Shown here piece by piece: positions 1 to 52,938 of a stretch of 52,938 bases of DNA (its first letter is position 1; every line of letters starts with the position of its first letter). The notes under the pieces are model-generated. The model was not told where the DNA came from and ran no database searches. It saw only the letters and a program-made list of their open reading frames with translations. Source of the stretch: an uncultured bacterium (lineage in GTDB: Bacteria > Babelota > Babeliae > Babelales > RVW-14); NCBI GenBank assembly GCA_903825355.1, contig CAIKAH010000048.1, positions 1 through 52,938 of the forward strand, given 5' to 3'. A program made the position numbers and the translations under genes.

Positions 1-3000
1 CTCTTGCCTCTCCCGCTGCTAGTAGCAGCTCCCAAGCTTGCAGCTTCACTACTGCGCATGATAGCAAGTTGGCGTGCGGTTGGTAATTCGCCATGCAAGC
101 TTGCAAGAGCAGCTTGTTGCTCAGGCGTTCTGAGTACCGTAATAAAATCACGTGTAGCTTGCGCGCCATATTTTTTGTAGCAGAATGGGATATTTCTGAA
201 TTGCTCTAATGATCGTGAAAGAGGTGCGGTGTGACCAGCAAGCTCGAGTGCGTGGAGTCTTCGTAAATTCTGAAGATGAACTTCTTCAGCTTGAAATAAT
301 GCATTCAATTCGGTGGTGAATCGTGTTACAGGTGCGTACAGTGTAGAGTTTGTTGCGGAAGCAACACTGCTAAGAGCGCTACCCGCAACATTCATGACAA
401 TCATATCGCCGATCATGGTGCCAACGATGTGGGCAATATCACGAGGTGTGAGCAGCTTGACTCGGTTATATACTTCTTGATGTCTTGCCGCCAGAGCTTC
501 CATTTCAAGCGCGGACATGCCTTCAACTGGTATTAAATTAAGTGTATCAACTAGGCTACATGCAAATTGATTAGCACATGCATGAATCTTTTCTGTGGCG
601 TTATTGAAGGCAACAGCAGCGCCGTAATGGTATGCATCGCCAATTACCGTTGAGACAGCACGGATTGGTCTAGAAATGCCGCCGATGATTGCTTCGCCCG
701 TTACTTCACAAATCTCAAGGCCAGCTTCAACGCGTGGACACGTAATACAAAATTCTCTGATTGCTTGGGCAAGGCTGCGGCTGTTTTCCGAAAGAGCCGC
801 AAATTGTGCTGCTTGATCGCCGCGACCAACAGCAGCTAGCTCAGTGCATATTGCTTGAGTACTTGATCCAAGATTGACGTACAGTTCTTGTGTGTGGCTA
901 AAATTATTTACCGACACATCGTGAGCAGTTGCAAAGTTGCGCGTTTGTTTTGCGTGTTCTTCCGCTGCTTGGTCAGCAGGTTCATCGTCATCTATGATAA
1001 TGCTTGGCACTTTTGCAGTGGCTGCAGCAGTTGATGGTTGTGGGCTACGCGGACGAACGCGTTTTAATTTTCCATCATCCTCTTCATCATCTGCAGCTGC
1101 CTCATCATCTGAATCAGGTGTCGTGCTGTCGGTAGCTCTTCTTTTTTGGCCATGGCTACTATGACTATGCCCGTGCCCCGGCGTAGCCTGCTCTGGTATT
1201 TGTGGCGGAATATGTGTGTATGCGGGGTCCGGCACGACGACAGGAACAATTACAATGGGTGGTGGCGGAGGGGTTGGAGTTGGTTGCGTTGTTGCTTGTG
1301 CAGGGGCTGGGACCGGGCGTGTAGCAGCAGGTACTGGTGCAGGAACAGGAGCTGCTTTTGGGATAGGGGCTGGTGCTGGCGCCGGAGCGGGAGGCGGTAG
1401 GGGGTGTGCTGCTTCATATGCCTTAATTAATGCAAGGGCATTTTTCAGTGCTTGCGAGTACATATAGGCTAGCGGTTTGGTGCCATGTAATTTGAAAGAA
1501 TTCGTAGCTTCGGACTTGCAAAATGTTGCAAAATAATCTTCACGCGCACAGTGCTCTTTGATAGCACTTATGGTGGCGGGAAGTACGGTAGCACCACAGG
1601 TTTTTTGAATAAAATCCATGGCAACAAATCCGGTATTTGATTGCGTTAGCACAAGGCTATTGATCCATTTTTCTTGAGATAAAATACTTTTTTTGATGGT
1701 GTTGTTTGTCAAGGCTGAGTGATATAAAAACTTTGAAAAAAGCCGTGTTGCTGTGTATAGATTTTCGTAAAAGCGCAAGTTCTGCGGCAGATGTTTCTTA
1801 AAGCGTTCAGCACGAGCTTTGTCGCTGCTACCTGCAAACAGTGATTCCCATGTGCCAAACGAATCATAAATAGTTTTGCAAAGAGATTGTAGCCAGTCAT
1901 TGAAAAACTCATTTGCTTGTGTCATATAAATGGCGGCAACAGAACTAACTTTAATATTTGTTTGCTGAGCAAGATTTGCATGCAAAAGAACAATCGAAGG
2001 GCTGTTTTTAGCATAGTCAAGTTGATCACAAGGCCACCGTTCTCCTGGTCCGTTTTCTTTTGCAGTATTGCAGGCATCATATATTTGCTTTTTGTTTCGT
2101 TCAAAAAAATCGGCACCAATTAGTTCTCCATCGTGGCATGTGAAGGCAGCCATCTCTGTTTGAAATTTTTTTGTTGCGCTAGGTGGAGGGACGCATGTTT
2201 TACGTGTTTCGGTAAAGGGCAAACTACAGAACTCTTTGGCTTTCTTTAAATCATCTCCTAGTTCCGTTTCATTTTGTTTTTCGTACTCTTGCCAGAAGGT
2301 TATGAAACGGTCTCGATTTGTTTGAGATGTTGTTTGATGACTAGGTGGGATGTTTGTTTTACAGTGGTTCCAGAAGTTATCTACTGCTTGTATTCGTTTT
2401 GCTTCAGCTTGTTTTGCAGCTTCTGCTGCTGCTTCTCGTTCTCGTTGTATTCGTTGGGCTTCTGCTTGTGCTGCTAGCTCTCGTTGTCTTACTATTGTGC
2501 AGTGCGCATTAAACTCGGCGGCTAGATTTGGATTGGCAGCAAGCAAATTTAGTTCTTCTTGATTCAGGTGCCCATACTGATGATTTGATTCCGGGCCCAT
2601 GTGTTGAGATCGAAAATTACGGATGGGTTCATATTTTTTATTGAAATCTTCGATGGCATCACGTACTTCTCTTGGTGGAACAATATTGTAGTGCCAACGA
2701 AGTCTACGTAAATCTTCTTGGGTTTGATATATTTCCTCTGCCTCTTCAGGGGTGACTCCATCAATGCCTTTTGCCATTAGAGGAATTGTTCGAGTTTGGT
2801 GTCTGCGGTCACAATATTCTGTGGTACTATAGAATGCTTCTTCCCATGGATCTTCGTCACTACTACTTTCATCGCTATTATCGTCATCATAATAGCTTTG
2901 AGGTCGCGGTACTGCTGCACGTCTACCTGTGCAGAATTGTCTTTCTTGTTCATTATGATCATCGTCATCGTCAAAAACAGGCGAAGAAGGCAGCTGCGGT

Positions 3001-4223
3001 GGTTGGCGTTGTGCATTGAAGGCAGGGCGAGGGCGGCGGTCTCCAGTATAATAATCAGGATGGCTGTACCACGGATCAGTAGCGGGGTCTCTAAAAGGCC
3101 TTCCCGATGAGGTGCTTGGTGCTGGTGTGGTAATAGGACGTGATGGCTGGCTTGGGATACTGGATTGAGCAACGGGTGGAATGTGTCTAGCCACAGAGGG
3201 GGGTGTATGCGCAGGGGGTAGCCCTGTCGCTGGTTTATCGGTTGTTGCTGAAGCACGAGCAGCAGCTTGCCGTTCTCGTTCTTTTGCTTGATCTTCAGCC
3301 CATTGCTCAGCGCTTGCTTGCGCTTTTTTATGCATAGCGGATGCTTTTTCTGCGGCTTCTGGTGCAGTTGGATTATCCATAGCCGTAGGGGGGTTTGGTA
3401 GTATTGGAGTTGCATTAGTGCCTACTTCTGGGGAGACCAAGATAGTTCTATTCTGTCTTTGGTGTTCTATGTCCACATCAATGTCAGAAGTACTTGGTGC
3501 ACGGCGAATTCTGGAAGATGGTGCTTCTTGAGAGGGAGAAGCTGGTGCACTAAGTACTTTATCTGCGTTCCCCAATCTTCTATCAAGTGCTGCTGGTGGT
3601 AAAGATACATCAGAATAATCAGTTGCTACAATGCCTGGGCTTTCCGTTGTCATGTCAGGGAAAGCAAGGCCAGGGCCAGCAAATTTTTCTTGTGGAATAG
3701 TTATGGGAGAGGAACTATTGCTTAAGCTTGATGCCTGAGCCTTGATTGGTGGTGTGTAACCAATTATTGCCTCAGGTTCTGGTTTGTCAAAATTAACTTT
3801 GATAGGATGCCCAAGGGCATCTGTAACGGAGCAGTTTGTAAGATTGACCACATGGCCCGTTAATGCCGATTTTGCTAAAGTTGGAGAAATATTTTCAGTT
3901 GGTAGTACCCAAAAATAAGCAGTTCCATTTGGTAATTTTGCAAACCCTTCATTTTTACAAACTAACGTTGTAGGAGGAAATTGTAAATGTCCACTAGGGT
4001 ACAATAATACACCACAAGGTAAAAGTGCTGGGCCTGTAAGAAAAACTCTGTTGTCTTTCATGCCTGCAGATACATGTGAAGGAAGTGCGCTACTAGAAAC
4101 ATTAGCCGTTGAGCTGCTTCCACTCCTCTTGGCTGTATATAAACGACCGTGCTCCGCACCCTGCAGACCAAGAACAACTAGTAATGGCATCAGTGCCAGC
4201 AGTATTTTTTTACCCCGAATCAT
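1..4223 (-). CDS. Very large secreted low-complexity protein, 3'-partial (at least 1407 codons, runs off the left edge); candidate effector/polymorphic toxin
   Basis: Manual translation: ATG at 4223 with GGAG just upstream; MIRGKKILLALMPLLVVLGLQG-AE signal peptide; no in-frame stop found down to position 1. Pro-rich, acidic and Ala/Gln/Glu coiled-coil tracts. Absent from the ORF track because its stop lies outside the window. Confidence 0.88.
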   Translation of the reverse strand, partial: MIRGKKILLALMPLLVVLGLQGAEHGRLYTAKRSGSSSTANVSSSALPSHVSAGMKDNRVFLTGPALLPCGVLLYPSGHLQFPPTTLVCKNEGFAKLPNGTAYFWVLPTENISPTLAKSALTGHVVNLTNCSVTDALGHPIKVNFDKPEPEAIIGYTPPIKAQASSLSNSSSPITIPQEKFAGPGLAFPDMTTESPGIVATDYSDVSLPPAALDRRLGNADKVLSAPASPSQEAPSSRIRRAPSTSDIDVDIEHQRQNRTILVSPEVGTNATPILPNPPTAMDNPTAPEAAEKASAMHKKAQASAEQWAEDQAKERERQAAARASATTDKPATGLPPAHTPPSVARHIPPVAQSSIPSQPSRPITTPAPSTSSGRPFRDPATDPWYSHPDYYTGDRRPRPAFNAQRQPPQLPSSPVFDDDDDHNEQERQFCTGRRAAVPRPQSYYDDDNSDESSSDEDPWEEAFYSTTEYCDRRHQTRTIPLMAKGIDGVTPEEAEEIYQTQEDLRRLRWHYNIVPPREVRDAIEDFNKKYEPIRNFRSQHMGPESNHQYGHLNQEELNLLAANPNLAAEFNAHCTIVRQRELAAQAEAQRIQREREAAAEAAKQAEAKRIQAVDNFWNHCKTNIPPSHQTTSQTNRDRFITFWQEYEKQNETELGDDLKKAKEFCSLPFTETRKTCVPPPSATKKFQTEMAAFTCHDGELIGADFFERNKKQIYDACNTAKENGPGERWPCDQLDYAKNSPSIVLLHANLAQQTNIKVSSVAAIYMTQANEFFNDWLQSLCKTIYDSFGTWESLFAGSSDKARAERFKKHLPQNLRFYENLYTATRLFSKFLYHSALTNNTIKKSILSQEKWINSLVLTQSNTGFVAMDFIQKTCGATVLPATISAIKEHCAREDYFATFCKSEATNSFKLHGTKPLAYMYSQALKNALALIKAYEAAHPLPPPAPAPAPAPIPKAAPVPAPVPAATRPVPAPAQATTQPTPTPPPPPIVIVPVVVPDPAYTHIPPQIPEQATPGHGHSHSSHGQKRRATDSTTPDSDDEAAADDEEDDGKLKRVRPRSPQPSTAAATAKVPSIIIDDDEPADQAAEEHAKQTRNFATAHDVSVNNFSHTQELYVNLGSSTQAICTELAAVGRGDQAAQFAALSENSRSLAQAIREFCITCPRVEAGLEICEVTGEAIIGGISRPIRAVSTVIGDAYHYGAAVAFNNATEKIHACANQFACSLVDTLNLIPVEGMSALEMEALAARHQEVYNRVKLLTPRDIAHIVGTMIGDMIVMNVAGSALSSVASATNSTLYAPVTRFTTELNALFQAEEVHLQNLRRLHALELAGHTAPLSRSLEQFRNIPFCYKKYGAQATRDFITVLRTPEQQAALASLHGELPTARQLAIMRSSEAASLGAATSSGRGK

Positions 4224-4423
4224 AAAGAACTCCATTTTTATGAACAAAATATACTAGGTTTATTATTTCATATTGAAAATTATTTAAAAGTTTTTATAAA
4301 AATATGCACAAATTGGACTTTTGTGCGTTCTCAGGTATAAAAGGGCGGGTAGTTGCTTTTCTGCTTTTGCCGGCATACACTCAGGAGCACACATTATTTC
4401 GCCTTATTGCTTGAAAGCTCTCC

Positions 4424-4966
4424 ATGTTTTTTAATAAACCACTACATCCTGTGCGTGTTCCGCACGCGCTTGTATTGATACTTGGCCTCTCATGGCTGTA
4501 CGCCGTCTGTTCGCAACTTACACTTTGGCTGCCATGCATGCCGGTGCCCGTTAGCCTGCAGCCGTTGCCGTTGTACTTGGCCACGTTCATGTTTGGGTGG
4601 CCAGCGGTGAGCGCGTATGTGCTTTATTTGGTACAGGGCGCGCTGGGGTTGCCATTCTTTGCAGCAATGCAGGGCGGCTTTATGCGGTTGCTTGGCCCAA
4701 CGGGTGGTTACTTGATTGGTTTTTTATGCGCGATGATGTTTATTGCCATAGTGCGTGAGCATGTAAAAAAACGATGGTACTGCTTGCTTGCAGCGGTATA
4801 TGTTGCAAACATACTGAGCTTTGGTGTTGGTTTATGGCGTCTTAGTTCTTTTGTTGCCGCATCAGAATTGCTTGCAACTGGGCTTTACCCTTTTTTATTG
4901 GGTGACATTGTGCTTAAGCCGCTCGTGCTGGTAAGCATTATGGGTATGTGGTTACGACGTAAGTAG
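4424..4966 (+). CDS. bioY: Biotin transporter BioY (ECF S-component)
   Basis: PVPVSLQ, YLVQGALGLPFFA, LLGPTGGYLIGF and GLYPFLLGD motifs; 180 aa, hydrophobic. Confidence 0.93.
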   Translation: MFFNKPLHPVRVPHALVLILGLSWLYAVCSQLTLWLPCMPVPVSLQPLPLYLATFMFGWPAVSAYVLYLVQGALGLPFFAAMQGGFMRLLGPTGGYLIGFLCAMMFIAIVREHVKKRWYCLLAAVYVANILSFGVGLWRLSSFVAASELLATGLYPFLLGDIVLKPLVLVSIMGMWLRRK

Positions 4967-4967
4967 C

Positions 4968-5019
4968 CCGCTCTTCCACCCCTGAAGGGGCGCCCATTCG
5001 ACAAGCTCAGGGGGAGCGG
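4968..5019. repeat. REP-like palindromic unit (copy 1) directly after the bioY stop
   Basis: ccgctc...cccc-tgaa-gggg...ttcgacaagctcagggggagcgg; same termini and core as the two units at 10755-10923. Confidence 0.75.
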
Positions 5020-5161
5020 GAAGAGCGCATCTTGCAACAAATAAATTGTGTAAAAACAAAAATCTGTAATTAAAAAAAAGCGAAGATTATCTAAGGGTTG
5101 CTTTCGTTGGCTGCTTTGTTATGTTTTCATATGAGCATATTTAGCAGCGAGGAGAGAAACT

Positions 5162-6304
5162 ATGAAGTCCCCTGTTGTTGTTGTTGTAGGTACTCGACCT
5201 GATGCAATAAAATTACTTCCCATTTATATGGCATTAAAGCAGCAGCAGCTGCCAACACTGTTGTGTGCAACCCACCAACATGCCCACATGCTTGATCAAG
5301 TTTTGCAACTGTTTAATACGCCCCCCGATACATCCCTTAACGTTATGGTGGCTGGGCAGTCGCTTTCTTATATTACTGCTGCTGTGCTGCAGCGTATTCA
5401 AACATTTTATGAAGATACTAAACCGTCCCTTGTGGTAGTGCAAGGCGATACAACAACATCACTTGCCGCTTCGATGGCGGCTTTTTATCAAGGTATTCCT
5501 GTTGCGCATATTGAAGCAGGGTTGCGTACGTATGATAAGCAATCTCCTTTTCCTGAAGAGATGAATCGTGTGGCTATTGGGCAGCTAGCACAGTATCATT
5601 TTGCACCAACGCCATTAAATGTAGCTGCATTATTGCATGAGGGCGTGCCATATACAAAGGTGCATTGTGTGGGTAACACGGTGGTTGATGCCTTACAACA
5701 TGTGCAGACATTATTACATACGCAGCAGGTACAGATTGCTCCAGCGTTGCAAGAGCTTCTTGATGATGCGGCAGCGCATAAGAAAAAAATAGTTCTTGTA
5801 ACTACTCACCGTCGCGAATCATTTGGTGCTGGGTTGCTAGCTATTATGCAGGCGGTGAAAATATTAGCGCTGCAATATACTGATCATCTTTTTATTGTAC
5901 CTATGCACCTTAATCCCGTAGTGCGTGATGCGATTGCTACTACACAGTTAATGACTACTCCTGGTATTGTTTGCGTTGAGCCGCTAGCCTATCATGAATT
6001 AGTCTCAGTGCTGGAGCGTGCAGCGTGGGTAATGACAGACTCTGGAGGTATTCAAGAAGAAGCGCTATGTCTTGGCAAGCACGTTGTGGTAATGCGTGAA
6101 AAAACAGAACGCGTAGAACTGCTTTGGGAGGGAAGGGGAGTGTTAAGTGGAACAACAGAAAAATCTATTCTAGCGGCCGTGCATAGGATTATGCAACGCT
6201 GTAATGATGATGATAATAAGTGTTATGTATACGGTGATGGACAAGCGTCCCGGCGCATTGCATCAATTTTAAAATTGGGTATGATGTCTGCGGCAGCACC
6301 ATAG
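5162..6304 (+). CDS. wecB: UDP-N-acetylglucosamine 2-epimerase (non-hydrolysing)
   Basis: GTRPDAIK, VQGDTTT, HIEAGLRT, PFPEEMNR, TTHRRES, TDSGGIQEEA and YGDG motifs. Confidence 0.96.
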   Translation: MKSPVVVVVGTRPDAIKLLPIYMALKQQQLPTLLCATHQHAHMLDQVLQLFNTPPDTSLNVMVAGQSLSYITAAVLQRIQTFYEDTKPSLVVVQGDTTTSLAASMAAFYQGIPVAHIEAGLRTYDKQSPFPEEMNRVAIGQLAQYHFAPTPLNVAALLHEGVPYTKVHCVGNTVVDALQHVQTLLHTQQVQIAPALQELLDDAAAHKKKIVLVTTHRRESFGAGLLAIMQAVKILALQYTDHLFIVPMHLNPVVRDAIATTQLMTTPGIVCVEPLAYHELVSVLERAAWVMTDSGGIQEEALCLGKHVVVMREKTERVELLWEGRGVLSGTTEKSILAAVHRIMQRCNDDDNKCYVYGDGQASRRIASILKLGMMSAAAP

Positions 6305-6330
6305 AATATTTTACTAGGAGAACAAACCAC

Positions 6331-7653
6331 ATGAAACGTATATCTGTTTTGGGACTTGGCTATATTGGTTTACCAACGGCTATTCTTGCTGCTCAAGCAG
6401 GATATGAAGTATGTGGTTATGATATTGATCAAGAAAAAGTTAGGCAGATCAATGCTGGCAATCCCGTTATTTTTGAACCAGAAATTAGCGACCGCTTATG
6501 GAAGGCTTTGCAGGGGGGCTTTTTTAAAGCAGCTCATGAATTGCAATATGCGGATTGTTTTGTGATCGCGGTACCGACCCCGTTTAAAGAGGGCAATCGT
6601 GCCGATTTAACCTATGTATTTCAAGCTGCTGAAGCTATAGCCAAACGTTTAATGCCCGGCAATTTGGTGATTCTTGAATCAACCGTACCTGTTGGCACTA
6701 CTGAACAAGTAGCACAGTGTCTTGCAAAGAACTCCGACCTTATTCTTGGTAAAGATTTCTTTGTTTCACATGCCCCTGAGCGCGTACTCCCAGGACGTAT
6801 TTTTAAAGAACTAGTTGAAAATGACCGTGTGGTTGGCGGAATCTGCCAACAAGCATGCCGTCTGACGCAACTATTCTATAGCAAATTTGTTAAAGGCTTT
6901 ATTCATGTGACGGATGATAAGTCTGCTGAAATGATTAAATTAATTGAAAATGCGAGCCGTGATGTGCAAATAGCACTTGCTAATCAAGTAGCGAGCATGT
7001 GTAAGGCTGCTAATCTTGATCCGTACCATGTGATTGAACTGGCAAACAAGCATCCACGGGTAAAACTGCTCACCCCCACCTGCGGCGTTGGAGGCCATTG
7101 TATTGCAGTTGACCCATGGTTCTTGATTGAGACCTTTCCTGCCGAAACGCAGCTCTTGCAAGTTGCGCGTGCTATTAATGATGAAAAGCCATTAACTATC
7201 ATTAAACAGGTGCTTGAGCGTGCTGCAGAGTTAAAACGAAACAGTATTGCACGTCCTAAAATATTTGTGATGGGGCTTGCTTTTAAGCCAGATGTAGATG
7301 ATGTGCGCCAGTCTCCCGCCTTGCATATAGCTAGTGTCCTACAGACGCATTCTGATGATCTAGAGCTTAAAGTATATGACCACAACGTACCGCTTAGTAT
7401 TTTACAAAAATATAATTTTGATGTTGCTTCTGATGTGTGGCGTGGTATTGCATGGGCAGACATGGTATTGGTGTTGGTAAAACATAAAGAATTTTCATTA
7501 ATGCACCAAGATGTATTTTGTGGCAAAGTGGTTATTGATACATGTGGGTTGTTGTATGAAATGCAGTCGCGCCAGTCACGAGCCATTCTTGAAGGTGCAG
7601 CGCGCGTTGATACGCCATTCTGGAAAACGGGTGTAATGAAAGACATAGCATGA
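6331..7653 (+). CDS. wecC: UDP-N-acetyl-D-mannosamine dehydrogenase / nucleotide-sugar dehydrogenase
   Basis: GLGYIGLPTA, IAVPTPF, LESTVPVGTT, PERVLPG, GVGGHCIAVDPWF and AFKPDVDDVRQSP motifs; follows wecB. Confidence 0.93.
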   Translation: MKRISVLGLGYIGLPTAILAAQAGYEVCGYDIDQEKVRQINAGNPVIFEPEISDRLWKALQGGFFKAAHELQYADCFVIAVPTPFKEGNRADLTYVFQAAEAIAKRLMPGNLVILESTVPVGTTEQVAQCLAKNSDLILGKDFFVSHAPERVLPGRIFKELVENDRVVGGICQQACRLTQLFYSKFVKGFIHVTDDKSAEMIKLIENASRDVQIALANQVASMCKAANLDPYHVIELANKHPRVKLLTPTCGVGGHCIAVDPWFLIETFPAETQLLQVARAINDEKPLTIIKQVLERAAELKRNSIARPKIFVMGLAFKPDVDDVRQSPALHIASVLQTHSDDLELKVYDHNVPLSILQKYNFDVASDVWRGIAWADMVLVLVKHKEFSLMHQDVFCGKVVIDTCGLLYEMQSRQSRAILEGAARVDTPFWKTGVMKDIA

Positions 7654-9821
7654 ACCAAGTGTTATTGCACCGTGGTCAAATTAAGGTGCACGAAGTAAGT
7701 GCGCCGTTGGTTGATGATCATTCGGTGCTAGTGCGTGTGCATTATTCGTATATTAGTACAGGAACCGAAGCAGCTACAGTTGCGGCCTCAACCGAGTCAT
7801 TGGTAAGAAAATTTTCAAATAATATGACCGGAAGCACCCATAAATTTATGGGTGCGGTAAAAGAGCATGGCCTAGCAAGTACATTTGCCCTGATGAATGA
7901 ACGACAGCATAAACATTTGCCGCTGGGGTATGCGTGCTCCGGCCAGGTAGTTGCTACCGGCACCCGTGTTGATGGTGTTTATCCAGGTGATTTTGTGGTG
8001 TGTGCTGGTGCTGGTTTTGCCAGTCACGCTGAAATGGTTGCGGTGCCACAACAGTTAGTGGTCGTAGTAAAAAAGCCTGCCATGCTTAAACAAGCAAGTA
8101 TCACTACGATTGGGGCTATTGCATTACAAGGTATACGCCGTGCACAGCTTGAGTTGGGACAATCAGTATGTGTTATAGGGCTGGGTCTTATTGGTCAAAT
8201 AACGGTACAGCTCGCAAAGCGTGCTGGTTGCACTGTGTATGCTATTGATCTACGTCAAGATCGGTTAGCATTGGCCAAACAAGGTGGCGCTGATGTGTGC
8301 CTTAACCCATTGACCGATGATATTGTCAAAGAAATAGAAATAAGAACAGCACACCATGGCGTTGACGCTTCAATTATTACCGCTGCGGCAAGTACTGGCA
8401 ACATTATTCAACAGGCAATGCAAACAACGCGCCGTAAAGGCAAGGTAGTGCTTGTTGGTGATGTGAAAATAGATTTTGATCGTGAGCCTTTTTATTCTAA
8501 AGAGATAGATCTTCTCATTTCATGCTCATATGGTCCTGGTCGTTATGATGCATCATATGAGCGTGAAAGCAAAGACTACCCCTATGCCTATGTGCGCTGG
8601 ACTGAACGCCGCAACATGGCATATATTTTGGAACTGATTGAGCAGGGCCTTTTACGTATCGATCCTCTCATTACAGGTGAGTATCCGTTGCATGATGCGG
8701 CTACCGGGTATTCCTTCTTGCAGAAGACGGGAGCCCTTGGCATTGTATTGCGCTACTCCCCAGAAATGACTGTTGAAGAAGCAATAAAAAAACCAATCGT
8801 TGTACCTTCCAGGGCATTTAAAGCAATCACTACTGGTGTGCGCTTGGCAGTAGTTGGCGTAGGTGGCTTTGCTAAAGTGCGCTTGTTACCCATGCTTAAA
8901 GGTATACCTAAATTAACGATTCATTCGATAGTTGATACTGATGCTGCTAATGCTATGACGGTTGCGCAGCAATATGGCGCGCTGCGCGTAGGGAACGATT
9001 TACGAAAAGTAGCTGCAGATGATGATGTAAACGCGGTGGTAATTGCTACGCCACACGCTCAGCATGTTGAGCAGGTAAAGTTATGCTTGCAAGCTGGCAA
9101 AGCAGTACTCGTAGAAAAGCCCTTGGCAGTAACCAATGAGCAGCTGCTGGATATGAAAATATTCTTGCAAGAGCGCCCGCAATCGTTTTTTATGGTTGAT
9201 TTTAATCGTTCCTGGGCTCCTTTTAATTTGGATATTAAAAAAGCGATTAACGGACGCACTAATGCGTTGATGATTAGCTACCGTATGAGTGGCAACTATT
9301 TACCTAAAGATCATTGGATTCAAAGTGAGCTGCATCGTGGACGTATTGTTGGTGAAGCATGCCACATCTTTGAACTGTTTTGCTTTTTGACTGATGCGCA
9401 GCCAGTATCGGTACACGTTGCTCCTTTGCGTCACCAGACCAGTGATTTGCCGATTACTGACAATATTTATGCAACAGTAACCTTTACCGATGGCTCTGTG
9501 TGTAGCTTGTTGTACACTGTTCTTGGTCACGGATCAGCAGGTAAAGAGTACATGGAAGTGTATGTTGATGGTAAAACGATTATTCTGGATGATTATTACA
9601 CGCTCAAGGGCTATGGCTTACCAGCAACATTTTCTAAAAAAGCTACCAGGCAAGATAAGGGCCACGAAGCCTTATTTGAGTCCTTTTTTAAAGCTGCTAC
9701 GGTGGAGCCGTTATCGTTACCCGTGTCTTATGAACGAGCATTGATGGCAACGGAGATTTCGCTTGTGGTTGATAAGCTTGCACGTCAGGGTGGGGGCTTT
9801 GAAGTTATGGAGCATTTATAA
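7650..9821 (+). CDS. Bi-domain oxidoreductase (MDR/zinc-binding dehydrogenase-like + Gfo/Idh/MocA), nucleotide-sugar biosynthesis
   Basis: ISTGTE, LPLGY, GLGLIGQ, SYGPGRYD...YVRWTE in the N-half; GVGGFA, IATPH, VEKPLA, GEACH in the C-half; ATGA overlap with wecC. Confidence 0.9.
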   Translation: MNQVLLHRGQIKVHEVSAPLVDDHSVLVRVHYSYISTGTEAATVAASTESLVRKFSNNMTGSTHKFMGAVKEHGLASTFALMNERQHKHLPLGYACSGQVVATGTRVDGVYPGDFVVCAGAGFASHAEMVAVPQQLVVVVKKPAMLKQASITTIGAIALQGIRRAQLELGQSVCVIGLGLIGQITVQLAKRAGCTVYAIDLRQDRLALAKQGGADVCLNPLTDDIVKEIEIRTAHHGVDASIITAAASTGNIIQQAMQTTRRKGKVVLVGDVKIDFDREPFYSKEIDLLISCSYGPGRYDASYERESKDYPYAYVRWTERRNMAYILELIEQGLLRIDPLITGEYPLHDAATGYSFLQKTGALGIVLRYSPEMTVEEAIKKPIVVPSRAFKAITTGVRLAVVGVGGFAKVRLLPMLKGIPKLTIHSIVDTDAANAMTVAQQYGALRVGNDLRKVAADDDVNAVVIATPHAQHVEQVKLCLQAGKAVLVEKPLAVTNEQLLDMKIFLQERPQSFFMVDFNRSWAPFNLDIKKAINGRTNALMISYRMSGNYLPKDHWIQSELHRGRIVGEACHIFELFCFLTDAQPVSVHVAPLRHQTSDLPITDNIYATVTFTDGSVCSLLYTVLGHGSAGKEYMEVYVDGKTIILDDYYTLKGYGLPATFSKKATRQDKGHEALFESFFKAATVEPLSLPVSYERALMATEISLVVDKLARQGGGFEVMEHL

Positions 9822-9823
9822 AA

Positions 9824-9864
9824 TAAAAAAAGAGCCGGAATAAAAAATTCCGGCTCTTTTTTTA
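9824..9864. terminator. Bidirectional intrinsic terminator
   Basis: taaaaaaagagccggaat / attccggctcttttttta inverted repeat with A/T tails between convergent genes. Confidence 0.9.
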
Positions 9865-9875
9865 GATAGCTTTTG

Positions 9876-10406
9876 TTAAAGAGAAAGTTGAGCAAATGCT
9901 TTTTTTAGATCGCTAAACACTTTGTTTAAATCATTAGAAATAAGTGCCGTTTCGCTGAGTACTTCTAAAAATGCCGTATCTCCTCGCCAGCGAGGTACGG
10001 TGTGCACGTGCAAGTGGCCGGGAATGCCCCCGCCACCGGCAGAACCGAGGTTAATGCCTACGTTAAAACCTTCGTTATACAACACTTTTTTGCTCACAAC
10101 CAAAGCATTGTTAATGGCCTCCATTATCTCACTGCGTACTAGTGGTGAAAGTTCATCAAGCCAGCCTTTATGTTCGTACGGCAGTACCATTAAATGGCCC
10201 GCGTTGTAGGGGTATAAATTCATCATGACAAAGCAGTGCTCATAGCGTTTTAAAATAAAATATTTGTCATCATCATTGGCAGCTACTTGTTTGCAAAATA
10301 CACAATCATCAGGCCCTGATGGTTTTGGGGTATTGGTGTTTATTTTTTTATTGTCACTTGCCTGTGTTACATAGGCATTGCGCCATGGTGCGTATAATTG
10401 TTTCAT
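9876..10406 (-). CDS. HIT family protein (FHIT / Ap4A phosphorylase-like)
   Basis: LYAPWR, CVFC, NLYPYNAGHLMV, GFNVGINLG and HLHVHTVPRW motifs. Confidence 0.92.
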   Translation of the reverse strand: MKQLYAPWRNAYVTQASDNKKINTNTPKPSGPDDCVFCKQVAANDDDKYFILKRYEHCFVMMNLYPYNAGHLMVLPYEHKGWLDELSPLVRSEIMEAINNALVVSKKVLYNEGFNVGINLGSAGGGGIPGHLHVHTVPRWRGDTAFLEVLSETALISNDLNKVFSDLKKAFAQLSL

Positions 10407-11992
10407 GCTAATCCAAATGTGTTGATAATGGTATGTTCAAATACGTCTGTTTGCATACCCCCAACGAGACGTTTTTGCTCTTTCCCCTCACGAATAAATA
10501 AAAATGAAGGTACGCTTTGCACGCTACGTGCTTGTAAGAATTTAAGTGTAGCATCAAATGCGCCGGTTGAGTTTTCTATATTTAATTTTAGAAACGCTAT
10601 TTTGCCCGCATATTTTTTTGCTAAAGCATCAACCACCGGAGCCATTTGTTGGCAAGGGCCACACCACGTTGCAAAGATATCGAGGACTACTGGCAAAGGG
10701 TTGTTGATAATGAATCGCTCAATGTCGGCAGGGGTGAGAATCTCATATACTTTCCCGCTCTTTATCGCCCCTTGGGCTTCGTCTTTCGACAGGCTCAGGA
10801 TGAGCGGTTTTGTTTGTTTTTTTGTATTAGATTCTTTATCTGATTGTGTGCTGGTGCGTGCTACTTGCTCCGCTCCTCCTGAGCTCGTCGAAGGACGAAG
10901 CGCGCTAGCGCGAGAAAGAGCGGATGTTGAAAATCCTATTCCCTTCAAAAAGCTTATTGTTTGTAATGCAGCCTTGCAGCCATCTCCAGCAGCTGTAATT
11001 GCTTGTACAAAGGTGCTATCACATACATCACCGGTGGCAAAAATACCGGGAACGCTGCTTTCTTGATGGTTGTGGAGGGTGATAAAGCCGCGTGGATCGA
11101 GGGCAAGTTGGTCTTTGAAGAGCATTGTATTTGGTTTTGAACCAATAGCTAAAAATACACCGTCAGTTGCAACTGCTTGATTATTATCAAGCAGCACGCT
11201 AGTGACGCCATCTTCGTTGCCATTAATCTGTTTTAGTTGCCTATTGTAGAGTACTTTTACATTCTTTCGTCTCAGTACTGCGTCACGCTGTTTAGTATCT
11301 TTTGCCCTGAAATTATCTTTGCGTACAATAATTACTACTTCATCTGCAATATCCGCTAAGTAGGCAGCTTCGGTAATTGCAGCGTCCCCGCCCCCAACGA
11401 TTACTACCCGTTTATGTTTGAAGAGAGCCCCGTCGCAGACAGCACAGTTGCTAACTCCCTTGCCCCAAAACGCATGCTCGCCAGGAATGCTAAGTAAATT
11501 GGGTTCGGTGCCGGTGGCAATAATCACACTTAGTGCTTTTAGGGTTTTTTTGATAGTTGGATCTTGTGTTGACACAGTATGAATGACACGCGGCCATTGC
11601 GAAAAATCAACGCTAGTAACCTGCTCTGTCGTAATAGAGGCTCCTGCTTGGAGTACCTGATTCTTGATGCTAGCTATAATGTCAGCCCCTGCTGCTTTTT
11701 CTACTCCTGGCCAATTTTGTACTGCATGTGATTGAGCCAGCGCGCCACCAGGCTTGCCCCCTTCAATAACCAGCGTAGGAATTTGTGCCTGTAGGCTATA
11801 CAAAGCGGCCGTTAGCCCTCCTACCCCTCCACCTAAAATAACAAGGGGATATGGATGGCTATTTGGGCTGATGGCGTTAAGTGAAAGACTTGCTGTGGTG
11901 TCAGAACGTGTGCATCCACCAGTGATGCACACGCTTATAACTGCTATAATAAATAAAAAATTTCTTGAAGTGATAACTTTTTGTATGAGCAT
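10403..11992 (-). CDS. trxB: Thioredoxin reductase-thioredoxin fusion with N-terminal signal/lipoprotein-like leader
   Basis: GGGVGG FAD motif, GVSNCAVCDG, GGGDAA, GDV...QAITAAGDG; C-terminal Trx domain with WCGPC. Start moved to ATG 11992 (GGAG upstream); leader FLFIIAVISVCITGGC. Confidence 0.93.
   Translation of the reverse strand: MLIQKVITSRNFLFIIAVISVCITGGCTRSDTTASLSLNAISPNSHPYPLVILGGGVGGLTAALYSLQAQIPTLVIEGGKPGGALAQSHAVQNWPGVEKAAGADIIASIKNQVLQAGASITTEQVTSVDFSQWPRVIHTVSTQDPTIKKTLKALSVIIATGTEPNLLSIPGEHAFWGKGVSNCAVCDGALFKHKRVVIVGGGDAAITEAAYLADIADEVVIIVRKDNFRAKDTKQRDAVLRRKNVKVLYNRQLKQINGNEDGVTSVLLDNNQAVATDGVFLAIGSKPNTMLFKDQLALDPRGFITLHNHQESSVPGIFATGDVCDSTFVQAITAAGDGCKAALQTISFLKGIGFSTSALSRASALRPSTSSGGAEQVARTSTQSDKESNTKKQTKPLILSLSKDEAQGAIKSGKVYEILTPADIERFIINNPLPVVLDIFATWCGPCQQMAPVVDALAKKYAGKIAFLKLNIENSTGAFDATLKFLQARSVQSVPSFLFIREGKEQKRLVGGMQTDVFEHTIINTFGLA
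10755..10923. repeat. Inverted pair of REP-like palindromic units lying in frame within the TrxB-Trx linker
   Basis: Unit 10755-10807 and inverted unit 10870-10923. Inner arms 10776-10807/10870-10901 match 28/32 and outer arms 10755-10768/10910-10923 match 13/14 by manual alignment. Confidence 0.88.
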
Positions 11993-12061
11993 GATTTTCT
12001 CCGTTAAAAGAACATGCTCTAGAATACAAAGGCTATATTTCAAAAGCAAAACTTATCTATT

Positions 12062-12607
12062 TTAAGCCAATCCGCCGATATCTTGGACGCTGTCGCTTTC
12101 CTCGCTGTCATCTTCCTGTACTTTTTGTCGGGGCGCTTTTTTTGATGGTTGTTCAGTTCCATCATCTTCATTCATGGTTATTGCTGAAGATTCTCGTTTA
12201 CCATTCCGTTTTGATGATAGCTTTTTTAGGTCTCTTTCTAGCTTTTCTACCTTGCGGGTACTTTTTTCAAGTTTACTTTGCAAGCTTGAAATTTGTTCTT
12301 CAAAGCCCTTTTGTTTATCCCTAAGCGTGCGTAGGTCATTAGCAAAAGCACGTTTTGTTTCACTTATCTGGTCACGTAAATCATCTACGCGGTCAGCAAG
12401 TCGGTCGATACTGCGTCCGCTTCCGCTATCACCTCCACCGCTTCTGTTACCACTATTAGCGATAGAACTGCCAAGAACACTCCCCATTAGAGACCCTCCT
12501 AGGGAGCCAGCGAATGCATCGCCACCACGACCAAACAACGGCGCTGTTGCGTAGCCAAGGAATAGTAGGGCTGTGGCAATTAATGTTTGGTTTTTAAGTG
12601 AAATCAT
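12062..12607 (-). CDS. Secreted glycine-zipper + coiled-coil protein
   Basis: Signal peptide; RGGDAFAGSLGGSLMGSVLG; heptad-rich helix; charged disordered tail. Confidence 0.8.
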   Translation of the reverse strand: MISLKNQTLIATALLFLGYATAPLFGRGGDAFAGSLGGSLMGSVLGSSIANSGNRSGGGDSGSGRSIDRLADRVDDLRDQISETKRAFANDLRTLRDKQKGFEEQISSLQSKLEKSTRKVEKLERDLKKLSSKRNGKRESSAITMNEDDGTEQPSKKAPRQKVQEDDSEESDSVQDIGGLA

Positions 12608-12616
12608 ACTATCTCC

Positions 12617-12985
12617 TTATGGTTTTTTGCGTAAAATTAAAATTCCCAAAGCCATAACGCCAAACAGTAGCACAATAACAAGTGCTACCAGTGCCATGAA
12701 AAGAGTGCTCTGTCCCTGTCCTTGTTGAGCCTGTGCAATTTTGCGATCTATCTCCCGTCGATCCATCTCTCGCTCAAGCTGGTTAACACGTTGTCGTTCT
12801 TGTTCGATGCGTATTTGATCAGCATCAGTACTTGCTTTGCTGTGAGAACTTCCCCCGATAATCGCGCTTCCCACCATACTTCCTACAAGTGATCCAGCAA
12901 AAGCCCCTCCCTCGCCGCGTGCTAATACAACCTGCTGTACGATTACAATCAATAAAAGTGAACATAAAATACAACGATAATTCAT
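12617..12985 (-). CDS. Glycine-zipper protein with short coiled coil and C-terminal TM anchor
   Basis: Signal peptide; RGEGGAFAGSLVGSMVGSAIIG; C-terminal hydrophobic helix ending RKKP. Confidence 0.8.
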   Translation of the reverse strand: MNYRCILCSLLLIVIVQQVVLARGEGGAFAGSLVGSMVGSAIIGGSSHSKASTDADQIRIEQERQRVNQLEREMDRREIDRKIAQAQQGQGQSTLFMALVALVIVLLFGVMALGILILRKKP

Positions 12986-13128
12986 GCATTTCCCCCCAGA
13001 AAAACATTAACGTCTGTGTTTAAAGCGATACACTACTCATAGTGTAGTCTTAGATTACTGATAGCGGCTAAATACAGTCAATATATTGGCCAGGACAGCT
13101 AAAACAGCGCGCCCGGAAAGGATCGCTC

Positions 13129-14400
13129 ATGAATCATATGTTTAAGCTTTTACACGATGAGCTAGTACGGCAAGAATCGTGCATTAGTCTGATTGCCTCG
13201 GAAAATTATACGAGCTCGGCTATTTTGGCGGCAACAGGAAGCGTGCTTACTAATAAATACGCCGAGGGGTACCCAGGCAAACGTTATTATGGCGGGTGTG
13301 GGGTTGTTGATAAAGTCGAGCTTTATGCCATGGAGCTTGGTAGAAAATTATTTAAGTGCGATCATATTAACCTCCAGCCACATGCGGGTGCAAGCGCTAA
13401 TTTTGCGGTGTTTTTAGCACTTCTTAAACCAGGGGACACCGTGCTAGCCATGAATCTTGCTGCTGGGGGGCATTTGACACATGGACATAAAGTTAATTTT
13501 TCGGGCAAGCTCTACCATTTTGTGCACTATGGCGTTAATCAACAGACCCAGCAGTTGGATTATGATGAAATAGAGCGCTTAGCAAAAGAATGTCAGCCAA
13601 AATTATTGATTGCTGGTGCTTCTGCGTACAGTCGTTTAATGGATTACGAGCGCTTGGCAGCAATAGCAAAAAGCGTTGGGGCTTATTTTATGGTTGATAT
13701 GGCGCACATTGCAGGGCTGGTAGCGGCTGATTTAATTCCCAGCCCAGTGCCGCATGCCGATGTAGTGACGAGCACGACACACAAAACATTGCGAGGTCCA
13801 CGGGGGGGGATGATTTTATGTACAGCGCCATTGGCTGCACTTATTGATAAAGCAGTGATGCCTGGTAGTCAGGGAGGCCCATTAATGCATGTGGTAGCAG
13901 CAAAGGGGGTCGCATTTGAAGAAGCACTTGAGCCGGCATTTAAAGCTTACAGCCAACAAGTTATTGACAATGCAGCACATATGGCTAGAGCTTTTAATGA
14001 CCTAGGCTACAGTTTGGTAGCAGGTGGCACCGATACGCATTTAATGCTTATTGATTTACGCCACACCCCACACGGGCCACTGCACGGCAATGAAATTGAA
14101 GTATTGCTTGAATCGTGCAACATCATTGTTAACCGCAATGCTATTCCGTTTGACCTATTGCCACCAACAGTGACAAGCGGCATTCGTCTGGGAACACCCG
14201 CTATGACTGCACGAGGTATGCAGCTGGATCAAGCTGAGCAGCTGGTACAGTTGATTGATACTGCTATTAAAAATCGCACAACCCCGAGTGCGCTGGAGTC
14301 TATTCGCATGGCAGTTGCTGCGTTGTGTAAACAATTTCCGGTTTATAAAAATAAGCAGGCCATGGCTACGGCTTATGATTCTAGGGAGCGTTCTTTATGA
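13129..14400 (+). CDS. glyA: Serine hydroxymethyltransferase
   Basis: LIASEN, NKYAEGYPGKRYYGGC, GGHLTHG, TSTTHKTLRGPRGG and SGIRLGTPA motifs. Confidence 0.97.
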   Translation: MNHMFKLLHDELVRQESCISLIASENYTSSAILAATGSVLTNKYAEGYPGKRYYGGCGVVDKVELYAMELGRKLFKCDHINLQPHAGASANFAVFLALLKPGDTVLAMNLAAGGHLTHGHKVNFSGKLYHFVHYGVNQQTQQLDYDEIERLAKECQPKLLIAGASAYSRLMDYERLAAIAKSVGAYFMVDMAHIAGLVAADLIPSPVPHADVVTSTTHKTLRGPRGGMILCTAPLAALIDKAVMPGSQGGPLMHVVAAKGVAFEEALEPAFKAYSQQVIDNAAHMARAFNDLGYSLVAGGTDTHLMLIDLRHTPHGPLHGNEIEVLLESCNIIVNRNAIPFDLLPPTVTSGIRLGTPAMTARGMQLDQAEQLVQLIDTAIKNRTTPSALESIRMAVAALCKQFPVYKNKQAMATAYDSRERSL

Positions 14401-14729
14401 TTTCTTATGCAGATTTTGAAAAAGTGGATATTCGGGTAGGGACCATTATAGCAGCTGAAGTGTTTCCTGAGGCAAAAAAGCCGGCGTATAAACTCATCAT
14501 AGATTTTGGTTCAGAAGTAGGGGCGAAGCGATCGTCAGCTCAGATTACCAAGCATTATATGCCCGCCCAGCTGGTTGGCAAGCAAGTGCTTGCTGTGGTT
14601 AATTTTCCTCCACGCCAAATTGGCCCTTTTATGTCTGAAGTACTTACACTTGCTTTACCTGACGGTGCTGACGGGGTGGTGCTGCTTGCCCCTGATCAAA
14701 AAGTTCCTAATGGCGGCAAGATGTTCTAG
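14397..14729 (+). CDS. csaA: CsaA tRNA-binding / export-related chaperone
   Basis: DFEKVDIRVGTI, SSAQIT and VNFPPRQIGPFMSEVLTL motifs; 110 aa. Confidence 0.92.
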   Translation: MISYADFEKVDIRVGTIIAAEVFPEAKKPAYKLIIDFGSEVGAKRSSAQITKHYMPAQLVGKQVLAVVNFPPRQIGPFMSEVLTLALPDGADGVVLLAPDQKVPNGGKMF

Positions 14730-14817
14730 TTGCGCCTAATTACTTGTTCTAGATCAGGTCATTATGATAACCTGCGGGTATTGTAGTGATCTGGTCATGT
14801 CTTTAAGGGGAAAAGCT

Positions 14818-15036
14818 ATGCAAAACAACAACTCAACCGCGCGATTAGTTAAAGGATTTTTGGCAACTGTTATTGGTGCTATGCTCATCATAGCGAGCTA
14901 TAAAATCATTCTAAAAATGCTGCTGTTCTTTGGCGGGGTTGTTCTTCTGCGCCGTGGGCTGGTAATGCTCAACAGCGCAGAATTTGAACGTATTATCGAT
15001 GGGGTTAAGGGAATTTTCAATAGAATTTTTTCTTAA
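14818..15036 (+). CDS. Small two-helix membrane protein, unknown function
   Basis: ATG 14818 preceded by AAGGGG; hydrophobic 72-aa ORF filling the gap after csaA. Confidence 0.65.
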   Translation: MQNNNSTARLVKGFLATVIGAMLIIASYKIILKMLLFFGGVVLLRRGLVMLNSAEFERIIDGVKGIFNRIFS

Positions 15037-16581
15037 TCAAAAAGAATCTTCATCTATGGTATTGTTTGTAAAATTAACTTTAGCGCCGTAAACATCCTGA
15101 CGACGTGCTTGTGCAGGGATCTTGCATATAGGGCATTTTCTTTGCAACGGCAAGCAAGTATTTAAACAACCACGACAAAAAATATGCTCACAGTTTTTGA
15201 TGACGCCTATCCGAACGTCATCCGCAAACTCTTCAAAACAGATGCCGCATAGATCGACAGGATTCCGTTGAGCAGAAGAAGACTGAACGGCGTGGCGGGC
15301 GGCGCTTGCAATACTGATGGGCGCTGGTGGATAGTTTGATTTTATGGTATTAAACCAGAAATCATATTCAGGAGTGCCACTAGCAAACTTACAGGTGGAT
15401 GTACCAAAATAATCTTCCTTGAAATAACGACCATTCAGACCATAGCGCTGATTGTTAAACTGTTCATAAGGATCATAGTCCCAATGAGGAGTAGTATAAG
15501 TCCAGCCAGTAGTGCTTCCATACGAAGTCTCGTGAGGTTGAGCGGTTGGTTCGATGGTATTAAACCAGAAATCATACTCTGGGGTGCCAGGAGCAAATTT
15601 ACAGGTGTATCGGCCAAAATACTCTTTTTCAGTTTGGTGGCGGCCAGTGCTATAGCGTTGTGCAGTGTACCGTTCGTATGGATCATAGTCCCATTTTGCT
15701 GTGCTAAATGTCCATCCTGCTGTTCCACGCCAATAGGATGTTCTATGAGGCTTTGGAATATGAATAGTGCTTGGTAAGCTGTCGAAATCAGCAAAGCCAA
15801 GTTTTAAGCCAGAATACAGTGCTTGTAGCCCTAAGAGGATGCGGTACATATTCTTCTGCGCTTGGGCCTCAGGTTTATCTGCGGCAGTGGTATAATTGCG
15901 CAGTAATCGCAGCAAAGACATTATAGAACGCGCTCCAAAATTCAGCTTGCGCGGGAATTCATTGGCGTATCCGGCATCACCATGAACTACGCTGCTGAAT
16001 ATACCGCAAACTCCTTCAGCAGCAGCTGAGGCGCGTATTGTTGCTGGCGTTGTCCCAGGTTCTTCAGTGTTTGTAGGAGCGGTAGATGCCTCGCGAGACA
16101 GTTCTTGTTGTGGCTTGCACAGGGCTGCAATATGTTTGCAAAATTGTACCGTGTCTACCCCGGCCCAGATTAAATCAATAGAATGTTCATCTTGTGGGTG
16201 AGATAAAATGTAGCAAAGCTCTTCAATGCAACGAATAAGCGAAATCAGAGCCTTTTTTGCTTCGGCGGGCCTTGAGAAATCATCGCGTAAGCGGTGTTCA
16301 AGCGGTACTAAAGCGGCGCGCAATAATGTGGTTACAAGACCAGTAGCAGCAATCCATTTTGTACTACTTTCTTGAAAGATATATGGGTTTTGCGATTGGT
16401 ATACACAATAGTTATTTTGGCAGGTATGACTTATTTCAACTGGCGTTAATTTTATGCCGCCGTCATGCCATACAAAGCGTGCATTGCCAAACTTGAAAAG
16501 GGTATTTTTGCTATAAGCAGGAGAGTTGTTACTCACTAAGATGATAGAGAGGGCAACAAAAATGCGATGTAAATGTTTCAT
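15037..16581 (-). CDS. Secreted modular protein A: shared N-domain + 2 W/Y/D modules + C3HC4 RING finger (candidate E3 ligase effector)
   Basis: Signal peptide from MKHLHRIF (alternative ATG 16590); RING CGIC-x15-CEH-x2-CRGC-x10-CPIC at 15124-15249. Confidence 0.9.
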   Translation of the reverse strand: MKHLHRIFVALSIILVSNNSPAYSKNTLFKFGNARFVWHDGGIKLTPVEISHTCQNNYCVYQSQNPYIFQESSTKWIAATGLVTTLLRAALVPLEHRLRDDFSRPAEAKKALISLIRCIEELCYILSHPQDEHSIDLIWAGVDTVQFCKHIAALCKPQQELSREASTAPTNTEEPGTTPATIRASAAAEGVCGIFSSVVHGDAGYANEFPRKLNFGARSIMSLLRLLRNYTTAADKPEAQAQKNMYRILLGLQALYSGLKLGFADFDSLPSTIHIPKPHRTSYWRGTAGWTFSTAKWDYDPYERYTAQRYSTGRHQTEKEYFGRYTCKFAPGTPEYDFWFNTIEPTAQPHETSYGSTTGWTYTTPHWDYDPYEQFNNQRYGLNGRYFKEDYFGTSTCKFASGTPEYDFWFNTIKSNYPPAPISIASAARHAVQSSSAQRNPVDLCGICFEEFADDVRIGVIKNCEHIFCRGCLNTCLPLQRKCPICKIPAQARRQDVYGAKVNFTNNTIDEDSF

Positions 16582-18635
16582 GCAGCTCATTTTTTGTCTT
16601 TTGGTTAGGGGGTATCAGATAAGATCTTATTTGCTTGATTGATGACCTTGAATTTTTCAGGATCTCCACCTTTATCAGGGTGATGTTCTTTTGAAAGCTG
16701 CAAATAGGCTTTGCGAATGTCACGTTCAGTAGCGGAGCTAGAAAGGCCAAGATTCTGGAGAGCGTATCCTCTTGCCTTGCTTGGTTCCTTGTCTACTACA
16801 TCGGTTGGAATCATCATACCGACTTTCCACGTTGGTGCAGGAGCCGGAGGGGGGTTGTATCTTGATTGATTGCCGCTTCCGCTCGTATTACCGCCAAAGA
16901 AATTTCTGAAAAAGTTTTCAGAATAATCATCAGGATTTGGCTGGCTGTAGGTGTTAGACTGTGGTCTACTACTTGTAGTATATTTTGGTCTTTCTACATT
17001 ATACCAAAAATCGTATTCAGGCGTTCCTTTAGCGAAATTACAGAATCTCGTGCCAAAGAAATCCGCTCTTGTTTTAGGACTTTTCATGTAAGCATCATAG
17101 GGGTCATGATCCCAATGCGGACAACTAAACGTCCAGCCTGTTGTGCTGCCGTGTCGCGTTTTATGCGGTTCAGTGGGTCTAGGCGGTACTGTAGAGGGCC
17201 GAGATGGCTTATGAGCTCCACAGCATGGACACTGAGAAATCGTGAACCATGTAACCCCACAGCGACATTTCCATTCACTTGCAGAAGAATTTGCGCCGGG
17301 GGCTGAAGGGCCTGATGTTGATCTTGGTGGTGGAGTGTAAGACGTATTTGGTACTGAATATGCGCAACCAAACCCATCACAGAATATATGGGACACTGGA
17401 TTTGCAAACCTAGAACCTGAATTCCGATGGCCACAGCTCGGACAAGTCCAGTCTCGAGGGGTTCGTTTTTGCTCTGCATTAGGTGCAGCTGTTGGATAGT
17501 TTGGTCTTATGGTATTGTACCAGAAGTCATATTCGGGAGTGCCGCTAGCAAAGTTACAAGTATGTTTACCAAAATAATCTTCCTTGAAATAACGACCATT
17601 CAGACCATAGCGTTGATTGTTAAACTGTTCATAAGGATCATAGTCCCAATGAGGAGTAGTATAAGTCCAGCCAGTAGTGCTTCCATACGAAGTCTCGTGA
17701 GGTTGAGCGGTTGGTTTGATGGTATTGTACCAGAAATCATACTCGGGGGTACCATGAGTGAATTTGCAAGTATAGCCACCAAAATACTCTTTTTCAGTTT
17801 GGTAGCGGCCAGAATTATAACGTTGTGCAACGTATCGATCATATGGATCATGATCCCATGTTGCGGCACTAAATGTCCATCCTGCCGTTCCACGCCAATA
17901 GGATGTTCTATGAGGATTTGGAATATGAATAGTGCTTGGTAAGCTGTCGAAATCAGCAAAGCCAAGTTTTAAGCCAGAATACAGTACTTGTAGTCCTAAG
18001 AGGATGCTGTACATATTCTTCTGTGCTTGCTGTTCTGGTTTGGCTGCCGCAGTAGAATAGTTTCGCAATAATCGTAAGAGCGACATAATAGAGCGTGCGC
18101 CAAAATTCAACTTACGCGGGAATTTGTTGGCGTATTTATCATCGCGGTGAACTAAGCTGCTGAATATACCGCAAGCACCTTCGGCAGCAGCTGAGGCGCG
18201 TATTGTTGCTGGCGTTGCCTCAGGTTCTTCAGTGTTTGTAGGAGCGTTAACTGCCTCTGTTGACAGTTCTTGTTGTGGCTTGCACAGCGCTGCAATATGT
18301 TTGCAAAATTGTACAGCGTCTACTCCGGCCCAGATTAAATCAATAGAATGTTCATCCTGTGGGTGAGATAAAATGTAACAGAGCTCTTCAATGCAGCGAA
18401 TAAGCGAAATAATCGCTTTTTTTGCTTCGGCGGGCTTTGAAGTGTCATCACGCAAACGGTGTTCAAGTGGTACCAAGGCAGCGCGCAATAATGTGGTTAC
18501 AAAACCAGTAGCAGCAATCCATGTTGTAGTACTTTCTTCAAAGATATACGGGTCTTCCCAATAGTATTGACAGTTATTTTCGCAGGTATGACTTTTTTCA
18601 ACTGGTGTTACTTTTATCCCCCCGTCATGCCATGC
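15330..18635. repeat. ~1.15-kb direct duplication (about 15330-16470 and 17495-18635), constant offset 2165 bp
   Basis: Anchors 15346/17511, 15537/17702, 15750/17915 and 16201/18366 all differ by 2165. Confidence 0.92.
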
Positions 18636-18743
18636 GACTCGTGCGTTGCCAATGGTAAAAAGGGTATTGGCGCTCAAGGTAGCGGGAAAGCTACTTGTTA
18701 ATAAAAGAGAGAAAATAATAAGAATATGCTTTAAGTGCTTCAT
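16605..18743 (-). CDS. Secreted modular protein B: shared N-domain + 3 modules + two RanBP2-like zinc fingers + C-terminal J-domain
   Basis: Signal peptide; WTCPSCGHRN...C-x4-C and WKCRC...CPCCGAHKP; LGL...DIRKAYLQLSKEHHPDKGG...FKVINQANKIL. Confidence 0.9.
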   Translation of the reverse strand: MKHLKHILIIFSLLLTSSFPATLSANTLFTIGNARVAWHDGGIKVTPVEKSHTCENNCQYYWEDPYIFEESTTTWIAATGFVTTLLRAALVPLEHRLRDDTSKPAEAKKAIISLIRCIEELCYILSHPQDEHSIDLIWAGVDAVQFCKHIAALCKPQQELSTEAVNAPTNTEEPEATPATIRASAAAEGACGIFSSLVHRDDKYANKFPRKLNFGARSIMSLLRLLRNYSTAAAKPEQQAQKNMYSILLGLQVLYSGLKLGFADFDSLPSTIHIPNPHRTSYWRGTAGWTFSAATWDHDPYDRYVAQRYNSGRYQTEKEYFGGYTCKFTHGTPEYDFWYNTIKPTAQPHETSYGSTTGWTYTTPHWDYDPYEQFNNQRYGLNGRYFKEDYFGKHTCNFASGTPEYDFWYNTIRPNYPTAAPNAEQKRTPRDWTCPSCGHRNSGSRFANPVSHIFCDGFGCAYSVPNTSYTPPPRSTSGPSAPGANSSASEWKCRCGVTWFTISQCPCCGAHKPSRPSTVPPRPTEPHKTRHGSTTGWTFSCPHWDHDPYDAYMKSPKTRADFFGTRFCNFAKGTPEYDFWYNVERPKYTTSSRPQSNTYSQPNPDDYSENFFRNFFGGNTSGSGNQSRYNPPPAPAPTWKVGMMIPTDVVDKEPSKARGYALQNLGLSSSATERDIRKAYLQLSKEHHPDKGGDPEKFKVINQANKILSDTP

Positions 18744-18766
18744 GGTGATATTTTGTTAGTTCGCGC

Positions 18767-20230
18767 TTAGGGTTTAGGATGTGTTTTTTTTATCTCTTCC
18801 AAAATAGCGTTTGCTTCACTGATTATTTTGAATTTTTCTGCAAATATAACTTGTTCAGCAGGAGTTGCTTTATCAGGATGGTATTTGAGCGCTAATTTTT
18901 TGTACGCAGTTCGTGCCTCAGCGTCAGTAGCTGTTCTTGGTAGTTCAAGATTTTCGCATGCCATATCACGTACTACCTGATGGGCCCCTTGTACGTTGTT
19001 GTAAACAGCATCAAGTAATTTATCGGGAATCATGGTCCCCGGTTGCCAGCTTGCTGGTCTTTGGTAGGTCCCGAAGTGGTGATAGCCCCCATGATTGGTG
19101 TAATTATTGTCATCTTCATCGCCAGAATCATCAAAATGAAATCCAAATCCGCTGAAAAAATCTCTAAACGGATTGTACCCCCTAGGAGCAGTTCGTACTT
19201 TATTGTACCAAAAGTCATATTCTGGCGTATCATAATCAAATTTGCAGTATTGTTTTCCAAAATATGCTTCAAAATCAGCTTTTGAGTATCCATTAGCAGG
19301 TTCTGGGTGCGCTTGCTTAAAGCGCTCATAAGGATCGTGTGTCCAGCATCGTGATTCAAAGCGCCATCCAGTAGTATCGCCGAAGGAGGTGTGGTGGGGG
19401 TTTCTATTAGCTTCGGTTGGTTCAAAATGAGCAAGGCCAAATTTTACGCTCGAGTACAAAGCTTGTAGGGCCATGAGCGCTACATAGATATTACGCTGTT
19501 TGTTATTTTCTTCTCCTCCTGGAACGTCATTGAAATTACGTAAGAGACGTAAAAATGATATAGCTGAACGTGCACCAAAGTTTAGTTTGCTTGCATTTCG
19601 TAAAATTTCAGTATTAAAATTGGCGTTGTTCTTGCCTGGAATAGTCATAGAAACGGTAGCGCAAATGCCCTCAAGTAAGGCTGATGCTTGGCGAGGAGTG
19701 AGTCCACTAGATTTGATAGACACTGTTTCTGTTGCTTCATTTTCTGGGGTAGGTGAAGCTTTGCATGCAGCTACGACATACTTGCACGTTTGTGCAGCAT
19801 CAACTATAGCCCAGGTAAGGTCTATAAGGTGTTCATCGTTTGGATGCTTGAGTACATAACAAATTTCTTCAACACAGCGCACCAGCGAGATAAAGGCTTT
19901 TTTAATGTTGCCACTGGCTGAATTATCATTAAGCAAACGGCTTTCTAAGGGGACCAGTGCGGCCCGAATGACAGCCGCGGCCATGCCTGCTACCCAAAGG
20001 CGATCAGTAGTTTTGTTCTTGAAAATGTATGGATTATTGTATAAATCATACGGGGTGCTAGCCTTAGTATTACGCGTTATTTTAATGCCGTAATCGTGAA
20101 TGACAAAGCTTGCGCTGCCAATGTTAAAGCCGGCTCCCGTTCCCTTGCCATTAGCTGAAAGGGTTGTAATAGTGAGCGAGAAAACGAGTAATAGATATGC
20201 GAAAAAACGTGATGGTGTCTTTAAATGCAT
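18767..20230 (-). CDS. Secreted modular protein C: shared N-domain + 1 module + C-terminal J-domain
   Basis: Signal peptide; RAALVPLE...ISLVRCVEE...HPNDEH...KLNFGARS shared with A and B; AYKKLALKYHPDK...FKIISEA. Confidence 0.9.
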   Translation of the reverse strand: MHLKTPSRFFAYLLLVFSLTITTLSANGKGTGAGFNIGSASFVIHDYGIKITRNTKASTPYDLYNNPYIFKNKTTDRLWVAGMAAAVIRAALVPLESRLLNDNSASGNIKKAFISLVRCVEEICYVLKHPNDEHLIDLTWAIVDAAQTCKYVVAACKASPTPENEATETVSIKSSGLTPRQASALLEGICATVSMTIPGKNNANFNTEILRNASKLNFGARSAISFLRLLRNFNDVPGGEENNKQRNIYVALMALQALYSSVKFGLAHFEPTEANRNPHHTSFGDTTGWRFESRCWTHDPYERFKQAHPEPANGYSKADFEAYFGKQYCKFDYDTPEYDFWYNKVRTAPRGYNPFRDFFSGFGFHFDDSGDEDDNNYTNHGGYHHFGTYQRPASWQPGTMIPDKLLDAVYNNVQGAHQVVRDMACENLELPRTATDAEARTAYKKLALKYHPDKATPAEQVIFAEKFKIISEANAILEEIKKTHPKP

Positions 20231-20438
20231 GTGTTTTTACCTGAAAAAATAATAATGTTTAGATAGTTGCTAACTGAGTGGAGTAGTTTACCTAAGAAAA
20301 TTAATCAGACAACAAACAGGGATAAATGACGGGAAAAAGGGCATTTCGCTCACTGATGATAAGATTTTAGAATTTAGGAGCGCCATAGCTTTGGTGAATT
20401 ATCTTTACTGGCCATGCCAGCTGATCCTTAGCGAAAGC

Positions 20439-20516
20439 TGGCGTCCCCAGGGGGATTTGAACCCCCGTTTACAGGATGAAAACCTGGTGTCCTGGACCGG
20501 GCTAGACGATGGGGAC
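20439..20516 (-). tRNA. tRNA-Glu(TTC)
   Basis: GTCCCCATCGTCTAG...CCAGG-TTTTCAT-CCTGT...GGTTCAAATCC...GGGGACGCCA cloverleaf with encoded CCA. Confidence 0.95.
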
Positions 20517-20599
20517 GCTACAAAATGTCAGAATTATGAAATGTTGTTCATCCAAACAAAAGGATGACTGCGCCAGGCATAGCTCATGAGAGCGAAGAC

Positions 20600-20675
20600 T
20601 GGTGAGCCGCGTAGGAATCGAACCTACGACCCACAGCTTAAAAGGCTGTTGCTCTACCGACTGAGCTAGCGGCTC
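20600..20675 (-). tRNA. tRNA-Lys(TTT)
   Basis: GAGCCGCTAGCTCAGTCGGTAGAGC-A-ACAGC-CTTTTAA-GCTGT...GGTTCGATTCC...GCGGCTCACCA. Confidence 0.96.
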
Positions 20676-20843
20676 AAAATTTCAAAGCGTGTTTTTAAAA
20701 AAAATCACGTCAACGAAAGAAAGTATATCAGATATTTTTTAAAAAAGAAAAGCGTTTTCTACATATTTTTATACAAATTTAATCTTGTTGCTATTTGGCA
20801 AGACGCGTAGAAACGTTGTTTTAGGGCTTAAAAATAAGGATTG

Positions 20844-22208
20844 CTACCCAAGCAGTTTGCTGCAAACGAAGCAGTAGATCAAAACACCCAGCACGTCCAT
20901 TAGTGTTGCTAAAAAGGGTGCTGCACTATGTGCGGGATCCATATCAAAACGTTCAAGCATGATGGGGATTAATGCTCCTAGTGCCATTGAGGTGACAACG
21001 ATTAAGAAGAGTGAAAGACTAATGATAAAGGCGCTTAGTAATTCGTGGCAGGACCAGTATACCCGGATAAAAGAAACAATACTTAAAACAAACGACATCA
21101 GCATGCCGATATTGACTTCACGTAAAAAGACTTTGTATGCATTGCGCCGTGATATTTCACGTGTAGTGAGGCCGCGAATTACTACGGTTGCAGATTGGTT
21201 TCCTGCATTGCCTCCAGTTCCGATAAGCATGGTTAAAAAGACCGCAATAATCGTATATTTGCCGATTAAGTCATTATATGAAGACAAAATAATACTGGAA
21301 AGGCTTTGTAAGATAAGCAGCCCTACCAACCAGATACCGCGTTGCCAGACTTGTCGCATGATTGGTGTTGCAAAATAACCTTGGTCAACAGGAATAAGAC
21401 CAAACATTTTGTAAACGTCTTCGCTGCCTTCTTCTTTGATAATTTCAAATACATCATCGGCTGTAATAACCCCCAGAAAGTGGTTGTGCTTATCTACGAC
21501 TGGTACGTACAGAAGGCCATAATGATGCATTTGGTTTGCAACATCTTCTTGGTCTTCGTCTACCGATACCACTAGTTCATTCGGGCTCGTTATTTGAACC
21601 AAGTGTGTTTCAGGTTTACTGAGTACTAATTTATCAAGTGTAACGTAGCCAACCAATACGTTATCTTTATTGGTGACATAGATTCGTTGCATAATTGTTT
21701 TAGTATGGCTTAAGCGCTGGAGTAATTCTACGCAGCGACGCACAGTAAACTCTTTGTGGAGCGTAATTACATCGCTGTTCATGCGCCCTCCTGCCGAGCG
21801 CGGATTAAAGCTTAAAAGCGATAAAATTTGATTGCGCTGTTTTGATTGCAACAGCTTTAAATATTTTTCTAAGTCTTCATCCGAGAGAAAATCAAATAAA
21901 TCGGTCAATTCGTCAGCGGGCATGTTTTTAAGCAGTGTAGTTGCCTGATCTAGGTCAAGAGCCACCAGGAGCTTGGCTTGTTGTTGTTTGGGGAGCTTGC
22001 GAAATACTTTTATAGCGATTTCGCGTGCTAATTTTTTAAATAGAGCAAGCTGCCGCTCATCATCCAATTTGTTTGTGAGCATGGCAATATCGGCATAGTG
22101 TTGCGCAAGCAAGATTTGCCATAGGTCTTTGCCTAAGGTTGAGTCTTCGGCTATAACCGCGTCAATGTTGTTTTCTATTTGAAACAATATTTTTTTTATG
22201 GTGAGCAT
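20844..22208 (-). CDS. mgtE: Magnesium transporter MgtE
   Basis: N-terminal helical domain, SAGGRM + CBS pair, GTGGNAGNQS, DPAHSAAPFLATLMDVLG. ATG 22208 preferred over GTG 22226. Confidence 0.95.
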   Translation of the reverse strand: MLTIKKILFQIENNIDAVIAEDSTLGKDLWQILLAQHYADIAMLTNKLDDERQLALFKKLAREIAIKVFRKLPKQQQAKLLVALDLDQATTLLKNMPADELTDLFDFLSDEDLEKYLKLLQSKQRNQILSLLSFNPRSAGGRMNSDVITLHKEFTVRRCVELLQRLSHTKTIMQRIYVTNKDNVLVGYVTLDKLVLSKPETHLVQITSPNELVVSVDEDQEDVANQMHHYGLLYVPVVDKHNHFLGVITADDVFEIIKEEGSEDVYKMFGLIPVDQGYFATPIMRQVWQRGIWLVGLLILQSLSSIILSSYNDLIGKYTIIAVFLTMLIGTGGNAGNQSATVVIRGLTTREISRRNAYKVFLREVNIGMLMSFVLSIVSFIRVYWSCHELLSAFIISLSLFLIVVTSMALGALIPIMLERFDMDPAHSAAPFLATLMDVLGVLIYCFVCSKLLG

Positions 22209-22355
22209 GGCAACTCCACTTTTCACGCTAACAAAACAATCAGGCGCTTAGATATTTGACTTTATTTTACTATATTTTAGGATGAGAATGAACTGTTTTG
22301 CATGTTTCGTTCGGCTCTTTCAGTTAAAACCATTGCCAAAGATAGCTACCAATCT

Positions 22356-23318
22356 ATGAAGCCACATTTTTTGACAACTACTATTATTTGCAGTGATTCC
22401 TCTTGGGTGGGGGAGCGCATAGACTCTTTTTTGCATGCCCGAATACCTGAGTTTTCAAGAAATTATTTCCAGGAGCTTATTGATGCGGGGTTTGTGCTGA
22501 TAAATGAGCTGCCGTTAACCAAGAGCAACTATCGGCTTAAGCTTAACGATAGGGTACATGCAACCCTAAGAACAAAGTTATGTAATACCGCCCCGGCGCA
22601 TGTTGAGTTTGAGGTAATTGATGAGCAGCCAGATTTTTTGGTAATTAATAAGCCAGCAGGGCTTTTGGTGCATCACACAGCAACTAATCCAGAAGAAATT
22701 ACGTTGGTAAATGGGCTGCTGCATCGTTTTCCTGATATGCAAAAGATTGAAGGAAATGAGCGGCCAGGGATTATTCATCGGATTGATAAAAATACCTCAG
22801 GGCTTTTATTGGTTGCTCGTAATGCGCAGGCACATAACACTTTTACAGCGCTTTTTCAGGAGCGAAAAATCAAAAAAACCTATCTAGCCGTAGTTGCTGG
22901 CAATCCTTCAGCAGATGGTCGGATTGATTTAGCTGTTGGTAGGCATCCAACTGAACGACATAAAATGTCGACTATTGGTATTGAGTCACGTGAGGCGCTT
23001 ACGTTTTATAAAGTGCAGCAGCAGTTTTCTACAGCCAGTTTACTTGAGGTTCGGATTGTAACTGGTCGTACGCACCAGGTGCGTGTCCATTGTGCTGCTA
23101 TTGGCCATGGATTACTAGGAGATGAAGTTTACGGGGTAAAGCATCCCTTAATTGCTCGACAAGCCCTCCATGCTTGGCGAGTGGCCTTTACCTTTCAAGG
23201 CAAAGAATTTAGCTACGAAGCGCCCCTGCCAGATGATATGCAGGGACTTTTGCGCGGGCTTGCAGCTACACAGTTCGGTAGAAGCGGTGAAAAAAGCATC
23301 AATCAAAAGTGCCTATAA
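22356..23318 (+). CDS. rluD: RluA/RluD-family 23S rRNA pseudouridine synthase
   Basis: S4 domain, INKPAGLLVH, GIIHRIDKNTSG, TGRTHQVRVH, RQALHA. Start uncertain (22302 or 22356). Confidence 0.92.
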   Translation: MKPHFLTTTIICSDSSWVGERIDSFLHARIPEFSRNYFQELIDAGFVLINELPLTKSNYRLKLNDRVHATLRTKLCNTAPAHVEFEVIDEQPDFLVINKPAGLLVHHTATNPEEITLVNGLLHRFPDMQKIEGNERPGIIHRIDKNTSGLLLVARNAQAHNTFTALFQERKIKKTYLAVVAGNPSADGRIDLAVGRHPTERHKMSTIGIESREALTFYKVQQQFSTASLLEVRIVTGRTHQVRVHCAAIGHGLLGDEVYGVKHPLIARQALHAWRVAFTFQGKEFSYEAPLPDDMQGLLRGLAATQFGRSGEKSINQKCL

Positions 23319-23339
23319 AATTAATTAATGCGTATTTGA

Positions 23340-23367
23340 TTGACATTCACCGTAATGGCCGTATAAT
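23340..23367 (+). promoter_or_regulatory. Sigma70 promoter for tRNA-fMet
   Basis: TTGACA-N16-TATAAT, 28 bp upstream of the tRNA. Confidence 0.85.
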
Positions 23368-23395
23368 TACGACACAATCAAATTGAAATTGTAAT

Positions 23396-23472
<77 letters not shown>

Positions 23473-23582
23473 ATTTATCTTCGATATTATTTTTTTACCA
23501 AATTATATTTTTATACATTCACCGCTAAGTCTTTGTGTGTTATGATCGCTTTTGCACGTGGCGTTTTTAACAACCCAAGATA

Positions 23583-24389
23583 ATGGTATTCATCATGACG
23601 TTTACTATCTCAAGGCCACTACATATTTGGTGGCAGCTTCTCAAGCGTGATTTGCATGTGTTCCGTGGTGTGTATGTCGATTACTTGATTAACACACTTT
23701 TATGGCCAGCACAGGCTTCACTGGCTTTTGGCTATGTATTTCCGTTGATGGGAATGCCGTATACCTACGGCGCTTTTGTGCTACTTGCCTCTTTAGTTTA
23801 TAAATTTTTATACGAATCGTACTTTCAGGCAAGTGAAGTAGTTGCAGACATTAATAATTTACGATCTATTGATTTTACTTTAATTTTGCCCCTGCCAACT
23901 TGGCTGTTATTTGCCAAAAATGTGGCCTATTTTATGATCCGTAGCGTACTACTAGGGGGGCCAATTATTTTAATTGGTAAACTTATTCTGCAAGATCGCT
24001 TTCCGCTAGGCGCATGGTCGCCATTGTATTCATTCATCATTTTTTTGACTGCCAGTTTATTTTTTGCCCTTTTTTCTTTGCTTTTGATAGCTACCGTGCG
24101 CAATCAAATTGCTTTTGAGCACGTATGGGTGCGCTGTTTTGATGTGCTGACTACCTGGGGGAGTTATTACTTTCCTTGGCACGTCCTTTATCAATTTTCT
24201 CCACCGGTCGCGTATATTACCCTTGCTAATCCTTTTACCTTGGCGGCGGAAGGGCTACGCTATAGCTTTTTAGGGAGAGGCCATGCCTTGTCTTTTTGGC
24301 CATGTGTTGGGGGGCTCTGGATAGAAATAATTCTTGTTGGTATAATCGCCTACAAAATGCTCAAGCAGCGGCTTGATTTTGTTGACTGA
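23583..24389 (+). CDS. ABC-2 type transporter permease (no adjacent ATPase)
   Basis: About six TM helices; WQLLKRD at the N-terminus; YFPW...LANPFTLAAEGLR signature. Confidence 0.82.
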   Translation: MVFIMTFTISRPLHIWWQLLKRDLHVFRGVYVDYLINTLLWPAQASLAFGYVFPLMGMPYTYGAFVLLASLVYKFLYESYFQASEVVADINNLRSIDFTLILPLPTWLLFAKNVAYFMIRSVLLGGPIILIGKLILQDRFPLGAWSPLYSFIIFLTASLFFALFSLLLIATVRNQIAFEHVWVRCFDVLTTWGSYYFPWHVLYQFSPPVAYITLANPFTLAAEGLRYSFLGRGHALSFWPCVGGLWIEIILVGIIAYKMLKQRLDFVD

Positions 24390-24415
24390 TTAACCTTTTT
24401 TATCCTTTCTGCTAT

Positions 24416-25231
24416 ATGAAAATACTACGATCTCCTGTGGTCATTGCATTGTTATTTTGTCTTGCTTCGTATGGGTATTCTGCTCATGATGGTGATATTG
24501 AAAGAGCTGATAGCATTAACGGATCAGCTTTTTACGCGAATTTTTGGGACCGTTTCAAAACAACAGGGGCGATTGCCCCCAGTTCTCGTTTTTTGGCCCG
24601 TGAAATTACTAAAGATATTGCGCTCGAGCCGCCACAAGGAAAAGTCCTGCAAGTGCTTGAGATTGGTGCAGGTGATGGCGTTTTTACGGCAGCCTTAGTA
24701 GAGCAGCTTGATGAAGCTGGTGTTGATTATCAAATTCATGCAGTAGATATAGATCCTACTTTTTTAGCGGCACTTAAGGCTCGTTTTGATAAAAATAAGC
24801 GGGTGGTGATTCATGCGGTTGATATCACTAAAGCATCGAATGCTAGAGTGTTTGGTTTTTCTGCAGCATTTACTTTTGATGTTATTATTTCAGGCTTGCC
24901 ACATTACGCTGATTTTTTTAGTGCACAAGCGGTTGATGCTATTTTTACCAATTATAAAAAGTTACTTAAGCAGGGTGGGCTCTTGCGTTGGTTTTCATAT
25001 GTTGCTGCGGCAACATTTGCAGACTTAAAACATCTATTGCAGGGAGTAACTGATGGAGAGCGCCTAGATTTTGAAAAGAAATGTGCTGTAATTAATAATT
25101 TTAAAAACAATAATGGGGTTACTTCATCGGAGCCTATTTTATTAAATTGGCCTCCAGCCCGTGTATATGAATGCCGTATATTCCATCAACCATGCAGTCC
25201 GCGACGCAGTCCGCGTCTGCAGGCAGTATAA
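24416..25231 (+). CDS. Secreted class I SAM methyltransferase, phospholipid N-methyltransferase (PmtA)-like
   Basis: TGAIAPSSRFLAREI, VLEIGAGDGVFT, DVIISGLP and NWPPARVY motifs; signal peptide; C-terminal SPRRSPRLQAV. Confidence 0.82.
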   Translation: MKILRSPVVIALLFCLASYGYSAHDGDIERADSINGSAFYANFWDRFKTTGAIAPSSRFLAREITKDIALEPPQGKVLQVLEIGAGDGVFTAALVEQLDEAGVDYQIHAVDIDPTFLAALKARFDKNKRVVIHAVDITKASNARVFGFSAAFTFDVIISGLPHYADFFSAQAVDAIFTNYKKLLKQGGLLRWFSYVAAATFADLKHLLQGVTDGERLDFEKKCAVINNFKNNNGVTSSEPILLNWPPARVYECRIFHQPCSPRRSPRLQAV

Positions 25232-25414
25232 GAAATAATAATTCAAATACGTATTTCTAAAAAAATCTTATTGTCGCTGAAAAGCTTGGTTTAGATGACT
25301 ATCCCACACAAAATATAATTTTTATGTAGGTTGCTTCATTTCTGTTGCTATGATACAAAATGCAGCTATTCATAATTTGTTACTGCGTCATGTATACACA
25401 CCAAAGGAAGCAAC

Positions 25415-26188
25415 ATGCACAAAAAGCGAGCATTATGGCTAATCGTACTAGTCGTTATGATGGGAATTGTATTGCAGGCATCCCATGTTGAAAATGAAGA
25501 ATCGCTGCAGAATACGACTGACGTGATAGCAGAAGAGTGGGCAGTGCCAGTAGCAGAAGAGGAATGCCCTATTCTTCGCTGGGCAATGGCAACAGCTGGC
25601 AATCTTATTTTACAGCTTCCTCTAAAACAGACGGGAAAATTTTGTCTGGATGTCAGCCTCAAGCAACTGCAGCTTCCTAAAGACGAATGCTTGCTTTTTA
25701 AACAGCTTGTAACTTTAGCAAATAATCTCTTAGCTGAATCATGGCCAGTAACGGTTATGCCATTTGGTGCGACGAGTACTACCGGGATAGAGTATTATAC
25801 ATTGCAGCTTGTTTCTGATGATTCCGTAATGCTTGTTTGGTTACCTGAAGGGCTGCGCCATGCTTTTGCGACTGTAATCAGTTTGGTAAGAAGCGGGTGG
25901 GCGGCGGCTAACGCAGTTGATGATTTATTTGAACTTTTACAAAAGCGACCAGAACTTGGTACTGCGTATAATTTTTATAAAAAAACGGGCACTTTAGGCG
26001 GGAGAGAAGACCGCTTACTATACTATCTGGCTAAGCTAGGAGGGCTAACAGAAGATGATATAGTGGTAGGGGATTTATACTTAGACGATCACTGTTTTCC
26101 TGTTGCTTCGCAAGCGCATCCGTATATTTTTATAAAAAAAGACAGAATGGGTGACGTGCAAGCAGTATTACAGCTAGCGCCAGAATAA
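25415..26188 (+). CDS. Secreted hypothetical protein (distant paralogue of 26221-27144)
   Basis: AAGGA upstream of ATG; signal peptide; GW..A, ED.L..[YF]L and Y..IKKD motifs shared with the neighbour. Confidence 0.78.
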   Translation: MHKKRALWLIVLVVMMGIVLQASHVENEESLQNTTDVIAEEWAVPVAEEECPILRWAMATAGNLILQLPLKQTGKFCLDVSLKQLQLPKDECLLFKQLVTLANNLLAESWPVTVMPFGATSTTGIEYYTLQLVSDDSVMLVWLPEGLRHAFATVISLVRSGWAAANAVDDLFELLQKRPELGTAYNFYKKTGTLGGREDRLLYYLAKLGGLTEDDIVVGDLYLDDHCFPVASQAHPYIFIKKDRMGDVQAVLQLAPE

Positions 26189-26220
26189 ATAAAGCGTTCT
26201 TAAGAAAAGCGAAAAATTAA

Positions 26221-27144
26221 ATGAATATAAAGTTTTTTACGTGGTTATTAGTAATGTTGTGTGTAGCTTCTGCCCCAGCAAGGGGTGCCCGTCGGCAAAG
26301 CCGGCGGTGTCAAGGGCTAGCCCCTGAGTATGGGCTGTTGGAGCATAAATCTCGCAAGCGACGAGTTGTTACGGTTCAACCAGAGCCAAATCCGTATGCC
26401 GTGCACTATGTGCAAGAAACGGGCGAAGAGGTACCTATGTGCACCAAGGCACGGACACTGGATGAAATTCCAGCATACTGCGCGTGGCTTGCATATCAGT
26501 TGATTCAGCAACCAATTTTTACGGGTGGCGGAGCAATACATCGACCTGTAATATTTTTGCCAGGAATTCCTTGGGATAGTTGTCGTATCATCGAAATTTG
26601 CAGTAGGAATACTCGTAGTTTACTGGGTGCATATTATTGGGATATTAATGCGGTTGGTTGTGGCTATAATTGGCGATTTTCTGCGGATAGAAAGATTTAT
26701 TATGGTGAAGGTATAGAGCTTTGGTTAGATCAAGAAAATTACTTAGCACAAATCAATAATCTAAAATCTCATCTGTTTGAATTTTATGTAGGCTTTCATA
26801 CCATGATTGCTGAATTAAAAACGGGTTGGGTACAAGCGGATCCAAAGGCGTATCCTGATCTGTTCCATACGAAAGATGAAAAAGAATATCTGTTTTTTCT
26901 CAAGCCAGAGCAACGTCTAGCGCAAGAAGAAGACACCCTGGTAAGATTTTTAGTTTCGTATTTTAATCAAGGCGCGAATGTAAGTTGTTATGATTATTGG
27001 CGCTTAACGCCTGAATACACATCGCATGTTCGACACCAATTATACCTCTGGATCAAAAAAGATGCCTTCGCTGAATTTCAGCGCATTTTTAATTTCGAAT
27101 TTACCCTGTTACCAGCTGAAGAAGAGACTATCGCAAGCGCTTAA
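26221..27144 (+). CDS. Secreted hypothetical protein with basic N-terminal segment
   Basis: Signal peptide followed by RRQSRRCQGLAPEYG and KSRKRR; 307-aa ORF. Confidence 0.78.
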   Translation: MNIKFFTWLLVMLCVASAPARGARRQSRRCQGLAPEYGLLEHKSRKRRVVTVQPEPNPYAVHYVQETGEEVPMCTKARTLDEIPAYCAWLAYQLIQQPIFTGGGAIHRPVIFLPGIPWDSCRIIEICSRNTRSLLGAYYWDINAVGCGYNWRFSADRKIYYGEGIELWLDQENYLAQINNLKSHLFEFYVGFHTMIAELKTGWVQADPKAYPDLFHTKDEKEYLFFLKPEQRLAQEEDTLVRFLVSYFNQGANVSCYDYWRLTPEYTSHVRHQLYLWIKKDAFAEFQRIFNFEFTLLPAEEETIASA

Positions 27145-27790
27145 CCAACGCTTCTAGTTCATCTTTAACCATCAGCAAATGACGGCTATGCTTTTCACAC
27201 GTGGTGCATGGTGCAATGCTCGCGGGAACATGAGCATTGTCTTCGTGATGGCACGTGCGAACCACTGGCTGCGCGTCAATATGGGCGCCTTCAATAGTTT
27301 CTGGTGTGCTAACTTCATGTGGGGTTATAGCAATCGTTTCTAGCGGCGATTCCACCGCAGGTTGTACGCTCAGTGCAACAGGGATTACTTCAACAACCGG
27401 TTCTTTTGAATCGCCTTGAAGAGGTAGGGCTACTGCTTCTGTAGCAGGGCTAGAAGTTTCTACGATGGCGGATGGGGCGGCTATCGTTGCTGGTACTGGG
27501 GTAGCAATAGGGGCGCATTCTTTAAGAAGTAACGGTAACTGCTTGCGTGCCCCTTCAATTGTATAACCTTGATTGTGCAACAAATCTTTGATGATTTGGA
27601 ATATACGTAAGTCGGCAGTGGTATAAAAGCGATGTCCTCCTTCAGAGCGTTCGGCAGAAAGTCCAAATTCCTGTTCCCAAAAGCGGATAACAAATTTTTT
27701 AACTTTAAGTTCGTTAGCTAAATCACCAATACGGAATTGGCGTTGTCCCATGCTAATGGTATGTGGTTGCATGCCCCTCTCCTTCATCAT
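27128..27790 (-). CDS. MerR-family HTH regulator with P/A/E/V-rich extension
   Basis: FRIGDLANEL.VKKFVIRFWEQEF...RSEGGHRFYT...IKDLLHNQGYTIEGARKQL. Confidence 0.9.
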   Translation of the reverse strand: MMKERGMQPHTISMGQRQFRIGDLANELKVKKFVIRFWEQEFGLSAERSEGGHRFYTTADLRIFQIIKDLLHNQGYTIEGARKQLPLLLKECAPIATPVPATIAAPSAIVETSSPATEAVALPLQGDSKEPVVEVIPVALSVQPAVESPLETIAITPHEVSTPETIEGAHIDAQPVVRTCHHEDNAHVPASIAPCTTCEKHSRHLLMVKDELEALVKRLR

Positions 27791-27799
27791 CTGCGATTG

Positions 27800-28345
27800 T
27801 CATTCCAAGACTACTAAAACCTGATTTGGTTTTACCACATCCCCTGGGCTGATGGAAATGGTTTTGATACTCCCATTGGTAGGAGCGCATATTTCATTCT
27901 CCATTTTCATCGATTCGATCATGAGAAGCGGTTGCCCTTTGACGACTACTTGGTTAGGGCAGACTAATATTTTTGTAACACGACCTGCCAAGGGGCTTTT
28001 GATTGTTTTAAGGTCGGCGGCATTGCCAGAAAAGGTTTCTTGACTGGCTGGGAGGAACAGCGATTGTAGCTGTTGCCTGCTCATTGGCTTTACGGTAACA
28101 GCTTTGCCATCTGCTGGACACACGGTATAAAGATTATCTTGCTGGGTAATGCGCATGCTCAGGCGGCGGCCACTACAGACGAAGGTAATAGTGCCTTTTT
28201 CAGGGCTGTATTGTACGTCGGTGACCGTGATGGACTTGGTGCTGTCATCAGGTTTGGTAACCACCACGGCAATCGTGCCATCATGCTGAGTAACAAGGGC
28301 ATAATGCCACTCGCGATTATTAATTAAAAATTTTTTTATCGCCAC
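27800..28345 (-). CDS. Biotin carboxyl carrier protein with N-terminal beta (BT-like) domain
   Basis: IKSPLAGRV...IESMKMENEI.AP..G biotinyl domain. Confidence 0.9.
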   Translation of the reverse strand: MAIKKFLINNREWHYALVTQHDGTIAVVVTKPDDSTKSITVTDVQYSPEKGTITFVCSGRRLSMRITQQDNLYTVCPADGKAVTVKPMSRQQLQSLFLPASQETFSGNAADLKTIKSPLAGRVTKILVCPNQVVVKGQPLLMIESMKMENEICAPTNGSIKTISISPGDVVKPNQVLVVLE

Positions 28346-29844
28346 GGTTGTGTCCTCCAGCGGCGGCTTGAGCGTGTAGGCTCGGTTGATACGGGGAGGG
28401 CTTTGTGTATGGAGGCCAGCGCGGCTGCCAGCCCAGCAATAAGCTCTTCTTCAAGTGTTACCGGTAACTCTTGGGCTAATAGTAGCACGACATCCTGATC
28501 AGCTAATGATTGGGTGTGTAAGGCGCCAGAACTAAAGAGCGATGACCGCATAATGCCTTGTAGCAGTAGCTGATTGGTGGTGATGCCTGCAACAAAGAGG
28601 CGTTCGAGTAGACTGCTCATAGTGTGTTGTGCTGCAGAGCGATTAGTGCCGTGACACAATATTTTGGCAATCATAGGGTCAAAAAATGGGGTGATTTCCA
28701 TGCCTTCATGCAAATCGTGTTCGAGCCGTGCTTGCGGATGCAAGGGCCAGCTAAGCGCTTGAATGGCGCCAGTAGAAGGCATAAAGCGTTCACGCGGGTT
28801 TTCAGCGTATAAGCGGCACTGCATGGCATGCCCATGGAGTGAGACATCACTTTGCGTAAAAGGTAATTGTTGCGTGCAAGCAAGATCAAGCTGTAGCCCA
28901 ACTAAATCAATGCCGGTAACTAATTCCGTGACGCCGTGCTCCACTTGCAGGCGGGTATTCATTTCGAGAAAATAGAATTGCCCATCAGGCGTGACAATAA
29001 ACTCCACGGTGCCGATACTGTCATAGGCAACTGCTGCAGCTAGCCGGCAGGCAGCATCATACAGGGCTGTTTTAAGCTCGTTGCTTAAAAAGCAAGCAGG
29101 AGCCTCTTCTATAATTTTTTGGTGTCGACGCTGGATTGAACATTCACGTTCAAATAAGTGGATTGTTTGCAGGCCATCGCCAGCAATTTGGACTTCAATG
29201 TGTCGGCCGGCGACAATATATTTTTCAATGAGCAGAGCCGTTGTATTTGTTTGCCGTGTTGCTTCGGCAATAACGGCATCCCAGGCAGCAGGAAAATCAC
29301 CGGCAGCCATTACTCGGCGCATGCCCTTGCCGCCTCCGCCGAGCGGGTCTTTAATAATCACCGGAAAGCCAATTGCTTCAGCAGCCTGGAGCGCTTGGTC
29401 AATTTTTTCTGGTGCAAGATCAGTGATTAATGTTGCTGGCATCGTGGGGACCGCTGCTTGCTGTGCAATAAGGCGTGCACGTTCTTTGCTAGCCATGGCA
29501 GCCATTGCTTGTGGTGATGGCCCAATCCACGTTAAGCCCGCTTGTATAACGCGTTGTGCAAAGGAAGCTTGTTCTGATAAAAAACCATAGCCTGGATGCA
29601 CAGCATCTGCGCCAGCGTGAAGAGCAATAGCAATCAGTTCATCTTGCTGCAAATAAGCGCTGCTTCCATTTCCTGATAGGGGGTAAGCTGCGCTTGCATT
29701 AGCAACATAGCGTAGAGACGCATCTTCCGGTGCATACACAGCGATAGTGCGGAGGCCACGCGCATGACACGTGGCCTGAATGCGTAGTGCAACTTCAGAG
29801 CGGTTGGCAATGAGAATGGTTTGAATTGCACGGTCCACAATCAT
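28336..29844 (-). CDS. accC: Biotin carboxylase (acyl-CoA carboxylase alpha-subunit BC domain)
   Basis: ILIANRSEVA, HPGYGFLSE, GGGGKGMR, ERECSIQRRHQKIIEEAP, FLEMNTRLQVEH, FDPMIAK. Start ATG 29844 overlaps the upstream TAA (TAATG). Confidence 0.92.
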   Translation of the reverse strand: MIVDRAIQTILIANRSEVALRIQATCHARGLRTIAVYAPEDASLRYVANASAAYPLSGNGSSAYLQQDELIAIALHAGADAVHPGYGFLSEQASFAQRVIQAGLTWIGPSPQAMAAMASKERARLIAQQAAVPTMPATLITDLAPEKIDQALQAAEAIGFPVIIKDPLGGGGKGMRRVMAAGDFPAAWDAVIAEATRQTNTTALLIEKYIVAGRHIEVQIAGDGLQTIHLFERECSIQRRHQKIIEEAPACFLSNELKTALYDAACRLAAAVAYDSIGTVEFIVTPDGQFYFLEMNTRLQVEHGVTELVTGIDLVGLQLDLACTQQLPFTQSDVSLHGHAMQCRLYAENPRERFMPSTGAIQALSWPLHPQARLEHDLHEGMEITPFFDPMIAKILCHGTNRSAAQHTMSSLLERLFVAGITTNQLLLQGIMRSSLFSSGALHTQSLADQDVVLLLAQELPVTLEEELIAGLAAALASIHKALPVSTEPTRSSRRWRTQPWR

Positions 29845-31313
29845 TAATTGCTTTCTGGTAAGGCAAGCGGCCACATAAGGTCATCGGGTTGGTCAAACGC
29901 TTGCTTTTGCTCAAGTACATTATTGCATGCATGCAAGAAATGTTGAGCATTAAACGCCACAATTTTGGTTGGTGAGGTAATATACTCAATAAATTGCTCT
30001 TGAGGGAAATGCAAGAAAAGGTCAGATATCAGCTTGTAGAGCTCTTTTTGTTTGAAGTGGTTGCGTACGTGATAATTTGAAGTAAGGACTACCGTTTTTT
30101 CTGTTGACGGAATTGCGTTGTACAATGTTTCAAATTCATGGCGGCGAATCATGTAGTCGTCTTTGCCAAAGAAAAAGAGCAGCGGGGTTTTGGTAATAGT
30201 TGGCGCGTAGTCGAGTAGAGTAATGTTAGAATGGTGGTGCATACCAACAATTTTTGCTGCAATAAAATCTACGGTTTCTTTGGCGCAGCCCGTGCTGAGG
30301 AGCCAATGCTTTGAAAGGCCGCCTGTTTGCGGGTTAACCAGCGTTGCAAAGTCATTTTTAATTTTTTCTACAAACAATGGCAGAGAGAGCCAGCAACCAT
30401 CAAGAATGAGTTTGTCAAAGAGCCCATGCTCCATGATTTCAGTGTAGGAAGGATACTTGCTTGCTTGCTTTTTCATCTTTGGATTATCAATGAGATTAAG
30501 GGTGCGCTGGAGCTGGTAGAGTTCTTTTTCTGAGGCATTTATCATTTTGCTGTTTCTGCTTTTAAGCTCGGGTGGCAGCCCAAAGCGTAAACGTTCAGTA
30601 AGTGAGGCTGTTTTTGCAAATACGAAGGCGCCATAGCAAACGCCTAGGCCATAAACGTGTGCATAACCAACGCCATTGTTTTGTTTTTTCTTATGTCTTC
30701 TAAAAGCTTCTACCACAGCGAAAGCATCAAGGTGTTCTTTTTCGCCAAAGGTAACCTCGCGTGGGGCAATACAAAAGGCACGTTGAATAGGGTCTAATAC
30801 AAACTCTTCAGGATTGAAGCCGTGTCCTCGCCAATCCATCAGTACAACGTCATAGTCGGGAAACATATCGACAAATGGTGTCATCATTTCGCGTTCATTA
30901 GTGAAGCCGCCAGCAACAACAATCAGCGTACTACTGTTGCGGTTAAAGTAAGTGCATCCTAGTTTGATGTTGTCGGCAGTAGTTACCCAGTGGAGTGATG
31001 CAATGTTTTCTTTACGTGATTTTTTAGTGCTGACGTGATATTTGCGGACTTTATAGACGTCTTTTACAAATTCAGTGTTAAAACACATTGATTGGTCTAG
31101 GTCGCGATTGATGATTTTTGCAACCTTTTCAACGCGATCATCAAGTTGAAAGCCTGGTTTGCCATTGTGCACAATCGCTGTTTGGTAGTCGTAAACAAAA
31201 TTTTCGTTACGTGTAAAAGTGATAGGTTTGACTTCGTTGGTTGCAAAAAGGGAAGTGTTTACTAATGAAAATAGAAAAACTGCTAGTAACACAAAGAATT
31301 GTCTCATACTCAT
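29844..31313 (-). CDS. Secreted alpha/beta-hydrolase with Cys nucleophile (GVCYG)
   Basis: VAGGF, MDWRGHG, FGEKE, YGLGVCYGA, LILDG, FFGKDD and C-terminal His motifs; signal peptide. Confidence 0.82.
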   Translation of the reverse strand: MSMRQFFVLLAVFLFSLVNTSLFATNEVKPITFTRNENFVYDYQTAIVHNGKPGFQLDDRVEKVAKIINRDLDQSMCFNTEFVKDVYKVRKYHVSTKKSRKENIASLHWVTTADNIKLGCTYFNRNSSTLIVVAGGFTNEREMMTPFVDMFPDYDVVLMDWRGHGFNPEEFVLDPIQRAFCIAPREVTFGEKEHLDAFAVVEAFRRHKKKQNNGVGYAHVYGLGVCYGAFVFAKTASLTERLRFGLPPELKSRNSKMINASEKELYQLQRTLNLIDNPKMKKQASKYPSYTEIMEHGLFDKLILDGCWLSLPLFVEKIKNDFATLVNPQTGGLSKHWLLSTGCAKETVDFIAAKIVGMHHHSNITLLDYAPTITKTPLLFFFGKDDYMIRRHEFETLYNAIPSTEKTVVLTSNYHVRNHFKQKELYKLISDLFLHFPQEQFIEYITSPTKIVAFNAQHFLHACNNVLEQKQAFDQPDDLMWPLALPESN

Positions 31314-31543
31314 TGGTGTAATTCCTCAAAATAGATTTTTAATTATAGCCCACCCCTAAAAACCTTTACTGTAGCCCTAAGTCAGTAAAAGCACCTCACT
31401 GTACCTGTCCATTTTTGCTTTGTCAAATAAAAATAAATACAAATTGCATAATTAAAATAGCCGTTAGCGTAAACGCGTACATTTGTTTATGCTAAGTGAT
31501 GTTCCGATAGCAATTTTCCTCATATTATTTTGTGCGATAAAAA

Positions 31544-32779
31544 ATGAACCAACTAACTGTACGCAAAGATTTTCCGCTAATCAACCGCCTGCCACTGGTC
31601 TATCTTGACAATGCGGCAACTGCCCACAAACCGCAGGCTATGCTTGATGAGTTGCAGCGATTTTATGCCGATAACTATGGTACGGTGCATCGCGGTCTCT
31701 ATACCTTAGGTGAAAATGCTACCAGTAGTTATGAGCAAGCACGTGCTACGATTGCCAAATTTATTAATGCCTCTGCTGAAGAGATTATATTTACTAAAGG
31801 GACAACCGAGGGGATTAACCTGGTTGCTGCTGCGTGGGGGGTGGTTCACCTCAAGGCTGACGACGAGATTGTGCTGACGCAAGCAGAGCACCATGCAAAT
31901 TTGTTGCCGTGGCAGTGGGTTGCCCAGCGCACTGGGGCTAAGCTGGTGCTTATTCCCCTTGATCAAAAGACGTTCTTGCTCGAAAACCCCTCATCATTTA
32001 TTTCTTCTCGCACAAAATTGGTTGCGGTTACTATGAACTCGAATGTGCTAGGACCCATTTGGCAGGCTGGCGACCTTGCTCTGCTTACACGCCGGGCGCA
32101 CGAAGTTGGAGCCAGAGTGCTTTTAGATGCTGCCCAGGAAGTTGCGCATCAACCGGTAGATGTGCAGGCGCTGGGGGCCGATTTTGTTGTTTTTTCTGGC
32201 CACAAGCTTTTTGGCCCTACTGGCTCAGGTATCTTGTATGCGACAACAGCTGCACAAAAAATGATGGAACCGTACCATCGAGGTGGCAGTATGGTTTATG
32301 AGGCGTGGTTTGATCGAGCAACGTGGCAAGAAGGGCCGCAAAAATTTGAAGCTGGGACGCCGTTAATTGCAGAGGCTATTGGCCTTGCTGCCTCAATTAA
32401 TTATTTAAACCAGGCAATTAATTGGCGAGCGGTGCATGAACATGAAACAGCGCTTTGTAGAAAACTCATCGAAGGCTTAGGTCGCATGCCGCGCGTTACT
32501 ATTGTTGGTAATCCAGTAATCCTCAAAGCTCATGGGCACTTAGTTTCTTTTGTGGTCCAAGGTATTCATGCTCACGATATTGCTAGCATATTGAGTAGTA
32601 AAGGCATTGCTGTGCGCGCCGGGCACTTATGCGCGCAGCCACTTGTTCGTGCGCTTGGTCATGAATCGCTGGTCCGGGTAAGTGTTGCTTTGTACAATAC
32701 CCTTGAAGAAATAGATACCTTTTTGCACGAATTAGAATGTACCATCGTGCTCTTTAATCAACTTGTGGAGCAATCATGA
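31544..32779 (+). CDS. sufS: Cysteine desulfurase, group II
   Basis: YLDNAATAHKP, EHHANLLPW, DAAQ, FSGHKLFGPTG, FEAGTP, VRAGHLCAQP. Confidence 0.95.
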   Translation: MNQLTVRKDFPLINRLPLVYLDNAATAHKPQAMLDELQRFYADNYGTVHRGLYTLGENATSSYEQARATIAKFINASAEEIIFTKGTTEGINLVAAAWGVVHLKADDEIVLTQAEHHANLLPWQWVAQRTGAKLVLIPLDQKTFLLENPSSFISSRTKLVAVTMNSNVLGPIWQAGDLALLTRRAHEVGARVLLDAAQEVAHQPVDVQALGADFVVFSGHKLFGPTGSGILYATTAAQKMMEPYHRGGSMVYEAWFDRATWQEGPQKFEAGTPLIAEAIGLAASINYLNQAINWRAVHEHETALCRKLIEGLGRMPRVTIVGNPVILKAHGHLVSFVVQGIHAHDIASILSSKGIAVRAGHLCAQPLVRALGHESLVRVSVALYNTLEEIDTFLHELECTIVLFNQLVEQS

Positions 32780-33156
32780 GCAATTCGTTGTACCAAGAAA
32801 ATTTAGTCGAGCACTTTAAATATCCCCAAAACAAAAAAGCAATTCAGGATGCTGATTTTGCCGTAGCTGACCACAACCCTTCATGTGGTGATCGTATCAG
32901 CATGCAAGGGTTGATAAAAGAAAATATATTGGCTGATGTAGGATTTGATGGCTCTGGTTGTGTTATTAGCCAAGCTGCTGCATCAATGCTTACCGAACTC
33001 TGTTTAGGTAAAACAATTCCTGCTATACTTGCCATGACCAGTGACGACATGGCCGGATTGGTTGCCATTCCCCTTGGTCCTACGCGACTCAAGTGTGCAG
33101 TTCTATCATTACAAGCATTACAGCAGGGGTTACGAGAATATCTCGCATCCCACTAG
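32776..33156 (+). CDS. sufU: SufU/IscU-like Fe-S scaffold / sulfur acceptor
   Basis: NPSCGD, GCVISQAAAS, RLKCA; ATGA overlap with sufS. Confidence 0.9.
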   Translation: MSNSLYQENLVEHFKYPQNKKAIQDADFAVADHNPSCGDRISMQGLIKENILADVGFDGSGCVISQAAASMLTELCLGKTIPAILAMTSDDMAGLVAIPLGPTRLKCAVLSLQALQQGLREYLASH

Positions 33157-33175
33157 CTGGGATGAAAGGATTCTC

Positions 33176-34687
33176 ATGATATCAGTTAAGCTGACGCAGC
33201 AAGCATTTTGGCAACATAATGTTGAAGGTTACCTTATCCCTCTCAAAAAAGATTTGGTGGAGCTAGGTTCAGAAAGTGTGTTGAAGTATATCGAAGAGCA
33301 TTACTACCCACATCTGAAAGAACTTCTAAAGAAGCATCAATTTGAGGGAGACCGGGGGCAGGCTTTTACGTTGACGGCCAAAAAAGGTGATTCGCTTATT
33401 CAATTTTTGTTTGTAGGCGTTGGTGGCATGCATGGGGCATGGCATCAAGAGCTTGAGATATTACGCCGTGCGCTTGCTACTGGGTTACAAACGGCTAAAA
33501 GAAATGCGCTTAAAGATGTGGTTATTGCATTGCCAGCAGGCAGCTTGTATCAACTTAGTGATGATGAGTTGGTAAAACAAATGACGCTTGTAGCGCATAT
33601 GGCTACGTACGAATTTACCACCTTTAAGTCTGACAGCAAAAAGAAAGCGCCATGGACAAGCACGGTGTTGATCTGTTCAGCTGCAAGCACGGATGCAGTG
33701 GAGCAAGGTAATATTATTGGTGTTGCAATCAATCAAGCTCGCCATTGGGCAGATTTGCCTGCAAACCATATGACCCCAGCTATTCTTGCTGGTGAAGCAG
33801 AACGGATTGCCGTTAAGCATGGCTTTAAAAAGACTATTTTTGGCAGAAAAGAAGCGCTTGAGCTTGGTATGGGCGGCTTTTGTGCTGTTGACGCCGGCTC
33901 TGCGCAAGATGGTAAGTTTGTGGTGTTGGAATACAAAGCTAAAGCATCAGATGCGCCAACTATTGCGCTCTGTGGTAAGGGCGTTATTTTTGATACTGGT
34001 GGTATTAACCTCAAGCCAACCAGCGGCATTAGTGGTATGAAATTTGATATGTCTGGTGCAGCTGCAGTGATTACCGTCATGGATATCATTGGACAGCTAA
34101 AACCGGCCGTAAACGTAGTGGGTTTAACTCCATTAGTAGAAAACATGCCAAGTGGTACAGCATCTCGTCCTGATGATGTTATTACCTGTATGAACGGTAA
34201 AACTGTAGAGATTCAAAATACCGACGCAGAAGGCCGCTTAATTCTTTCGGATACCTTGTGCTATGCCGAAAAATTCTTCAACCCTACCGTCATGATAGAC
34301 ATCGCCACGCTTACCGGTGCGGTGCAACATGGTCTTGGGCACTTTTACACAGGGGTGATGACCAAAGATGACGAGCTCGCTCAATCATTGCTTGCTATAG
34401 GTCGTAAAACGGGAGATCGTACCTGGCAGTTGCCAATGGATGATGATTTTAAGGGTGCTATCCGCTCAGATGTTGCTGACATCCATAACAATGGTTCCTC
34501 AGCGTACTATGCAGGTACCATTGTTGGCGCAACATTCTTATCAAACTTTGTAGAGAAGGCTCGCTGGGCTCACCTGGATATCGCTGGAACCGCGCATGAT
34601 GTGCCAGCAATTAATTACGTTGGCAAAGGTGCAACCGGGGCTGGTGTTAGATTGTTGACAGAGTTTGTTTTGAATTTTCAGGGGTAA
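33176..34687 (+). CDS. pepA: Leucyl aminopeptidase (M17)
   Basis: GKGVIFDTGG.NLKP, MKFDMSG, NTDAEGRL, DIATLTGA, WAHLDIAG. Start ATG 33176 after AAGGA. Confidence 0.95.
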   Translation: MISVKLTQQAFWQHNVEGYLIPLKKDLVELGSESVLKYIEEHYYPHLKELLKKHQFEGDRGQAFTLTAKKGDSLIQFLFVGVGGMHGAWHQELEILRRALATGLQTAKRNALKDVVIALPAGSLYQLSDDELVKQMTLVAHMATYEFTTFKSDSKKKAPWTSTVLICSAASTDAVEQGNIIGVAINQARHWADLPANHMTPAILAGEAERIAVKHGFKKTIFGRKEALELGMGGFCAVDAGSAQDGKFVVLEYKAKASDAPTIALCGKGVIFDTGGINLKPTSGISGMKFDMSGAAAVITVMDIIGQLKPAVNVVGLTPLVENMPSGTASRPDDVITCMNGKTVEIQNTDAEGRLILSDTLCYAEKFFNPTVMIDIATLTGAVQHGLGHFYTGVMTKDDELAQSLLAIGRKTGDRTWQLPMDDDFKGAIRSDVADIHNNGSSAYYAGTIVGATFLSNFVEKARWAHLDIAGTAHDVPAINYVGKGATGAGVRLLTEFVLNFQG

Positions 34688-34697
34688 CTAGATTAAA

Positions 34698-34735
34698 AAC
34701 AGAATGCCAGGAACCTCTACTCCTGGCATTCTGTT
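34698..34735. terminator. 15-bp-stem hairpin after pepA (probable terminator)
   Basis: aacagaatgccagga-N8-tcctggcattctgtt; no clear U-tract on the + strand. Confidence 0.65.
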
Positions 34736-34765
34736 CAAAAAACACGATTTTTATATAAAATTATT

Positions 34766-34794
34766 TTGACGAACGTAATTTTTTCAACTATTCT
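34766..34794 (+). promoter_or_regulatory. Probable sigma70 promoter for tRNA-Val/Asn
   Basis: TTGACG-N17-TATTCT upstream of tRNA-Val. Confidence 0.6.
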
Positions 34795-34820
34795 TCATGA
34801 ACACTTGATCACTACATCGA

Positions 34821-34897
34821 GGGCGAATAGCTCAGTTGGTTAGAGCACCTGCCTTACAAGCAGGGGGTCACAGGTTCGAATCCTGTTTCGCCCACCA
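34821..34897 (+). tRNA. tRNA-Val(TAC)
   Basis: GGGCGAATAGCTCAG...CCTGC-CTTACAA-GCAGG...GGTTCGAATCC...TTCGCCCACCA. Confidence 0.96.
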
Positions 34898-34986
34898 TTT
34901 TGCGCTATCAGAGTTAATTCTAGCTGCGAATGGTATGCCGGTCAAAATCATTAAATGACTGTGCAGGTTTTAACTGAAAATGTCAT

Positions 34987-35062
34987 TCCCGAATAGCTCA
35001 GTTGGTAGAGCACACGACTGTTAATCGTTAGGTCGCAGGTTCGAGTCCTGCTTCGGGAGCCA
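34987..35062 (+). tRNA. tRNA-Asn(GTT)
   Basis: TCCCGAATAGCTCAG...CACGA-CTGTTAA-TCGTT...GGTTCGAGTCC...TTCGGGAGCCA. Confidence 0.95.
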
Positions 35063-35251
35063 CTTTTTAAGTCTAGTAAGATGCACTTTCTAGGGTTTCC
35101 GTCCACACATTTTTTGCTGAACTCTTTTTTTGTTTTTTTCTTTAAATAGTGTATAATTTTTACATCAATCACATTGTTCCAAATGTCGATCTCGGCAAGA
35201 ATAGTGCACATTAATTAATAATAGTTTTACCTTAGGCGTTTGAGGAATAAT

Positions 35252-36043
35252 ATGCAGTTTAAATTGATGCTAATGCTATCAATCGCGGCAATGATCCCGG
35301 GATATGTTGGAGCCCTGACATTCGAAGAAGAAGGTGGAGCAATTATGAGTATGCTAAGCAGCCTAAACAGAGTAGACCTATCCAAGTCTGATTGGAAATC
35401 TACAGGTCCCACTGCTGAAGACATACGAGCCGGCAACGAGGCAGCAGCTAAATCTTCCAGTTTTTTTGCTAAAAGAGACCTGGGGGGAAAGCTGAAAGAT
35501 GCAGTGGAAAAGGGCTCTATTAAGGATATTAAACCGTTAATTGATGCAGGCGCTGAGCTTGAAATTACAGATTATTGGGGTATGACTCCTCTTATGACCG
35601 CTGCACAAAAAGGTTATGTTGAGATTGCCAATATGCTCGTAACGGCAGGAGCGAATATTGATGCTTTCACGCCGGAAGGTTCGAGGACTGCGCTTGTTTA
35701 TGCTATAGACAAAGGCCATACTGAAATTGCAAAGCTTCTAATCGCTAAGGCTAAGGCTTCATGCAATTTTAAAGCACTTGCTAGTGCTATAGACAAAGGC
35801 AATACTGAGATTGTAAAGCTTCTTGTAGCTAAGGGGGCCGCTCAAAAAAACCAAAACGAATTCGAACGTTTGTTTCTTTCTGTTGTGCAACGAGGTGACA
35901 ATCAAATGGTGAAAACTCTTATGTCTGGGGAGACTAGTATAGATGGTTTTACGCTAAAGATAGCTTCTATGTCTGCGCGGAGTACTTGCTCGCCTGAGGT
36001 TGTCAAAGCTATTGAGGATCTGCAGAAAAAATCCAGTAAGTGA
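35252..36043 (+). CDS. Secreted ankyrin-repeat protein
   Basis: ATG 35252 after GAGG; signal peptide; GMTPLMTAAQKGYVEIANMLVTAGANID, RTALVYAIDKGHTEIAKLLI, ALASAIDKGNTEIVKLLVAKGA. Confidence 0.9.
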   Translation: MQFKLMLMLSIAAMIPGYVGALTFEEEGGAIMSMLSSLNRVDLSKSDWKSTGPTAEDIRAGNEAAAKSSSFFAKRDLGGKLKDAVEKGSIKDIKPLIDAGAELEITDYWGMTPLMTAAQKGYVEIANMLVTAGANIDAFTPEGSRTALVYAIDKGHTEIAKLLIAKAKASCNFKALASAIDKGNTEIVKLLVAKGAAQKNQNEFERLFLSVVQRGDNQMVKTLMSGETSIDGFTLKIASMSARSTCSPEVVKAIEDLQKKSSK

Positions 36044-36061
36044 TTTTAGCAAATCGCATTC

Positions 36062-36546
36062 TTTTTTCACTTCAGAAAAATAAGCCGATTGGTTAACACC
36101 GGTTGGCTTTATTTGATCTTTGACGATATGCTCATTAAAAAAATCTTTGCCATGAACATGCGCGGCACGGGTATGTTTTACGATACAAACTAGTCGCTGA
36201 TGGCCTATACTCATTAGTTGAATTACTGCACTGGTGCATTAAAAATAACATGCCAGCAGAGATGCGCATGCATAGCAACCACGTAGTGACATACAAAGCC
36301 GAACCTCGTCAACATGTGAAAAATTATAACATTCGATGGAACACATAAAAAGCTTATAGGCCGGAGAAACAAACACTCGGTCTTGGCGAATACTTTTCAA
36401 AAAACCTTACTATACAGGAAAATCATGTTTCAGCGGTTTTACTTGCTTACGCATTTGCGCAGCTAGAAATGAAACGGCTCCGACTCAAAACACCAGAAGA
36501 CGCTATTAGAGCTCTTAGGGAGAAATTTTACCACTCTAACCTCTAG
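36062..36546 (+). pseudogene. Decayed, internally deleted DDE transposase (IS701/IS4-like)
   Basis: GWLYLIFDDMLIKKIF...GTGMFYDTN* (first catalytic Asp region), then YNIRWNT*KAYRPEKQTLGL...QENHVSAVLLAYA (Y-x2-RW-x-IE-x2-FR-x2-KQ-x-LGL-like motif, degraded by a stop). Confidence 0.75.
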
Positions 36547-36722
36547 CAATTTGTTGATGAGTACGATTTTTCGCTATACGTTGATGCCTAAGCTACAAAA
36601 TCCTGTGTATAAAGCAGGCTAGGGTAGCTTTTTAGCTACTGTTTCTAGACATTCTGTTCTCGTTCTTTCAAATTACGCTCAATTAAAAAAGTGACTGGTA
36701 CCCATTCCGTAGGATTTCTAAA

Positions 36723-38069
36723 TTAAAAGTAATAGCGAGAATGAGAGACCTCCTTGTGCTCTGATGTATTGCAATCATCTACCCCTTGGTAAAGATCTTG
36801 ATAATCATGCCAATTAAACGGAATCGTCCTAGGGTGGCGAATTGATGATTTATCAAGCATTCCCCATAAATCAATTGCAATAAACCAATCATAAAAAGAT
36901 CGATAGGTCTGTGGAAGCTTTTCTATGTTTTTCCTCAAGTAATTTTGCGTATCATAAAATGCGGCATAGGTTCCGCCTCTTCTGAATATCAATTTTTCAA
37001 TATAGGAGCGAAACTGACACATGAATTCATCTTCTGAAAGAGAGAAACCGTAATCTTGTAATTTTTCACCTATTGCGAAAATATTCAACATTGTTAAGTA
37101 GCATTTTACGCAACGATTGCAGTGTGTATATGATGTATCGCCTTTTTTGTGATGGCTACATACCACAAGCTGAGGTTTTGAGATTTTTTTTTCTGTGCAA
37201 AACATTGAAATAAATTTTATTTTGTCATTTCTAGTCATTGTAAATATATCATGCTTCACTTGTAGTCCCATGGGAGTTAGGTTTTCATCAATCAGGGGCG
37301 ATGCTGGTTGTTGCAACGTTTGGCCATCTGGAAAAATAAAGGACTTCCAGGTAAAGGCAGAGGGAATATACAATAAGGGTATTCCTTTTGTGTATAGAAA
37401 AGGGGCTGCTGTACCAATCCATGATAAGCTCATGGTGGTATCCCAAAACCATTTAGATATATCGACAGATGCTTTATCAAGAAAAGTGAGTTTTAAAAAA
37501 TCATAATAATTCAGGTAAATTGTGTAGCAATTAAAATGATGCTTGTTGGCAAAATTCATAGCATTTTTGTGTGCATCATTAAAAGAAATGAGTGCTAGGT
37601 TTTCATCAAAATGACGCAGCAGGGTGGTTGTAGAGTCAAGGCCTCCAGTAAATAAAGAAGCTGCTTGAATAGTTTTTTTAAGTAAGGTGTTTTTTACAAG
37701 CCTCTCTGGTTTTAGCTCTCCGTTCCAAGAAGTATTGTAAAAAAATCGTTTGAAGAAAGTTTTTATTTTGATTAATGAGTAAAAGAGATTTTCGTCCATC
37801 TCTTCGATGGTATATTCTTTCCCAGATAGCCAGATGACCGGAATAACATTGGTAATTAGCGGAATGTCTACGATAGATGTGGGAAGGCAGCCCAGGTCTA
37901 CTTCTTGAGGATACGAAATAAGCAGGGGTTGTCGAATATATTTCTTGCTAAATTCTGCTGATAAATAAAAACAGACGCTATTATGGTTAATTCTTTTTGT
38001 TTGGATTAATGGCTCTGGGCTACAGGCTCTAACCATAAACCAAGCTAAAAGTAGGTATTTTTGGCACAA
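36723..38069 (-). CDS. PP-loop (adenine-nucleotide alpha-hydrolase-like) protein with Cys cluster; probable glycan/cell-wall modifying enzyme
   Basis: SLFTGGLDST PP-loop variant; VC...HCNRCVKCYLT.L.I..G; TTG start uncertain. Confidence 0.68.
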   Translation of the reverse strand: MCQKYLLLAWFMVRACSPEPLIQTKRINHNSVCFYLSAEFSKKYIRQPLLISYPQEVDLGCLPTSIVDIPLITNVIPVIWLSGKEYTIEEMDENLFYSLIKIKTFFKRFFYNTSWNGELKPERLVKNTLLKKTIQAASLFTGGLDSTTTLLRHFDENLALISFNDAHKNAMNFANKHHFNCYTIYLNYYDFLKLTFLDKASVDISKWFWDTTMSLSWIGTAAPFLYTKGIPLLYIPSAFTWKSFIFPDGQTLQQPASPLIDENLTPMGLQVKHDIFTMTRNDKIKFISMFCTEKKISKPQLVVCSHHKKGDTSYTHCNRCVKCYLTMLNIFAIGEKLQDYGFSLSEDEFMCQFRSYIEKLIFRRGGTYAAFYDTQNYLRKNIEKLPQTYRSFYDWFIAIDLWGMLDKSSIRHPRTIPFNWHDYQDLYQGVDDCNTSEHKEVSHSRYYF

Positions 38070-38084
38070 CGAACGACCATTTTT

Positions 38085-38774
38085 TTAGCTAGAAATTTGG
38101 ACTAAGAAAGCATTTCCATTTTCTAGTGTGAATTGATTGGCAAAGGGAGGTTCTGTTGCAGTCGAGGCATCTAGATAAAAACATAAATAATCATTTGCAG
38201 AAAATGCTCTAATGTCGCTATAGGTAAGAGAACAAGCTCCTGGCTCTCTTATGTGAATAGCTGCAACAGGTAGCGTGGGGCCACCATTAATTTTAACACC
38301 AAGTCTATAAGTGGTGGTTATAAACGAACCTTCATCAGAAGTATCTACTGAAAAATGCAGATTAAAGTTAATTTGATAAACGCCACTTTGTCTAATCGTT
38401 ATTCTTGCTGGTTCGGTTATTGATAGTGTCATGCGAGATGAAAGGTCTATTGTATTAAAAGGTACTGGATACCAGACGCTCGAATCATGAAAATTTATAG
38501 ATCCTGAAGAGAGAGACATTTTGCCGTACGAGGCTGAAAATGTTGATGGAATACCAGGATACGTGACTGTTTTGTCTACCCTAAGATTACCTTTGATATA
38601 TACATTATGGGGAATTGTATATGTTAATAATCGAGATGCGCCCTTACTTTCTTGAGCTACCGAAAACTCTTCACTAGGATTGTTTTGTGTGAGTAACAGA
38701 TCATGCTGTGCGCTAGCTGATGGCAAGAGCGAAATGAGAAGTGCTGCTATATAGAGCGTGTAATTATTTATCAT
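38085..38774 (-). CDS. Secreted protein with BclA-CTD/C1q-like beta-sandwich
   Basis: Signal peptide; VPFNT...ITIRQSGVYQINFNLHF...F.A.D.L.FY pattern. Confidence 0.68.
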   Translation of the reverse strand: MINNYTLYIAALLISLLPSASAQHDLLLTQNNPSEEFSVAQESKGASRLLTYTIPHNVYIKGNLRVDKTVTYPGIPSTFSASYGKMSLSSGSINFHDSSVWYPVPFNTIDLSSRMTLSITEPARITIRQSGVYQINFNLHFSVDTSDEGSFITTTYRLGVKINGGPTLPVAAIHIREPGACSLTYSDIRAFSANDYLCFYLDASTATEPPFANQFTLENGNAFLVQISS

Positions 38775-39024
38775 ATCTTTTTTTCCTGACCCTTTTTTAT
38801 ACAGGACTTTTTTGATAACAGAAAAATTCTTATTGGTAGTGGTTTATTTAATAAAAGCACTACCGTAGCTTGATGCTTTTATGTAATGAAGAAAGAAGTT
38901 TACAATATTTGATGTAAATACTTCGTTAAAATATCTATTAATCGTAATGTTGTCTATCAGTAAGAAAAGTTTTAAAAATGTAGTCCGTTTTATCAGTTGG
39001 TTCGCTGATGTTCTATAACCTAGG

Positions 39025-39849
39025 TTATGCCAGTTTTTTAGCCACGGTTACAATTCGTTCTGTTGTAATTTTATCAAATGTTCCTCTTTCAATGCCACAT
39101 TGCTCAAGAATAGCAAAACCATTGCGCTCCAGCATATCTTTTAGCTGTTCTGCGCTATAAACTTGTAGCGTTTGCATGCTTTGTTTAATAAGAGGGTCGC
39201 TGCTATCGCAATCTTCAATAGCGGTGGTGTATGAGGCTAAAATGCCATCTTGGTTGATGGTGCTATATTGGATGTAGCGGCATTTTTTGTTCTGGTTGGT
39301 TTCTAGCCAGTCAATCGTTAGACTGGTGATATTACGGTTATGGAGCAGATAGCTCAAATTGTTGATGTCAAAAATATATAAACCACCATCTTTCAAATTG
39401 CTATGAATGTTACGCATTGCCTGTTCAAAGTCATCTTTGGTTAGATGGCCGATGGCGTTGAAAATAGTAAGGACTGCATCAAAGGTACCTACTTTCAAGG
39501 TGCGCATATCGCCTTCAATCAACTGTAAGTCTCGTGAAGTATGTTGTGCTTTTCTGTGTGCTATTGCTAGCATCGATGTGCTGATATCACTGCCAACTAC
39601 CTCAAAGCCGCGGGCGGTTAGCCAGAATACCTGTGAACCGGTGCCGCAGGTCATATCGAGTACCGTTTGTACCTGATTTTTATGTAGTATTTGTTCAATC
39701 AGGGCGTTAATTTTTGCTGATGCTTGCTCATTGAACGCATCGTAGTTTGGCGCATCATTATCGTAATGTGAAGCTGTAGCAGTGGTGTGTATCAAGCTAT
39801 GGTTATTATTCAAGTTTTTATCTTTCGCATTAAAGTAAAAATCTATCAT
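39025..39849 (-). CDS. Class I SAM-dependent methyltransferase
   Basis: VLDMTCGTG, GSDIS..ML, GDMR, FDAVLTIFNAIGH, LKDGGLYIFD. Confidence 0.9.
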   Translation of the reverse strand: MIDFYFNAKDKNLNNNHSLIHTTATASHYDNDAPNYDAFNEQASAKINALIEQILHKNQVQTVLDMTCGTGSQVFWLTARGFEVVGSDISTSMLAIAHRKAQHTSRDLQLIEGDMRTLKVGTFDAVLTIFNAIGHLTKDDFEQAMRNIHSNLKDGGLYIFDINNLSYLLHNRNITSLTIDWLETNQNKKCRYIQYSTINQDGILASYTTAIEDCDSSDPLIKQSMQTLQVYSAEQLKDMLERNGFAILEQCGIERGTFDKITTERIVTVAKKLA

Positions 39850-39990
39850 AAAATAGTATAAATGATATAAGTGAGCGCTTGTTTGTAGTAGAAACAGGCG
39901 CTTTTGCTATCGAATTTGCCTAAAATAGGTCACTCTGTTAATCTGAACGCCTGAAAATGGAAAAGTAAAACGCTTTTTTGGGAAGTTTGT

Positions 39991-40503
39991 ATGCCTAGGA
40001 AATTGACGTTATATGTGCTTGTGTGTTTGTTTATTGGTGGTTGTTTCGCTGTTTCAACGGTAAAAGAACATGTTCATACGGTATCCAAAAACATGGTTGC
40101 TTACAGTTTGAATGCGGTCACCTTGTGGACGTCTGCTGTTGAAGCTTTGAAAAGAGATCTTTTTTTTCCTGTCCCCGTTGCGCAAAAAACAGCACATTTT
40201 TTTTACGGGCAAAATAATCAATTATGTCTTGAGAGTTCTGTTTATACTGCATCCGAAGGGCGGCCTGCAAAGGTGCAAGCAATTTCTTTAGAATTTGCCT
40301 ATGATCGCGTAAAAATTCCACGTCAAAATACCATGACTATAAAAATTGAAGATGATACTACCAGTGTTGATGCTCGCTGTACGTTTTCTTATAAACAGTA
40401 TCAGCAAGACACGCCTCTTCCTTTTTCAGTTGCCGCTGTGAGCACCAATCCTAAAGATTTGATATATGATAAAATTCGCGCTGAGGCCATCCGGCGTCCT
40501 TAA
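39991..40503 (+). CDS. Secreted/membrane-anchored hypothetical protein
   Basis: 170-aa ORF with hydrophobic leader LYVLVCLFIGGC. Confidence 0.7.
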   Translation: MPRKLTLYVLVCLFIGGCFAVSTVKEHVHTVSKNMVAYSLNAVTLWTSAVEALKRDLFFPVPVAQKTAHFFYGQNNQLCLESSVYTASEGRPAKVQAISLEFAYDRVKIPRQNTMTIKIEDDTTSVDARCTFSYKQYQQDTPLPFSVAAVSTNPKDLIYDKIRAEAIRRP

Positions 40504-40589
40504 GGGGCTCCTATTCTGGATTATTTCAGATCACCTGTTAGAATGAATGCGTTTTTAGTGATGCATACGTCATTTATAGGGGCTAATTT

Positions 40590-41555
40590 ATGAAGCTGAT
40601 AAAACGTATATGTTTATTGCTTGTGCTCATTGCTGGCAGTTACGGTGGGTATCAGGGGTATAAGTATTATGTCCGTTGCACCTATCTGCCGGTGCGGTAC
40701 CCCTTTATTTCAAATAATGGCTTTCGGTATCTTGCCAAGCACCATTTTGATCAACCTGAGCGGCTGCGTATTAGCCTTACTGGCCAGTCTTTTGATCCAG
40801 CCAATGTCAAAGATGGGGATATTATTTTTATTAAAAATGGGCCTTGGTATCTTGATCGTTTTTTCAAAAATATTCATCCCCGTATTAATGCCCGTTATGT
40901 GCTGCTTTCTCATGGTGGCGATGATGCCGTTCCAGGGGCTTATGAGCAATATCTGGCTGACGAAAAACTGATTGCTTGGTCAGGATGTAATGTTGAGAAA
41001 CCAGAGCTTGCTAAGATGATTCCCCTTCCTATTGGCCAATTTGGTATTTTACAAAAGCGGCTACCCCTTATTTGTAGAGAAATAATAGGGAAAATTTTAG
41101 TGGATCTTCGCTTGGGCAGGATTAAAAAAACAAACTTTTTTTACAACAATCTGGCGATTCACACTAACCATGCTGAACGGACCAAAGCCGTACAACAATT
41201 TAAAGATCAACCATTTTGTTTTAATGCAAATTGTAAGCCATACGAAGCATATTTACGTGAAATGGCCACTTTTAAGTTCGTTTTGAGCCCTCATGGAGCA
41301 GGGTATGACTGCTATAGAACCTGGGAAGCCCTGACCCTAGGGTGTATTCCAGTGGTAAAAAAATCATGTCTTGATATACTGTACACCGGCCTGCCAGTCG
41401 TTATTGTCGACGATTGGGCTGATGCGACAGAAGAATTTTTGAAAACAAAATACAACGAGATGTCGCGCACCACATATCAGCTTGAACGACTTTCGCTTGA
41501 TTACTGGATTGAAAAAATTAAACAACGTGTTAAAGAACTTTCTGCAAGTAGTTAG
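40590..41555 (+). CDS. Exostosin-like (GT47-related) glycosyltransferase
   Basis: N-terminal TM anchor; ISNNGFR, GDIIFIK, PLPIG, KFVLSPHGAGYDCYRTWEALTLGCIPVV, LY.GLPV.IV.DW. Confidence 0.82.
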   Translation: MKLIKRICLLLVLIAGSYGGYQGYKYYVRCTYLPVRYPFISNNGFRYLAKHHFDQPERLRISLTGQSFDPANVKDGDIIFIKNGPWYLDRFFKNIHPRINARYVLLSHGGDDAVPGAYEQYLADEKLIAWSGCNVEKPELAKMIPLPIGQFGILQKRLPLICREIIGKILVDLRLGRIKKTNFFYNNLAIHTNHAERTKAVQQFKDQPFCFNANCKPYEAYLREMATFKFVLSPHGAGYDCYRTWEALTLGCIPVVKKSCLDILYTGLPVVIVDDWADATEEFLKTKYNEMSRTTYQLERLSLDYWIEKIKQRVKELSASS

Positions 41556-41564
41556 GGATTTTTT

Positions 41565-42551
41565 ATGAATGAACAACAAGAACTCAACACTGCTATAGCG
41601 CCAGTAGTTGAGTTACCACCAATAGTCGGAGACGCAAACGAACAAGGTGTTGCTAAACCAGATTATACCAAGCCACTTGATCCTGCGTTGCTTGCTTTGA
41701 TTACCAAAGAGCTTGATGCATTTGAACAAGCCCCCAGGTCTGGATGGGATTTAGCCTATCCTACTCTTTATAAAACATTGCTTGAAATGGTAACTGACAT
41801 TTGCACTGAAATGAATGCCCCGATGCCAGGGCTTTTTCTTGATTACGCTGGTACTAATGCATGTCAGGCGTGGGTAAATCATTTGGTAAATGGAACGAAG
41901 GAATTGCATCTTGGTACTACGTTTATTCGCGCCCAGCTCTTAGATCCTTCACCTGAACATGTCATGCTTAGGCATCGTGCGTTTAGATGGGCGCTTACGC
42001 ATGAAATTGCTCATATAGTTGATCCTACCTTACGGTGGTGGGCTAAACCGCAAGTATCGGGTGTGCGTGTTATCTTACAAAACGTGGCAGGGATGCTTAT
42101 CTTTGCTGGTGTATTTGATATTATTTTTGCGCATATACCGATGCTGCATTATTTTTCTGGTGGAAAAGCATTTTTATTTATTGCTATCGGTTATTTTATA
42201 AAAATTGTGCACAAGTTAGTTGAAGCATGTATGCATCATCTATTTGAATATGTAGCTGATCGTTTTACGCTTCATACCGCTGATCGGTTTACCACTGACG
42301 AGCCGAAATATGCCTTGGCTAATATGAATGCGGCGATAGCAGAAGAAGTTGCACGGCAAGAGCAACGAGCAAAGGATGCCTTAGTCGTAGCCAGCAAAGA
42401 ATCATTTATATTGCGCCTTGTGTTGCCTTTCAGATTAGCGCTACTTTTTTGCAAGCAGTGGTATGCGCGATTTAATTTATCATTGCTGCATCCCTCACTT
42501 AAAAAGCGTTTGGCCGCTATGGAAAAACAGCTTGCTTCAATCCGCACATAA
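41565..42551 (+). CDS. M48/HtpX-like membrane zinc metalloprotease
   Basis: LTHEIAHI, two TM helices, FEYVAD, LHPSLKKRL. Confidence 0.78.
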   Translation: MNEQQELNTAIAPVVELPPIVGDANEQGVAKPDYTKPLDPALLALITKELDAFEQAPRSGWDLAYPTLYKTLLEMVTDICTEMNAPMPGLFLDYAGTNACQAWVNHLVNGTKELHLGTTFIRAQLLDPSPEHVMLRHRAFRWALTHEIAHIVDPTLRWWAKPQVSGVRVILQNVAGMLIFAGVFDIIFAHIPMLHYFSGGKAFLFIAIGYFIKIVHKLVEACMHHLFEYVADRFTLHTADRFTTDEPKYALANMNAAIAEEVARQEQRAKDALVVASKESFILRLVLPFRLALLFCKQWYARFNLSLLHPSLKKRLAAMEKQLASIRT

Positions 42552-42604
42552 ACAACATTCGATATATTACACACATTTTCTACCTACTACATGTTGAGCG
42601 CATC

Positions 42605-43681
42605 ATGATGAAAATAGTTTTATTGAGCCTGAGTTTAGTTAATTTTTGTTTCCTACAAAGTGGTTCACCGTATGTAAATATTTATGCTCACGGCCTTACT
42701 ACGAATGCAACCGCAAGCACTAGGTACAAACATTACGTAGGCGGTGAATTTGTAGCACAAGACGGTCCTGAATGGCACCATGGACATGCAGACCAGGCTG
42801 GCACCTTACAATCATGCTTGGGGCAACTTGGTGACATTCTTGTTGTTGCTGATCAATTAAAGCCGTATAGAAATAGCGATAAAAAAATTATTTTATCAGG
42901 CGCTTCAAAAGGTGCTGCGACAATTATAAATACAGTCGGTTTTTTAGCGGCATATGAACCATCATTGTTGCGTGGACTTGCTGCAGTGATTGTAGATTCG
43001 CCATTTGATACCATAGGCCGCGTAGCTGTGAGCCTGGCAAGTAGTGTAGGGTATTCGCTTGGTGGTCAGACGTGGGCAACCATAGCAGAGATGCTAGCAA
43101 GCAATCGCTATGCTCAGTGGTTAGTTCCGCCTTTGACAAAAAGAGGCTTTTGTAATTACGACCCAGAAGATATTGTGCCGCTTACTTCAGTGCAAGAGCT
43201 TTGGCGATATGTGGATAAAAATGTTGTGGTGGTGTTCGTGCATTCGCAAGAAGATGCCATTATATCGGTTGATGCTTCGCGTACGTTGTATATCGAATTG
43301 AAGAAGCAAGGTTTTAATAACTTGTATTTTATTGAAACTGAACAGGGCGAACATGTTGATGCGTTGTGGGGGCCACAGGGTGAAGAAGTTTTTGAAAAAC
43401 TATGTTACATCTACACGCATCATAACTTACCGCTGCCAGAGCATCTCACGGACTTGTTTTTGATAGAGATGCTAGAGCGTTTTGAAGAGGTGGGAGCGAC
43501 GATCTTAGCTGAGCTTAAACCTTCAATTGAAGCCGTTGAGGCTCGCATAACTCCTGTGGTAGAAATTAGCGAATTGGTGCGGGCTGGCTATCGTCGATTA
43601 TTAGGGTACGCTCAAGATGCCAAAAATGCGAGCAGGAGAATTAATTGGAGAAGGGTGTCTGCGGTTTCAGGATTAAGTTAA
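42605..43681 (+). CDS. Secreted alpha/beta-hydrolase (paralogue 1)
   Basis: YAHGL, LSGASKGAATIIN, IVDSPFD, VHSQED, GEH; signal peptide. Confidence 0.85.
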   Translation: MMKIVLLSLSLVNFCFLQSGSPYVNIYAHGLTTNATASTRYKHYVGGEFVAQDGPEWHHGHADQAGTLQSCLGQLGDILVVADQLKPYRNSDKKIILSGASKGAATIINTVGFLAAYEPSLLRGLAAVIVDSPFDTIGRVAVSLASSVGYSLGGQTWATIAEMLASNRYAQWLVPPLTKRGFCNYDPEDIVPLTSVQELWRYVDKNVVVVFVHSQEDAIISVDASRTLYIELKKQGFNNLYFIETEQGEHVDALWGPQGEEVFEKLCYIYTHHNLPLPEHLTDLFLIEMLERFEEVGATILAELKPSIEAVEARITPVVEISELVRAGYRRLLGYAQDAKNASRRINWRRVSAVSGLS

Positions 43682-43710
43682 ATAATGTTTGTTAGGTTGA
43701 GAGAGCTATC

Positions 43711-44814
43711 GTGTTGAATGTATTTTTATTATGCTTAAGCGTTTGTTGCTTTGCTCCGATATATGGTAATGAAGAACAAAATGGAATGGCAATACAACAA
43801 GATGTAGGTGAAAAGCAGCTAACGCCTGCACAAGTTGCTCTTAGTGAGCAAAATATAGCGCCAAAAATACCGTTATATATAAATATTTTTGCCCATGGAC
43901 TTACCGGTAATGCCAATAACCTCAAGCCATATAAAGAGTTCTTGGGGGGTATTATCACTGGGAAAAATGGCCCTGAGTGGGATGAAAGATTGTATGGTAA
44001 ATACGCTGGTCCCTTGCAGTCTTCGTTAGCTCAAGAAAAAGATATCGCAGTGGTAGCCGATCAAATGGCTCTTTATCCACATGCACGATTAATACTTTCT
44101 GGTGTTTCAAAAGGCGCGGCTACCATGATTAATACAGTTGGGTGGCTGGCCAAGCACAATCCTATTTTATTGCGCAATTTGCAAGCGGTGGTGGTGGAAT
44201 CGCCTTTTGATTGTATGGAAAATGTAGCAGCAAATATGGTGCATACTGTTGTTGAAAAATTTGCGAGTGAGCATCTTTCAACCTCAGTTGAGACAACTGT
44301 TGATAGTTATTGCGTGCGCCCATTAGTAAAATATATTGAAAAGATTCGCTTTCGTAATTTCGACCCCGAAGGGATTACTCCTATCAAGGCGGTGCGCGAA
44401 TTATGGCAGGGCGTTGACAAAGAGCTAGTAGTCGTATTTGTCCATTCGCAAGAAGATACGGTTATTTCGGTTAATGCTTCTCGCATGCTGTATATTGCGC
44501 TTAAAGAGCAGGGGTTTAAAAATCTTTATTTTCTAGAGACAGAAAAAGGTGCACATGCTAATGTATTCTGGGGCGCTGATAAAGAAAATGTCTTAGAGCA
44601 ATTGTGTTATATTTATTTGCATCATAATTTACCATTGCCATATGAGCTTTCAGCCGACTATGCTGAGCAATTATTTCAACGGTTTGAAGTTGATAAAGAA
44701 AAAATATTATTTAGATTGCAGCCTACCATTGATGAAGTTAATACACGGGTTCATCCATGGCTTAGCAAAGTTATTGGACCTAAAGGCTTTAGGTTACTTG
44801 GTTATGTAAGATAA
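43711..44814 (+). CDS. Secreted alpha/beta-hydrolase (paralogue 2)
   Basis: FAHGL, LSGVSKGAATMIN, VVESPFD, VHSQED, GAH; colinear with the upstream gene. Confidence 0.85.
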   Translation: MLNVFLLCLSVCCFAPIYGNEEQNGMAIQQDVGEKQLTPAQVALSEQNIAPKIPLYINIFAHGLTGNANNLKPYKEFLGGIITGKNGPEWDERLYGKYAGPLQSSLAQEKDIAVVADQMALYPHARLILSGVSKGAATMINTVGWLAKHNPILLRNLQAVVVESPFDCMENVAANMVHTVVEKFASEHLSTSVETTVDSYCVRPLVKYIEKIRFRNFDPEGITPIKAVRELWQGVDKELVVVFVHSQEDTVISVNASRMLYIALKEQGFKNLYFLETEKGAHANVFWGADKENVLEQLCYIYLHHNLPLPYELSADYAEQLFQRFEVDKEKILFRLQPTIDEVNTRVHPWLSKVIGPKGFRLLGYVR

Positions 44815-44822
44815 GATAGAAG

Positions 44823-44866
44823 TAAATAAAAAAGCCCCTGTAAAATCACAGGGGCTTTTTTATTTA
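44823..44866. terminator. Bidirectional intrinsic terminator
   Basis: taaataaaaaagcccctgt / acaggggcttttttattta inverted repeat between convergent genes. Confidence 0.92.
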
Positions 44867-44875
44867 AGCGCTTTT

Positions 44876-45715
44876 TTAAGCAGTTATTAATTTGTGCCAT
44901 ACGCCAATAAAATCATCAAATGTCATCTGCTGTGCCCGCAGCCCCAGTATTTCTTCAGGAATGCCACTATGCTGACGGTAGTGTGTTGATTTCAAATTAT
45001 TCTTAATAGTTTGTCGTGGCGAGTTAAAACAAAACTTCACAAACTTCCAAAAAGCTTCTTCGTTAGGAATTGCTACAGCATCTGTTTTTGGCTTAAAATA
45101 TAGAAGCCGTGAATGTACTTTTGGAGGAGGGGTAAATGCTCCTGGTTCAATTTTTTCTAATAATTTAAAATGAAAGTGGTGTTGCAAAAATACTGACGTG
45201 GCATTATATGTCCTACCGGCTTTTGCAACAATTTTCTGGGCGACTTCTTCTTGTATCATGACTACGCCTTCAGTAAATAAGTGTTTATTTTTCTGCAGAA
45301 GAAACATGATGGGAAAGGTTATTTGATAGGGCAAGTTTGCAAGCACTACCCATGGCATGCGCTCACGTAAAAGTTCAAAATCAACTTCTAAGATATTTTG
45401 TAATGTAAGTGTAAGTCGCGGATCAGTGACTTCGTTGCCAACTATTTCTGCCCACTCAGGGTCAATTTCAAAACACTGCAGTTGCTTGCAAGGCGTCTTT
45501 GCTAAAATTGAGCGAGTTAAGAACCCGTCCCCACAGCCAATTTCAAGAACGGTAGTATCAGCGGTAACTGTTACCGCAGCAATCATATTGTCAACGGTTG
45601 ACTGCTTGCGTAAAAAGTGTTGGCCAAGTGATTTTTTTTTATATGGCAGTGGCTTACCTGTTTTAGGATCGAGGCGATGATTTGCTTGCTTGGGGGTGTA
45701 GTGGTGGTATTTCAT
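44876..45715 (-). CDS. rsmA: 16S rRNA m6,2A dimethyltransferase KsgA
   Basis: KKSLGQHFL, VLEIGCGDG, EID, ANLPYQIT, MIQEEVA, FTPPPKVHS. Confidence 0.95.
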   Translation of the reverse strand: MKYHHYTPKQANHRLDPKTGKPLPYKKKSLGQHFLRKQSTVDNMIAAVTVTADTTVLEIGCGDGFLTRSILAKTPCKQLQCFEIDPEWAEIVGNEVTDPRLTLTLQNILEVDFELLRERMPWVVLANLPYQITFPIMFLLQKNKHLFTEGVVMIQEEVAQKIVAKAGRTYNATSVFLQHHFHFKLLEKIEPGAFTPPPKVHSRLLYFKPKTDAVAIPNEEAFWKFVKFCFNSPRQTIKNNLKSTHYRQHSGIPEEILGLRAQQMTFDDFIGVWHKLITA

Positions 45716-45813
45716 TAGTTTTTTGCCTAGTAGGGGTGAGTGTGTTTATCTTTACCTGTTGAATGCGTTTTTTTCGTAGGTGGAGAAAGATGGGGCTGTT
45801 CTATGTATTCCTA

Positions 45814-45843
45814 TTGACACACTGTAAATTTAACTGCTATAAT
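45814..45843 (+). promoter_or_regulatory. Sigma70 promoter for ssrA
   Basis: TTGACA-N18-TATAAT with extended -10 (TGcTATAAT). Confidence 0.8.
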
Positions 45844-45881
45844 GACAGTATAGCATAATCGTGCTGATCTTTGAATTACTT

Positions 45882-46281
45882 GGGGGCGTAATGGTCTCGA
45901 CGTTTTATGGTGAGCGAGGAGAGCATGCCAAGGTTGCAGAAGCCCTTGTTAATAAATTCTGTAAAAACAATAAATGCAAATACTTTTGCAACTACTTTTG
46001 GTGCTAGCCACCAACAAGTAGCAGCTTTCGCGTAGTACCTTTAAATAGGTAGCGTTCAAGCTCTTGTGTGTTACTGTGTTTATCCTTTGCCACACTCGTA
46101 TTAATTAGATAAAACGACTATGTGTAGATTTTTTTGTTCTGTAAGCATAGGCGTAACACTGAACCGGCTCAAATCTCAGGGTGCTCTTGTCCAAGGGTTT
46201 GAGTATAACCAAGAGATAAGCATGTAGCGCTTTTCGTGAGTTGTTTAGCGGACATGGGTTCGATTCCCATCGCCTCCACCA
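45882..46281 (+). ncRNA. ssrA: tmRNA
   Basis: 5' GGGGGCGTAATGGTCTCGAC; 3' GACATGGGTTCGATTCCCATCGCCTCCACCA with G3:U pair; tag ORF 45976-46035 ANTFATTFGASHQQVAAFA* after ATAAAT. Confidence 0.94.
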
Positions 46282-46364
46282 TTTTGTCTATGTAAGGTCG
46301 TTAGTGTCAAAAAACTAGCACGTTTCGGGCTCATATGCAAAATAGAAAATGTATTTTCACCAAC

Positions 46365-52938: not shown

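What the first reader, a model, noticed from the sequence alone, without database searches (positions are those of the whole stretch)
10755..10923. Palindromic DNA repeats form the protein linker of a TrxB-thioredoxin fusion
Seen: the 169 bp between the end of the reductase (…FLKGIGFST) and the start of the Trx domain (KVYEILT…WCGPC) consists of two inverted ~53-bp repeat units around a 62-bp spacer. It is read without a stop as SALSRASALRPSTSSGGAEQVARTSTQSDKESNTKKQTKPLILSLSKDEAQGAIKSG, and a third copy lies intergenically after bioY. Established: Rickettsia palindromic elements insert in frame into genes and add peptide. Inference: an analogous element family either lengthened an existing linker or helped create the fusion, and the mRNA should form a long stem that may affect translation or stability.
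Basis: partly seen in the sequence, partly recalled or inferred. Interest (0 to 1): 0.75.

Follow-up and report, generated by a model that had tools for sequence, protein, structure and literature searches.

The report
Selfish hairpin repeats in enzyme linker
Two mirror-image copies of a small selfish DNA repeat that litters this uncultured bacterium's genome sit in frame in the flexible linker of an old thioredoxin reductase-thioredoxin fusion; they lengthen the linker and did not create the fusion, much as is long known from Rickettsia.

Summary
Window 10755-10807 and 10870-10923 are inverted copies of one ~52-nt G+C-rich unit around a 62-nt A+T-rich spacer. They are read without a stop in the TrxR-Trx gene, and a third copy follows bioY.

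The unit belongs to a genome-wide family of 135 copies in 1.39 Mb. Seventeen copies lie in frame inside 11 Pfam-supported genes, including MutL, PGK, iPGM, DapF and UppP. Six of those genes carry the same head-to-head dimer.

The fusion is old. All 120 best homologues listed have both domains, and only the nearest (76% identity) shares the insert. Same-genus orthologues lack it. So the element lengthened a variable linker and did not create the fusion.

Empty sites in same-genus orthologues of the HisRS-like gene and PGK show clean in-frame insertions.

Three intact small GIY-YIG genes are each bracketed by the units. This resembles the Ssn/NTS architecture (Chenal 2025), but the published SRM pattern matches 0 of 135 units.

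Intragenic REP dimers and Rickettsia RPEs are known, so this is a new member of a known kind. This scan had already noted the repeat family elsewhere in this genome.

The long mRNA stem is predicted (-81 kcal/mol); its effect is untested.

The parts
10403..11992 (-). TrxR-Trx fusion gene. The database gene call is 529 aa; the longest ORF runs to 12049. It has an N-terminal hydrophobic, lipoprotein-like leader, a TrxR domain with CAVC and a Trx domain with WCGPC.
   Evidence: ORF list and translation; Pfam Pyr_redox_2 68-357 and Thioredoxin 438-541; P0001 is identical over 529 aa; solved TrxR chains align to query residues ~61-371.
10755..10807 (+). Repeat unit 1, in + orientation. It is read on the minus strand as the ...LILSLSK... 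peptide, next to the Trx domain.
   Evidence: profile hit 10754-10807, E 4.9e-12.
10808..10869 (.). Unique 62-nt A+T-rich spacer (G+C 0.34), which encodes about 20 polar residues. Its origin is unresolved: either the old linker or cargo of a dimer.
   Evidence: No other copy in the genome, and no similarity to the other 17 head-to-head spacers; conserved in the closest relative P0002; not significantly like the G002/G003 linkers.
10870..10923 (-). Repeat unit 2, in inverted orientation. It is read as the ...RPSTSSGG... peptide, next to the end of the TrxR domain.
   Evidence: profile hit 10870-10924, E 1.2e-09.
4967..5019 (+). Third, single, intergenic copy of the unit, directly after the bioY stop codon.
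   Evidence: profile hit E 1.7e-12; BioY Pfam match for 4424-4963.
4424..4966 (+). bioY gene, the landmark for the third copy.
   Evidence: Pfam BioY, E 7.8e-23.
9876..10406 (-). HIT-family gene downstream. Its ATG overlaps the fusion's TGA stop codon (ATGA), so the two genes form one operon.
   Evidence: Pfam HIT, E 3.1e-08.

Best explanation
The 169-bp palindrome is a head-to-head dimer of a ~52-nt, G+C-rich, hairpin-forming repeat unit. The unit behaves as a selfish, non-autonomous mobile element. It resembles REP and RPE elements and has 135 copies in this 1.39-Mb genome, which is probably of the Dependentiae.

The element entered the variable interdomain linker of a TrxR-Trx fusion that already existed. 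This happened after the lineage split from its same-genus relatives G002 and G003, and before it split from the organism that encodes P0002.

The insert persists for two reasons. The linker tolerates extra residues. The units have no stop codon in up to five of six frames, and the insert kept the reading frame. It adds about 36 residues (units alone) to 56 residues (with the spacer) of Ser/Ala/Lys/Thr-rich, probably disordered peptide. Both redox motifs remain intact.

The strong mRNA and DNA hairpin is a by-product of the dimer and not a device made for this gene.

Inferred, not shown: the units are recognised as single-stranded hairpins and are spread by the small GIY-YIG nucleases whose genes they bracket, as in the Ssn/NTS system. 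Whether the spacer is a remnant of the old linker (two insertions) or came in with the dimer (one insertion) remains open.
For: Family: 117 core matches against 0 in a shuffled genome. A profile search finds 135 units, with G+C 0.63 against 0.42 for the genome.

Structure: compensatory changes occur in the 3-bp stem that closes an invariant 13-nt loop (TA 70/CG 23/GC 7; CG 66/GC 28; CG 63/GC 27, out of 104) and in a second hairpin.

In-frame copies: 17 of 135 units lie inside 11 genes that have Pfam domains. Six of these genes carry head-to-head dimers: TrxR-Trx, MutL, the HisRS-like gene, GH3-NamZ, a HAS-barrel protein and Peripla_BP_6. All five stop-free frames are used.

Empty sites: the HisRS-like genes of G002 (86% identity) and G001 lack the whole 43-codon unit-spacer-unit block. 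PGK of G002 lacks a 26-codon unit.

Age of the fusion: every one of the 18 related loci aligned has an open TrxR-Trx frame without unit peptides. All 120 listed homologues have both domains, and 2 of 120 have unit peptides.

Inheritance: P0002 (76% identity) has the same first unit and spacer and a decayed second unit.

Permissive site: the element lies between the end of the alignment to solved TrxR chains (~371) and the start of Trx (438). Of 56 inserted residues, 48 are small or polar.

Nuclease link: 3 of 3 uninterrupted small GIY-YIG genes sit between a (-) and a (+) unit. The fourth, which has a stop codon, has a unit on one side only. The same bracketing is seen in G003, G012, another Dependentiae MAG, a Sphingomonas MAG and a Novosphingobium genome; with the window genome's own locus that makes 6 of 12 loci scanned.
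Against: Mobility itself was not observed. No target-site duplication or precise excision was seen.

The published SRM search pattern of the Ssn paper matches 0 of 135 units and is not enriched in the genome (4 matches against 1-4 in five shuffles).

Across relatives the link between nuclease gene and repeat is loose. A GIY-YIG homologue is found in 13 of 17 genomes that have the repeat pattern and in 10 of 24 that lack it. G002, G018 and G040 have 13-20 repeats but no homologue was found; these genomes are kin and some are incomplete.

Neighbouring units are inverted in 44 of 47 close pairs. Simple independent insertions do not explain this.

For TrxR-Trx no empty site at high identity is available. 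The spacer shows no significant likeness to the G002/G003 linkers (p 0.4-0.9). If all 56 residues were removed, the distance between the domains would be 48, below the minimum of 62 seen in 77 homologues. A single clean insertion into an intact old linker is therefore unlikely too.

Translation of the linker was not shown.
Confidence: 0.85

Rival explanations
1. The palindrome is a selected regulatory RNA structure for this operon, for example a translational pause between the two domains, an mRNA stabiliser or an RNase site.
For: The predicted stem is very stable (-81 kcal/mol, z -8.4). The insert has been kept in frame over 24% protein divergence.
Against: The same units occur 135 times, mostly between genes, and inside 10 other unrelated genes. 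118 of the 120 listed homologues lack it. In P0002 the second arm has decayed at the protein level while the gene stays open. No Rfam family matches the element.
Confidence: 0.06
2. The element created the TrxB-Trx fusion by bridging two formerly separate genes.
For: The element lies exactly between the two domains.
Against: The fusion has open frames of 489-541 aa in 18 related loci across the family and lacks the element there. All 120 listed homologues are fusions and 118 have no unit peptides.
Confidence: 0.02
3. The units are classical REP/REPIN elements moved by a RAYT (IS200/IS605-type tyrosine transposase), and the GIY-YIG genes are bystanders.
For: The units are short structured repeats, often arranged as inverted dimers with a fixed 12-25-nt gap (20 of 26 tail-to-tail pairs), like REPINs. 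One Y1_Tnp match exists in the genome.
Against: The only Y1_Tnp match is a broken, truncated IS200-like gene with a TAG stop. No unit lies on its contig. The unit consensus has no GTAG tag. The genes that the units bracket are GIY-YIG genes.
Confidence: 0.07
4. The palindrome is an assembly or binning artefact, a chimeric join at repeats.
For: Contigs of several runs break at the two arms.
Against: An independent run's contig spans 10400-10928 with 4 differences, and another spans 10400-10901. The reading frame is intact and is conserved in P0002.
Confidence: 0.01

Closest known systems
Rickettsia palindromic elements (RPE; Ogata et al. 2000 and 2002, as described in the review PMC10969869, of which I read passages)
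   Same: Palindromic repeats in an intracellular bacterium. They insert in frame into unrelated housekeeping genes, add a short conserved peptide at permissive sites, and also occur between genes.
   Different: RPEs are ~150 bp and belong to Rickettsia. The unit here is ~52 nt, is often a dimer with a unique spacer, and sits in a different phylum (names on homologues point to Dependentiae/TM6). Sequence relatedness to RPEs was not tested.
Intragenic REP dimers of the GTAG and CGTC superfamilies (Di Nocera et al. 2013, PMC3733652; I read the abstract and passages)
   Same: Short tagged hairpin repeats, mostly in inverted dimers. They are found inside known genes, many of them DNA replication and repair genes, and more than half of the inserts are dimers that encode 20-30 residues. 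MutL is a host here.
   Different: The unit here has no GTAG tag. CGTC occurs only in the commonest subtype and at the other end of a 4-6-bp G+C stem, whereas the family has a 5' tag and an 8-9-bp stem that starts with A/T. The unit also has a second module with an invariant 13-nt loop.
Ssn nucleases with NTS/SRM hairpin repeats (Chenal et al. 2025, PMC11893778; I read the abstract, sections 6 and 12, passages, and ran three text searches of 10 supplementary files)
   Same: A small single-domain GIY-YIG gene is bracketed on both sides by copies of an oriented hairpin repeat that is also scattered in tens to hundreds of copies. The paper notes enrichment in symbionts.
   Different: The published SRM pattern matches 0 of 135 units. 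The core motif is not in the supplement text held. NTS is reported as rarely inside genes (2%), against at least 17 of 135 here. Membership of these proteins in cd10448 and cutting of single-stranded DNA were not tested.
REP/BIME/REPIN elements with RAYT transposases (Enterobacteria, Pseudomonas; from my own knowledge and from the passages of PMC3733652)
   Same: High-copy imperfect palindromes, inverted dimers with fixed spacing, and a frequent position just after stop codons (the bioY copy).
   Different: The units bracket no RAYT gene. The only Y1 transposase match is a broken IS200-like gene.
Natural TrxR-Trx fusions (NTRC-type proteins; from my own knowledge; the 487-residue PDB chains 7p9d and 7p9e align across both domains)
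   Same: Low-molecular-weight TrxR is followed by Trx in one chain, with a flexible linker and both CxxC motifs.
   Different: The family here has an N-terminal hydrophobic, lipoprotein-like leader. In this species it has a repeat-derived linker.

Membership tests
RPE-like protein-coding palindromes | A dispersed palindromic repeat is inserted in frame in unrelated protein genes and is absent from orthologues. | tested here: met
   17 of 135 units lie in 11 Pfam-supported genes. Empty sites are seen in the HisRS-like gene and in PGK.
RPE-like protein-coding palindromes | Sequence homology to the Rickettsia RPE-1 to RPE-10 consensus sequences. | not tested
REP/REPIN with RAYT | A GTAG tetranucleotide at one end of the hairpin. 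| tested here: not met
   The consensus of 105 distinct full-length units contains neither GTAG nor CTAC.
REP/REPIN with RAYT | A RAYT (Y1 transposase) gene flanked by the repeats. | tested here: not met
   There is one PF01797 match, broken by a TAG stop and truncated. No unit lies on its contig C7. The assembly is 95.5% complete, so a missed gene cannot be excluded.
CGTC-tagged REPs (Di Nocera 2013) | A CGTC tag, an 8-9-bp stem with A/T in its first two positions, a 4-5-nt loop and a 3-nt tail. | tested here: not met
   Hairpin 1 has a 4-6-bp G+C stem. CGTC follows the stem and does not precede it. Other subtypes read CGTG or CGCC at that place.
CGTC-tagged REPs (Di Nocera 2013) | Head-to-head dimers predominate, and intragenic units occur. 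| tested here: inconclusive
   There are 18 head-to-head and 26 tail-to-tail pairs in the genome. All 6 dimers inside genes are head-to-head.
Ssn/SRM system (Chenal 2025) | A small single-domain GIY-YIG gene flanked on both sides by the repeat. | tested here: met
   3 of 3 uninterrupted genes (95-129-aa open frames) lie between a (-) and a (+) unit. The same holds in 5 further loci of other genomes.
Ssn/SRM system (Chenal 2025) | The repeat fits the published degenerate SRM pattern. | tested here: not met
   0 of 135 units fit it. The genome has 4 matches against 1-4 in shuffles. None is found in 10 GIY-YIG loci.
Ssn/SRM system (Chenal 2025) | The protein belongs to CDD family cd10448. | not testable with these tools
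   No CDD is on hand. Pfam GIY-YIG scores 55-63 bits. NCBIfam gives no hit. The nearest solved chains are the UPF0213 proteins 1zg2 and 1ywl (E 7e-13 and 2.5e-11).
Ssn/SRM system (Chenal 2025) | Site-specific cleavage of single-stranded DNA next to the repeat. | not testable with these tools
   This needs a biochemical assay.
TrxR-Trx fusion | Pyr_redox_2 and Thioredoxin domains in one open frame, each with its CxxC motif. | tested here: met
   Pfam. CAVC and WCGPC are visible in the translation.

The most novel reading that the evidence does not exclude
The conserved ~25-nt module and its small GIY-YIG gene form one mobile system that crosses phyla. The module is a 3-bp covarying stem around the invariant loop TTCGACARGCTCA, followed by GAGCGG. 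It is seen in Dependentiae, Sphingomonadales, Chloroflexota, Acidobacteriota, Elusimicrobia and others. The system is distinct from the published NTS/SRM motif. Its head-to-head dimer is the form that colonises genes. On this reading an Ssn-type single-strand nuclease would be the long-missing mobiliser of RPE-like, protein-coding palindromes.
Probability: 0.3. Interest if true: 0.7.

Novelty: new member of a known kind. Interest (0 to 1): 0.45.

Why it matters
It shows that protein-coding palindromic repeats, best known from Rickettsia, also colonise housekeeping genes in another lineage of intracellular bacteria. Interdomain linkers and surface loops are where they survive.

It has practical consequences for annotation. 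The units produce recurring peptides (LSLSK, PSTSSG, FDKLR, PELVEG, RQAQEER) that can mimic homology between unrelated proteins. They also break metagenome contigs and seed spurious small ORFs.

It offers a natural test of linker tolerance in a TrxR-Trx fusion.

The bracketing of small GIY-YIG genes by the same units, in two phyla, gives a concrete candidate for the enzyme that moves such elements, and that candidate can be tested.

Tried and rejected
1. My early idea that the 62-nt spacer is the old linker. The spacer peptide is not significantly like the linkers of P0003, P0004, P0005, P0006 or P0007 (shuffle p 0.39-0.89), so the apparent match in the alignment is chance. The question stays open; only a length argument remains.
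2. Rfam at permissive thresholds over 4800-11200. There is no match at either copy of the unit. All 18 sub-threshold hits lie at 9722-9950, a terminator-like hairpin.
3. RAYT. Only a broken IS200-like gene was found.
4. The published SRM pattern: no fit. [quoted passage not shown] A further supplement search found only genome lists and counts, no repeat sequences.
5. NCBIfam gave no family for two of the GIY-YIG proteins.
6. Structure prediction of the fusion, meant to show linker disorder. The job failed, and four retries were not sent because the queue was full. No model exists, so disorder is inferred from composition alone.
7. No RNA holder is listed among the 20 runs, so nothing can be said on expression.
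8. The joint 10807->10871 in run X12 has 10 other letters in between and only 23 letters on its shorter side. It most likely comes from another repeat locus and is not an allele.
9. The look-up of earlier findings by sequence returned nothing.
10. Literature searches. Searches by unit peptides, 'Dependentiae' with 'palindromic', GIY-YIG/REP/intragenic terms and Dependentiae/TM6/MITE terms found no description of this repeat family. I judged this from listings and abstracts only.
11. Stop codons do not explain why tail-to-tail dimers are absent from genes. 25 of 26 have at least one open frame.

Full report
**Observation.**
The window holds an inverted repeat at the stated place. The repeat finder reports arms 10776-10807/10870-10901 (32 nt, 88% complementary, 62 nt apart), flanked by a second pair at 10755-10768/10910-10923. 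Aligned over their full length, the two arms share 45 of 55 columns. The arms have G+C of 0.60 and 0.67, the spacer 0.34 and the gene 0.45.

The minus-strand ORF 10403..12049 reads through everything. It carries Pyr_redox_2 at residues 68-357 and Thioredoxin at 438-541. Solved thioredoxin reductases align up to about residue 371, so the element lies entirely between the two domains.

As RNA the region folds at -81 kcal/mol, 8.4 standard deviations below shuffled sequence. The third copy (4967-5019) follows an ORF that matches BioY.

Contigs from independent metagenome runs carry the same arrangement. One contig spans 10400-10928 with four differences. The palindrome is therefore not an assembly artefact.

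**The repeat family.**
The window is contig C48 of a 1.39-Mb, 42% G+C genome. The 23-nt core of the arms occurs 117 times at up to five mismatches and not at all in a shuffled genome. A profile built from these copies finds 135 units of about 51 nt with G+C of 0.63.

The unit has three parts:
- an outer stem (CCGCTC with GAGCGG);
- a small G+C hairpin;
- a 3-bp stem that closes an invariant 13-nt loop, TTCGACARGCTCA.

The last stem shows clear compensatory change: TA 70, CG 23, GC 7; CG 66, GC 28; CG 63, GC 27, out of 104 distinct units. The small hairpin also covaries. No Rfam family matches.

Units that lie within 150 nt of each other are almost always inverted (44 of 47 pairs):
- 26 pairs are tail-to-tail, and 20 of these have a fixed 12-25-nt gap. 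Some of their spacers resemble each other.
- 18 pairs are head-to-head, with gaps of 7-147 nt. Every one of these spacers is unique.

The pair in the TrxR-Trx gene is head-to-head.

**Copies inside genes.**
25 of the 117 core matches lie in open frames with at least 40 codons on both sides. I fetched 14 host frames, and Pfam supports 10 of them. Four had no family and I left them out of the count. The 10 supported hosts are:
- MutL;
- a HisRS-like synthetase;
- iPGM;
- PGK;
- UppP/BacA;
- DapF;
- a histidine kinase;
- a GH3-NamZ fusion;
- a periplasmic binding protein;
- a HAS-barrel protein.

With TrxR-Trx this gives 17 of 135 units inside 11 genes. Six of these genes carry a head-to-head dimer, and none carries a tail-to-tail dimer. 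All five stop-free frames of the unit are in use. They give the recurring peptides PSTSSG, FDKLR and RQAQEER in one orientation, and LSLSK and PELVEG in the other.

Two orthologue comparisons show clean empty sites. The HisRS-like genes of G002 (86% identity) and G001 lack the whole 43-codon unit-spacer-unit block. PGK of G002 lacks a 26-codon unit. The HisRS-like case shows that a head-to-head dimer can arrive together with its spacer.

**History of the TrxR-Trx linker.**
The fusion is much older than the insert. All 41 related genomes searched have a match. The 18 related loci I could align have open frames of 489-541 residues with variable linkers and no unit peptides. I left out one further locus, L018, whose 439-aa frame sits on a short 2.6-kb locus.

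In the protein database all 120 best hits listed carry both domains. Only two carry unit peptides: the window's own protein and P0002, its closest relative at 76% identity.

P0002 has the same first unit and the same spacer. Its second unit has decayed and grown longer. The insert was therefore inherited from a common ancestor and is drifting. P0003 (the G002 protein, 63% identity) and P0004 (the G003 protein) have unrelated, shorter linkers.

Whether the spacer is old linker remains open. It is not significantly similar to the relatives' linkers.

The length argument points the other way. The distance from the end motif of TrxR to the Trx CxxC motif has a median of 79 residues and a minimum of 62 in the 77 of 120 homologues where my pattern could measure it. 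It is 104 here. It would be 68 without the two units and 48 without the whole block.

**How the units may move.**
The genome has no usable RAYT. The single Y1-transposase match is a truncated IS200-like gene with a stop codon, on a contig without units.

A note from an earlier stage of this scan pointed to small GIY-YIG genes, and I checked this myself. The genome has four of them. The three uninterrupted genes each lie between a (-) unit and a (+) unit, and the gene may run in either direction between them. The fourth is broken by a stop codon and has a unit on one side only. This is the same arrangement as the common tail-to-tail dimers, which therefore look like gene-less derivatives.

Homologous genes bracketed by the same core occur in G003, G012, another Dependentiae MAG, a Sphingomonas MAG and a Novosphingobium genome. 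With the window genome's own locus L188 that makes 6 of 12 loci scanned; five had no unit and one only a weak hit.

Among 41 related genomes the pattern is present in 17.

The link between gene and repeat is loose across relatives. A GIY-YIG homologue is found in 13 of the 17 genomes with the pattern and in 10 of the 24 without it.

The architecture matches the NTS-ssnA-NTS arrangement of the Ssn family of single-strand-specific nucleases (PMC11893778; I read the abstract, sections 6 and 12, and passages). The published SRM pattern, however, fits none of the 135 units, and the core is not in the supplement text held. I could not test cd10448 membership. The nearest solved proteins are UPF0213 members.

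So the element works like an Ssn/SRM pair on present evidence. Membership is unproven, and movement was not observed.

**Comparison with what is known.**
In-frame palindromic inserts are the hallmark of Rickettsia RPEs (passages of PMC10969869 that cite Ogata 2000 and 2002). Di Nocera et al. (PMC3733652; abstract and passages) reported several related points:
- REPs occur inside genes in several species.
- Many of these genes are replication and repair genes.
- More than half of the inserts are dimers encoding 20-30 residues.
- The CGTC-tagged class includes dRS3, RPE-4 and RPE-6.
- The CGTC-tagged class lacked a known transposase.

The present units fit this picture in behaviour, but they fail the defining tags and stem geometry of both classes.

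My four literature searches found no description of this repeat family or of such inserts in Dependentiae (listings and abstracts only). This scan had already described the family on two other pieces of the same genome.

**Verdict.**
The feature is a new member of a known kind: a selfish hairpin-repeat dimer tolerated in frame in a permissive interdomain linker. The predicted mRNA stem is real on paper, but nothing indicates that it was selected. The open and more interesting questions concern the family as a whole. It is not known which enzyme moves it, why dimers inside genes are always head-to-head, or how one short core came to be shared across phyla.

Noticed in passing
window 11900-11992 (N-terminus of the fusion); alignment A1: The TrxR-Trx family has a conserved N-terminal hydrophobic leader that ends in a G-C pair (consensus ...GC... 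near residue 21-22 in 54 homologues). It looks like a lipoprotein signal or a membrane anchor, which is odd for an NADPH-dependent flavoenzyme.
   Followed up: no
window 10403-10406: The TGA stop of the fusion overlaps the ATG of the downstream HIT-family gene (ATGA). This suggests translational coupling within one operon.
   Followed up: no
window ~9822-9865: A perfect A/T-flanked hairpin lies between the convergent 723-aa gene (7650-9821, +) and the HIT gene (9876-10406, -). It looks like a two-way intrinsic terminator. All 18 sub-threshold Rfam hits pile up there.
   Followed up: no
L021 = G000:C7:1-2710: The broken IS200-like transposase gene sits between ORFs full of eukaryote-style C2H2 zinc-finger repeats with H-T-G-E-K/R-P-F linkers. 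That is unusual for bacteria, and the proteins may be host-directed.
   Followed up: no
G000, genome-wide (e.g. C18:16305-16335, C41:11485, C8:9992, C2:38665): A subset of units carries an extra ~22-nt hairpin module inserted before the core. The copy inside PGK is of this type and adds 26 codons.
   Followed up: partly
G000, genome-wide: All 6 dimers inside Pfam-supported genes are head-to-head, while 0 of 26 tail-to-tail dimers are in genes. Yet 25 of the 26 have at least one open frame, so stop codons do not explain the bias.
   Followed up: partly
window 15323-19270: There is a 300-nt direct repeat (15323-15622 and 17488-17787, 90% identical) and a 70-nt family with six copies. This is probably a cluster of paralogous genes.
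   Followed up: no
window 35690-35834: Two 61-nt direct repeats lie 84 nt apart (84% identical), probably a repeat-domain protein.
   Followed up: no
L196 (Sphingomonas MAG) and L197 (Novosphingobium): In Sphingomonadales the unit is reduced to the ~25-nt core module without the 5' half. It still brackets a GIY-YIG gene that is 48-50% identical to the one in this genome.
   Followed up: partly

Follow-up and report, generated by a model that had tools for sequence, protein, structure and literature searches.

Organization of the locus and support for the array

The window (the entire stretch of DNA analysed, 52,938 nucleotides) carries three tandem, co-oriented genes on the minus strand, designated C, B, and A from high to low coordinates, which in the ORF listing are separated by gaps of only 23 bp (C-B; 18744-18766) and 14 bp (B-A; 16591-16604). 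The initial annotation had described three tandem co-oriented paralogues with gaps of less than 25 bp, and these ORFs and gaps bear it out. When C was used as a query against the window's own genome, B and A were recovered at E 2.4e-77 and E 1.7e-75, respectively, while alignment gave 75% identity of A to B and 38% identity of A to C; judged by sequence similarity, the three genes are paralogues far beyond chance.

All features described below lie on the minus strand. Gene C (P0003, 487 aa; 18767..20230), delineated by its ORF, a Pfam DnaJ match of 46.4 bits, and alignment, consists of a signal-peptide-like start (residues 1-27; 20150..20230; Kyte-Doolittle peak of 1.64 at residue 9, heuristic positive), an N-domain (residues 28-276; 19403..20149; family HMM E 4.1e-61), one module rich in W, Y, and D (residues 279-346; 19193..19396; aligned with six other copies), an Asp/Asn/Gly-rich linker, and a C-terminal J domain (residues 428-482, HPD at 451; 18785..18949). 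Gene B (P0002, 712 aa; 16605..18743), defined by its ORF, Pfam, alignment, and module search, has a signal-peptide-like start (residues 1-24; 18672..18743; Kyte-Doolittle peak of 1.87, heuristic), an N-domain 85-89% identical to that of A (residues 25-271; 17931..18671), two modules located by module search (residues 278-343; 17715..17912, and residues 349-413; 17505..17699), two Cys4 clusters, a third module (residues 527-585; 16989..17165; HMM domain E 5.1e-24), a linker, and a C-terminal J domain (residues 665-710, HPD at 688; 16614..16751). Gene A (P0001, 517 aa; 15037..16590; the database copy P0007 starts at Met4) comprises a signal-peptide-like start (residues 1-27; 16510..16590; hydropathy and heuristic), an N-domain (residues 28-275; 15766..16509; family HMM), two modules found by module search (residues 282-347; 15550..15747, and residues 353-417; 15340..15534), a C3HC4 RING finger (residues 448-489; 15124..15249; Pfam, regular expression, and PDB matches), and a conserved post-RING tail (15040..15123) containing V-N-F-T-N-N-T, which by inspection recurs in the RING-type relatives P0010 and P0019. 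Just upstream of gene C, tRNA-Glu(UUC) (20439..20516, minus strand) marks the conserved site of the array, with tRNA-Lys(UUU) (20600..20675, minus strand) upstream of it. The order mgtE, tRNA-Lys, tRNA-Glu, array is the same in two relative genomes (G127 and G128), and the array site is conserved within the genus.

Between A and B, DNA identity is 87% across 1184 nt, with a 103-nt identical run that lies mostly inside B module 2. In another assembly, P0008 is a chimera of the B N-terminus and the A C-terminus; in one Logan contig, A runs into B through a stretch of 32 shared letters; and an A-like gene of a relative (P0011) loses its RING pattern midway. Assembly errors, or decaying duplicates without a selected function, might leave such marks, but as an account of the array we consider this extremely improbable given the remaining evidence. 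Both the A-B and the B-C junction are bridged by Logan contigs from two studies (one of the runs possibly being the window's own source), and B's unique middle part is covered without differences in independent Logan contigs, again from two studies. The word length of Logan contigs is 31, so the 32-letter joint is probably a collapse. An assembly error confined to this contig does not account for the tandem order. In addition to the conserved site, all three frames are open, and comparison of A with B gives dN/dS values of 0.205 (N-domain) and 0.177 (modules); at about 0.2, A and B are under purifying selection. Among the runs listed for the array sequence there was no RNA run.

Shared N-terminal parts and divergent C-termini

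Signal-peptide-like starts were called from Kyte-Doolittle hydropathy peaks and a crude home-made heuristic rather than a dedicated predictor, and since the heuristic flags 423 of 905 ORFs as signal-peptide- or transmembrane-like, a positive call is weakly discriminating. At this level of discrimination, a signal-peptide-like start is called in all three of A, B, and C, to which a signal peptide had previously been ascribed in common. The ~250-aa domain likewise ascribed to each is evident in the alignment, which contains all of the strings quoted for it (RAALVPLE.RL, ISL.RC.EE.CY.L.HP.DEH.IDL.WA.VD, and KLNFGARS..S.LRLLRN). This N-domain has no Pfam, NCBIfam, or PDB match (A's copy lacks a Pfam hit even at E<=10, and a profile search of PDB returned 0 hits), and the ESM Atlas yielded no usable hit. 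The second shared element, the W/Y/D-rich module, is ~65 aa in size, and module search reproduced the expected 2, 3, and 1 copies in A, B, and C, respectively. The search itself placed these copies at residues 282-344 and 353-414 of A, residues 278-340, 349-410, and 527-582 of B, and residues 279-343 of C. To judge from sequence comparison, both the N-domain and the module are previously undescribed. For these two parts the claim of an undescribed architecture stands; for the design principle it does not, as this is already in print (PMC4209131, PMC4617103).

At the C-terminus of A, three Pfam profiles score above their cut-offs (PF14634, 35.2 bits against 27.9; PF13639, 33.0 against 27.3; PF00097, 26.5 against 21), and all eight zinc ligands occur in C3HC4 order with canonical spacing (C-x2-C-x15-C-x-H-x2-C-x2-C-x10-C-x2-C), in agreement with the complete RING first proposed. 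Contact with E2 enzymes is associated with an aliphatic residue preceding the second Cys and a basic one following the last; by inspection, A has both (C-G-I-C and C-P-I-C-K). The best PDB matches of this RING are RNF4 (2e-9), RNF24, and RING2.

B and C carry HPD J domains, as had also been proposed, with PF00226 scores of 47.8 and 46.4 bits, respectively (cut-off 27.8), and an intact HPD, the tripeptide located between helices II and III, that reads HPDK at B 688 and C 451; a relative, P0012, has HTD in place of HPD. Of the 63 profile positions, the match in B extends to 55 and that in C to 58, with only 2-5 further residues before the proteins terminate, so helix IV is missing and neither protein has the four helices of a full J domain. 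E. coli DnaJ and eukaryotic J proteins are about equally good matches to B's J tail. The type I DnaJ chaperones (TIGR02349) are defined by a full-length match that takes in the G/F region, the CxxCxGxG zinc domain, and the C-terminal domains; B and C match this model in the J part alone, with 40.4 and 40.5 bits where the cut-off is 377.2, and the assignment was rejected. Assignment to DjlA (NF006948) was likewise rejected, on weak local matches (20.8 and 19.1 bits; cut-off 162).

The middle part of B contains two W-x-C...C Cys4 clusters, W-x-C-x2-C-x17-C-x4-C (residues 432-460; 17364..17450) and W-x-C-x-C-x9-C-x-C-C (residues 491-508; 17220..17273), both recognised by pattern. The initial annotation had called them two RanBP2-like zinc fingers; the clusters are there, but the RanBP2 label falls below threshold, with PF00641 giving 13.2 bits for cluster 1 against a cut-off of 27 and no Pfam hit at E<=1 when residues 415-524, which span both clusters, were scanned alone. 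The Cys spacing also departs from the RanBP2 consensus, W-x-C-x2-4-C-x3-N-x6-C-x2-C.

Distribution of the family and exchange of outputs

The N-domain family is tiny, with 23 hits at E<=0.001 among 1,835,955,588 representatives. In a survey of the phylum, matches were found in 8 of 261 genomes, the window's own (G000) included. All 8 belong to a single family (f1), in which 7 of the 34 other genomes are positive, and the counts by genus are 3/3 (g1), 1/2 (g13), and 3/4 (g19). Family genes also lie in tandem arrays in the relatives G155, G154, G153, G143, and G127. In place of the W/Y/D modules of A, B, and C, the spacers of relatives consist of GYD repeats, proline-rich stretches, or coiled coils.

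Outputs were assigned for 44 members: 17 have the canonical RING pattern, 2 a variant RING, 10 a J domain, and 1 three FFAT-like motifs, the remaining 14 ending in something else or nothing. A Pfam scan of 37 members matched 16 Pfam families, with no LRR among them. The additional outputs that had been predicted (F-box, U-box, and BTB) were found in none of these 37 members; an FFAT-like output was found instead. FFAT motifs, which bind eukaryotic VAP (PMC7610837), are described as having the core E1-F2-F3-D4-A5-x6-E7, in which position 2 is F or Y and which follows an acidic tract (PMC7610837, PMC6083021). In the G143 member (L023:5410-6495), an acidic tract leading into [LF]IFYDAPD occurs three times. 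Its cores, I-F-Y-D-A-P-D, are each preceded by 6-10 Asp/Glu and qualify as putative FFAT motifs, positions 2, 4, and 5 being identical to the consensus and positions 3 and 7 conservative. In the window's genome the FFAT-like pattern occurs in 0 of 1953 six-frame segments, and in none of A, B, and C.

On the N-domain tree, A (RING) and B (J) are sisters with SH-aLRT support of 99-100, and the distribution of J versus non-J outputs over its 40 rows, among which P0040, P0041, and P0042 were not placed, requires at least 4 changes. P0004 is of mixed type: its N-domain resembles that of C (76% identical to C, 44% to B), and its J tail that of B (76% identical to B, 42% to C). By eye, the J-ended P0042 and the RING-ended P0040 and P0041 share an N-terminal YYEFKLRND...FKRA motif, and overall at least three clades have RING and J outputs in alternation on near-identical chassis. 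The proposal of a common chassis with exchangeable C-terminal outputs is upheld by the output mix of the 44 members, the repeated J/non-J changes, and P0004. Since relatives show the same mix-and-match design, it probably serves as a kit for directing host machinery.

The principle of exchanging outputs resembles that of NEX1a/NEX1b of Neochlamydia (Chlamydiae), an obligate intracellular symbiont of amoebae, in which F-box or RING/U-box domains are attached to one LRR repeat chassis, with tandem arrays and purifying selection (PMC4209131). Both of the latter features are shared by the present family, whereas NEX1 has an N-terminal output, an LRR chassis, and type III secretion in place of a C-terminal output and a new domain. 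Furthermore, the NEX1 alternatives both address the ubiquitin pathway, while those of the A/B/C family would address two or three host systems (ubiquitin, Hsp70, and possibly VAP). NEX1-type membership was rejected, as neither LRR nor F-box families are among the Pfam matches of the 37 members and the outputs are C-terminal.

Proposed host-directed action and alternative readings

The window's genome (1,388,828 bases, 95.5% complete) is that of a protist-dependent Candidatus Dependentiae; among the proteins of relatives, one is labelled Candidatus Dependentiae and others Candidatus Babeliales. RING Pfam profiles match at 8 places in it, 7 of them above cut-off, versus 0 of 14 control prokaryote genomes; the J domain profile matches in 12 of the 14 controls. 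The genome's other RING ORFs with a length of 200 aa or more, five in number, all have signal-peptide-like starts, and in its other RINGs the domain directly follows the signal peptide with no later transmembrane segment. One other J ORF has a signal-peptide-like start, and the housekeeping DnaJ does not. Neither E2 nor ubiquitin was matched in the window's genome, although the E2 search also matched 0 of the 14 controls, which leaves its sensitivity unproven and makes the negative for E2 weak. The type IV marker VirB4 and the type III marker FHIPEP were not found in this genome; together with its three secretins, this agrees with reports of Sec plus type II secretion in the phylum (PMC4776705) and of signal peptides on 44% of the CDS of Chromulinavorax (PMC6561590). 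The earlier suggestion that the proteins act in a host cell thus gains indirect support from the RING contrast with the controls, the missing E2 and ubiquitin genes, the FFAT-like output, and the signal-peptide-like starts combined with secretins.

We favour, with a probability of about 0.6, the reading that A, B, and C are Sec-exported, host-directed adaptors encoded by a tandem array of a lineage-restricted effector family. A Sec-type signal peptide would take the protein out of the bacterial cytoplasm, and the N-domain (~200-250 aa) would set its location at a membrane, an organelle, or the bacterial surface. Beyond a variable spacer, represented in A, B, and C by the W/Y/D modules, the C-terminal output would recruit one host machine upon arrival in the host cytosol: ubiquitin-charged E2 in the case of RING, Hsp70 in the case of an HPD J domain, and the ER protein VAP in the case of the FFAT-like motifs of the one relative. 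Several points count against this explanation. No type III or type IV marker was found that would account for the passage of a Sec or type II substrate into the host cytosol. J domains also work with bacterial DnaK, B's tail matches E. coli DnaJ as noted above, and helix IV is absent from both J domains.

The closest precedent for B and C is HopI1, a type III effector of Pseudomonas syringae described as running from an N-terminus of unknown nature through repeats to a C-terminal J domain (PMC4617103). This layout recurs in B and C, whose HPD is intact, the resemblance being architectural only: HopI1 is a type III substrate with P/Q-rich repeats, whereas A, B, and C have Sec-type signal-peptide-like starts and W/Y/D modules, in a genome in which FHIPEP was not found. 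To our knowledge, HopI1 has no RING-ended paralogue. For A, the comparison is with SneRING of Simkania negevensis, a RING-type E3 from an intracellular bacterium without its own ubiquitin system, active with UbcH5b and UBE2T (PMC12591485), and with other bacterial RING/U-box effectors such as LubX. A's RING is C-terminal with all eight canonical ligands, and A and SneRING show no relation outside the RING.

The last helix of the N-domain, just ahead of the output, is transmembrane-grade in many distant members (19-residue Kyte-Doolittle means of 1.8-2.5, maximum 2.47) and counts against a purely soluble adaptor. Placed downstream of a cleaved signal peptide, a helix of this kind would normally halt transfer and anchor the protein in the bacterial inner membrane, so that RING or J stays in the bacterial cytoplasm. 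The family could accordingly consist of envelope proteins acting inside the bacterium, with type I inner-membrane topology and a periplasmic N-domain, in which J recruits DnaK to the membrane as DjlA does and RING is a plain zinc-binding interaction module. The near-universal occurrence of J domains in the controls and the weak local DjlA matches are compatible with this, but we regard it as quite unlikely: the same helix in A, B, and C reaches only 1.2-1.4, below the usual transmembrane threshold of 1.6 (beyond the signal peptide, values of at least 1.5 occur only as single 19-residue windows of 1.5-1.6), the DjlA model scores far below its cut-off, RING is absent from the controls and E2 and ubiquitin went unmatched in the genome, and the genome's other RINGs have no later transmembrane segment. 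The FFAT-like motifs, moreover, have only a eukaryotic partner as described (PMC7610837). DjlA itself is similar in combining an N-terminal membrane-targeting segment with a C-terminal J domain and differs in that the N-terminus of B and C has the form of a cleavable signal peptide. We know of no RING-ended paralogues of DjlA.

Alternatively, the N-domain may serve delivery rather than targeting, being a helical bundle with a buried hydrophobic helix that mediates export across the outer membrane or insertion into a host-derived membrane, and carries or anchors whichever C-terminal domain is attached. The outputs would again act in the host, and the targets of A, B, and C might differ. This logic is that of polymorphic toxins and translocation domains such as the diphtheria toxin T domain, and would agree with a conserved N-terminus, variable C-termini, tandem paralogues, and C-terminal replacement by recombination, as well as with the hydrophobic last helix. 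The conserved His/Asp/Glu cluster HP.DEH could, speculatively, be a pH switch, yet it is missing from the g19 branch, and by the PDB, Pfam (E<=10), and ESM Atlas searches the N-domain is unlike any known translocation or trafficking domain. Overall, we consider delivery possible if unlikely.

A further point for the delivery reading is that an FFAT output would be most sensibly placed on a protein anchored in a membrane, like IncV of Chlamydia trachomatis, whose C-terminal tail is reported to mimic FFAT motifs and recruit VAP (PMC6083021). The G143 member, with its three FFAT-like cores, is comparable; it has long acidic tracts and the family N-domain, while IncV lacks acidic tracts and is anchored by the Inc hydrophobic domain. 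Chlamydial Inc proteins have a bilobed hydrophobic domain of about 40-60 residues, and Inc membership was rejected for A, B, and C, in which no bilobed hydrophobic segment is present.

A bolder reading, which we rate as distinctly improbable, is that the N-domain is a new self-inserting membrane module and that the paralogues of an array cooperate as a synthetic proteostasis platform on a host-facing membrane. Sec and a type II-like secretin alone would suffice, the C-terminus being planted in the host cytosol, where the RING member would bring E2~ubiquitin and the J member Hsp70, and the FFAT member of G143 would tether the platform to the ER via VAP. It would explain why, in distant lineages, J and zinc-finger (RING or RING-like) versions are repeatedly kept next to each other, as in G000, in G143, and in the P0040/P0041/P0042 subfamily. 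If true, it would be a bacterial counterpart of Hsp70-coupled ubiquitin triage and would give membrane effectors a secretion-system-independent route.

Distant members also recall the eukaryotic RNF13, RNF24, ZNRF3, and RMR ligases in their order of signal peptide, N-terminal domain, hydrophobic helix, and RING, the N-domain being unrelated to PA or other known ectodomains of eukaryotic RING ligases. The PDB matches of A include RNF24, RNF13, ZNRF3, and Arabidopsis AT5G66160 (7bvw), which we take to be an RMR. These matches involve the RING only, with RNF4 the best, and so indicate no specific affinity to this group.

Architecture and integrity of the gene array

The array lies on the minus strand and comprises gene C (18767-20230, 487 aa), gene B (16605-18743, 712 aa), and gene A (15037-16590, 517 aa), with intergenic gaps of 23 bp (C-B) and 14 bp (B-A). 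When C was used as a query against its own genome, B and A were retrieved at E-values of 2.4e-77 and 1.7e-75, respectively, by which measure the three are clear paralogues, as the initial annotation had proposed in describing tandem, co-oriented copies less than 25 bp apart. Overall identity is 75% between A and B and 38% between A and C, and no further family copy was found in this genome. Upstream of C lie tRNA-Glu(UUC) (20439-20516, minus), tRNA-Lys(UUU) (20600-20675, minus), and, beyond both, mgtE. Very high Logan contig depth at 20492-20705 in sequencing run X2 overlaps both tRNA genes, with tRNA-Lys wholly inside. At the opposite end, an ORF of 90 aa that is hydrophobic in its middle part (14764-15036, plus) abuts the stop codon of A, giving convergent genes with zero spacer. 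A scan of 14700-21000 yielded 13 promoter-like and 5 terminator-like sites and was uninformative, since shuffled sequence gave 12.3 and 5.8; no RNA run was present among the listed holders of the window sequence.

Each protein opens with a hydrophobic, signal-peptide-like segment (based on Kyte-Doolittle peaks and a home-made heuristic), followed by a conserved domain of ~250 aa (the N-domain, or chassis) and by two (A), three (B), or one (C) copies of a module of 60-66 aa rich in W, Y, F, D, and G, with the pattern H-x-T-S-[YF]-G-x-T-x-G-W ... W-D-[HY]-D-P-Y ... [YF]-F-G-x3-C-x-F-x3-T-P-E-Y-D-F-W-[YF]-N. These module counts agree with those first described, and all motif strings quoted previously were recovered in the A/B/C alignment. 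The C-terminus of A is, as first described, a complete C3HC4 RING, which exceeds Pfam thresholds with 8 of 8 ligands present and whose closest solved structures are RNF4, RNF24, and RING2. The J domains at the C-termini of B and C also pass Pfam (47.8 and 46.4 bits, respectively) and retain the expected HPD; helix IV is absent from both, since their matches end at position 55-58 of the 63-position profile. B additionally carries two Cys4 clusters. Their assignment to RanBP2 is not established: the first scores 13.2 bits against a cut-off of 27, and the stretch containing both, when scanned alone, matched no Pfam family at E<=1. The segment W-x-x-G-x-[MI]-I-x-x-[DE]-x-[VIL] precedes the J domain in B (residues 638-650), in C (residues 393-405), and in J-type relatives of the same clade (genus g1), and is not present before the J domain of the more distant genome G143, which suggests that one J-tail cassette serves the genus and that G143 gained its J domain independently.

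Because A and B are 87% identical at the DNA level across 1184 nt, including a 103-nt identical run, assembly collapse or chimerism was suspected. The suspicion is sharpened by P0008, a 513-aa ORF on a 4204-base contig of another assembly, which joins the N-terminus of B through module 2 to the C-terminus of A with its RING; this fusion reflects either real unequal recombination or short-word assembly collapse across the 103-nt run. An array that is merely an assembly artefact, or one in decay, is nevertheless highly improbable. Two studies supplied Logan contigs that span the A-B junction (X2 record 11, X3 record 20, X4 record 27) and the B-C junction (X1 record 5, X2 record 15), and a 731-nt contig (X2 record 13) covers the unique middle of B with zero differences; one of these runs may be the source of the window itself. 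Parts of the stretch are uncovered in single runs, from which no conclusion is drawn. The holders with the largest share of the window sequence are lake-water and estuary metagenomes. Furthermore, dN/dS between A and B is 0.205 for the N-domain and 0.177 for the modules, which indicates that both copies are under purifying selection in this frame. A joint in run X3 (record 19) connecting 18324 to 16160, where A is joined to B over 32 shared letters, was read as a word-length collapse and not as a sign of recombination.

Distribution of the chassis and module

Neither chassis nor module matched any database entry, and to that extent the earlier judgement of an undescribed system holds. The N-domain had no match in Pfam (E<=10), NCBIfam, or a PDB profile search, and no usable hit in the ESM Atlas; N-domain and module together returned zero PDB matches at E<=5, the module pair had no usable ESM Atlas match, and in NCBIfam the matches of A, B, and C were confined to fragments of their J and RING domains. 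The sole Pfam match of the module pair at E<=10, CdiI_4 at 12.2 bits, was discarded as noise. With a profile of N-domain plus module, 1.84 billion representatives yielded no more than 23 proteins at E<=0.001; the module part matched only P0008 and P0011, both close relatives of A and B, so at that sensitivity the module looks genus-specific. Word-index searches with a second alignment (A5), in which 8000 candidates were scored each, gave 4 and 7 matches and are not exhaustive. P0011 (188 aa, Candidatus Dependentiae) is an A-like fragment with one module whose RING pattern breaks after the first Cys pair, the rest appearing frame-shifted; a sequencing error or a pseudogene in this relative may be the cause. 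In the J-type proteins P0012, P0015, and P0009, the W/Y/D modules are replaced by long G-[YF]-[DN]-x-x-G-[YF]-[DN] / H-R-N-G-T-x-[YFK]-D-D repeats (period about 27 aa in P0015) for which no Pfam match was found, and HMM matches between these repeats and the W/Y/D module were insignificant (i-Evalue 0.5-5). The J domain of P0012 has HTD in place of HPD.

In the databases, the protein closest to C bears the label 'J domain-containing protein [Candidatus Dependentiae bacterium]', and more distant members are labelled Candidatus Babeliales. For a middle clade of the family (P0014, P0016, P0018, P0019), scans of genome contigs with P0019 or P0014 alone gave no match. Across the phylum, 8 of 261 genomes match, including that of the window, and all fall in one family (f1), where 7 of 34 other genomes are positive (3/3 in genus g1, 1/2 in g13, and 3/4 in g19). 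Tandem arrangement recurs, with six family ORFs in the fetched loci of G155, five in G154, four each in G153 and G143, and two in G127. A model built without G143 sequences recovered 4 of 4 G143 members over nearly the whole domain (E 1e-14 to 1e-16). Within the genus the site is constant (mgtE, tRNA-Lys, tRNA-Glu, array, in the same order in two other species, G127 and G128) and the content varies: J, ZnF-J, and RING in the window's genome, J and J before the contig end in G127, and a single RING gene in G128.

Exchange of C-terminal outputs

We examined 44 distinct members, 37 from the family alignment (A4) plus 3 and 4 from later searches. A canonical RING pattern occurs in 17 of the 44 (by regular expression, with P0040 and P0041 read by eye); Pfam zf-RING_2 was confirmed in 12 of the 37 scanned, and P0040 and P0041 have no precomputed RING match. 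Two more (P0016 and P0018, by eye) carry a variant RING. J domains are present in 10 members: 8 of 37 by Pfam, the G143 protein at L023:6523-7722 (52.5 bits), and P0042 (precomputed Pfam entry). One member has three FFAT-like motifs, and the remaining 14 end in coiled coils, acidic tails, other Cys/His modules, or nothing. The further outputs that had been anticipated, F-box, U-box, and BTB, were absent from the 37 members scanned with Pfam, as was LRR.

Output type and position on the chassis tree, as judged from aligned N-domains, are not congruent. A ends in a RING and B in a J domain, yet the two are sisters (SH-aLRT 99-100) whose N-domains share 85-89% identity; four J-type proteins, in turn, have the RING-ended P0010 as their sister. 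On the 40-row N-domain tree, a minimum of 4 changes is needed to explain J versus non-J, and 13 to explain the full set of output states. Outside that tree, P0042 (J) and the RING-ended P0040 and P0041 have in common an N-terminal YYEFKLRND...FKRA motif, identified by eye. The four-gene array of G143 (L023, contig C17 of that genome, 2699-7725) forms one clade (SH-aLRT 100), yet has four different tails: (i) a Cys/His module, R-V-R-[IV]-F-x-C-x-H ... C-x2-C, (ii) two Cys/His modules and a poly-Asp acidic tail, (iii) a triple FFAT-like tail, and (iv) a Cys/His module and a J domain. For the Cys/His module, no Pfam family exceeded its threshold (zf-RING_11 gave 15.4 bits). By pairwise identity, P0004 is a direct trace of tail exchange: its N-domain is 76% identical to that of C and 44% to that of B, whereas its J tail is 76% identical to that of B and 42% to that of C. 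P0005 corresponds to P0004 without its module.

Identity to other RING and J domains of the genome is only 28-43% for the RING of A and for the J tails of B and C, with housekeeping DnaJ about as close; at such identities no in-genome donor could be named. The J domain of G143 is no nearer to the J tails of genus g1 than to DnaJ.

Predicted host-directed role and genome setting

Architecture, distribution, exchange, and selection are shown here, and they bear out one part of the initial interpretation, a common chassis with exchangeable outputs. Its other part, that the chassis steers host targets to ubiquitylation or Hsp70, depends on export, delivery, RING and J activity, and the role of the N-domain, all of which are predicted steps of the following proposal. 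We consider it probable (roughly 0.6) that the family consists of Sec-exported, host-directed adaptors. Export would proceed via Sec, the N-domain would fix location, the repeats would act as spacers or extra contacts, and the C-terminal domain would recruit one host machine, namely E2~ubiquitin for the RING, Hsp70 for the J domain, and the ER protein VAP for the FFAT-like motifs of the G143 relative. The last of these tails, in the protein at L023:5410-6495, presents I-F-Y-D-A-P-D three times behind long acidic tracts, recurs in another database entry (P0037), and is the strongest single pointer to an orientation facing the host cytosol. Under the same criteria, the pattern occurred in 0 of 1953 six-frame segments of the window's genome. 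In PMC7610837 and PMC6083021, the FFAT core is given as E-F-F-D-A-x-E with F or Y obligatory at position 2, which the G143 tail fits; all known partners of the motif are eukaryotic.

Several observations count against host-directed action. The last N-domain helix is of transmembrane-grade hydrophobicity in many distant members (e.g. 2.47 in P0029 and 2.21 in P0022), and such a helix following a cleaved signal peptide would ordinarily be an inner-membrane anchor, leaving the output inside the bacterium. In addition, delivery to the host cytosol would need a route other than type III/IV secretion, and J domains also serve DnaK. Because of these objections we retain three alternatives, the artefact or decay already discussed and two more. 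That the N-domain is itself a delivery or membrane-insertion module is possible, if rather unlikely. A DjlA-like envelope role, which would draw on both the anchoring helix and the service of J domains to DnaK, is improbable, as the same helix in A, B, and C reaches only 1.2-1.4.

Single parts of the adaptors we favour are of known kinds. HopI1 has an unknown N-terminus, repeats, and a C-terminal J domain in the same order and recruits Hsp70 (PMC4617103); SneRING, from a chlamydia-like bacterium, is an active E3 (PMC12591485); in NEX1a/NEX1b, whose tandemly arrayed genes are under purifying selection, a common LRR chassis bears either an F-box or a RING/U-box (PMC4209131); and IncV mimics FFAT (PMC6083021). 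What is new is (i) the chassis and W/Y/D module, (ii) the C-terminal position of the outputs and a putative Sec-type leader in a phylum without type III/IV secretion, and (iii) the repeated alternation of outputs predicted to feed different host systems. No literature linking Dependentiae with RING or J-domain effectors was found among main texts; in those of the two genomic papers PMC6561590 and PMC4776705, the word RING is absent from both and DnaJ from one, and their supplementary tables may name such proteins in other Dependentiae.

The N-domain and the W/Y/D module each define a new protein family, and the proteins that carry them offer a natural experiment in which a single chassis has been recombined repeatedly with RING, J, and FFAT-like outputs; on account of this recombination, the chassis provides a handle on the targets of the parasite. 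The family also lends itself to testing how a bacterium that lacks type III/IV secretion gets eukaryote-type domains into its host. Should the outputs prove active, pathogen control over host proteostasis would have a compact model here, with one address domain delivering both a RING E3 and an Hsp70 co-chaperone.

Dependentiae are widespread, almost uncultured, host-dependent parasites of protists, and to our knowledge there has been almost no work on their effectors. Contig C48, which is the window, is one of 57 in a 1.39 Mb assembly that is 95.5% complete, and the rest of this genome points the same way as host-directed action. Three secretins were found, with no VirB4 or FHIPEP, and among the 905 ORFs that reach 200 aa, 423 are signal-peptide- or TM-like by the home-made heuristic. 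Published work reports Sec and type II components with two copies of gspD in Dependentiae (PMC4776705), and, in Chromulinavorax, signal peptides on 44% of CDS and outer-membrane vesicles as a proposed effector route (PMC6561590). No E2 or ubiquitin gene was found in the window's genome, a weak negative for E2 because that search was silent in all control genomes too. The J profile matches 7 places and the RING profile 8 (7 over the cut-off), the latter with 0 matches in 14 control prokaryotes. The seven further RING ORFs (contigs C33, C52, C21, C32, C4, C29, and C20) mostly have a signal-peptide-like start (positive by heuristic in 5/5 of those of at least 200 aa), a RING directly after, and then ankyrin-like repeats, called by eye, or RanBP-like fingers; the 413-aa protein on C4 has three W-x-C-x2-C fingers (RanBP-like 15.5 bits, below threshold). 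Finally, a 3278-aa ORF (contig C2, about 46309-56142, plus; L029 1310-10999) contains a J domain (46.2 bits) and, near its C-terminus, a UCH/USP-type deubiquitinase domain (38.5 bits); by these Pfam matches, Hsp70 and ubiquitin functions are combined in one more protein of the genome.
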